NCBI RefSeq assembly: GCF_009914755.1
Contig: NC_060947.1
DNA length: 64,000 nt
Reading direction: 5' to 3' (one strand)
Source: the human T2T-CHM13v2.0 reference genome, Homo sapiens
The notes under the pieces: model-generated
Told to the model about the DNA's origin: nothing
What the model saw: only the letters and a program-made list of their open reading frames with translations
Database searches by the model: none
In this document: positions 1 to 64,000 of the stretch, piece after piece
Layout: each line of letters begins with the position of its first letter
Numbering within the stretch: position 1 is the first letter of the stretch
Made by a program: the position numbers and the translations under genes

Positions 1-169
1 CCCTATCCATTCCTTTTTCATTGCTCTGGAGGGGTGGCTTAAAGCCTTATTTTGTGGACATAATGAAAACATGTCCACATGCCTCTAGACTAAGCTGTCT
101 ACAACTGAAGAAATATGACATCCAACTAATTATAACTTAATTTTATCATACATTTATTATTATATATAT

Positions 170-340
170 GTTCTAAGTATTTTACATGGATCAACTTATT
201 TAATCCTCATGGCAACTCTATGAAGGAGGTACTGTTGTTATCCTCATTTTACAGATGAGAGAACTGAGGTTCGGAGAAGTTAAGTTACTCGCCTAAGATT
301 ACACAGCTAGCAAGCTAAGTCTCAAACCCAGGTCTATATG
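170..340 (-). mobile_element. MIR SINE fragment
   Basis: MIR core motifs 'tttaatcctcat', 'cattttacagatgagagaactgagg' and 'aagttaagttactcgcctaagattacacagctag'. Boundaries approximate. Confidence 0.8.
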
Positions 341-508
341 ACCTGGTTTGATGAATAATTAATGGTATTATGTGCTATTACTTATTTTATTATACTAGTC
401 TTGCTGCGCCTGGATTAGCCTTCCTCCAACCAGAATCTTGCCTTTATTGTTAGTATGCTCATTGCCTCCTCCCGGCTCTGCCACTTTGGTAAATAGCTGT
501 CTAGTTTG

Positions 509-699
509 ATGGTTCTCCAATGAGCATCAATGTGTATCAGAATTACCTGGAGGCCTTGTGAAAACCTGGATTGCTGGGACCCATCCCTAGAACTTCTGAC
601 TTAGGAGGTTATGGAGCTTGGCAGGGGGAGGAGCAGTGAATTTGTATTCCTGACAAATTCCCAGGTGATGGTCCAGAGACCACATTTCGAGAACCATTG
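509..699. mobile_element. MER5A-type hAT-Charlie MITE
   Basis: 'ggttctc...atcagaattacctggagg...gattgctgggacccatccctagaacttctgac...acaaattcccaggtgatg...gaccacatttcgagaaccattg' resembles MER5A, with inverted termini. Confidence 0.75.
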
Positions 700-845
700 A
701 TCTCCTGTTACCACTCAATTAACCAACTCTTCTTAGAAACTGGTTTTCTCTTGAGCAACTCACTGTTTATTAAAACAGAACTAAATGTTTCCATTTTGAC
801 TTATTTAAAACATCACCTAAACATGTATATCTCCAAGTGATTTTT

Positions 846-1076
846 AAATTATTTTTAATTGACAATAATTGTGTATATTTATGGGGTACAATGTGATGTT
901 TTGATCTATCTATACACTGAAGAAAGATTCAGTCAAGCTAATTAACATATCCATCACCTCACCAACTTATCATTTTTTCAGGGCAAGGATGTTAAAAATC
1001 TATTCTTTCAGCTATTTGGAAATATATATTATTATTAACTGTGGTCACCATGAAGTGCAATAGATCACTTAACTTA
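846..1076 (-). mobile_element. L1MA-type LINE-1 3' end fragment
   Basis: 'tatttatggggtacaatgtgatgttttga...aattaacatatccatcacctca' matches an L1MA 3'UTR. 14-bp TSD tccaagtgattttt at 832-845 and 1077-1090. Confidence 0.85.
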
Positions 1077-1309
1077 TCCAAGTGATTTTTTAAGAGCAGT
1101 TTCACTGTACTGTGTCTTGATCGTATTCTTGAACCTAAGTAGTTTGGCATGCAAATGTGATTTCAGGGATTTACCTCCAATTAATTCCCCCAATGGCTTA
1201 TAGCCCACCCCCACCACCATTCACATCATACCTGAAAGACTTTATGTGCTATTTAACTTGATTAAGGAAATGGTAAATTGAAGCTTATTTACTACAAGAA
1301 TACTTAGTG

Positions 1310-1525
1310 ACAGGCAATATGGCTTGGGGATTAAGTACAGGGACATTGTAATTAGACTTGGGTTTGAATCTCAACTTTGCCTAATAACTAGCTGTGTAAC
1401 TGTGCTCAAGTGAAGTAACTTCTCTGAGCTCTATTTCTTGTACAGTGGGAGATGATAATGAAATCACCCTCATGAGGCTATAAATAAGATTATATATGTA
1501 TAGCATACCCTATCATGCCAGGTAT
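1310..1525 (+). mobile_element. MIR fragment
   Basis: 'agacttgggtttgaatctcaactttgcc...ctagctgtgtaactgtgctcaagt...aacttctctgagct'. Confidence 0.7.
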
Positions 1526-3153
1526 TTAAAAAAAAAACTAAAGAAATAGCTGGTTTATGTTAGTGATTGCAAACCTCTAATCTTCAGGCCTGTGATATTC
1601 CAAAAATTGTTGCAAGAGATCAGTGACACTGTGTGCATACCAAAATAAAATCTCAAAGATAGAATTAATAAGAAGTAGCATGTATAGATGTACAATTCAT
1701 TTCCAATCTAATCTATGTAGATGCTGATTTAATTAGTAAAATACAAATTCACTTAGAGGTATGACTAATGATATGATAACTTTCTGTCATTATGTAGTAC
1801 ATTTTCATCAACAGATATTAAAAGACCAACTTTTTTGATATTTAAGAAAAATCTTCACACTTTAAAAAGTTGTGAAGCACTGGTTTATCTGAATAGTCTG
1901 TTAATGCACTATCCCCCAGCAGAGAGCAGGCCTCTGAAAGAGGGGAGGCCAGGTCAGCTTTGATGAGCAAAGGAGACAGAGGACATTCTAGAGCATGGGG
2001 TGTTGCTTAAGGAGAGCATGATGTGGAGGGCTGGCTGCTGTAGTGGGGGCAATCTGAGAAACCCAGGGCCAGTGGGAGGATATTAGTCAGGGAAGAGCAG
2101 GGGCAATAATGCCAAGATGTCCAGGGAATCTACCAACCAGCTAATCTGTTCCTAGGTGACTAAGGATTTCAAGTGAACAACCAGCCACACCAATAGTGTA
2201 TCTAGCTTTAGAGAAGGACTATGCGAATTCATTAGGATAGCAGAGTGTGTCTTCCTGAAGGACTTGGGTGCCTAAAGTGGAAAAATGCATTGTTGCTTTA
2301 TTCTAATTGCATTATTCAGTCAAATCCCTTCAAAATGATCAGCAAACAGCCCCTGAAATAGGAAAGTATTGGTGGCAGGAGTGAAATTTAGAGTTGTTTT
2401 GATAGAATAATTTTCTTCAGGGGTTTGGGCTCTGATTGCTACTTAGACTGAGTAAAAGTATTGCTGAATAAGGTGCTGAGTAAATGCAAGTTGTCATTAA
2501 GAGGACCGTGGCTAGTCTCTTAAATTATATCCACTATTCAGATAAATGTTGCATGCCTTCCTAATAGTCTGCTTCCTTATCGACTTGAGCATTTAGTTGT
2601 TGTTGTTTTTTTTTGTTTGTTTTGCTTTTTTATTTGTATTTATGTAAGAGAAAAAGGGCAAGTGGTACTCATAACATCTTGCCAGAGCTTCATAGATGAC
2701 ATGAGTATTTGTAAATAGGGTTGGAGTTATATATATTTTCCTAGTCTAGAAGTGCAAGCTTAAGTTTGCATTCATTATTTGACACAGTTTGGTTATGGTA
2801 ATAGTATATGGTTTGGTAGCAGTTTAGGCTTGATTTAGATGAGAAAGGAACAATTGTGTTTCATGTTTTTATTTCTAGGAATAGCTGAATTCAGTTTCAT
2901 GTAATTGGTACTCAGAACACAGCTATCCAAGCCTTTCTTTATAGTTTCTCTTCCATGTTTCCATTTTTATTTCCACCCACTCCTATATAGGGCATTAAAA
3001 AATGTATCTCTATAACCATTTAAAAACATGTCTGTAAATTTTCCACCCAGTAGATTTTACAACAAATATTTTTTCTCAAAATAGCTTCGCCCTGCAACCC
3101 AAAACACTCCTGAATTATTTTGCACTCATATCTACCCTTCCTACCATCCCTTA

Positions 3154-3573
<420 letters not shown>

Positions 3574-5035
3574 TTAAAATATGCATTGTAAAACTGGATA
3601 GAACTGATTTGTACGCTTTTTTTGTAGTTAATACTTCTATGAAATAATATATTTAATAAATTTTATATGACTATCACCATTTCACATAATTGTTTTCATT
3701 GGTGTGACGGCCCGCACAATTTTAAATCATTTCAGCCGCTGTATGCACAGTTTTGTATTTTGCTTTTTCAACTAACACAGCAGTATTTTTCTATGTTTGT
3801 TCATAGTACAATTTTCTAATTTTTAATGTTTGATATTCCATCTTGTTTATTCAGCATAAGTTACTTAGCCATTCCCATTATCTGTTGTATTTTAATAATT
3901 TGTGAGGTTATTCATTTATTTTCTATTAAAGCAGCTAGGCAAAAGTTTGACTTTACAGTCACTGTCCTCTAGAATATCAATCCCTAAGTGTTTCTGCTTG
4001 ACTGTTCTAACTCTCCCATTTCTACCTGGGTCAATCTGAATTCTGCCACGTAAAACATGGTTACCCAGTGAAAGATCTTTACACACAGTATATTAGGTTG
4101 CTAGGGGAAACTTACAGTAGCAAGCTTTCTGTTTGCTTATTTCACATACATTCTCTCATTAATTCTTCTCAATGTGTCTATAAGAAGGTATTGAATTATT
4201 TACAAACACTTGGGATAAAGAAGGAGGATAGGAAGAGTTGCCTGCTGTTGGGGAGGAAGAAAGGAAAGAATAATCGAGGTGATGGATTCATTAAGTTCAT
4301 AACAAGCTGTCCTTGCAGGAGGTAAGTCTGTTAGGATATCTTCTTTTCCTTTCCTACCCTAACTCTAAAATTTCGTCTGGACCAACTCTTCTGCCTGAAC
4401 TATAAACCTCCACCCTGTGAACAATGTATTAATTTTCAAATATTTCTTGTGTAGGTGAATACAACCACCTTCATATCCACACATGTCTGTGCTCAGTTTG
4501 GCAATGAATCACCTTCTAAACATCCAGAACAATCAGTCAGATAAGGATCACCTTTGATTAAGATCTTCTCTGCCAGGCTCTATTGGAATAGGTGCCAGCT
4601 TCTCACTACTTAGAGCTTACGATTGTGCACAATGACAGCTAAGATTTGTCTGGGCAGGAACATATTTTTCCCACTCTTAAAGTCAACATTTGAGGTGTTT
4701 CTAAGTGGAAGAAATTCCCTTTGCTCATTCTGACTTTTCATTCAGTTCAAGCTCTCCATCTTTTGTAAGAAATGTTGTTCTCCATCGTGCTGAAGCATTA
4801 GGTTGCTGTTTCCCCAGGCCAATCAGTCTGAAGATAACTTTATGATGCTGCTAGAGCATGACACCATAGTTTATCCATTCTTCCTGATTTCATCAGGGTG
4901 CCTGACGCTTGTTAGACAACTTTGGGGATGCAGACTGTTTGGTCCAGCCTTGTTGCAATCAGCAGTTTTTAGCAAGGATTACCTAGACTTATCTTTGAGA
5001 TCCTTGATAATTTAATCAGTAAAAACACGACATGG

Positions 5036-5665
5036 CCTTTTGTAGGCTGCAGTGAGTGCAGATAGAGTGCCACAAAGGCCTCTGGCACGCTGCAAGAGTA
5101 AAAGGTGGCAGGGCACTACCTGCCCACTCCCAAATGCTACATGCTTCCCCTCTACCACATGCAAATCTTTGCACTTAATCATGTCATTGCCAAGTCCCGC
5201 TTCTGGTACTTTGTATCTCAGCTAAAGAAGATGAAGAAGTCTTTGGGGGAAATTGTCTTGTGTGGGTAGGTATTTGAGCAATTCTGCCTGCAGGTGAAGA
5301 ACTTCAGCTTGTGGCTGCACCACAACTCATGCAGTGGCACCCACAACATGTACCAGGAATACCTGGACTCAGCCACTGGGGGTGCTGTCACCCAGTACTA
5401 CAGAGAAATGGGTGCCCAGCAATGTGGTTGGGCCCACTGGATCCAGATTGTGAAGGTAGAAGGGATCTTGGCCAGCAGGTGCCAGCAATCAAACAGTTCC
5501 ACAACTCCAAGATCAAGTTTGTGCTGTCCCACCGCATCCTGCATTGTCAACACAAGCCACACTTCACCACCAAGATGCCCAGCCCAACACCTTCTTTTAG
5601 GTGCAGGGCCCTCTCACTCCTGGTCTGCCCAAATAAGCCCAAAAACTCCCAGGCGCTAAAGAAAA
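5036..5665 (+). pseudogene. RPL18A: Processed pseudogene of 60S ribosomal protein L18a (eL20)
   Basis: Intronless translation matches RPL18A: [63 protein letters not shown] (TAG ends at 5600). The start codon has decayed to ACA (5072-5074), there is a premature TAA at 5099-5101, and there are frameshifts. A 5'TOP-like CCTTTT, the 3'UTR, an A-rich remnant and a partial TSD gacatgg (5029-5035 and 5673-5679) are present. The symbol given is that of the parent gene. Confidence 0.95.
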
Positions 5666-6385
5666 TGCCCAGGACATGGTGTTGAAATATGCAAAGAGTT
5701 GATACCATGTGGGACATCTGATAACGTTAGTATACCACAATAGTCTTTATTGTTGTGGACACAGAGAAGGAACTCAAAGACTCTTTTTGATGATCCTGAC
5801 ATAATCAGGAGGAGACAGTGAACAAACTTTATTTCACAGGAGGCTCTGATGATGAGTGGTAAATTTAGGATATGTTCAAGATTATTCTGCTTTCCTCCCT
5901 TTACAATAAGTCAAGTATTCATTAAGCAACCACTCTATTTAAGACCTTGTGCAAAGCACTGTGGGAGACATGATGATCTATTAAATTGGGTTTTCTTCTT
6001 TCAAACTTAAATTCTAGTTGGAGTGACAAGATCTGAAAAATTAGGTAACACAGGAGATAAATAGTTCAAGGCAATAATAGAAGAGGTGTCATGAGACAAA
6101 ACATTATTATTTGACAAATGAATGGCACAGACAAGTGTTCTAGAGGTTGCAAGAAGATAGAGCTGAGAGGCATGCTAATATAGTGCCTTTTTCTCCTGCT
6201 GTTTTCTCTGCCTAAAACGTCCAGTGTATACATCCCTCTCCACCTGTAAAATTCCTATTTCTCTTTTGAGATACAGTCATTGCCTATTCAGTGCAATCGT
6301 CATCAGCCCACCCAGAGTTAATCACATTACCTCTCATAAGCCCATAGAATCTTAGACTCACTGAGAGTATAAAAGCACATGTTAA

Positions 6386-6502
6386 TGCCTAGTGTTCCAT
6401 TATTGGAACGCTAAGCATGTGGGAATTATTTATATCCTACTGCTCAAGGTCATCACCACGGTCTGATTGAAAAATTAAATTGCAACCTCAGGTATAAATG
6501 GG
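6386..6502 (+). mobile_element. MER85 non-autonomous piggyBac (PGBD3-derived) MITE
   Basis: 'tgcctagtgttccattattggaacgctaagcatgtggg...ttgcaacctcaggtataaatggg'. Internal imperfect palindrome GTTCCATTATTGGAAC at 6394-6409. Flanked by TTAA (6382-6385) and TTTA (6503-6506). Confidence 0.9.
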
Positions 6503-6509
6503 TTTATTA

Positions 6510-6800
6510 TTCACTGTAATTATTCACTTACACATTGGATTCCTCTACCAGACTGAGACCTTCAAGGGTAGGGGCAATTTGATAGTAATTTATCTTTCTG
6601 TCCCAAGAACCTACCTTAGAATTGGACACATAGTGTTCAGTACATTTATTGAAATGAAATGAGTGTAGTGGAAAGAGTACTGGACTTGGAATCAGAATTA
6701 AAACTGTCCTGGGCTTGGTAAATGTTTGTTTTTCTGAAATGTGTGTCATGTCACCTCTCTGCACTGAATAAAATGATCTCTAAAGTTCTTATAGCACTGA
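6510..6800 (+). mobile_element. L2 3' end followed by MIR fragment
   Basis: 'ctaccagactgagaccttcaagggtagggg...acatagtgttcagtacatttattgaaatgaaatga' (L2 tail), then 'gtgtagtggaaagagtactggacttggaatcaga' (MIR). Confidence 0.65.
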
Positions 6801-6869
6801 AAACTGTGCAATCCTAGCCTGGGAGTAGTTATCAAAGGTTTTCCATAATTGCTGTTGATAATAAATAAT

Positions 6870-7100
6870 AATCACAACAGTTAACATTTACTGCATACTT
6901 ACTATGTGCTAGGCATAGAACATGAATTATGTCCTTCAACCCTCAAAATAACCCTATGTGGTAGGTACTATTACACTCATTTTCCAGATGAAGCCAAGAC
7001 TCCAAGAGGTTAATTTACTAGAAGTCACACAGCTAGAAACTGTTGAAACAGAGACTCTAGTTCAAATCTTTTTGAACCTAGAGGCCTTTGCTCTTAATAG
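6870..7100 (-). mobile_element. MIR SINE
   Basis: 'aacatttactgcatacttactatgtgctaggca...gtaggtactattacactcattttccagatg...aagtcacacagctag'. Confidence 0.8.
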
Positions 7101-7105
7101 CCACA

Positions 7106-7285
7106 CTAGTCATTCTCAACCCTGGCTGCATATGAGAATCACCAGGGAGTTTTTAAAAAATAGTGATAGCCAGGCCCAACTCTGCAGAGATTCTGGTTCA
7201 ATTGATCTGGGATGAGGACTAAACATTGGCAGCTTTTAAAAGCTCCCCAGGAGATTCTAATATGCCACCAGGTTTGAGAACTATT
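7106..7285. mobile_element. MER5A/B-type hAT MITE
   Basis: 'ttctcaaccctggctgcatatgagaatcaccagggag...aaagctccccaggagattctaatatgc...ggtttgagaac'. Confidence 0.8.
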
Positions 7286-8679
7286 TCATTACATTTTTCA
7301 GCCTTTGAGAGTACACCTGGGCCTTGTAAAAGTTTGCAGTTTAGATGGACAAGAGAAAGAAGGACATTCTGGGTGGGAATTCTGTTTAAGCTTTAAGGTG
7401 ATACACAACTATCTGAATGTGTCTTATTTCTCTGAAGCAGGTGCCCTTTGTTGTATCAAAGCTACTTACAGCTGAGTATATATAGGCCAGACTTAGTTCC
7501 TGATGCAATTGCATTTGGAAACAGTTTCAAGAGTTTCCTCAGTTCAGAAAGGGATGGCTTCTGCACTGGCTGCTATTAGGTCATCTGCCACTCTTCTGAC
7601 AGAGGTCAACGGGAAAAACTACTTCCTTGTGTAGGGACAGCAGGTTGGTTCTCTTTGCCCCATACAGTAGACTGAAAACCTGTCAGTTTCTAAGCAACCG
7701 TTTAAATCTGGAATTCATGAATCAGATTACCTTACTGAGAAAGCTGGAATGAAGAGAATTTTGAAAAAGTCATGGAATGGCTTCCCCCTCCTTTGTGGTA
7801 CAACACTTGCCATGGGGCTGGCTTTACAGCATTCTTGAAGACATTGTTCTCTGGTCACTGCAGTAAAAGAAGCAGCTTATTTGGGGTTTTGTTGGCTGCT
7901 GCTGCTGAGGTTGGGGATAGTTTCCTGAGAATGGTATACCTGAGAGGATCGAGAACAGCAAAGAAGTTGGTAGTAAAATGATATTACCTTCTGCATGTGG
8001 CCATTGAGAGGATTTACTGAGATAATCCACGTAAAGGGGTTAGCATAGTGCCTGGTCCGGGGGTAGTCCTCTGTAAATGCTGTTGGCTGCTTGTATTTCT
8101 GTGTATTTGTCAAAACAGGATAGTGATAAGATGGCAGAAAGATGCCAACAGATACAGTTTGAGGTGATGTTTCTTTTATGACAAAGGATTAGAAACTAGA
8201 GGGATGGTATGAATAGCAGCAGATAGGGCACCATGCTTCCTGGTGAAAGCATGGTGCTCAGGTTTCTGCAAATTTCCTTGGGGGTATGCAGCTGTGGGTG
8301 ACACCACTTGCTTGAAATAAGGATTTTGTCAGGATCTAGAAGGTCCTTTTGCCATTTTTACTATATTTTATTTTAATCCTTTCCTGTTACTTCCCGACTA
8401 TTTTGCAGACTCTGACTACAAATCTACCTATTCACCAAGGTCAAATAAATGACCACAACTCTTTCACATTCTTAAGTATTTACGGGAATAATAGGTGAGG
8501 GGAAGCTCACTTTGCAGGAAACATCATTTAGTGGGATAGGCCTGTTTGAGGTCTACCCCTGCAGGGCTCTGGTGATGCTTTGGAATAGGGTTTATCTTTA
8601 TTTGGAAGTAGTAAGACCTTGGCTTCAAATGAGAACAAAACATCTCTTAGGAGAGTTTTTTCCTTTGAAAATGCTCAAT

Positions 8680-8985
8680 ATACAATAATGCAAACTTGTA
8701 AAAATTTTAATTAGTACAGCAATGTATAAGAATTAAAAATCCATGTTCTATTTTCCACAAGCCCACCATCAGTCTCAACCCCCCAGACGATCACGGTTAA
8801 CTCTTCATCATGCATCCTTCCAGATCTTTACCCATCCATCTATAAATAAATATATGTACAAAAATAGGATTCCACTATAGTATATAGTATCCGTTTTCCC
8901 TCTCACATAACAATATGTCTTGGAGATTTTTTCTATGTTAATACATTGGTCTCTGTATCTTTTTTTTTAAAGCAACTATGTAATA
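8680..8985 (-). mobile_element. Old L1ME-type 3' fragment
   Basis: Degraded L1ME 3'UTR-like text: 'catccttccagatcttt...aaaataggat...taacaatatgtcttggagattttt'. Confidence 0.5.
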
Positions 8986-9029
8986 TAAATGGACTTTTCA
9001 TTTTGTTCCATTTTTTTCTTTATGAACAA

Positions 9030-10250
9030 AACATTTTTAAATAAAAACAGCACTTATGTGTTAATTCAATTATCTAACTTCATACAGCCAATAAGTGGGG
9101 AAGTCAAGATTTGGACCAATGTTGGCCGATTCCAGAACTCATGGTATTAACTGCTAGGCATTGCTGTCATTTCCACAAATTATTTTCACTCTAGTTTTCT
9201 AATGTAAGCAGTAGTTATGAGGCAACAATTAAATCTCAGAGTTGAAAGGAACCTTTAAGACAGGTTATTTAGTTTAACATCTCACTCTGCAAGCAAATTA
9301 TTAGATGTTTACTTATTAGGAAAAATCATTCCTGAAACTTTATTTTGGCCAAATAAAACTCCATTAATTTATTTGCATTTGCAGTGGTAGAAACTGTGGG
9401 TTGCTTAAACAATAGTTTGTCTTGCCTCCTTTAGATTTTATATCACCATTTTTTCATATTATCATAACCCTCTGACATAGGTAGAGTAAGCTATTATTAT
9501 GCCCATTTCATAAATGGGGACACTAAACATCAGGGAAATTAAGAGACTTAGATTTATACAGTCAGTTGTGGAAGGCCACTTGAATGGCAGGCAAAGGACC
9601 TTAGACTTTCCCCTGAAGGGAGTGAGGAGTTATTGAAGACTTTTGAGCAGGATTGAGGTTATGGGTTTAGGTGGATGGAGGTCAGTAGGTGGTAACATGA
9701 CAACTGGAAAACATTAGGAATAGGAGTCGCAAGAGCCAAGTTAGCAAGCCAAGTCAGCCATTCAAGTGCAAGTAGATAAGGAGCATGATTAATCTTGATA
9801 GTTATCAGGCTTGAAAGGAGAGGATAGATATAAGAAAAAGTAAGAAGACAATCTTGCGGGAGATGGGGGACTGGAGAGAGAAAAGAGGTAAAGATGATTC
9901 CAGAGATATTGGCCAGAAGAAAATCAATGTTGGAGGGAAGAGTAGTTTGGATTAGTTGTTGAACGCTGGCAGTTAGATATTTAAGTAGAAATGCGAAGCA
10001 ATCTTTGGAAAATGTAGGACTGGGACTTGGGTGAGAGCAGTTCTGAGGTTCAGCATCAAGAGTGGTCTACCTTCACAGAGCTTTTCACACACTCAGCACA
10101 TTAAGTCTGAAAAGGGATCTTAAAAGTCGTGTACTTGAGGTCCCTCATTTTACAGATAAGACCAATAGATGATATAAATTGCCTAGGGCTTCACACAGTT
10201 CCTGAGAGGTGATGATAAATCAGATCTTTTGAGTCTTAGTTGTTTACTTT
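9030..10250 (-). mobile_element. Cluster of MIR and L2 fragments
   Basis: MIR cores near 9070-9170, 9450-9570 and 10140-10240. Purine-rich L2 body 'gaagacttttgagcagg...aaagatgattccagag' at about 9570-10050. Confidence 0.6.
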
Positions 10251-10289
10251 TACCTGAAAACGAGAAGTTGCAAACTGGTAATGGACCAC

Positions 10290-11870
<1,581 letters not shown>

Positions 11871-14289
11871 CAACATTCTGAAAAACTGAATCAGTGGCTA
11901 ACATTAAAAAATTTGGAGAGTTAACAGAAAAATCCAGACTTCGGGTTTCTGATGAGAAATTGGAAGAGGTGGCAACATTTAGCCAACTTACATACACATG
12001 GCATGATTTGTCTGAGGCTGCATAGCAGTTCTTCCCTTAGAAATTTGTGTTGAGTGTAGTTATACCCAGTATCCACTATTCCTAATTGTATCTTATACCC
12101 ACCCATTTTTTCTTTATTTACATTTACATATTTACATATTACATTTATTTACATTATCTGCCTGGGCCTTGCAAGCATTTGAATCTGCCACTCTGGCTTT
12201 ATTATAGCTTTCCACTCCTCAGGGAGAAAATGCTAGAGACAAAAACAACAGAGGACTGGAGACAGAAATTTAGATAGTACCTACCTGTAAGTGTGAGAAA
12301 AAGAATCAGTAGAGAGACAAATAATAACTGCCTAGAAAAGTAACAGAAAAAAAACCCTGAATTGCATAGTGACCAAAACAAACAAAAAAACAAGGAAGAG
12401 TCAGGAAAGAGGGGATGATCAACATCAGGTAAAACTACAGAGTTCAAGAATAAAGACAGTGAAAAAAAAGCAGGTCACATGTAACCCATTAAGGAATAAT
12501 TGCAGTGCTTTGGTGATTACGGAAGCCAGAGGATAAGAGATTAAGGGGAAAGTGCTGCTGAGAGGATGGAGGCATTGAGATAATTTCTTTTTTAATGTTT
12601 GCTATTGAATGGAAGGAGAAAAGTAATTGGTCTCTAAAATGGCAGCAGAATCAAGCCAAAGAGGATTTTTCCCCCTCTTTTTTTTTCTGTTTTTGAAAGA
12701 GGGACAAATTTTTGCAAAGCAGAGTAAGGAGGAACCAGGTGATTGAGGGAGCAAAGTGTGGGAGATGTCTGGGAGGTGTGGATGGAGAACACATCTGATG
12801 CAGTTATTTTAGAAATAAGGGATAATAGACTTTCATCTAAGTCTGCTGACATAGTGTATGGGGTCTTAGCGAATCATCAGAAGTGACTCAAAAGAAGCAG
12901 TGTCTGGGTCCCACAATGGGTATTGGGTAAGGGAAGAATGATGACCTTGTCTAGAAGTTCATTGAAGGTCTGCTGTCTCTGGTTACAGTTTTGAATGAAG
13001 AGCAGACAGGCAGTGAAGGATCTGATCACTGAGAGACTGAACGCTGTTTGTGGCAGGAACCTGAGCCCTGTGCTCAGATATATTCTTGGTGCTATTCTGG
13101 CCCTCTTTTCTGTCAGTTCTGCAATTGTACTAATAAGAAATGTCTCTTGTCTCCCATAGGTTAATGAGTTTGGGGAGGAAAAATGCAGAGTTTACTATGA
13201 TGGCAGGAAGGGCAATGCAAATGGCCTGCTGAGAAACTTGAAATGCACCGCAGGGCTTTGAATTTCATTTCAACCGACAAACATTCTGCTCATCAAACAG
13301 CACCCCCTGAAGAAGCAATACAGAATTACTAAATATACTATCAGTAGTTTCCAGCCTGTGATCCTAGACCCCTGGAAACCCTGCTGATGGTCTGCATACA
13401 GAGTCCTACACTATTAGTGCTTACAATATGATAGTGTCTATATTTCTGTCAATGACATAAAATGGGGACTTACTAATGCTATATTACCATCTCATGATTA
13501 TGCTTGGGTTTGGAAAAAAATGCAACTGACCCATAGACCTTCCCTGTAATGCAACAAAAAGAGAGCCACTCTGTGTCATGATGTTTATGGAGACCATGCT
13601 GTCATTCCTACTATGACCACAATGAGAGTATTACCAGGGACTTCCTGATGGGGTCTTAGTGAAGAATGAAGACAAGATTGTTCTGTTTTTTTTTCTGCCT
13701 TAACAAGAGCAGCAGCACTTATCTCACTACATCCAGTAAAGTCTGTTTTGTGGAGGCATACAGGTGGAGAGGGGACTTGGAGATGAAAGCTGGTAATAGG
13801 TGGCCCATAGGATCATTTGCCTATGGAAGGGATTGAAGAATAGAAACAAAATTATAGTCACTATTTAAGTGTTATGGGGTTTGAGTTATGTGTCCATTCT
13901 GTCAGCAGATTCATTTTTCTGAGTGTTGAATGGGGCCACAATATAGAAGAGGAGGGTAGTGTGGTGGTGGGAAATGTCCTGCCTCGGGAGGGAGGGAAGG
14001 ATGTGTAGAGAAGGAGGGGCCTGATTTTTGGACTGTAGAGTAAAAGCAAAGAGAGAATGACTGGTTTTCAACTGTGTTTGACTTTATTGTTCTTATGTCA
14101 CTGGACTATGCTAGGCACAAAAATTAAGAATTAGCAAAATGAGCAAGGCCCATGTTCTCTTCAGCTTATTCACTCAACTATAACAGTGACACTTGGTGAT
14201 ATTCTATTAGCGAACTAGATTACTTCTCAGAATAGCAACTGTTTTCCTTGATTACGTGAATGTTGTAAGTGACGTACTGATTCATACTT

Positions 14290-14610
14290 TTATGGCTGGC
14301 CTCATATGGGAGATTGAAAAATCCTTTCTGAGGAAGTGGTATTTATACAGGGACCTCAAGGATGAGTAGGAGCTAGTCAGCAGTGGTGGGATGGGGAGAA
14401 GGGATTGCTTTAGGAAACAGTATGCATGTACAATTGCCTTGGGAAGGGAAAGAGCAAGGAATGCCTAAGGATTTCAGAGAAGATCAGTGGAGCATGGTGA
14501 ACAAATAGGAGAGTGGTATCAGATGGGGCTGAAAAGGTAGACAAACACCAGAAGCATAAAGATTTTTTTTTGTGGGACTCAGCTTTGAGCATTCATTGAA
14601 AGCAAGTTTA
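14290..14610 (-). mobile_element. L2 fragment
   Basis: 'cctttctgaggaagtggtattt...aggatgagtaggagctagtcag...ggaaacagtatgcatgtacaa...' is typical L2 text. Confidence 0.6.
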
Positions 14611-16341
14611 TGAATATTGTTAGATACATTGTACTAGAAAATCTTCATATTCTCGGGCTTGTGTTGTATGTACAGTCACTCATTTGATCATTCATTCCAA
14701 CAAGCTTATGTTAAATATCTGCTATATGCCGAGTTTTTTGTGCCACAGAGTTGTATACCTCCCAGATCTGTGTAAATTTCAGCTGCCACCAACAATGTGG
14801 TCACTTTTTCAGTCCTTTCCTTAGGATAGCATCAGACTCAGCTTCTTTTCATTATTATTATCTTAGGTATAACATTGCTGGTTTGAAGAACAGGGCCCAA
14901 TGCCAGTGACCTCTGCTGCCAGCTATCCAGAAAATGTTTTCCAAGACTCTCCTGGTAGGCAAGAGCAGGAGAGAGAAAGGAAACTGCAGCTGTGTCTTCA
15001 TGCCAGTAAAGCAGCATTTGGGGAGTTATTAGGCTTAGTTCTTACAGCTCTTTTCAACTATGAGCTTTGACAAAGAGTCTGTAATTGTCATTTTGAAGGT
15101 CGGTGGATGTCACTTCCTTCCTCCTTGGTCTTTCTAGTTTTTCTTTATTTAGACTCTGTTTTTTTCCCTGCTGCCTTTTTAAATTTGTTCCATCTCTTTT
15201 ATTCAGTTATCCTAGCCATCTCTCTGAGCATGGGTACCAGGGGTAAGGACCCTGTTCTCAGTAACAGGGAAAGAGGAGCTGTACTCAGATAGGCTAGCAC
15301 TGACCCAGGAATGCACCTCTGCAGACATCTTTATCCTCCTTCACAAATAGTATTTGTGCTGAAGGAATCAAGTCAATGGCAAAGAAAAACTGGCTTTCTT
15401 ACCTGGATACCTATTTAAGAAGTTTTCTCCACTTACTCTGGCCATTACTAATCTGACCTTTCTCTGAACTGTATCGTACATCCCCACTGTGAATAATAAC
15501 CATATGATTTGCCTCTTGATGATTTATTGCATTGAATTAGTTTCTGAATATTTAGTATTTATTGATTTTGTTTCCCTAACAGGATTTGAAACTCCCTTGG
15601 GAAAGGGACTATAACCATACTTATATTTTATCATCTTAGAGATGAGCAAAATTGCAGGCATGCAGTTTAGCCACTCAATGGATATTTGACTGATTTAACG
15701 AGACCTGCCACCTTATTGTACAAAGCAATCTAACATAGAGGAAGACCTTTAGATTCCCACTACCATTTCTTTGATTATTAAAAGACAGTAGAATTTTTGA
15801 CAATGATTCTATTGTCAACCTCCCTCAGTTGTCTTTCTACTGGTAGACCTGTATGGAGGCATGGATTTAGATGAAACATCTATTTCTTTGTGTCAAATTC
15901 TGCTCCTTTGTGTGGCAGTCTGCATTATACAAGAATGCGCTTGCCTTATTTCTACATCAAAGAAAGTGAGAGCCAAGAAATGTTCTTAATGAGTTCTTTT
16001 TGGTTCTTATGCCCTCTGAAGCAGCCCAGGAGGAAGAGAGGACAATAATAGGGGAGGACAGCAATATAGGAAAGTAGGAAGATGGTATAAATGAAAGGGA
16101 CAGATGTCACTTGAGGCCTCAAATTAACTTCATCAGATCTTTGAATTGCTGCAAATAAATGGCAAGTGCGGAGCAAGGAGCAGTATGTGAAGAAGACATT
16201 CTTTGGTCTTGGCAGCCTGTGCTTGTATAACAAAGATGAGAGATGGAGTTGCTAGTATTCTCTGTTGAAGATGTAGGAGTTCAATAGTGGAGAAAAAAGA
16301 AAAATCTAAGAAAGCAAATAATTGGGATAGGGAAAGGGGAT

Positions 16342-16590
16342 TATGTTTGTTTCCTATTGCTGCTGTAACAAATTACAACAATCTTGGTGGTTAACACAAC
16401 ACACATTTATTATTTTACAGCACTGGAAACCAGGAGTCCAAAATGGGTATCACTGAGAAAAAAACAAGATGTGGGCAGGGCTGCATTCTTTTCTGGAAAC
16501 TCTAGGGGAGAATTAGTTTCTTTGTCTTTTTCACCTTCTTGAGGGTGCCTGAATTCCTTGGACTGTGGTACCCTTCCATCTTCAAAGAAC
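16342..16590 (-). mobile_element. MLT1C/D-type MaLR LTR fragment
   Basis: 'tttcctattgctgctgtaacaaattac...ggcagggctgcattcttttctggaaactctaggggagaa'. Confidence 0.8.
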
Positions 16591-17849
16591 CAACTAACTC
16601 TGGACAAACTCTGGTGAAGAGTATGTAGATGACATAGGAGATACAGGGCAGGAAACACTGAGTGAAAGCCAATGACCTTCTGAAGATATAAAATAATTTG
16701 TAAATTTTATGAGAGACAAATGGCTTGAGAGCCTAGTCATGCTGCTTTAAAATAATTTTATGTTTTTTAATGCATATGAATACATTTATACATGTAATGT
16801 GTGTCTGTTAGAGTGAAAGTTGATACTGTTTAGTTCTGTGATTTAAGACATAGTATAAGATAAAGTCCATGGACACAATTTTGTGAATAATCTTAAACTT
16901 ACCCTTCTTTTCCCAGAGCTAATTGTTTAATGCTTTCTTCACCCTCTGCTTTATAGCCTTCTGTTTCATTCTGGGACACATTCCACCCCCCTCATTTTTT
17001 TTTTTTTTTTGGTTCCTAGCCTTTTCCCTTTGTTCCTCTGCTGACATCATACGTGTTTTTGATAATTTAATAAAATACATAGAGTCAATCACAGCATATG
17101 TACATTTTTGGGGCAAAAATTCTGTTTAGGAAGACTTCTAAAATATTTCATTCCATGCTAGTTAAAATTTAAGTTTAAAGATAATATTTTTACAGTCCCT
17201 GTAGCCAATTCCCTAGAACCTCTTTAATTTATATTCTGTTTCTAATTCTACTTCTGATGCTTCAGTGCTCTGACATGTGGCCTGCTTAGAAAAAAAATAA
17301 CTTTGTTGAGGATACTATATGACTTGTGACTTTTCCCTAACTTGCTTTGGTCAGAGCCATGGATTTAATTTTTATGTGGGCTACAGTGTAATTCTAATTC
17401 ATGACTATAGTCTGTACTCCTTATCCTGGGTTATTTTACAAAAGGAGTTTAGATTAACCACCCCAAAGTGACTAGATATATGCAAGGTTTCTATTTCTAT
17501 TATTGGAGAAAGAACTCCTGAGTTTCTGCCCTACTGATAGTGAGTCAATACTCCAATAATTGTACATAGAGGAAGGCACGCAGTGAGCCCTTCAGACAAA
17601 ATGCTTTCATCAGTCTCCTTAGTCTTTGATTAGTCCTTCCTTCCTTCCTAGAATGACCTCATCTCTCTCAGAATGACTTAAAAAGAAGCATGGCTTTAAA
17701 AAATGAGAATAACTGCTAATGACTTTATGATCCTGAGGCAAAGTTTTCTTTGCACAATAAATGCTTAGTTATGATTTGATAGTCAAATGTCGTGATGGAA
17801 AAATGTATGATAGGCAGTTTGAATCAGTGTAGAAAACTCAGAAAAGAGG

Positions 17850-18005
17850 AGGTATAGCCCAATGGTTAAATTTGGGGGCTCTGGAATCATTAAGAGTTGG
17901 TTTGGGTTCTAAGCTCAACACTTAATGGCTTTATGACCCTAAACAGTTACTTAACCTTTCTCAACTTAACTTTCAATATGTGTAGTATTGCCTATCTTAG
18001 AGGGT
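17850..18005 (+). mobile_element. MIR fragment
   Basis: 'ctttatgaccctaaacagttacttaacctttctc'. Confidence 0.65.
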
Positions 18006-18009
18006 TAAT

Positions 18010-18680
18010 TGCATCACAGGGAGATTTTCATTGAAGGTTGTTTCCCTAAGTAACTTGGTAGCTGCTTTGAAGTTTCACTAAGAAATCAACTTGCAAAAGG
18101 CAGATAATAGGAGAAAAGACATATACATTTATTTAACGTATGTACATGGGATCCTTTAGAATGAAGACCAAAAGATACAGGGGGAACTCTTAATTTTTAT
18201 GCTTAGGTTCAACAAAGTATGGACAGCTATGTAGAAACATGATTGGACAAAAAGTGTATGATCTAATGAATAGGTTGAGTGGGGAAACCCAGCAGGTCCT
18301 GTCTGTCTAGATTCTTCTTGGCCTCTCTGAGCACACAGTTCTTCCTTCTGGGCATGGGGCAGGACCCTCTCTGGAATGGAAGGGTCTTATGAGCTACAGC
18401 CAAACAAGGTAGGCCAGATAATTTCTTTATGGCTGGTTTTGCCACAGAAAGTCAGAGGGAAAGTTAAAGTAATATTTTTAGGTTTTATGGCTGGCTTGGG
18501 GGAACATGGGTTCTGGTTTCCATGACCTGCCTTGAAGAAGGGTGATTCTAGTTTCTATGGCAAGCCTCGAGGGAGAATGGAACTGTGAGAAAGGAGGATA
18601 GCAGAAGGTTAAAGAAAAACTTGTATCTGAGGCTGATCCTGAGGCCTTAATTTTGGGGCATTGTTCTCTGAGCCCCAACA
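18010..18680 (-). mobile_element. MER39-like ERV1 solo LTR
   Basis: The minus strand begins TGTTGGGGCTCAGAGAACAATGCCCCAAAATTAAGGCCTCAG. About 670 bp, with a minus-strand AATAAA near 18128-18133. Confidence 0.75.
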
Positions 18681-18734
18681 CTGCCCATCCAAGAAATTTA
18701 AGTGCAGAGACACACTAGAAATGAAACAGAAATA

Positions 18735-18960
18735 AGGCAGCCTAATGTAGTTGCTCAGTGGATGGGCTCTGGAGCTGGATTCAACCCCATGCTTTACCAT
18801 TTAGTAGATGTATGACTTCAGGCAAGTTACTTTACCTTCTGTACTTCAATTTTCTTATCTATAAAATGGGAACAATAATAGTGCCTACCTCAAAGCCTTG
18901 GTATGAAGATTAAATGAATACAGATAAAATAATAAGCACAGTGTCTGACATTTAATTGAT
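18735..18960 (+). mobile_element. MIR SINE
   Basis: 'tgacttcaggcaagttactttaccttctgtacttcaattttcttatctataaaatgggaacaataatag'. Confidence 0.85.
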
Positions 18961-19029
18961 GTTTAAGAAAGACTATCTCTTCTTATTACTGAAACTAATG
19001 CTGTTAGTACTATTAATAAAAAGATGATA

Positions 19030-20050
<1,021 letters not shown>

Positions 20051-20305
20051 CTATATTTCTATGAGATAAAGTACATAGCACAATGCCTGGCATATAGTAA
20101 GTGTTCAATGAATAGTATCTGTCATGTTTATTGTTGTTGTTGTTACTGTATTAACTCAAGAGCCCAAGCTGGCTTGCATGTGGAAAAGACAGTTGGAGCA
20201 TGCACAGAGCCAATAGCCTTCATGGAATGAAAGGCCTTGGTGAGCAGATAGCATTTAGAGTGCCGTATCCTAAACAAAGGCAAAAAAATGTGGTTCCAAC
20301 ATACA

Positions 20306-20603
20306 CAGATGCTTCTCAATTTACAATAGGATTACGTCCAGATAAACCAATCGTAAATTGAAAATATAAAGTCAAAAATGTGTTTAATACTACAACACAG
20401 CAGATAGTTCCCAACTTATGATGGTTCAATTTATGACTTTTTCACTTTATGATGGTGGGAAAGCAATACACATTCAGTAGAAGCTGTAACCCCATCCTAA
20501 GTCATAAGGAGCTCCTTGACTTATGATGGGTTTACATCCTAATATACTCATTGTAATGTCAAACAATTGTTAAGACAAACTATCCTGAATCAGAAACTGT
20601 CCG
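20306..20603. mobile_element. MER47-type (Tigger-derived) MITE
   Basis: 'cagatgcttctcaatttacaataggattacgtccagataaaccaatcgtaaattgaaaat' with internal repeats of the TIR motif. Confidence 0.7.
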
Positions 20604-21789
20604 GAAAAGCATTTGGTTAGGTTGGCCTATCTACCCTAACCAATTTTTTTTATATCATGGGAGGATGGGAGGTTTCTTTGATTATCATATGGATGAAAAG
20701 ATAAGGTACTTTTATTTTAGCAACTGTACTTCAAAGAAATGACTCTAAGAAATGGGTAGATCTAGTTCTGTTGAGATTCACTGATCAGCACATCCCTGGA
20801 GAGGTAGCCAACACTCTCCTAGTACACGTTGTCCCTATAACATGTGTGCTTAAAGGAGAAATGAAGTGTACCCATTGATTATATTTACCTTAGCAAAATG
20901 TGCTTCCATATGATAACATTATGCGGTAAAAATGCTTTGTGATTTACACTGTTTGTGTGATGTTATGTTCTCAATACAATGAGCTGAAGGCTTTTGGCTA
21001 TTATTCCTTTAGAAACAAGCACCTCTTGTTGAGGGCTGATTTTGTCCATATTATCTTGAAATGCTTTTTGCCTATTCATCTCTAAGTATAAATATGAGGG
21101 TTTTTTTTTAATCCTGCAAAATTTCCCATAAACGTGTGTTTTTAAATCTTTCCTAAAGTGGTCTTTATGCAACCAATAGAAATCTTAAATATATGATCAG
21201 TTTTCCACCCTGTGTTCTCTAGATAAAGAAAAGTTTGACTGGTATTAGATATGAAAAATGGAATGTGCTTTAAAATTTTCAATCTGTCATTTGAGATCAA
21301 TATCAGAGACAGATACCTATTAGACTCTTTCCACAACTGTCTCTTATCGTTGTTAAAGTTTATAAGAAGTTACCTGGCCAGGAAATGGGTTTCACTGGTT
21401 TTAAACATCCGTTGTTATTGGTATCATGTATCTGCTCTCCTGAGTACTGAGCCCAGCCATTTGGTTTATGTGAGTTTCTAGACTCCTGTGTATTTGCCTT
21501 ACTCTCTAGGATTTAGGCTTTTTTGGTTCCCATATTTTGCTTGGTCTAGCCTGTCACACTTTGTTCTTTGTACCTTTAGACCTGTGTGTGCTTGCTTGAT
21601 TTAATTTATTATCTTGTCTCAACTGCTGATTCAGCTTTGCCTTCTGACTCTTGAGCCCTGGGCTAATTCTCATCCTAAAGCAGCAGGTTTTGAGCCTTGC
21701 CTCCATGCTACATTGTGACCTCAGCACCAGCATTGAGAGCTGGTCTAACTCATAGGTCTAACTCAGTACAACATTTCTGATTTTCATAG

Positions 21790-22025
21790 CAGTTGCGGTA
21801 GAATAAAAAGAATACTGTGCTTAATGTTTGAATCTCTGGGTTTAAGCTGTAGCACTGCCAGAAACTCACTAAATGCCTATAGACAAATATCTTAGCGTCT
21901 CTGAATTTCAGTTTTCTCCTTTGTAAGATAGGAATAATATTCTCCTTACTCATTTTTGTGATTAAATAAGATATCTTATGTAAAAATGCCTAATGTGATA
22001 ACTGGCAAATGTTTGTAAAATATTT
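21790..22025 (+). mobile_element. MIR fragment
   Basis: 'tctctgaatttcagttttctcctttgtaagataggaataata'. Confidence 0.65.
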
Positions 22026-24267
22026 AATCTCAGTTTTGGACACTGTGATACTCTCATATGTTTCTTTGTTTCCATTATTAGCCTGTTTCTTTTTATAAGC
22101 AATTACTTAATTTATTTCCATGACAAATAATCATAAGTAAAATGTATCAGTCCAAAAGTTTTCTGGTAAAAAATCAAAGTGAAATTACAACACAAACTTA
22201 TTTTAACAAGGTCCCAAGTTTCCCAATTAACTTGTCTCCAATTCTTATGTATTCTGTTCACCAATTGCATTATATCTCTTCTGAAAACAATTAATATGAC
22301 AACTTGTAAATTTCTGGCAAAGAAACTGAGTATCTAGAACTGAGCAGAAATATCACAGTGATTACAACAAATTATTTTTGTCTATTTGCTTGTAAATCTG
22401 TTTTTTTTTTAATTTTTTATTATACCTTAAGTTCCGCGATACATGCGCAGAACATGCAGGTTTGTTACAGAGGTATACGTGTGCCATGGTGGTTTGCTGA
22501 ACCCATCAACCTGTCATCTACGTTAGGTATTTCTCCTAATGCTGTCCCTCCCCTTGCCCCCCACCTGTTGACAGGCCCTGATGTGTGATGTTTCCTTCCC
22601 TGTGCCCATATGTTGTCATTGTTCAACTCCCACTTATGAGTGAGAAAATGTGGTGTTTGGTTTTCTATTCCTGTGTTAGTTTGTTGAGAATGATAGTTTC
22701 CAGCTTCATCCATGTCTCTGCAAAGGACATGAACTCATTCTTTATCATGGGTGAATAGTATTCCATGGTGTATATGTACCACATTTTCTTTATCCGGTCT
22801 ATCATTGATGAGCATTTGGGTTGGTTCCAAGTCTGTGCTATTGTGAATAGTGTTACAACAAAAATACATGTGCATGTGTCTTTGTAGTAGAATGATTTAC
22901 AATCTTTGGTTATATACCCAGTAATGGGATTGCTGGGTCAAATGGTATTTCTAGTTCTAGATCCTTGAGGAATCACCACACTGTCTTCCACAATGGTTGA
23001 ACTAATTTGCACTCCCACCAACAGTGTAAAAGCATTCCTATTTCTCCACACCCTCTCCAGCATCTGTTGTTTCCTGACTTTTTAATGATCACCATTCTAT
23101 CTCGCGTGAGATGGTATCTCATTGTGGCTTTGATTTGCATTTCTCTAATGACCAGTGATGATGAGCTTCTTTTCATATATTTGTTGGACACTTATATGTC
23201 TTCTTTTAAAAAGTGTTTGTTCATATCCTTTGCCCAGTTTCTGATGGGGTGTTTTTTTTTTGTTGTTGTTGTTGTAAATTTAAGTTCCTTGTAGATTCTG
23301 GATATTAGCCCTTTGTCAGATGGATAGATTGTAAAAATTTTCTCCCATTCTGTAGGTTGCCTGTTCACTCTGATGCTAGTTTCTTTTGCTGTGCAGAAGC
23401 TCTTTAGTTTAATTAGATCCCATTTGTCAATTTTGACTTTTGTTGCAATTGCTTTTGGTATTTTAGTCATGAAGTCTTTGCCCATGCCTATGTCCTGAAT
23501 GGTATTGCCTAGGTTTTCTTCTAGGGTTTTTATGGTTTTAGGTCTTACAGTTAAATCTTCAATCCATCTTGAGTTGATTTTTGTATAAGGTGTAAGGAAG
23601 GGATCCACTTTCAGTTTTCTGCATATGGCTAGCCAGTTTTCCCAACACCATTTAATAAATAGGGAATCCTCTCCCCATTGCTTGTTTTTGTCAGGTTTGT
23701 CAAAGATCAGGTGGTTGTAGATGTGTGGTGTTATTTCTGAGGACTCAGTTCTGTTTCATTTGGTCTATATATCTGTTTTGGTACAAGTACCAGTACCATG
23801 CTGTTTTTGTTAATGTAGCCTGGTAGTATAGTTTGAAGTCAGTTAGTGTTATGCCTCCAGCTTTGTTCTTTTTGCTTAGAATTGTCTTGTCTATATGGGA
23901 TCTTTTTTGGTTCCATGTGAAATTTAAAGTCGTTTTTTTCAAATTTTGTGCAGAAAGTCAGTGTTAGCTTGATGGGGATAGCACTGAATCTATAAATTAC
24001 TTTGGGCAGTATGGCCATTTTCACAATATTGATTTTTCCTATCCATGAGCATGGAATGTTTTTCCATTTGTTTGTGTCCTCTCTTATTTCCTTGAGCAGT
24101 GGTTTGCAGTTCTCCTTGAAGAGTTCCATCACATTCCTTGTAATTTGTATTCCTAGGTATTTTATTCTCTTTGTAGCGATTTTGAATGGGAGTTCATTCA
24201 TGATTTCACTCTCTGTTTGTCTATTACTGGTGTATAGGGATGCTTGTGATTTTTGCACATTGATTTT

Positions 24268-24904
24268 TTTTTTATTATACTTTAAGTTTTAGGGTACATG
24301 TGCACATTGTGCAGGTTAGTTACATATGTATACATGTGCCATGCTGGTGCACTGCACCCACTAACTCGTCATCTAGCATTAGGTATATCTCCCAGTGCTA
24401 TCCCTTCCCCCTCAACCCACCCCACAACAGTCCCCAGTGTGATATTCCCCTTCCTGTGTCCATGTGTTCTCATTGTTCAGTTCCCACCTATGAGTGACAA
24501 TATGCGGTGTTTGGTTTTTTGTTCTTGTGATAGTTTACTGAGAATGATGTTTTCCAATTTCATCCATGTCCATACAAAGGACATGAACTCATCATTTTTT
24601 ATGGCTGCATAGTATTCCATGGTGTATATGTGCCACATTTTCTTAATCCAGTCTATCATCGTTGGACATTTGGGTTGGTTCCAAGTCTTTGCTATTGTGA
24701 ATAATGCCGCAATAAACATACGTGTGCATGTGTCTTTATAGCAGCATGATTTATAGTCCTTTGGGTATATACCCAGTAATGGGATGGCTGGGTCAAATGG
24801 TATTTCCAGTTCTAGATCCCTGAGGAATCGCCACACTGACTTCCACAATGGTTGAACTAGTTTACAGTCCCACCAACAGTATAAAAGTGTTCCTATTTCT
24901 CCAC
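24268..24904 (-). mobile_element. L1PA2-like 3' fragment nested in the L1PA7
   Basis: 3'UTR 'cccactaactcgtcatctagcattaggtatatctccc' (GAG-type, L1PA2-like). T-tract at left. The host resumes at gagactttgc (24905). No TSD. Confidence 0.88.
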
Positions 24905-26072
24905 GAGACTTTGCTGAAGTTGCTAGTCAGCTTAAGGATTTTTTGGGCTGAGACAATGGTGTTTTCTAAATATACAATCATGTCATCTGCAAACAGGGAT
25001 AATTTGAATTCCTCTCTTCCTATTTGCATACCGTTTATTTCTTTCTCTTGCCTGATTGCCCTAGCCAGAACTTCCAATACTATGTTGAATAGGAGTGGTG
25101 AGAGAGGTCATCCTTTCCTTGTGCTATTTTTCAAAGGGAATGCTTCCAGTTTTTGCCCATTCAGTATGATATTGGCGGTGGGTTTGTCATAAATAGCTCT
25201 TATTATTTTGAGATATGTTCCATCAATACCTAGTTTATTGATAGTTTTTAGCGGGAAGGGATTTGAATTTTATCAAAGGCCTTTTCTGCATCAATTGAGA
25301 TAATCATGTGGTTTTTGTCATTGTTTCTGTTTATGTGATGGATTACATTTATTGATTTGCATATGTTGAATCAGCCTTGCATCCCAGGGATGAAGCTGAC
25401 TTGATTGTGGTGGATAAGCTTTTTGATCTGCTGCTGGATTCAGTTTGCCAGTATTTTACTGAGGATTTTTGCATCGATGTTCATCAGGGATATTGGCCTG
25501 AAATTTTGTTTTGTTTTGTTGTGTCTCTGCCAGGTTTTGGTAACAATATGATGCTGACCTCATAAAATGAGTTAAGGAGGAGTCCCTCTTTTTCAATTGT
25601 TTGGAATACTTTCAAGGAATAGTACCAGCTCCTCTTTGTACCTCTGGTAGAATTGGGCTCTGAATTAGTCTGGTCCTGGGCTTTTTTGGTTGGTAGGCTA
25701 TTAATTACTGCCTGAATTTCAGAACTTGTTATTGGTCTATTCAGGGTTTTGACTTCTTCCTGGTTTAGTCTTGGGAGGGTGTATGTTTCCAGGAATTTAT
25801 CCATTTCTTCTAGATTTTCTAGTTTATTTGCACAGAGGTGTTTATAGTATTTTCTGATGGTAGTTTATATTTCTGTGGAATCAGTGGTGATCTCCCCTTT
25901 ATACTTTTTTATTGTGTCTATTTGATTCTTCTCTCTTTTCTTCTTTATTAGTCTGGCTAGTGGTCTATTTTGTTAATATTTTCACAAAACCAGCTCCTGG
26001 ATTAATTTATTTTTTGAAGGGTTTTTCATATCTCTACCTCATTCAGTTCTGCTTTGATCTTAGTTATTTCTT

Positions 26073-27293
26073 TTTTTCAAATCACACTATTTATTGCCAT
26101 ACAGTTTGTTTCTCTTTTCTTTTGGTTCACAATGCTTAAATGGGGAGGATAATGAAAACAAATCTCATAGGGAATATACCCTATAGACGAAATACATTAA
26201 CTACATAGTGAGTTCCGAAATTATTAAAGTCTAGTTGCTCAGTTAGGATGGAAGCAGGCCTCTGTGGAAAGTATAGTCTAATTAAAGTTTGAGGTGTGCC
26301 TTATACCAGGGGTTCTCAGGGGAGATGATCTGACCTGACACAGCAGAGGTTCCTAGATGCTAAAGGGTTGTTCTGGTGTTGGTGGGCAAAGCTTTGGGGG
26401 TTAGCTCAAAGGCAAATAAGGTATGGCCCTGATAGCATGAGCTCTCCCTCTTTGAGAGGCCGCTAACAGTGCAGCCCTGCTAGGGCCTAAGTTCTCAAAC
26501 TGTCTGTGAAACTTTTAGGATTATATGTATTTTGGATTCCAGTAGTTGAGGTCAATAGCTCAGATATGGGGCCTGATAAGGTATGGCCTAACATTCTTGA
26601 GGGGAGAGGGCTTATCACAGCAAAACATGTCACTCATTTAGCAAATCATATAAGTGCTTGGAATTATTTTAAGGCTACAAAACAATAACACAACATGAAT
26701 TTCTCCAAGTGCTCTGGAATATATCATTGTTAGATGCACCATAATTTGATCATAATTTAAGCTGATCACATAATGTTTTTAAATTTAGTTGGTCAAATGA
26801 AAGTCATTCAATAAACATAACTGGTGAAGTGGAGGTCATATTCGTTAGTTTTAGTAATTTCCTATTACAAAATATATTATCAGTTGCAGATATCAGTTGC
26901 TCCAGTAATCCTGCATAACAAACCACCTGAAACCCAAAGGCTTAAAACAATGATCATTTAATATTGCTCATGAAAGTAGAGTTTAGGTAGGTCATTCTTA
27001 TGGTCTTGGCTAAACTCATCTGTCTGCAATCAACTGCAAATTGAGGAGGCTGCTTTGTTGATCTTGTCTGAGTTCTTTGACATGTTTATGCATGCTTGAG
27101 GGTTGAATGGATTTTGTCTAACCTAAAATGGTCCTTGACTGAAACAGCTGGGATGACTGAAAATAAGGAAGCCTCAACTCTCCTCCATATCTCTTACAGC
27201 CTTTTATATATTACCCAGTTTTAGTTTAATGAGGAAAATGTCTTTGGAATATTTCTGAGGATACTATTTAGAATTTGTTTTTATGTTTTTTTA
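26073..27293 (-). mobile_element. Retrotransposed non-L1 segment (candidate orphan 3' transduction or unspliced retrocopy)
   Basis: Perfect 13-bp TSD ttagttatttctt (26060-26072 and 27294-27306). Short T-tract, with a minus-strand AATAAA (tttatt 26090-26095) 12 nt from it. Contains an MLT1-like piece (~26880-27200) and a possible MIR-like piece (~26130-26225). Confidence 0.85.
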
Positions 27294-28389
27294 TTAGTTA
27301 TTTCTTGTCTTCTGCTAGCTTTTGAATTTGTTTGCTCTTGCTTCTCTAGTTCTTTTGTGATGTTAGGGTGTCGATTTTAGATCTTTCCTGCTTTCTCCTG
27401 TAGGAATTTAGTGCTATGAATTTTCCTCTAAACACTACTTTAGCTATGTCCCAAAGATTCTGGTACATTGTGTCTTTGTTCTCATTGGTTTCAAAGAACT
27501 TATTTATTTCTGCCTTTATTTCATTATTTACCCGGTAGTCATTCAGGAGCAGGTTGTTCAGTTTCCAACTAGTTGTGTGGTGTTGAGTGAGTTTTTTAAT
27601 CCTGAGTTCTAATTTGATTGCACTGTGGTCTCAGAGACTGTTTGTTATGATTTCCATTCTTTTGCATTTGCGAGGAGTGTTTTACTTCTAATTATATGGT
27701 CAATTTTAGAATAAGTGCTATGTGGTGCTGAGAAGAATGTATATTCTGTTGATTTGGGGTGGAGAGTACTGTAGATGTCTATTAGGTCGGCTTGGTCCAG
27801 AGCTGAGTTCAATTCCTGAATATCCTTGTTAATTTTGTTTCATTGATCTGTCTAATATTGACAGTGGGGTGTTAAATTCTCCCACTATTATTGTGTGGGA
27901 GTCTAAGTCTCTTTGTAGGTCTTGAAGAACTTGCTTTATGAATTTGGCTGCTCCTGTACTGGGTGCATATATATTTAGGATGGTTAGCTCTTCTTGTTGC
28001 ATTGATCCCTTTACCATTATGGAATGCCTTTCTTTGTCTTTTTTGATCTTTGTTGGTTGAAAGTCTGTTTTATCAGAGACTAGAATTGCAACCCCTGCTT
28101 TTTTTTTTTTTTTTTTTTTTTGCTTTCCATTTGCTTGGTAAATCTTCCTCCATCCCTTTATTTTGAGCCTATGTGTGTCTTTGCACATGAGATGGGTCTC
28201 CTGAGTACAGCACACCGATTGGTCTTGACTCTTTATCCAATTTGCCAGTCTTTGACTTTTAATTGGGGCATTTAGCCTGTTTCCATTTAAGGTTAATATT
28301 GTTATGTGTGAATTTGATCCTGTCATTATGATGCTAGCTGATTATTTCACCCAATAGTTGATGCAGTTTCTTCATAGTACTGATGGTCT

Positions 28390-29413
28390 TTACATTTTGG
28401 TTTGTTTTGCAGTGGCTGGTAGTGATTTTTCCTTTCCATATTTAGTGGTTCCTTCAGGAGTTCTTCTAAGGCAGGCCTGGTGGTGACAAAATCCCTCAGC
28501 AATTGCTTGTCTGTAAAGGAGTTTATTTCTCCTTCCCTTATGAAGCTTAGTTTGGCTTCATATGAAATTCGTGGTTGAAAATACTTTTCTTTAAGAATAT
28601 TAAATATTGTCCCCCACTCTCTTCTGGCTTGTAGCATTTCCACAGAGAGATCCACTGTTAGTCTGATGGCCTTCCCTTTGTGGGTAACCATACCTTTCTC
28701 TCTGGCTGCTCTTAACATTTTTTCCTTCATTTCGACCTTGGTGAATCTGACAATTATGTGTCTTGGAGTTGCTCTTCTCGAGGAGTATCTTTGTGGTGTT
28801 CTCTGTATTTCCTGAATTTGAATATTGGCCTGTCTTGTTAGGTTGGGGAAGTTCTCCAGGATAATATCCTGAAGTGTGTTTTCCAACTTGGTTGCATTCT
28901 CCCTGTCACTTTCAAGTATACCAATCAAACGTAGGTTTGGTCTTTTCACATAGTCCCTTATTTGTTGGAGGCTTTGTTCATTCCATTTCATTATTTTTCC
29001 TCTAATCTTGTCTTCAAACTTTATTTCATTAAGTTGATCTTCAATCTCTGGTACCTTTTTTCCACTTGATCAGTTTGGCTATTGATACTTGTGTATGCTT
29101 CACGAAGTTCTCGTGCTGTGTTTTTCAGCTCCACTGGGTCATTTATGTTCTTCTCTAAACTGTTTATTCTAGTTAGCAATTCCTCTAACCTTTTTTCAAG
29201 GTTCTTAGCTTTCTTGCATTGGGTTAGAACATGCTCCTTTACCTCAGAGGAGTTTGTTATTACCCACCTTCTGAAGCGTACTTCTGTCAATTTGTCAAAC
29301 TAATTTTTCCTCCAGTTTTGTTCCCTTGCTGGCAAGGAGTTGTGATCCTTTGGAGGACAAGAGGCATTTTGGTTTTTTGAATTTTCAGCCTTTTTGTGCT
29401 GGCTTTTCCTCTT
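28390..29413 (-). pseudogene. Disrupted L1 ORF1
   Basis: Fragments 'DYVKRPNLRLIG', 'RYSSRRATPRHIIVRF' and 'EELLKEPLNMERKN'. The start codon appears mutated to AAG (29411-29413). Frameshifts. Confidence 0.9.
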
Positions 29414-30120
29414 CTTCGTGGATTTATCTACCTTTCATCTTTGCTGTTGGTGACCTTCGGATGGATTTTTTGCATGGTTGTCTTTTTTATTAATATTGAT
29501 GGTATTGCTTTCTGTTTATTAGTTTTCTTCTAACAGTTAGGCTCCTCTTCTGCAAGTCTGCTGGAGTTTGCTGGGGGTCCACTCCAGACCCTGTTTGCCT
29601 GGATATCACCAGCGGAGGCTGCAGAACAGCAAAGGTTGCTGCCTCCTCCTTCCTCTGGAAGCTTTGTCCCAGAGGGGCACCTGCCAGATGTCAACTAGAA
29701 CTCTCCTGCATGAGGTGTCTGTCGACCCCTGTTGGGAAGTGTCTCACCATCTGGAGACAAGGGGGTCAGGGACCCACTTGAGGAGGCAGTCTGTCCCTTA
29801 GCAGAGCTCGAGCGTTGTGCTGGGAGATCTGCTGTTCTCTTCAGAGCCAGCAGGCAGGAATGTTTAAGTCTGCTGAAGCTGTGCCCACAGCCGCCCCCTC
29901 CCCCAGGTGCTCTGTCTCAGGGAGATGGGAGTTTTATCTATAAGCCCCTGACTGGGGCTGTTGCCTTTCTTTCAGAGATGCCCTGCCCAGAGAGGAGGAA
30001 TCTAGAGAGGTAGTCTGACTACAGCGGCTTTGCAGCACTGCAGTGAGCTCTGCCTAGTCCGAACTTCCTGGCGGCTTTGTTTACCCTGTTAGGGGAGAAC
30101 GGCCTACTCAAGTCTCAGTA

Positions 30121-30339
30121 ATGGCAGACGCCCCTCCCCCAACCAAGCTTGAGCATCCAGAGTCAACTTCAGACTGCTGTGCTGGCAGTGAGAATTTCAA
30201 GCCAGTGGATCTTACCTTGCTGGGCTCTGTGGGGTTGGGATCTGCTGAGCAAGACCACTTGGCTCCCTGGCTTCAGCCCCCTTTCCAGGGGAGTGAACGT
30301 TTCTGTCTTGCTGATGTTCCAGGTGCAACTGGGGTATGA
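30121..30339 (+). other. ORF0-like antisense ORF in L1PA7 5'UTR (72 aa)
   Basis: MADAPPPTKLEHPESTSDCCAG resembles the recalled L1 ORF0 N-terminus (MAGAPPPASLPPCSLISDCCAS). Strong Kozak context gtaATGG. Translation not demonstrated. Confidence 0.6.
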
Positions 30340-30989
30340 AAAAAAAACTCTTGCAGCTAGCTCAGTGTCTGCCCAAATGGCTGCCCAATTTTGTGCTTGA
30401 AACCCAGGGCTCTTGTGGTATAGGCACCCAAGGGAATCTCCTGTTCTGTGGGTTGCAAAGACCATGGGAAAAGCATAGTATCTGGGCTGGATAGCAGCAT
30501 CCCTCACTGCAGGGTCACCCACGGCTTCCCTTGGCTAGGGGAGGGAGTTCCACCACCCCTTGCAAATCCCAGTTTAGGTGACACCCCACCCTGCTTCTGC
30601 TCGCTCTCCATGGGCTGCACTCACTGTCTAACCAGTCCCAATGAAATGAACTGGGTACTTTAGTTGGAAATGCAGAAATCACCCACCTTCTGTGTTGGTC
30701 TCACTGAGAGCTGCAGCCAGAGCTGTTCGTATTCGGCCATCTTGGTAAATCTGTTTTTATCCAAGAAATAATCTGATTCAACCTTTGTCCATTTATAAAA
30801 TGTGATTGTTTCTTCCATTCAATGGATTCATAAGAACAGCATCATAACACGACGCGACGTTTTAATGTATAGCATTTTGGATATGCAATGGGTGAAGTCA
30901 TGTTCTTGAAATACAGCTCTATATGATTAAAAGTACCTGTTGTCACATGGTCTAATCATAAAGAAGATGAAAGAGTGAATCAGTTCTTA

Positions 30990-31210
30990 TTGACACTTAG
31001 TGCATGGACAGGTACTCTGTACATAGCGTTCTGTTAAATGCTTAGGACAACCCAGTGAGGCAAACATAGTTATTACTGATTTAGAGATGGAAAAACTGAA
31101 CCTCACACAGGTTAAGGAATCTGCCTATAGTCATGCAGCTGGTTAAGAGTAGAGCTGGGATTCAAACTCTGGTCTTCCTTATTCTAGCTCCCTGTGCTGT
31201 TTTTACTACA
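30990..31210 (-). mobile_element. MIR SINE
   Basis: 'ttttagagatggaaaaactgaa'-like core, then 'aggttaaggaatctgcctatagtcatgcagctgg...agagctgggattcaaactc'. Confidence 0.8.
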
Positions 31211-32484
31211 TGAAGCAAACTAGGCCTGTCTCCTGATAACAGAATGATAGAGGAGATCCTCTACATTTACAGGCTGTTAAAGTGGTTTATCCAACTCTTG
31301 GCAGTAAACAGATGTAACCAAGTGTGAAAGGACAGGGTAATCAGGGGACACAGAATGGGCAAAGACTGAGTAGGACATATTCAGAGGTATGTTTTATTCA
31401 GCTAATTCATGGCTACTGAATCTTAGACCTGAAGGTAGGTACAACTCAACTCTTTTTGCCTTCCTCAAAAAAGAGGAAGAAAAAAGAGAAAGATCAGTGT
31501 TGAGGAAATATATCACTATGGTATGTAGAATGGTATCTGTTAATTATTTTGGTGTTGTGTCACTCCTGTCACTATCTTACTAGGTGACAGCAGCAGTGTT
31601 TTTATTCAAGATATATGTGTGTAATATTGTTTTCACTGGAAAATAAATAATGGATGCTATAGTCTTATGTCCCCAAGAAAATTTTATAAGTTTTTAATGC
31701 ATTTATCATGCATCCCTACAGATAACTTTCCCCAGGAAAATTCAGCCATCAGTTTTGTCCATGTTGTTAATATATATGACATCCATAATGTTACAGTGTA
31801 GAGTCAGAAAGAGTTCATATTTAAGCTCTTCCATTTATTATTTAGGTGACCATCGTCAATTTACTTAATCTCTCTGAATTTCAACTCCTTCTGTCAAATG
31901 GATCCTAAGAATATTTTATGGGTCTATAATAAAGAGGAAATTAGGAAAAATACATGTACAGATTCTTTTATGTCCTGTTACAGTGTCACATGGCAATTAA
32001 TAAAAGCTAATTCCATTGCTGATAATGACAACACTCCTATAGTAACTTAAGTTACATTAGTTCTGCACTGCTCATATCCAGTTTGGCAGGGCAGCTATTA
32101 TTGTGTATGCATGTGTGTATTGTTTTCACATCTAGAATGTTTATCTCTTGAGGATGGGAAGTGTCAGAAACTGTTTTTGTATCTCTAGGGCCTTCTCATT
32201 GCTTTATTTACTAGCATAGTTACTTGTAATGACTATCACAGGAAAGTTATGTAGCACTTTGAACTAATTTTCAAGATAATTATTAAACAATAACTATGTT
32301 TCTTCTTAGGTATTTTGTCTGTAAGTAGTGAAAGCTATAGGTAGGAGTGTTTATTTCATTATGCCATTTGGTTTGATTAATAGCCTTTTTCTGCAAGAGT
32401 ATTTCTTCAAAGATTTTTTTCAAATATGGGACTATTTAAATCACTAAATTTAAAGATTTTAAGGAAATATAATATTTTAAAACT

Positions 32485-32745
32485 AGCTAGCAAACATTTA
32501 CTGAGTGCTAATAATTTGTCAGATTCTATTCTAAGTCCTTTGGACATATTAAATAATTTAATCCTTACAAACACTGTATGAGGTAGAATATCATTATGAT
32601 TTCCATTTTACAGATAAAGAAACTAAAGCACAGGGAGGTTAAGTAACTTGCCCATGGTCACACAGCTAACATGTAGCAGGGCAGGGAGTCACACATAGTT
32701 AATCCAACTCTAGAATCTCCTATGAGTTTCAGCATTATATTGCCT
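32485..32745 (-). mobile_element. MIR SINE, near full length
   Basis: 'aacatttactgagtgct...ccattttacagataaagaaactaaagcacagggaggttaagtaacttgcccatggtcacacagct'. Confidence 0.88.
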
Positions 32746-34190
32746 CTTAGTGTATGTTGGTGCTAAATTTTTAAGTAAAATGAACTTTGGCTACAGCTAT
32801 CATTATTACTGATTCTTAAATATTATGCATTTATTCTGATAACTGATCTCTTTCACACACCCTGATTAGGATTTTCCAACTGTGATTTGTCCTGCTTCTC
32901 TTAGTTGGGAGTCCATATAGTTTTTACCAACTTTTCATCAAAAGCCATTGCGGGTAGCTTTCTTCATGTATCATCTAATTAAAATATCACTCTGAGACTG
33001 TTCCTACATTTAAAAAACCTTTACTTTTATCTCTCCACATTTTCCGATCTCTTCTTACTATTCTGCTTACATGTAACTGAAGCCCGCAGGAGTCTATTAG
33101 CCTTGTGTAAGCATACCGTTGGCTTGTAATTAGATATGCAGTTGAAACAAAGCAGTTTTTAATTTTTTTTTCAAGAGTATCTCTTTTCCTTTGTCTGCCT
33201 ATGTAGGAATCCATCTACTCTGTTCAGGGTTACTTGAAATTTCTATATCATGCATTAGCAAGTGAACCTCAGCTTTTATACTCTTGGATACATACTGCTT
33301 TAGAAATGTTTTTGTCATACTAATGTAAAAATCAACAGATATGTATTCCTGCCAGGCAAAAAAGGTTTTGAGGATAAATGTAAAGTATTTTCGCTACAGC
33401 CATTTAATTTTTTTGTTTTTGCTTTATTTTTATTTTATTTTTTGATAAATAATCATATATAATTATGGGGCACACAGTGATTGTGATGTTTCAGAAATAT
33501 TATTAAAAGTAGCTAATATCTGATATTTCAAACTCCAGTTGTTCATTGTGGGAGATTTCATTCTATCTGCTTTCACATTGGTTTTCCTTACAAACTTGAG
33601 GCTCTGTTCTTGCCTGTATCTTTCTGAGAAGGAAGATTGAAAAAAAATGGAAGTATTTCCTGAGGAGGTGGCATAATTTCTTTTGAGAATATGATGTATA
33701 GAATGGACAGCTTTCTTCTCTCTACCTTAGACAGATTTTCATGAAGCAAATTGCTTATTTCCCGGGAATAGGTTAGAATTTCCGTTCCTTAGGTGTTCTG
33801 ACTATAGTGCAACTTCAAACTGGAACATTTGAGTTTGAAATTAATTCTTAGGGAAGAATTTCTTCTTGAGGTTCACCAGAAAAAAGGACAGTTTTCCCTT
33901 TCCTTTAAAAACATAGAAACAATGCATTTTCTTATTACCTCAGTCTAATTTCTGTTTTGCTAATTTGGTTCTGCTTTGGATTTCATTGCTTTAAAGGTAT
34001 ATCTATTTATATACATGGGCTCAACATCAGTTGAAAAAAAGTTGATTTTGGCTCCCCTGACAGTTTCATCTTACTCCGTTTTTGTTCTTTTGAATTTCAT
34101 AAATTTACACTTAGGATATTTTAATATATAAAATGAAAATTATAAGAATGATAATTTGTGTAGAAAATATACATCAGATATTCTTTATGA

Positions 34191-34511
<321 letters not shown>

Positions 34512-37208
34512 AAGGTATTGCTGTTTATTTTTGAATGCTGAAACTAATTTTCAGGGAGATCACAAAGAAATCTTTTCATATTTAAATTATAATCATTTTA
34601 TGAAATTGCTTAACTGTATTAAATCTGAATTTGTCTCGTGTAAAGTCATTTGGTTATTTTTTTTAAAGCGAGCCTTCTGAATCATCCACTCAGAGCCAGA
34701 CTGGCTGGGTTAATTAGAAGCAGCTGGTGTGCATATGGTTCTACCAGAAACCTGTAAGAGGTCCACAGAAGAGGTTTGCCCTAGGAGACTCATGAGCAGT
34801 GGCTAGTTGTGCCAAGAGTGTAGCAAGAATTGGTTGAGGACAATTCAGGGAAGTTATTAAATAGTTGGAGCATAAAGACTTCTGTTACTAAAAAAGATTG
34901 TAAGTCAGGTTTTCACACACTGGGTTTTGGCTTATCTACTGAGGATAAGTGACTATTGGGAGAGCCAAATCAATGTAAAAAGGAGAAGAAATCTATGAAG
35001 TTAAGAATCAACATTGCTATGTTTTCTTTGAAATATTTTCCTCTTTGTTCTTTAGACTCTTTAATATTATACAAATATATTCATTATGTTTTGTTGGTTG
35101 GTTGGTTGGTTTTGGTAATCCATTTGGTTTTCTTTATTCATAATCTACAACTCTTTTTATTGGAATCTCAGTTTGCTAACCCAAACAAAGGAACCACTAA
35201 TCTTTTGGTGACAACAACTAAACCAAAGTCACTATCTCTGGAACTAAATAGTTCATTTAAGGCACAGCCTGACCACTCCCTAATGCTAATCCCAACTCCT
35301 AAGTAATTACTGAAGTATTGAAAAGTGTTCTGATTCTATCTTGGTGTATAAAAACTTTCTATTTTCTTCTGCTTATTTGTGATGCCACTCCTCCTTGTTA
35401 TTCAATACATTGCTGAAACTTACTTCTGTAAAATTTTTGTGATTTGATTGAATGAGGACTCCCATGTTACTCAGTCCCTTTTCTATTCTATTCAGACTCC
35501 TTGTCCACGCCGCACCCTTTCTGGTCATTTATCTCTGGGACAGTTTTAATATTCTATTATCTAGCTTGTCCTTTGGCTCTTTGTCTACATTATTATTGGC
35601 TTGATAAAGTCAATTTGCATTCCCTGAACACCCACTACAAAACTTCAGAGAAAAATGGTCCCAAAACTGTGTGGGAAAGACAAGAGGAAATCAGTTATAA
35701 ATATTTTACACACAAACAAATGATTCACTTGCAGTCACTGAGAGTTGCTATTCTCATTCATAGCCTCTGATATAAACATTCACAAAGACTTGTTGATGAA
35801 TAAACATATAAAGAATGCAAAGAGTTGGTAGAATTTCTTATTGATTATTGATTTCCATTTTGCTCTTGGATCTACAACATGGAGGGTAATGCAACCTGTA
35901 CTCTTCTTGAGCACCACGACTATGTCACTGTGCCTAGTCAGGCATTAAATTAAGTCTGTGTAGTCAAGGGTGGTTATTGCTGCAACTCCCTTCCCTCACC
36001 CAACAAGAAAAAGCAAGCTGCTTCTTTGGGTGTTTCCCCTCACTCCTTTTGAAACATTTATCCTCTGGTCCTTTTCTCATCTTTTAATTCCATGAAAACT
36101 TACCTGTCTTCAGTCTCATTCTGACAAGGCTCTAGTATTTGCTGTTGAAAATGGGAAATTAAGTCGAAAATCAATCCCTGTCAATGTTTGCCTTCTTTGA
36201 AAACAGAAAAAAAATGTTGTTAGATTGATCATTGATCACATTAGCTTTATCTTACTCCTACTCCTTCATTCTATAAATATACTTTTCCTAAACCCTAAGA
36301 ATCACTTTTTAACAAATCTATTGTTTTCATTACTGAGGCATTGAATTAGAGTATGACTTTGGGCTTTGATTGAATACTGACTCTCAAAAACCTGTGTAAT
36401 AACACTAAATTGGAGACACAGAGAGGGTCAGTGATTCTCTGTGTTACCTGTTTTATATAACAACTATGTTTGAGCATTGTGATTTTCTTTGTAAAACATA
36501 TCTCCAGGCTAACTAAATGGATTTTAAAAACTGATACTATCAGGAAAAAAAAAAAACATTTAACTTTGGTGTTTAAGTCTCTACAACTTGGCTCCGCCCT
36601 ATGTGGCCAAGTTTATGTCTTCACTATATGTCCTACATTGGTCTTATTCATTACTTCCTAATTGCTTGATGTATTTTTGTAATGACATTTCATTTAGATT
36701 TGAATTTTTTTGACTATGTGTTACATTTTTCCTAATACTCCCAGTTCCTCAAAACTTTGTACAGAGCTAAGCATACTAACAAAATTAAATAAAAAGTTCA
36801 ATATCCCCCACTTAGATGTAATAGAAATTTATGCCACTAATACTGGCACCACTGATACAAAGGTATTATTAAAACTGTTTATTTTCTTCTCTCCCTCACC
36901 TGTCCCAGTTGAAGCCTTACCTAAAATGTTAACAGTGCATTAGAAAAAGTTCTTCTGTGGGTAAAATTTTAGCCACGTTTTCAAAACAAAATAACTTTCT
37001 TAAGTTCCACTGACTTTGATCTCGTCTTCTACAGCCAGACATAACATTGTAGTTGCAGTCATGCTTGGCCTGCTTGTGATGGTGATTAAATTGGATCTAT
37101 GTTACTGTTTATCAAGATGTGACATTAAAGGGTCAGCTGAAAGGGGCTAATGGGATGATCCATTCTGTTTGATAGTGTTTATTATCCACATCAAGAAACA
37201 ACCACATT

Positions 37209-37738
37209 CTACATGTGCACAATGGAGTGCTATTCAGCCATAAAAATAAAGTAATTCTGTCATTTGCAACAACATAGATGGAACTGGAGGTCATTACGTT
37301 AAGTGAAATAAGCCAGGCACAGAAAGACAAACACAGCATGTTCTCACTCATCTGTGGGAGCTAAAAATTGAAACAATTAAACTCATGGAGACAGAGAGTA
37401 GAATGATGGTTACCAGAGGCTGGGTAGGATAGTGGGGGGCTGTGGAGGAGATGGGGATGTTTAATGGGTAAAAAAAAACCCAGAAAGAGTGAATAATATC
37501 TAGTATTTGATAGCATAACAGGGTGACTATAGTCGATAATAATATAATTATACATTTTAAAGTAACAAAGAATATAATTGGATTGTTTGAAACACAAAGG
37601 ATAAATGCTTGAGGTGATGGACACCCCATTTACCCTGATGTTATTATTACACATTGTATGCCTACATCAAAATATCTCATGTACCCCATAAATATACATA
37701 CCTACTATGTACCCACAAAAATTAAAAATTAAAAAAGA
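37209..37738 (+). mobile_element. L1MA2/L1MA3-like 3' fragment
   Basis: ORF2 end plus 3'UTR 'ggataaatgcttgaggtgatggacaccccatttaccctgatg...cccacaaaaattaaaaatt'. TSD aaacaaccacatt at 37196-37208 and 37739-37751. Confidence 0.88.
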
Positions 37739-39963
37739 AAACAACCACATTGACCTATGGGCTATGTTTAAACAGAAATAATGTATCCTATATATGCTGG
37801 CTATGAATATTATTGATTCTATTATTATTTATATACAAGTGAATTAAAATAACTTTTTCAAATATACACAATTCTTTATTTTTTATTTATTTATTTTTTT
37901 ACTTTAAGTTCTGGGATACACGTGCAAAGTGTGCAGGTTTGCTACATAGGTATACGTGTTCCATGGTGATTTGCTGCACATATCAACCCATCATGTAGGT
38001 TTTAAGCCCCACATGCATTAGGTATTTGTCCTAATGCTCTCCATCCTCTTACCCCCTATCCCTAATAATGGCCCCAGTATGTGATGTTCCCCTCCCTGTG
38101 TCCATGTGTTCTAATTGTTCATCTGCCACTTATGAGTGAGAACATGCGGTGTTTGGTTTTCTGTTCCTGTGGGATTATGGCTTCCAGTTTCATTCATGTC
38201 CCTGCAAAGGACATTATCTCATTCTTTTTTATGGGTGCATAGTATTCCATGGTGTATATGTACCACATTTTCTTTATCCAGTCTATCATTGATGGGCATT
38301 TGGGTTGGTTTCATGTCTTTGCTATTGTAAATAATGCTGCAATAAACACATGTGTACATGTGACTTTATACTAGAATGATTTATATTCCTTTGGGTACAT
38401 AGCCAGTAATGGGATTTCTGGGTTGAGTGGTATTTCTGGTTCTAGATCCTTGAGGAATCACCACACTGTCTTCCACAATGGTTGAACTAATTTACACTCC
38501 CACTAGCAGTGTAAAAGCATTCCTATTTTTCCACAGCCTCACCAGCATCTATTGTTTCCTGATTTTTAATGATCACCATTCTGACTGGGGTGAGATGGTA
38601 TCTCACTGTGGTTTTGATTTGCATTTCTCTAATGATCACTGATGATGAGCTTTCTTCATATGTTTGTTGGCTGCATAAATGTCTTCTTTTGAGAAGTGTC
38701 TGTTCATATCCTTTGCCCACTTTTTGATGGGGTTGTTTGTTTTTTTCTTGTAAACTTGTTTAAGTTTCTTATAGATTCTGGATATTAGACCTTTGTCCAA
38801 TGGGTAGATTGCAAAAATTTTCTCCCATTCTGTAGGTTGCTTGTTCACCCTGATGCTAGTTTCTTTTGCTGTGCAGAAGCTCTTTAGTTTAATTAGATCC
38901 CATTTGTCAATTTTGGCTTTTGTTGCCATTGCTTTTGGTGTTTTAGTTATGATGTCTTTGCCCATACCTATGTCCTGAATGGTATTGCCTAGGTTTTCTT
39001 CTAGGGTTTTTATGGTTTTGGGTTTTACATTCAAGTCCTTAACCCATCTTGAGTTAATTTTTGTATAAGGTGTAAGGAAGGGGTCCAGTTTTAGTTTTCT
39101 ACATATGGCTAACCAGTTTTCCCAGGACCATTTATTAAATAGGCAGTCATTTAACCATTGCTTGTTTTTGTCAGGTTTGTTGAAGACCAGTTGGTTGTAA
39201 GTGTATCATGTTATTTCTGAGGTCTCTGTTCTGTTCCATTGGTCTAGATGTCTGTTTTGGTACCACTACTTGCTGTTTTGGTTACTGTAGCCTTGTAGTA
39301 TAGCTTGAAGTCAGGTAGTGTGATGCCTCCAGCTTTGTTCTTTTTGCTTAGAATTTTCTTGGCTATACAAGCTCTTTTTTTGTTCCATATTAAATTTAAA
39401 GTAGTTTTTCTTATTCTGAGAAGAAAGTCAGTGGTAGTTTGATGGGAATAGCATTGAATCTATAAATTACTTTGGGCAGTATGGTCATTTTCACGATATT
39501 GATTTTTCCTATCCATGAGCATGGAATGTTTTTCCATTTGTTTGTGTCCTCCTTTATTTCCTTGAGCAGCAGTTTGTAGTTCTTGATGAGGTCCTTCATT
39601 TCCCTTGTAAGCTGTATGCCTATGTATTTCATTCTCTTTGTAACAATTGTGAATGGGAGTTCATTCATGATTTGGCTCTCCACTTGTTTATTGTTGGTGT
39701 GTAGGAATGCTTGTGATTTTTGCATATTGATTTTGTATCCTGAGACTTTGCTGAAGTTGCTTATCAGCTTATGGTGTTTTGGGGCTGAGACGATGGGGTT
39801 TTCTAAATATACAATCATGTCATCAGTAAACAGAGACAATTTGATTTCCCCTCTTCCTATTCGCATACCCTTTATTTCTTTCTGTTGCTTGATTGTCCTG
39901 GCCAGAACTTCCAATACTATGTTGAATAGGAGTAGTGAGAGAGGGCATCCTTGTCTTCTGCCT

Positions 39964-40319
<356 letters not shown>

Positions 40320-41826
40320 TGAAAGGGAATGCTACTAGATTTTGTTCATTCAGTATGATATTGGCTATGGATTTATCATAAATAGCTCTTATTATTTTGA
40401 GATATGTTCCATCAATACCTAGTTTATTGAGAGTTTTTAGTATGAAGGGATTTGAATTTGAATGGATTTTTATTGAAGGCCTTTTCTGCATCTATTGAGA
40501 TAATCACGTGTTTTTGTCATTGGTTCTGTTTATATGATGGATTACGTTTATTGATTTGCGTATATTGAACCAGCCTTGCATCCCAGGGATGAAGTTGACT
40601 TGATTGTGGTGGATAAGCTTTTTGATATGCTGCTGGACTCAGTTTGCCAGTATTTTTTATTGAGGATATTTGCGTCAATGTTCATCATGGACATTTGCCT
40701 GAAATTTTCTTTTTTTGTTGTGTCTCTGCCAGGTTTTGGTATCAGGATGATGCTGGCCTCATAAAATGAGTTAGGGAGGAGTCCCTCTTTTTCAATTGTT
40801 TGGAGTAGTTTTAGAAGAAATGGCACTAGTTCGTCTTTGTACGTCTGGTAGAATTCAACTGTGAACCTATCTGGTCCTGGGCTTTTTTTGTTTCGTAGGC
40901 TACTAATTACTACCTCAATTTCCGAACTTGTTATTGGTCTATTCAGGGATTTGACTTCTTCCTGGTTTAGTTTTGGGAGGGTGTATGTGTCTGGGAATTT
41001 ATCCATTTCTTCTGGATTTTCTATAGTATTCTCTGATGGTACTTTGTATTTCTGTGAGATCAGTGGTGATATGTCCTTTATCATTTTTTATTGTGTCTCT
41101 TTATTCTTCTCTCTTTTCTTCTTTATTAGTCTAGCTAGCAGTGTATCTATTTTGTTAATTTTTTCTAACAAGCAGCTCCTGGATTCGTTGATTTTTTGGA
41201 ATACTTTTTGTGTCTCTGTCCCCTTCACTTCTGCTCTAATGTTAGTTATTTTTTGTTTTCTGCTAGCTTTTGAATTTGTTTGCTCTTGCTTCTCTAGTTC
41301 TTTTAATTGTGATGTTATGGTGTTGATTTGTGATCTTTTCAAGTTTCTGATGTGGGTATTTAGTGCTATAAATTTCCCTCTTAAAACTGCTTTAGCTGTG
41401 TCCCAGAGATTCTGCTATATTGTCTCTTTGTTCTCATTGGTTTCAAATTACTTCTTGATTTCTGCCTTAATTTTGTTATTTACCTCAGAGTCATTCAGGA
41501 GCAGGTTGTTCAATTTCCATGTAGTCGTGTGGTTTTGGGTGAGTTTCTTAATCCTGTGTTCTAATTTGATTGCACTGTGGTCTGAGAGACTGTTTGTTAT
41601 GATTTCAGTTCTTTTGCATTTGCTGAGGAGTGTTTTACTTCCAATAATGTGGTCAGTTTTACAATAAGTGCCATGCAACACTGAGAAGAATGTGTATTCT
41701 GTCAATTTGGGGTGGACAGTTGTGTAGATGTCTACTAGGCCCACTTGATCCACACCTGAGTTCAAGTACTGAATATCCTTGTTGATTATCTGTCTCATTG
41801 ATCTAATATTGACAGTGGGATGTTAA

Positions 41827-42181
<355 letters not shown>

Positions 42182-44396
42182 TAAGTCTCTTTGTAGGTCT
42201 CTAAGAACTTGTTTTATGAATCTGGGTGCTCCAGTATTGAGTGCATATATATTTAGGATAGTTAGCTCTTTTTGTTGCATTGATGCCTTTACAATTATGG
42301 AATGCCCTTCTTTGTCTTTTTTGATCTTTGTTGGTTTAAAGTCTGTTTTATCAGAGACGGAGATTGCAACCCCTGCTTCTTTTTGCTTTCCATTTGCTTG
42401 GTAAATATTCCCCCACCCCTTTATTTTGAGCCTATGTGTGTCTTTGCACGTGAGATGTGTCTCCTGAATACAGAACACTGATGGGTCTTGACTCTTTATA
42501 TAATTTGCCAGTCTGTGTCTTTTAATTGGGGCTTTTAGCCCATTTACATTTAAGGTTAATATTGTTATGTATGAATTTGATCCTGTCATCATGATGCTAG
42601 CTGGTTATTTTGCACATTAGCTGATGCAGTTTCTTCGTAGTGTCATTGGTCTTTATATTTTGGTGTGTTTTTGCAGTGGCTGTTATTGGTTTTTTCCTGT
42701 CCATATTTAGTGCTTCCTTCAGGAGCTCTTGAAAGGCAGGCCTGGTGGTGACAAAATCCCTCAGCATTTGCTTGTCTGTAAAGGATTTTATTTCTCCTTC
42801 CCTTATGAAGCTTAGTTTGGCTGGATGTGAAATTCTGGGTTGAAAATTCTGTTATTTAAGTATGTTGAATATTGTCCCCCACTCTCTTCTGGCTTGTAGG
42901 TTTTCTGCTGAGAGACCCACTGTTAGTCTGATGGACTTGCCTTTGTGGGTGACCTGACCTTTCTCTCTGGCTGCCCTTAACATTTTTTCCTTCATTTCAA
43001 ACTTGGAGAATCTAATGATTATGTGTCTTGGGCTTGATCTTCTCATGAGTATCTTGGTGGTGTTCTCTGTGTTTCCTGAATTTGAATGTTGGCCTGTCTT
43101 GCTAGGTTGGGGAAGGTCTCCTGGATAATATCCTGAAGCATGTTTTCCAACTTGCTTCAATTCCCCCCCTTAATTTCAGGTACATCTGTCAATCGCAGGT
43201 TTGGTTTTTTCACATAGTCCCATATTTGTTGGAGGCTTTGTTCATTCCTTTTCATTTTTTTTCTTTAATCTTGTCTACATGCCTTATTTCAGCAAGGTGG
43301 TCTTCAATCTCTGATATCTTTTCTTCTGCTTGATCGATTCAGCTATTGATACCTGTGTATGCTTCACGAAGTTCTCGTGCTGTGTTTTACAGCTTCATCA
43401 GGTCATTTATGTTCCTCTCTAAACTGGTTATTCTAGTTAGTAGTTCCTATCACTTTTTATGAAGGTTCTTAGCTTCCTTGCATTGGGTTAGAACATGCTC
43501 CTTTAGCTCAGAGGAGTTTATTATTACCCACCATCTGAAGCCTACTTCTGTCAATTCGTCAATCTCATTCTCCTTCCAGTTTTGAGCTCTTGCTTGAGAG
43601 GTGTTGCAATCATTTGGAGGAGAAGCAGCATTCTCGCTTTTGGAATTTTCAGCATTTTTGCACTGTTTTTCCCTCATCTTCGTGGATTTATCTACATTTG
43701 ATCTTGAGGCTGATGACCTTTGGATGCGGTATTTGTGGGAGGGTCTTTTCTTTTGATGTCGTTGTTGTTGTCATTGCTTTCTGTTTGTTTTTCTTCTAAC
43801 AGTCAGGCCCCTCTTCTGTAGGTCTATTGCAGTGCTGGAGGTCCATTCCAGACCCTTTTCACCTGGATATCACCAGTGGAGGCTGTAGAACAGCAAAGAT
43901 TGCTGCCTGCTCCTTCCCCTGGAAGCTCCCTCCCAGAGGGGCACTGGCCTGATGCCAGCTGGAGCTCTCCTGTATGAGGTGTCTGTCCACCCCTGTTGGG
44001 AGGTCTCTCCCAGTCAGGAGGCACGGGGGTCAGGTACACACTCGAGGAGGCAGTCTGTCCCTTAGCGGAGCTGGTGCACTGTGCTGGTAGAATCTCCTTG
44101 TCAGGATCAGCTGCTGTCTTCAGTGCTGGCAGGCAGAAACAATTAAATCCACTGAAGCTGCCACAGCAGTCGGCCTTCCCCCTAGGTGCTCTGTCCCAGG
44201 GAGATGAGAGTTTTATCTATAAGCACCTGACTGGGGCTGCTGCATTTCCTATAGAGATGCCCTGCCCAGTGAGGAGGAATCTAGAGAAGCAGTCTGGCCA
44301 CAGCTGCTTTGCTGTGCTATGGTGAATTCTGCCCAGTCCAAACCTCCCAGTCTCCTTAGCACTGTCCGGGGAAAACCACTTACTAAAGTCTCAGTA

Positions 44397-44618
44397 ATGG
44401 TGGATGCCCTTCACCCTACCAAACTCAATCATCCCAGGTCGACTCCAGACTTCTGCACTGGCTGTGAGAATTTCAAGCCAGTGGTTCTTAGCTTGCTGGG
44501 CTCTGTGGGAGCGGGACCCACTGAGCAACACTGCTTGGCTCCCTGGCTTCAGCCCCCTTTCCAGGGGAGTGGATGGTTCTCCTGTCTCGCTGGAGTTCCA
44601 GGTGCCACTGGAGTATGA
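44397..44618 (+). other. ORF0-like antisense ORF in L1PA8 5'UTR (73 aa)
   Basis: MVDALHPTKLNHPRSTPDFCTG...VPGATGV*. Collinear with 30121-30339, with the same gtaATGG context and the same stop. Confidence 0.55.
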
Positions 44619-45659
44619 AAAAACTCCTGTGGCTACCTCGGTGCCTGCTCAAACAGCCACCCAGTTTTGTGCTTGAAACCCAGGGCCCTGGTTGTATATG
44701 CTCACAAGGGACTCTGCTGATCTGCAGATTGCAAAAATCCATGGGAAAAGCGTAGTACTCAGGGCTGGCAGCACAGTCCCTCACTGTTTCCCTTGCCTGG
44801 GGGAGGGAGGTACCCCAGCTCCTTGCGCTTCCTGGGTGAAGTGACACCCCATCCTGCTTCTGCTTGCTCTCCATGAGTTGCACCCACTGCCTAACCAGTC
44901 CCATTGAGATGAACTGGGTACCTCAGTTGGAAATGTAGAAATTACCTACCTTCTGTGTTGGTTTTGCTGGGAGCTGCAGACCAGAGCTGTTTCTATTCGG
45001 CCATCTTGGCTCCTTCCAAACATACACAATTCATAAACATACTTATGAGTTAGAGCTCCTTCTGATCTTGGTCTATCTGAGAGAATGTGTGAGATTTAAT
45101 TTCTCTGTTTAGATTTCTTAAGCTATAATCTGGCTTTGACCATGTGGAACTGAGCAACATTTCTGTATAGCTTTTATTCCCACTATAAATGTTCTTGAGG
45201 CTTTTAACTTCTGATGATCTAGTCTTTACAAAGTTTCTGTAGTGCCCAAGTGTTGCTGTTTTTTTTTTAATGATTAAGATGAAGTGATTGGCAAACTTTT
45301 ATAATCCTTCCTATTTCTTCTTAATTCCTTTCTTTTCTGGAAGTTAAACCAATGTGCTACACTTTTCTGTCCTTCTTTAAACATTAAAAATAGAATAATT
45401 GCACCAAGTGGTACAGATCAATGTTCGTAGTACCAAGCAGCAACCTAGGATAATCAATTAGGTCAACCTTTTCCAAGTAAGTACCATGGGTCATTAGTTC
45501 TGAGGGAGGTTGGGTAATAGGTGCTGCATGGAAAAAGAGGAAGTAGCTATGATTAAATGATATTTGAAAACTGATATTTTACTGCATTTTTCTCAGAGCC
45601 TTTAATATACTGATGTTTCATGTGAATTTCCAGGAAAGAAATATAGTAGGCAGTATTTA

Positions 45660-45907
45660 CAGGGTTATCCAATTTTTTTGCTTCCCTGGACCACATTGGA
45701 AGAAGAAGGATTATCTTGGGCCACACATATAAGACACTAATAGGAACAATAGATCATGAGCTAAAACAAACAAACAAACAAAAACAGAAAACAAAAACAC
45801 AAAAACATCTCATAATGTTTTAAGAGAGTTTATGAATTTGTGATGAGCTTCATTCATAACCATCTTGGGCTGCATGTGGTCCACGGGTCGCAAGTTGGAC
45901 AACCTTG
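45660..45907. mobile_element. MER30 hAT-Charlie MITE (apparently within an older hAT fossil at ~45470-45985)
   Basis: 'cagggttatccaat...cttccctggaccacattggaagaagaa...gttggacaaccttg' with inverted termini. Confidence 0.8.
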
Positions 45908-47368
45908 ATTTAAAACTTTTTCCAAATGAAATGTCTCAGAGAACTAGTGACAAGTATTCCACATAGCATATTTTGTGAAATGCTACATTAGATGAATCCT
46001 GCACCAAGTGTGTGGAGACATGTGTCCTGATTCCTCTTCTGCCACAGAGTAGTTCTGCGACTTTGGAGAAGTTGCCTTTATGGCTTTTGCATTTCCTATT
46101 TGTAAAAAAATAGGAAGTTGAATTAGAACAGAGCTAGGGGTAGGGGATCACTTCTCAGAAAAAACTCTGAGACTTTTTCAGCCCTTCCAACAAAGTTTTG
46201 ACATAATCTTCTAATCTCTTCAAACTTTAAAGCTACTGTTGCTTTGGGAGCACAGAGTGTCCCTTATCTGTGTTGAGATGGAGAGTAGAAGTTGAGAACC
46301 ACTGGGCTGAAATCCTCTTTGAGCTCACTTCCATCTCATACTTATCATGTGTATTACAGATAGCCAGTCAAACCCAAAGTTTGTTTTGGCTACCTGAAAA
46401 AATGTTAATGTTTTTGTTGATGTGATATTTCCTCATAACAGTTTGTCAAAAATATTCTGCTACTTAGAAGCAGTTATAACCATTCCCTTTCATCTGTTTC
46501 AGGAATACTTATGTCATCAGTGGTATCAAACTAAATAACAGAGAGAGAGGATCTCTAAGAAAAAATGTTTATTTGGGAATAGAAATTGCAGTGGGAATAC
46601 AAGTGCCATAGTAAACTATTCAGGAAGGTAAAAGAAGATAAAGATTTTTAAAGAAAAAATGAGGATTACATAAATATTTTGAGATAATTATCTTGGCTAC
46701 AAGGATCAATAACAAGGGTGGCACAATGTGTGAAGTTGGACAGGCAGCTTCTGGGCAGATTGTCTCATGGAAAATTGAAATGGTCTTTGTGTAAGGTTGT
46801 GGCTTTCGCAGTCTTTTGTGATAATTCTTGTTATTGGGGATTTATGCCTGAGAACCCTCCCTTCATGGCCTTCCTTGACTCTATTTGTCATGGTTTTTAG
46901 CACAAATGACTCCATTTTGATTATGACAATTTTCACATTTTTCCCTTTTGATGAAGATATTTTTCTGAAAGACTTACTCATTGATTATCCTATAGTTAGG
47001 TTTTCATTGTCCCTCCATGCCAAGATGGATCTGTCCTGATTTCCTCTAGTCTGGTCTGGTCTCCAGTGTGAAGGAAGTGATTGATGACTAAGAGTCAGTG
47101 TCAAAACTCTTTTAGCCATATTTGAGCAACAAGAGAGACTGGGGTGAGTTGCTCTTGAGCTAAATCTACCTAGAGTCCATTATTAAGTTCAAATTTGTCT
47201 GTTTAGTAGATATTTGTTATTATCTCAAAGTATTGGGCCGATATCATTTTGTTAGGAGTTATACTTTTGTAGAAATGTAACAACTAGCTAGCTGGTACAA
47301 AGTTTAAAAAGGAAACTATGAAGTAAAATTAATAGTAATATAATAATCATAGTTTGTAGGATAGTTTT

Positions 47369-49427
<2,059 letters not shown>

Positions 49428-49570
49428 TTATAAAACTGTTAAGACCGTCACAGACATTTACAATATGTTTAAACTTTTAGTTTTGTCCTATATTTAAAAA
49501 ATAGTCATCTTATTTTAGGACAAAAATTTAGCATATAAGTTTTTTATACAAATTTTTAAAAAGATTTTTA

Positions 49571-49574
<4 letters not shown>

Positions 49575-49610
<36 letters not shown>
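49575..49610. repeat. (TA)n microsatellite
   Basis: Perfect TA run of about 18 units. Confidence 0.95.
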
Positions 49611-49611
<1 letters not shown>

Positions 49612-50166
49612 CTTAAACAATCTCTCTTTGGTTTCTTTAAATCTTGTTTTTATTGTTCTAAACCTATATTTAAAAACAAACTTTAAATAACCTGAATTTA
49701 GACAAAATTACTTTCTAAATAAATAACCCATTTTCAATGCACTTTCAATAATTGGTTTTGTTAGAAATACATCTTTTGTGGTTCACTTTGTATATAAAAT
49801 TATACATATTAATTAGAATTTTTAACTTTTAGTAACCTTAATTTTTAGTGATAATCTAGGAAGAACTTTTGAGCTGTCTATCATATATCAGTATTTTATA
49901 GATGAGAACTATTTTATAATTTTTAAAAACATGTTTTCTCCTAACATAATTTTATGTATATTAATAGATGTAAATTATTTAGTTTTTTAAATAAAATTTA
50001 AGTATTCAAGAACAAACTTATGGTTAGTAATTTATGTTTTAGTATTTTATCTTATTTGAAAATGAACCAGATAATTAATGAGTGTTTAATATTTAAGATA
50101 ACTTTAGATTTTTCAATTATATGAAAAGTTTATTTATAAATGTTAATCCCATTTATATTTAACTGT

Positions 50167-50508
50167 TTTATTATTTATTTATTTGAGACAGGGTCTCAGT
50201 CTGTTACCCAGGCTGGAGTGCAGTGGCACAATCACAGGGAATTTAACTGAGTAATTGTTTTGAGGTCAGCCTCCATCTCCTGGGCTCAGGTGATGCTCCC
50301 ACCTCAGACTCCTGAGTAGCTAGAAGTACAGGTTCCCGCCACCACACCCAGTCAATTTTTGTATTTTTTGTAGAGATGGGATTTCTCTACATGTTGCCCA
50401 GGCTGGCCACGTTGCCCAGGCTGGTCTCAAACTCCCAGGCTCAAGTGATCTGCCTGCCTCAGCCTCCCAAAGTGCTGGTATTACAGGTGTGAGCCACCAT
50501 GCTTGAAC
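50167..50508 (-). mobile_element. AluJ inside the provirus, internally rearranged
   Basis: AluJ diagnostics (gagacagggtctc, ctcccaggctcaagtgatc). Contains a foreign 29-bp patch and a tandem duplication. Confidence 0.85.
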
Positions 50509-52834
50509 TATATAATATATATATATGGATTACTTACGGAAACTAAGATATTAGACAAAGCTGGTTGTCATTTTGAGTTATTTTCTTGTTAACCACTTTT
50601 TTTCCTTATGAACTTCATTTGTAAATTGTTAATCATTTTTATAGCCTGTGAATATCTGGGTGTTTACCTAAGTAATAGCCTTAAATATATGAGCGTTTTG
50701 TCAATAACACAGAAAAGATAGCTGTTTTTACTAAAGTAGCAATATTAAATTAGTCTTATCAATGAGTTTTACAAACAAAGATTATTATGTTTTTAGGTTG
50801 GATTTATAGTTTTATTACCTCAAATCATCTAGTAGAGATAAGTATAATCTTGTCTAAAAAGTAAACCCAAAAATAATATGTTGACAATTTTGAATATATT
50901 TTAATTTTTATTTTATTAACAAATGTAAAACTGATTATTTATCAAAGATTTACTTAAGTCATGTGAACTAAAAAGCATTTGGGTTAATTACTATATTTTA
51001 ACAATTTTTATGAGTGCTCATTTACCTAAGCCAATCTAAACAGAATTTTTAAAAGGGAATTCTGGTTAACTCTGCCAGGTTTTTCCAACTAGATACAATA
51101 CATGTACCTACATGTAAATATACCTAGACATGTGTGTATATATACACAAAAGATCCTATAGGTTTTATTTTAAAATTTTAATTATGAAACAGTAAAACAT
51201 GATAATACAAACTTACCAGTTTATAAAATGATAGTTGCTTTTAAATTATGTTTTTGACAAAATGGGACTAGTTTACATGGGTAAATTTTATTTGTCCCAG
51301 TAGGTAATCTAATGAAGGCTATAGACCTAAATTTTGGATAAAGAATTTTTAATGTGGTAGTTGGATTTTTTTTTTAAAAAAACCTCTTTTTATTTTTATT
51401 TGTTTTAAGTGAGTTTAAGTATTTAAATGTTGACATTTTAACTAGGACTGGCTGAATTGTATAAGGAAAACAAAATTTCCAGATGACCTTGAATTTTAGT
51501 AACAAATTTATTTTTTGTTAGTCTGGTTTGACTAGTTAACGTGGGAAGGGAACATTTTAGAAAATGTTATTATTTCTTTTCAGCTCTTTTTCATCCCTTT
51601 TGGGCACAGAAAGCAATTTTTATGTCAGACAGAGATATATTATGGTTTTGAACTGAAGATTTTGATCTATTTGATCTGAGTCTTTCATAAACATTTATCT
51701 AGGTTTTAAGACTATTAATCCTTTAATTAACTATTTCATTGCCCTTTGTAATTATTAGTTAGGCAAACCTAAGTTCACATTTTAAAAGTTGTCTAGGTTG
51801 GTTGTTGCCATGGAGCTGTTGTAATTTGTAGTATCATTAATTTGAAAGTCCTTTGAGACTCTTTTTAAAAAATCTTGGCTGAAATCTCATAAGAAATGAG
51901 TATATTTTAATACTAGCAGAAAAGTCAGCAGATTTAAAGTGGGTAGAAAAAATAGAGAGACAAAGAACTTAGAAGGCTCTCCATGTTAACTCTATAGTTG
52001 GTTGTAGTTTTTTTTAATAAGCTTAGAGAGTTTGAATAATTGCCATTTAAGTTCTGAGTTTTTTATATGGTTTGCCTACCAGTTGAAAAATGTGTATGAG
52101 AATAGACTATAAATTTTGAATGTATAGTTGTCTAGAATTCCAGAGGGCTTGGCATGCTTTAGAATTTTGAGAATCCTGTTCTTTTTTTTCTTGAGACCAG
52201 AGAAAATCTTATCAGTACTGTCAGGGAATGTCAGGAGTTTGGACTGGTATTTTCGATGGCGTCGACTACCCTACTAGCTTTTAATTGGCTGTCTTGCACT
52301 CACCATTTAGAATGGTTATTTTTGCTCTTGGAAGATGTTTAGAAACAAATAAGGTAAAAAAGAGCCAAATCATTTACAGACACATGTAACCAAACCAAAA
52401 TGACACCAAAATCAGAATATTCACAAAAATTTTTAGCCAGGTTTATACATCAAACAAAATATTAAAACAGGCACAAAGAAACAAAAGTGAATTTACCAGA
52501 AAATAAATGTCTCACAGACAGAATATAAACTAGAGTTCTCAAACCAGAAGGATCCTTGTCTTTATATCAGAAAGTGCTTGTCAAAAAAGACTTATGGTCC
52601 CAGAAGGGATGTAAGATTCTTTATTTAAAGTGGTCTTTTAACTAAATCAGATCTGGAATAAAGTAAAAAAGGACTCACCAAAGGGAGGGAGTCTGAGAAT
52701 CTGAGAGAAGATTCGCCAGGGCAGAAAAGGAACTCACGAAAATAGAGAGTACAAAGGACTCAGTCATTGCTGCATTCAATTCCAGAGGTCAAGATTTGTC
52801 TGAGGTGAGTTCATTTTGAACTCATTTCTAACAC

Positions 52835-53244
52835 TGTCTTGGTCTGTTGTGTTGCTGTAACAGAATACCTGAGACTGGGTAATTTACAAGAAAACAGACT
52901 TATTTAGTTCACAGTTCTGCAGGCTGGCTTCTGTTGAGAGCTTTCATGTTGTATCACAACATGACAGAGAAGGTCAAACAGGATTCTGATGCATGCAAAG
53001 AAGGAACCAAACAGGAGGAGGAACCTCACTTTATGACAACCTGCTCTCATGGGAATTAATCCAGTCTTTTGAGAATGAAAATTCTCTTAATACTCCAAGA
53101 ATGGCACCAAGGTATTTATGAGGAATTTGCCCCCATGACCCAAACACCTCCCACTAGGCCCCACTTTCCAACACTGCCACATTGGGGATCAAATTTCAAC
53201 CTGAGTTTTGGTGGAGAAAAATGGAACACATCCAAACCATAGCA
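52835..53244 (-). mobile_element. MSTB-type MaLR solo LTR
   Basis: 'tgtcttggtctgttgtgttgctgtaacagaatacctgagactgggtaattt...cccactaggccccac...catccaaaccatagca'. Flanked by acac on both sides. Confidence 0.88.
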
Positions 53245-53721
53245 ACACCATTAAATAACAGAAAGGGAGACTCTCTAAAAAGAAAACCAAATAATGAACT
53301 GGGAGACTCTTCAAAATAAAATGATTTCATATTTAGGAATAGGCATTGTAATGGGAATAAGTGGGCCATAGTAAACAATATGCATATTCAGGAAGGTGTA
53401 AAGGAAGGCAAAGGTTTTAAAAGACAGAATGAGGAGGATTACATAATTGTCTTTAAGATAATTATCTTTGGCTACAAGGATCAATAACAAAGGTGGCACC
53501 AGTCTGAAGTTGGACAGGCAGTTTCTGGGCAGATGTCCTCACAGAAGTATTTTTTGTGTATGTAAGGTCTTTGTCCGAGGTTTTGGTTTTTGCAGTCTTT
53601 TGTAATAGTTCTCATTATCAGATGTTTTTGCATGAGAATCCTCCCTTTATAGCCTCCTCCAGTTCTATTTGTCATGGTTTTTAACACAAGCAACTCCATT
53701 TTGATTCTAACAACTTTCACA

Positions 53722-54159
53722 ATAGTGTTTCCTACAAGCTATGCCTGAGATTAGGATGCTTGTGTAAATGGTTTATTAAGGGAGTGACCTGAAGAAAAAC
53801 TTGTAATGAAGCAAAGGAAGCAGGAGAAGGCAAGATAAGAAGCTAAGTAAGGACATGGCATCAGGAGAAGCATAGCCTGATCCCGTGGGGGCCATTAAAA
53901 CACGAATTACATCACTGATTGTCTTGCTCAGTGGTAAGGAGGATGGACTTTTGTGCTACTGCATCTGCCATTTATTGATGAATTGCTTCTGGGATGAGGG
54001 ACATAACCTTCCTGACTTATGAAGGTGAGGCAGCTCCTATCAGCTTCTGAGAAGGATGCAGCTGTGAATCATTAGAAGCCAACCCTCAGAAAACCTGGAT
54101 GATGGGTGCATTGGCCCAGAAAAAGGGGTATGAGCAGGGTACAAACATCATCTGCTACA
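53722..54159 (-). mobile_element. Old ERVL-type LTR (LTR33/LTR41/LTR16-like)
   Basis: 'gtttcctacaagctatgcctgagattaggatgcttgtgtaaatggtttattaagggag...catcatctgctaca'. Its other terminus may be 'tgtcatcagtgg' at 46512-46523. Confidence 0.55.
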
Positions 54160-54801
54160 ACCAACTTACTTGTGGGAAATCAAAATCCCCTTTGGTTTAA
54201 AGTCTGCCTGTAAGCATTTAACAGATACATTCCTAAAGACAGTAGTTAAATGTAATTTAAGTCAAATATTAAAGTGCCTACTGTTAGCCAAGCTGCACAA
54301 TGCTAGGTACTGTGGAGAATATTAAGGGAATTGATCATTATATTCACTCTTGAAAAGCTTAACGTTTGGTTGGTGTGAAGAATAATATGTACATAATATT
54401 GTGAAATATCAACGATAAGGATGTAATCATATGTTATAGAAATGGTACCCAATGGAATCAGTGGCAGCATGCTTAGGTGATCAGAGATGGACAACTTTGG
54501 GCTAGGATACAAGGATACAAAGCCCTAGGCAATCTTTAATATTAGTAAGGATGGTGAGTCTTTATGGTGGGCAAGTGTAAAGAAAAGCATCATGGAGGAA
54601 AGTGGGACTTGAGTTTAGCCGATAAGGAATGATGAAGGGGAATGTGGGAGGTTTATGGTGGAGCAGGAGGTTACAGGATGAAAAACCTGAGTAAACTTTG
54701 GAGCATTACACAATGCATGTGTTGTGAGGGAGCAATGAAGAGCATGACTTAGTTTGTCCAGAGGATTTGTGTTGCAGGGTAGTGGAAAGAGTATAGCAGT
54801 A

Positions 54802-55156
<355 letters not shown>

Positions 55157-56838
55157 TTAGATAGTGACAAGCTCCTGAATGTTTTTGAGCATGAGAATGA
55201 TCTGATGAAATGATGCTTTAGGAAGGGTTGTCTGGGCAAAACAAAGAAGTTGTTGGAGCTGTCTTTATGCACAACTTTTAAAATGGATTAATTGACTTTA
55301 AGATGTCAGAAACTTGTTTATTTAAATCTTTCATGTTAGTGACTTGTATTTGGAATGCAGTTACTTAACTCAGGTCTTATGCTTGACTACATTCAGCTTT
55401 TCAGAAACAGCTGTATTAGGTCATCCAGAAACCCTGATTTTTTTTTTAAAGGTATCATTAAGTGGTGAGAAAGAAAAGACTCATTCAAAACTTTCAATTT
55501 ACCTTTCAAACCAAAGCCCAGGGATAATTATTCATAATCATTTCTAAGTCTGAAATGTGACATTGTTCCATGAGTCATCATCTAGGTTTTAACCACACAT
55601 GCACAAAAAAGCACAACATAATACCACACAGGCTATTTGAGAAAGCATTCAGAGAAATGTTCTGCCTTTTTATGTTGACTTCCTGTGTATAAATCTGGAA
55701 TCATAAAAGTCCAAGGACACTCTTCAGTAGGAGTACATTCAGTAAACAGCATGTGTGGAGCAACAACTGTATGCAGAACTGGAGTAGAAGCTGGTTACAA
55801 GAGAAAGAATTTTTTTTTTTTTTTGCCTTTGGAGATGCTATAGTAGAAATAGAATACAATGTTTGAAAAATAGAATGTTTGAAAAATGTATGAGAACATG
55901 TGTAAAGCAATATCTAAAAGGGGACACATGAGATATAAACTGAGAATTAATGCCAAAGGGCTAGGAGAAGTCACAAAAGAGGACTCAGACATGAGGGAGT
56001 CACAAAACTAATTTTCTGACCTGGGCCAATTTTTCCTTAAATTGGCGTGGTTTACCAGAAGAAGAGAACATTGTGTTTCCCTTCCTGGCAAGTACTTTTG
56101 GTTGCCGAAGACTATATTATCAGATGGTGAAAATGTTCATTCTATTGATGTGGTTCCTCAGTGGAAAGTCATCACATCTTTCTAGAAGAGCCAAAATCTT
56201 TTGTGAATGAGCTGTGTTTTATGGCAAGCTTTTATAAATGATTCTAGAATTACAGAGTTTCTCATGCCAGAATATCTATTTGCTCTGGGCTAGCTAGCTA
56301 AAGGACTGACCTCTGCCCTGGACTATATAGTAAATACCTATCTTCTTAACTCACAAATGAAGGTTCTTAGACTAAAGTTTGGACATGGGTCCAGAGAATA
56401 TGACAGGAATCAGGATTCCAGGGCGATAGATGAGGCAGCAAAGTTTGGAGCTACTGAGTCAGACTCAGCTGGAGTTGGCTACTACTAATTCAAATGAGCT
56501 AGGGATCAAGAACATGGAATCTAAAAGGAAGGAATGGGGTAAGGGAATGGCAATCTGGACCAGAATGGGCCAGAAGCCAAGGCCAATATACAGTGGGAAA
56601 ATGGTTATTCAAACTGGGGGAAGCTAGGTCAGTATAGCAAAGGTGAAGCCAAGGCTAAGGACAACAGTCCAGATTCTTCCTAGCAAAGTGTCTCACAGAA
56701 ATAGAGAGCCTGAATCCTTGAGTATACAATTAACAGCACAGGTTTTGAAATCAGTCTAAATACAAATCTCAACTCTGCCACCTACCACTATGGTACCTTG
56801 AGTAAAAGTTCCTTAACTGTGCTAAGGATCTGGATCCG

Positions 56839-57126
56839 TTTTTTTTTTTTTTTTTACTGTATCTCTCTCTGTTGCCCAGGCTAGAGTGCAATGACACTGT
56901 AGCCTCGACCTGCTGGACCCAAGCGATCCTCCTGCCTCAGCCTTCCAAATAGCTGGAACTGCAGGCATGCACCACCACACCTGGCTAATTTTTTATTTTT
57001 ATTTTTAGCACAGAGGACGTCTCACCATGTTGCCCATGCTGATCTCAAACTCCTGGGCTCAAGTGATCCTCCTGCTTTGGCCTCCCAAAGTGCTGGGATT
57101 ATAGGCATGAGTAACTGCTGCTGGCC
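56839..57126 (-). mobile_element. AluJ interrupting a MIR (~56710-57250)
   Basis: T-tract and 'ctcaaactcctgggctcaagtgatcctcc'. MIR text on both sides. Confidence 0.85.
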
Positions 57127-60100
57127 TAAGACCTAATTATTGATAATGAGGACAGTATAGCATCTTACCACATAAATTTGTGGTGTGAGTTAAATGAGGT
57201 AACACATGTTAAATATCTGATCAAGTGCCTTCCATGTAGTAAGCACTCAGCATGGTAATGTAATTAGTGTTAGTATTGCTGCTGCTTCTGTTCCTCCACC
57301 ACATCATCATTCACACGATTTTGGAATAGCAAAACAACAGTATGTGGTATTCCAAGAAGACTGAAGCAAATAATTTGAGAAATCTTTTTTCTTATGGAAA
57401 AGTTCTCTAAGGATTGTGAAATATTTGAAACAGAAAATTTCAGTTACCTTGTATTCAAATATTTATTATCTTAAAGCCCAAAGCCTTCTAAATGCTAAAA
57501 CTCTACTGTGTATCAGATATGTCAGCAAGACAATATTCACATTAACAACAGGAAAATGAATCGGGACAAAATCTGCAGAAGTGCACATGAAAAATGGATG
57601 ACAGAAATTAGTTTCTAACCAAAAGGGAATGGCTTGATATGAAATTGGTAAGAAATTGTTTTCCCCATGACCTTGAAAGGTCATGAATAATTAAAATGCC
57701 ATTAAAGGTCTACATTTGTTGTGAATTCATGCATGTTTAGAGCATATGTATACTTAATCCTGGAACAATTTCTTATACCTCTTTAACTACTCCCACTCCT
57801 GCCATACTTAGTACCAGTGTCTTATACATAATGATAATGGACACTCATACACTGATTGATTCAGCTTATGGAGATTGGTAGCTTTTATTGGCCTTTGCAA
57901 AACTTACCTTCAAAAACTAAATTAATATATGCATTTTGTAGCTTATCAAGAATAAAACATTTTAATAGCTTTGATTCATAGATAAAATTTATAGAGGAAA
58001 TGATTTCTGTAATATGCATAAAGACATAATCTGTGATTTAATTTATTCTAATCAGAAAGTGAGATTTCCTAATAAATCTGCTTTTAACTATTCTGGTTAT
58101 TTCTAAACAATTCTGCCAATTTGTTACCTTTGCCCTCAAACTTTACTTTCTCTGTTTGAATGAAGTTGGCTGCCTTTTATGGTTTACAAAGCAATTGAAG
58201 ACATTCCCACAATGCCATATTACTTATTAGAATTTTTATGTGTGACAAGCCACTCTTTCTTCACTTTAGCACTTCTCAAAACTTACAGAATAATATTGGT
58301 TATCTTATGGGTCACAGAACAAATACCTATTGGACTCTGGAGGCCAGAACCCCTACTTTCAACTTGACTGCTAAGTATCTTAATGGTAAGACAGGCAGGT
58401 TGAGGCTTATAGGTTTAGGACATAAGATGTTAAAGCTGCAGGTGGCAGAGTGTTGAGAAATGACATTATTCTCTTTGTGTGTACATTTATTTGTCCTTTC
58501 TTAATGCTCCAAGGGCTGTAGGGTGAAGCATTGTAAAGATGTACCAGATCCCAGAAGGTTAGCAGTTAAACATTTTTCAGTTTGCAAATGCAACAAACCA
58601 TCTCCCATAGTGTATTTACTATTTCAAAAATTGACCCTCTAAAAAGAACATGCAATCCCTGGAATTCATGGAAAGACTGGGACCACTTTAATGAGATTCC
58701 CATAAAGTGAAAACTGTTTATTAAATGTTGCTAGGATGTTTTCTTGCTGGAAAGTAGTATTGTGTGTTCATATTATAAACATTAAATTTAAGGGCCAAGA
58801 TGGATTGCCTATGGAAGACTCTTGTAGTCTATCAGCAGTCCTCAGGTCACATTTTAAGAACTGAGAATAAGTGGAGAATGGCTCACTTGTACAACACTAT
58901 TGCCTGTGTAGCACCTCTGAAAGTCCTCCTACTACTCAGATTAATCAGCGCTGCCATATGGAATGTCATTGCCTTCCTTTCCCTCCAACCTGTTTTTTGT
59001 CCCTATAGTACCTGCTGCCAATAGAATCATAGATTCATACATACTAAAAAAAATCTTCACTTTTTAAAGCTAATTGTTAGAATCCTGCAGTTTTAGGGGA
59101 AAATCAGGTACACTATATTTAGAATACCCTCACCTTGATATTGCAGGAAGCAAAATTCTCAATTTTTTTTCAGTCCGCCAGTACTCAGTCTTCCCTCACT
59201 TGGGTCCTAAGACTGAAAGAGGAGAATCTAGATTTTAATACAGTTAATAATAATGATAACAAGGCCATGTGTTGGTATGATGATGAAAATATAAATCAAA
59301 ATGGTCTTTGATTTAAGTGATAAATACTACAGTGTCCAAGATTTGAGATTCCTTTGTTCCTTGAAGATAGAAACTATTCATTCTTGGTACCCTAATATTT
59401 AGCAGAGAGTTTTAAACATGATGACTGCTCAGAGGAAGTTTAAAAATGATTGTAACTTATAGGAATTAAACATTTTATCTACAGTAAAGAGTTTACAGGA
59501 TTTTCAGAAATCAGAGAAGGGCTTGACCTCAAATGTAAACCTGCTATTGGTATGAACTTCACTAATTTCCTAATTCAGACCCAAATGTTAATTTTCTTAG
59601 AGAATCATAAACCACACCAAAGTTAAAAACAAACAAACTTGTAAACAAATTCTAAACAAAATCCAACTTCTTTCATTAAAACTAGTAATTAAAGGAGAAT
59701 AAAATTGATATGCATTTACTCAAAGTTTTAGGAGCATTTACCTCTTCAAAAGAATTCATGGATCAACTGAAACTTAAACTTTTAAAGATTTTAAACCACT
59801 ATCTGTGTCACTTGCTTATCTGTTTGGTCTTGGTTTAGTATGAAACATGTCTCTGGTCTGAAATAAAAGACGATTGCATTTCAAAAAAGACCAATTTATA
59901 ACAAAAAACTCAAATCAGGATAATATGAATGAAGTGGTATTACACATAAAGACAAGAGCAGAAGTCAAGTTTTTCCCCAAAGGATCTGAAAATATCATCA
60001 AGAGTCAATGACCTCTCATTTAGCCTTTGAATAAGAAGAGTCATTCTTTAGCTAGACAGCTGGCTGGAAATAAATAAAAATGGGATTGCAAGTAAGATCA

Positions 60101-60544
60101 GATATTAATCTCTTTCCCATATTGCTGAGACTCTGAAACAGTAATATGGTACTAAATTTATACAGATAATGGCTTGATTGACCTACCCTATTCAGCTCTT
60201 CTTCCATTGAGGTTTTGTTCAAATAGCTTTTAAATTTATTTCTGATGAGGCTACTAGGGTGTATGCTATATTGCTAATATGTTTTTTCACCACCTTGAAT
60301 ACTACATCAACCCTAAAGAGTTCATTGTTCTAGCTGTTCTACTCAAATATCCATGGGTCTCTCTACTCATGGCCATTTATCTACCTATGAATTTTCTGGG
60401 TACAGGAAGACCAAGAGTAAAAGGAGACGATGAAGATTTTTAGTTTGCTGAAAGGGACATAAAACAACCTGAAAATGACACAGAAACACCTTTAATAGAG
60501 TGCTAAATTGTGTGCTAAAGCAAGGTCAGAGTGGAACAACAAGG

Positions 60545-60755
60545 TACAGTGGGAAGAGCAAAGGCTTTGTAATCTTACCGAACTTAGTTCACACCCATGC
60601 CCATCACATAATGTCTCTGAGTCTCACAGTCTCCTCATCTGCAGAAAGCACTTAATATAATGAGACTTACCTGACAGGATTTTTGTGTATCCAATGTGAA
60701 ACATACTAAAGTACTTAGTACAATCCCTGGATCCCAATTAATGGTAGGTGCTATG
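60545..60755 (+). mobile_element. MIR fragment
   Basis: 'tctctgagtctcacagtctcctcatctgcagaa...taaagtacttagtacaatccctgg'. Confidence 0.65.
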
Positions 60756-61693
60756 ATTATCACAGACAGATATGAGAGAATTGGCCATGAAGCTGTAATT
60801 TAGGGAAAACATAAATTATTTGATCTGGGTGAGAAAGTAATTTTTTCTAACTGGTATAAATGTAGCCACCTTTTCTATAATGAACATAATGGACTTCAGA
60901 AAACCATATCCTATTACTTGCCTGTTTGGCACAACATATGTAATATAGTTTAATGACTGTAACTTCAGGCATGAACCTAAAACTACTTGGAGGTAATATT
61001 GCTTTGCGTTGCAGTTTCAGTGAAGTGGACAGGCAGAATAGAGTTCAATTTTACAGTCTGACCTCTTAGTCATTACTTAAAGCCACCACAGAGCCATTTT
61101 TAATCTTTGCATTTTCCTCTTTGCAAGTAGTTTCTAAGACAGACAGCGTGTCATACTCTAACTAAATTTCAGATTTTAAAAAGGCATTTAGCTCTGTAAC
61201 TTCAGATGATAAAAATCCATTTAATGGAGAATGTTCTTTTGCTGTCTGCTTGGTCGATAAATTAAACAGATTAATTAAGTCAGGCTGTCAGGACCAAGGA
61301 CTGTCACTAATGTTAGCCTATGGAGCTGACCCATTTATCAGAGACTGAGGCTGAATAAAGGCAGTCTTTGTCCTGTAATTCTGTAATGAATACAAAGAAA
61401 TAGCTTATGGAGAGAAAATTCTGTCACCTGACTGTATCTCAAGGCAGAGTAGATGTGGTGGGAAGAAACCCTATCATTGTTATTTTCACTTACTTAATTG
61501 ATTTGCTTTTTCCCTATGTTTCTCTGTATCTACCTTTGTCCTTTGCATGTCATAGGAGGCTCCTTCTCAATTTGAAACATAATCAATAATGATTTCCTTT
61601 GCTTATCTGAATTGGAGCTATGTGTGACACAGTACACACCAAAGATGTATAAAACATCATCCTTACCTTCGTAGAACATGCACAGAAATAATA

Positions 61694-61921
61694 CAGGTTA
61701 AAGTATCCCTTATCTGAAGTGCTTGAGGTCAGAAGTGTAGATTTTTTTTTATTTTGGAATATTTGTATATACATAACCAGTTGAGCATCCCTAATTCAAA
61801 AATCTAACTCCAAAATACTCCAATGAGTATTTCCTTTTAGACTCATGTCAGCACTGAAAAAAATTTTTGGAATTTGGAGCATTTTAGATTTAGAATTTTA
61901 GGATTAGGGATGCTCAACTTG
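61694..61921. mobile_element. Tigger4a (Zombi/MER46)-type MITE
   Basis: TIRs caggttaaagtatccctta and tagggatgctcaacttg, with TA on both flanks. Confidence 0.85.
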
Positions 61922-62588
61922 TATATGACTACGAAATAAAGAATCTTGGTGGGGAACCAGACCAGCAAAGTGGAAAAAAGTTAGGTTAAATTGGAATCCA
62001 GGATTGTAATAATGTGATACCATTACCAACTTCATCAAGCACTTAAGACTTCCAGGTAGTCTTTCCAGAGGTCCTGATTCTTGGACCCTAGCTATCTTAC
62101 TCCTTTTCTTTACCCCTCCTTTGACTTTGTCCTTGGTGCATATGATCTGGCAAATATGAACTTGACTTCTGCCTAGTATTTTCCGCCATTACTCCCAGAG
62201 CCTTCCTATTAACTGTATTACCTGAATTTCTAAATTTAGAAAAACTTGCTAACCACTACCCCTTGATAGAATGCCAATGCAGATCAGATCAGTGGTCTGT
62301 ATGCCCAGCATTCTGACTGGAAAAGGTTCCAAAAATGCTTTATAAAAATTGTTTTTGTTGTCCTTTTTAGCATCAGTCTCATAAGGCTAAGGGGTGACCC
62401 TTTAAAAAGTCTACTTTTCTTTAACAATCCAATTATTTATCTGCTTACTAACAAATGTTTATTAAATGCCCACTATGTGGCCAGGCACATGCGAGCACTG
62501 GGGACATTAAATATGTAAATAAAATACATTCAGTGCCCTCAAAGAACTCCCTTTATAGTGGAAGACAGACATACTGAAAAATAAAATA

Positions 62589-62730
62589 TAGACTATCCTC
62601 AACTTATGAGGGTTCAAATTAGTATTTTTCAACTTTATGATAGTGTGAAAGCAATACACGCCTCTACTTATACTCCTCTACTTACTATGGAGTCAAGCCA
62701 TAACCCCATTGTAAATTGAGGAGTATCTGT
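62589..62730. mobile_element. MER47-type MITE fragment
   Basis: Similar to 20400-20520: 'ttttcaactttatgatagtgtgaaagcaatacac...taaccccattgtaaattgaggagtatctg'. Confidence 0.6.
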
Positions 62731-62765
62731 GTATATGGTGTGGTAGGTTCTATAAAACATATGTA

Positions 62766-63078
62766 TAGTCATCCTTTGATATCCATGAGGGATTGATTGA
62801 TTTGGTACCCTCGAGAGTACCAAAATCCACCGATGCTCAGGTCCCTTATGTAAAATTGCATAGTATTTGCATATAACCCATGTATATCTCCCTGTGTACT
62901 TTAAGTCATCTTGAGATTACTTTCAATACCTAATAAAATATAAATGCTATGTAAATGGCTGTTATACTGTGTTTATTCACGTTTTAAAATTGTTGTATTG
63001 TTATTTTTTCTAAATATTTTTTATCTGAGGTTGATTGAATCTGTGGATGCAGAATCCACAAATACAGAGGGTCAACTG
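62766..63078. mobile_element. MER2 (Tigger-type) MITE within an L2 fossil (~62440-63400)
   Basis: 'taccaaaatccaccgatgctcaggtcccttatgtaaaattgcatagtatttgcatataacc...gagggtcaactg', with TA flanks. Confidence 0.85.
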
Positions 63079-63440
63079 TAAAAGGTAAAGGGTAGTCAGA
63101 GAAAGGTTTTAAAAAGAGAAGTTTGAGCTGGGTCTAAAGGATAAATAGGAGTTTGTTAGGCAGACAAACGGAAGGGGGAGGCATTCTAGGCATAGAGCAG
63201 CCTACATAAACACCCAGTAGCATGAAATGACAAGGTACAATTTGAAAGTAGTTTGATGAGGCTGAAAAGGAGTCTAAGAAGGAGAAGTCTTAGGAGAAGT
63301 AAAAGATGTCCCTGAAAAGGCTGACATAGGCTTGAACATGGGGGTCCTTTTATGTCACATTAAAGATCTGAACTTCATTTTGAAGTATATTGCTGAGCTG
63401 CAGTTTATGAGCTTCTTGCCTTAAATAAGTCATTGGTTAC

Positions 63441-63847
63441 TGTTATGTGCTGAATTGTGTCCCATCCCCATCTTCCTCCCTCCCCTGCCCCCCATTCATA
63501 TGTTGAAGTCCTCATACCCAGTAACTCAGAATGTGACTGTATTTCTAGATCAAGCCTTCAAAGAAGTGATTAAGGTAAAATGTGGTCATTAGTGTGGGCC
63601 CTAATCTAGTTGGCCTGGTGTCCTTATAAGAAGAGAAGATTAGGACACAAACGCAGAAGACCATGTGAAAACATAGGAAAAAGACTTCTACCAACAAACC
63701 AAAAAAAGAAGCCCCTAGAAGAAACCAATCCTGTGGACACACTGATCTCAGATTTCTATCCTCCAGAGCTATGAGAAAATAATTTTCTGTTGATTAAGCC
63801 ACTCAGTTATCAGTACTTCGTTATGGTGACCCTAACAAATTAGTACG
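63441..63847 (+). mobile_element. MLT1B-type MaLR solo LTR
   Basis: 'tgttatgtgctgaattgtgtccc...cattcatatgttgaagtcct...tccttataagaagag...ccctaacaaattagtac'. TSD gttac/attac. Confidence 0.85.
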
Positions 63848-64000
63848 ATTACTAATAATATAGTTCCAAACTTTATAAATGTTACCTTTTAAAATAAATA
63901 AATAAAAACATTCAAGTTTATTCCTAAAATAATAACAGGGTGTTCATTTACTTAGAGTTTAATATGCTTCTTTGAGTATAAGAGAAATCGGTGATGCCAC

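What the first reader, a model, noticed from the sequence alone, without database searches (positions are those of the whole stretch)
26060..27306. 1.2-kb foreign genomic segment retrotransposed into an L1: candidate orphan 3' transduction
Seen: the L1PA7 ORF2 is split at 'ttagttatttctt', which is duplicated perfectly (13 bp) around 1,221 bp of non-L1 sequence. On the minus strand the insert ends in AATAAA, 12 nt, then a short A-tail, which are hallmarks of L1 target-primed reverse transcription. It carries MLT1-like and possibly MIR-like fossils. Established: those families stopped moving long before L1PA7 was active, so they cannot have jumped in themselves. The insert's 5' end (27274-27292) reads 'aaaaaaacataaaaacaaa' on the minus strand. 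Inference: this may be the poly(A) of a source L1 whose read-through transcript was truncated at the L1/flank border, making the insert a barcode for a source element elsewhere. An alternative is a retrocopy of an unspliced RNA or 3'UTR.
Basis: partly seen in the sequence, partly recalled or inferred. Interest (0 to 1): 0.8.

Follow-up and report, generated by a model that had tools for sequence, protein, structure and literature searches.

The report
Non-coding RNA retrocopy inside an L1
A 1.2-kb piece of chromosome 3 was copied through RNA and pasted by L1 machinery into an older L1 on chromosome X; this is an ordinary retrocopy, and nothing points to a source L1 beside the parent sequence.

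Summary
A perfect 13-bp duplication (26060-26072 and 27294-27306) brackets 1,221 bp of non-L1 DNA inside a minus-strand L1 ORF2. All 5 other L1 copies examined carry that 13-mer once.

The genome holds exactly one collinear paralogue, C3:107584306-107585510, at 92% identity. It is the parent. It has no duplication and no A-tail, and its old LTR-like repeat runs on about 50 nt past the point where the chrX copy stops. The chrX copy ends 12 nt after the AATAAA of that LTR, at the LTR family's own conserved poly(A) signal.

The orphan 3' transduction reading is not supported:
- The A-rich 5' end is native chr3 sequence followed by non-L1 DNA.
- No usable L1 lies within 30 kb upstream of the parent.
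- There are no sibling copies.

Best reading: an L1-mediated, probably 5'-truncated retrocopy of an unspliced non-coding transcript. Divergence from the parent is K2P 0.082, which I read as roughly 20-40 Myr. This is an ordinary event of a known kind. I could not test primate empty sites or the transcript annotation at the parent.

The parts
26060..26072 (.). Target-site duplication, left copy (ttagttatttctt). It adjoins the insert's 3' A-tail.
   Evidence: Present once in 5 of 5 other L1 copies.
26073..26077 (-). Remnant poly(A) tail: 5 A on the minus strand, of which 2 to 5 are untemplated.
   Evidence: The parent reads AAA and then unrelated LTR sequence at this point.
26090..26095 (-). AATAAA poly(A) signal, 12 nt upstream of the A-tail. 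It is the LTR family's own signal.
   Evidence: One search shows AATAAA in the same column in 6 of 8 genomic copies of the repeat, about 66 nt from the repeat's 3' end.
26078..26685 (-). 3' half of the insert: about 610 bp of an ancient LTR-like dispersed repeat (MaLR/MLT1-like, name unverified), cut off at its poly(A) site.
   Evidence: 57 hits at 66-82% identity covering query 3-614. Searches show the repeat continuing past the cut in the parent and in other copies.
26686..27293 (-). 5' half of the insert: sequence found elsewhere only at the chr3 parent, with a roughly 100-bp scrap of another old repeat at about 26887-27011. It includes the A-rich 5' end (27274-27292), which is chr3-templated apart from 4 extra A.
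   Evidence: the only full-length match is C3:107584913-107585510 at 91%, plus 12 short hits of 50-102 bp to query 198-322. Junction.
27294..27306 (.). Target-site duplication, right copy. It adjoins the insert's 5' end. The first-strand nick is inferred on the + strand after ...tttctt, before gtc.
22410..26059 (-). Host L1, 3' part: rest of ORF2, 3' UTR and A-tail.
   Evidence: One search prints the L1 3' end with its T-run. One search shows 87-92% identity to other L1 copies.
27307..29359 (-). Host L1, 5' part, with the start of ORF2 and its endonuclease domain at 27832-28341.
   Evidence: (Pfam PF03372, E 7.8e-07). The upper bound is taken from the masked stretches in the hub's table.

Best explanation
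The insert is an L1-mediated (target-primed reverse transcription) retrocopy of an unspliced, non-coding RNA. That RNA was transcribed from the minus strand of an intergenic-looking locus at C3:107584306-107585510. It ran from unique sequence into an ancient solo LTR and was cleaved and polyadenylated at that LTR's own AATAAA signal.

L1 ORF2p then nicked a T-rich site inside an older L1 ORF2 on chrX (...tttctt/gtc on the + strand) and primed on the poly(A). It copied about 1.2 kb and stopped or was joined there, most likely a 5' truncation. This left a 13-bp target-site duplication.

Shown: the duplication, the single parent, the direction parent to copy, the end at the LTR poly(A) site, and the lack of an L1 beside the parent. 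Inferred: the identity and promoter of the RNA, 5' truncation rather than a true transcription start, and an age of roughly 20-40 Myr.
For: - 13 of 13 bp are duplicated at the exact break of an L1, and 5 of 5 other copies are continuous there.
- One collinear paralogue at 92% identity covers 1214 of 1221 bp. The other 57 hits are old-repeat copies that reach no further than query position 614. The unique half matches chr3 only.
- The parent has no duplication and no A-tail. Its LTR-like repeat continues about 50 nt beyond the chrX end point, as it does in the other copies.
- AATAAA sits in the same alignment column in 6 of 8 genomic copies, 12 nt before the chrX A-run.
- Coding and RNA-family checks: no ATG-started ORF of 40 aa or more on the minus strand, and no Rfam family.
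- Divergence is 94 substitutions in 1211 sites, K2P 0.082. The host L1 differs from other copies by about 8-14% pairwise, which fits a younger insert nested in an older L1.
Against: - The A-tail is only 5 nt outside the duplication, and 3 of those could be templated. The poly(A) evidence therefore rests mainly on the position of AATAAA.
- The nick site TTCTT/GT is only a partial match to the L1 endonuclease preference TTTT/AA, which I cite from recall.
- The copied stretch spans no intron, so an RNA intermediate is not shown by splicing.
- I could check no transcript annotation or expression data for the parent.
- No primate orthologue was available to show the empty site.
- Four extra A at the 5' junction (A7 against A3 in the parent) are unexplained. 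They could be homopolymer drift or untemplated bases.
Confidence: 0.8

Rival explanations
1. Orphan L1 3' transduction. A full-length L1 upstream of the chr3 stretch read through its own poly(A) signal, the RNA ended at the LTR signal, and reverse transcription stopped within the flank, so that no L1 sequence was carried along.
For: The TPRT hallmarks and the single parent locus fit this as well as a retrocopy. The 5' end is A-rich and has 4 more A than the parent. A source L1 that was polymorphic and later lost would leave no trace in this one genome.
Against: - The A-rich stretch is templated by chr3 and is followed there by non-L1 sequence.
- In the 30 kb upstream of the parent, BLASTN and TBLASTN with the window's L1 (3' end to ORF2 start) find only an ancient ORF2 scrap at L012:6880-7292, about 16.4 kb upstream of the junction. 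It scores 68-70% nucleotide and 40-48% amino-acid identity.
- The first 5 kb upstream are unique but for one old 220-bp repeat.
- No sibling insertions share the stretch.
- The definition requires sequence downstream of an active L1 locus (PMC7058536, passages read).
Confidence: 0.1
2. Full-length retrocopy. The RNA's true 5' end (transcription start) lies at the chr3 junction near C3:107585510, so the insert is a complete copy of a short 1.2-kb transcript and is not 5'-truncated.
For: Homology ends cleanly at the junction, and extra bases at the 5' junction can accompany capped full-length copies (recalled). No sibling or longer copy exists to show a longer RNA.
Against: No CpG-island-like 500-bp window occurs in the 40 kb around the parent. 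The extra bases are A, not the G expected from a cap (recalled). 5' truncation is the common outcome of L1-mediated insertion (recalled).
Confidence: 0.08
3. The copy was made at the DNA level without L1, either as a small duplicative transposition or as a fragment captured during double-strand-break repair.
For: The A-tail is very short and no intron loss can be shown.
Against: The copy ends 12 nt after a conserved AATAAA, inside a repeat that continues in the parent. It carries a 13-bp duplication at a T-rich site. DNA capture predicts neither feature.
Confidence: 0.02

Closest known systems
L1-mediated processed pseudogenes / retrocopies of cellular RNAs
   Same: It has a target-site duplication, a 3' end at a poly(A) site with an A-tail, a single parent locus on another chromosome, and a likely 5' truncation. 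Trans-mobilisation by L1 machinery is described in PMC7058536 (passages read).
   Different: The template was a non-coding, apparently unspliced RNA from a locus where I saw no gene. There is no intron loss and no ORF, so gene-centred retrocopy catalogues would not list it.
Orphan L1 3' transduction
   Same: Unique non-L1 DNA was mobilised by TPRT without any L1 sequence, and the origin is a single traceable locus.
   Different: The defining source L1 upstream of the parent stretch is absent within 30 kb. The A-rich 5' end is native parent sequence.
LTR-supplied polyadenylation of read-through transcripts (solo LTRs of ERV-L/MaLR type)
   Same: The RNA ended at an AATAAA that is conserved in the LTR-like repeat family, about 66 nt before the repeat's 3' end. 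This geometry is typical of LTRs (recalled).
   Different: The family name (MLT1-like) could not be checked against a repeat library. The use of the site is inferred from one fossil cDNA copy, not from RNA data.

Membership tests
L1-mediated (TPRT) retrocopy | Target-site duplication flanking the insert at a site that is single-copy before insertion | tested here: met
   13 of 13 bp duplicated. 5 of 5 other L1 copies carry the 13-mer once and are continuous across it.
L1-mediated (TPRT) retrocopy | 3' end at a polyadenylation site, followed by an A-tail | tested here: met
   AATAAA, then 12 nt, then an A-run. The parent and 7 other repeat copies continue past this point. The tail is short, with only 2 to 5 untemplated A.
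L1-mediated (TPRT) retrocopy | A parent locus elsewhere that lacks the insertion hallmarks | tested here: met
   C3:107584306-107585510, 92% identity, no duplication or tail, repeat intact.
L1-mediated (TPRT) retrocopy | Nick site resembling the L1 endonuclease preference (TTTT/AA; recalled) | tested here: inconclusive
   The inferred site is ...TTTCTT/GTC on the + strand. It is T-rich with a purine after the nick, but not canonical.
L1-mediated (TPRT) retrocopy | Loss of introns relative to the parent | not testable with these tools
   The copy is collinear with the parent over its whole length. No intron lies within it, and no annotation of the parent was available.
L1-mediated (TPRT) retrocopy | Empty site in outgroup species | not testable with these tools
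   No primate genomes are held. Only the window's own assembly could be searched.
Orphan L1 3' transduction | The parent stretch lies directly downstream of a full-length L1 in the same orientation | tested here: not met
   There is no L1 beyond an ancient roughly 370-bp ORF2 scrap 16 kb away within the 30 kb upstream. The first 5 kb are unique but for a 220-bp old repeat.
Orphan L1 3' transduction | The A-rich 5' border derives from the source element's poly(A) | tested here: not met
   The stretch is present in the parent as native sequence and is followed by non-L1 DNA.
Orphan L1 3' transduction | Sibling insertions sharing the transduced tag (frequent, not obligatory) | tested here: not met
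   Only the one parent and the one copy are in the assembly.
MaLR/MLT1-type LTR (3' half of the insert) | Many dispersed, old copies of LTR length | tested here: met
   57 hits at 66-82% identity. The homologous span in the parent is about 660 bp, L002:1455-2118.
MaLR/MLT1-type LTR (3' half of the insert) | Poly(A) signal some tens of nt before the 3' end of the repeat | tested here: met
   AATAAA in 6 of 8 genomic copies, about 66 nt before homology to the other copies ends.
MaLR/MLT1-type LTR (3' half of the insert) | Match to the curated family consensus (Dfam/Repbase) | not testable with these tools
No repeat library is on hand.

The most novel reading that the evidence does not exclude
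The insert is a fossil cDNA of a germline-expressed intergenic transcript from the chr3 region about 1 Mb proximal of CBLB. It would record, some 20-40 Myr ago, both the RNA's existence and the use of an ancient solo LTR as its terminator. Alternatively, it is a true orphan transduction whose source L1 was never fixed and has vanished, leaving this copy as its only trace.
Probability: 0.12. Interest if true: 0.25.

Novelty: new member of a known kind. Interest (0 to 1): 0.12.

Why it matters
It matters little beyond annotation. The case shows that a stretch left unmasked inside an L1 can be a retrocopy of non-coding DNA, and that the parent can be found with one genome search. It also shows that an A-rich 5' border is not enough to call a transduction. 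The insert gives a relative date (younger than the host L1) and documents past use of an LTR poly(A) site. It lies antisense in a large IL1RAPL2 intron, and I see no sign of any effect on that gene.

Tried and rejected
- Direction chrX to chr3 is rejected. chr3 has no duplication or tail, and the old repeat is complete there.
- The whole insert as one known repeat is rejected. Only the 3' half is repetitive. 8 of 8 other loci carrying the repeat share nothing with the parent upstream of it, and the 5' half matches chr3 only, apart from a 50-102-bp scrap.
- L1 search beside the parent: BLASTN and TBLASTN with 27 open pieces of the window's L1 over C3:107575001-107615000 gave only an ancient scrap.
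- CpG-island scan of those 40 kb: none.
- Rfam on the parent and the copy: 0 matches at E up to 0.1.
- ORF scan: one 40-aa ORF, on the + strand only.
- The sigma-70 promoter and terminator scan is a bacterial model and says nothing here.
- Pfam on three further small ORF2 pieces gave no match (3 of 4 pieces).
- Placing the parent: a Pfam Cbl_N search puts CBLB exons at C3:108.49-108.57 Mb, so the parent is about 1 Mb proximal. That it lies in a gene-poor stretch before ALCAM is recalled, not tested.
- One paper search failed on a term that was too short and was repeated.
- One search gave listings only. None of those papers was read.

Full report
**What is there**

The + strand of the window carries the 13-mer ttagttatttctt at 26060-26072 and again at 27294-27306, with mismatching bases just outside both copies. 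Between them lie 1,221 bp (26073-27293).

Read on the minus strand, this stretch ends with AATAAA (26090-26095), then 12 nt, then an A-run of five (26073-26077) that abuts the left copy of the 13-mer.

**The host is an L1 and the duplication is real**

The flanks are a minus-strand L1:
- Its 3' end with the A-tail (a T-run on the + strand) is near 22,410-22,430.
- The minus-strand frame at 27832-28341 matches the endonuclease family PF03372 at E 7.8e-07.
- Three other short ORF2 pieces I sent gave no Pfam match.

I took five other L1 copies from the same genome, the best hits to 25773-26072, and compared them with the window. In 5 of 5, the window's left half ends and its right half begins on the same 13 bases of the other copy, for example L016 1788-1800. 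The ancestral L1 therefore had the 13-mer once, and the insertion duplicated it. I could not verify the subfamily name L1PA7.

**Where the insert came from**

A search of the whole assembly with the 1,221 bp gave 59 matches: the window itself, one collinear match at C3:107584306-107585510 (92% identity, query 3-1216), and 57 matches at 66-82% identity that reach no further than query position 614.

A second search with the other half (26690-27293) found only the chr3 locus at full length, plus 12 short hits of 50-102 bp to a scrap at about 26887-27011. The insert therefore consists of:
- about 610 bp of an ancient dispersed repeat, on the 3' side in transcript sense
- about 610 bp of sequence that exists elsewhere only on chr3

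**Which copy is the parent**

The chr3 copy has no duplication and no A-tail. Its copy of the old repeat runs on about 45-50 nt past the point where the chrX copy stops, and so does the repeat at the other loci that align across that end.

In the alignment of the repeat's 3' ends, AATAAA stands in the same column in 6 of 8 genomic copies. Two have mutated versions. Homology among copies continues about 66 nt further before the unrelated flanks begin. The chrX copy leaves the alignment 12 nt after that AATAAA and goes into A's and the duplication.

This is what a cDNA of an RNA polyadenylated at the LTR's own signal should look like. It also fixes the direction as chr3 to chrX. The layout, a signal some 60 nt before the repeat's end, is that of an LTR.

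**Test of the transduction idea**

In the parent, the same string (...aaacataaaaacaaatt on the minus strand) is present as native sequence and is preceded by ordinary non-L1 DNA. chrX merely has A7 where chr3 has A3.

I fetched 10 kb downstream and 30 kb upstream of the parent and searched them in two ways:
- BLASTN with the window's own L1, from its 3' end to the start of ORF2
- TBLASTN with 27 open pieces of its translation

The only upstream match is a scrap at L012:6880-7292, about 16.4 kb upstream of the junction, at 68-70% nucleotide and 40-48% amino-acid identity. It is internal to ORF2 and far too old and too small to have been a source. A 53-bp hit lies on the downstream side.

A genome search with the first 5 kb upstream shows them to be unique apart from one old roughly 220-bp repeat, and it finds no second copy anywhere. 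There are thus no sibling insertions and no longer retrocopy.

By the definition used in the cancer-genome literature, an orphan transduction is unique sequence from downstream of an active L1 locus, mobilised without the L1 (PMC7058536, passages read). The defining neighbour is missing here. A source L1 that was never fixed cannot be excluded from one genome, and I give this rival 0.1.

**What the RNA was**

- The minus strand of the insert has no ATG-started ORF of 40 aa or more. The one ORF listed is on the + strand.
- Rfam finds nothing in the parent or the copy.
- No CpG-island-like window occurs in the 40 kb examined.
- The copy is collinear with the genome, so the RNA was unspliced over this stretch.
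- A Pfam Cbl_N search places CBLB exons at C3:108.49-108.57 Mb, so the parent is about 1 Mb proximal of CBLB. From memory this is the gene-poor stretch before ALCAM, but I could not see any annotation for chr3.

The most likely template is the 3' end of an intergenic or read-through non-coding transcript, copied only in part (5' truncation). At the 5' junction, one base could be shared between the end of the duplication and the parent, and one further base, the T at 27293, can also be read as parent-templated. Four A are unaccounted for.

**Age**

The copy and the parent differ by 94 substitutions in 1,211 aligned sites with 5 gap events. K2P is 0.082, or 0.074 without CpG sites. At neutral rates of 1.0-2.2 x 10^-9 per site per year (recalled), this is about 19-41 Myr.

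The host L1 differs from other copies by about 8-14% pairwise. That fits a host somewhat older than its guest.

**Weak points**

- The A-tail is short: 5 nt, of which 3 could be templated.
- The inferred nick site (...TTTCTT/GTC) is only T-rich, not canonical.
- An RNA intermediate is argued from the poly(A)-site end point, not from intron loss.
- Primate empty sites and transcript data could not be checked.

**Verdict**

The mechanism (L1-mediated insertion of foreign sequence) is confirmed in kind. This is an ordinary, unlisted member of a well-known class.

Noticed in passing
L002:1296-1413 (C3:107584101-107584218): An Alu-like element lies about 85 bp beyond the parent's poly(A) site, on the minus strand. 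It also matches stretches in L006-L008. It is absent from the chrX copy, as expected for sequence past the cleavage site.
   Followed up: partly
window 26416-26428 and 26576-26588: A perfect 13-nt direct repeat (ATAAGGTATGGCC), 160 bp apart, lies inside the LTR-like part of the insert (family D3). The parent has the first copy intact and the second with two changes. It may be an internal duplication of the old repeat.
   Followed up: no
window 27832-28341 (minus strand): The host L1's ORF2 endonuclease frame carries a run of eight lysines, an A-run in the DNA. From memory, younger L1 copies have a much shorter lysine run there. It is probably homopolymer expansion in a dead copy.
   Followed up: no
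L012:6880-7292 (C3:107601880-107602292): An ancient L1 ORF2 fragment lies 16 kb upstream of the parent, on the minus strand, at 68-70% nucleotide identity to the window's L1. It is the only L1-like sequence in the 40 kb examined, apart from a 53-bp hit in L014.
   Followed up: partly
L011:3701-3922 (C3:107588701-107588922): An abundant old dispersed repeat of about 220 bp (1,127 first-look candidates, 67-85% identity among those scored) is the only repeat in the first 5 kb upstream of the parent. The family was not named.
   Followed up: no
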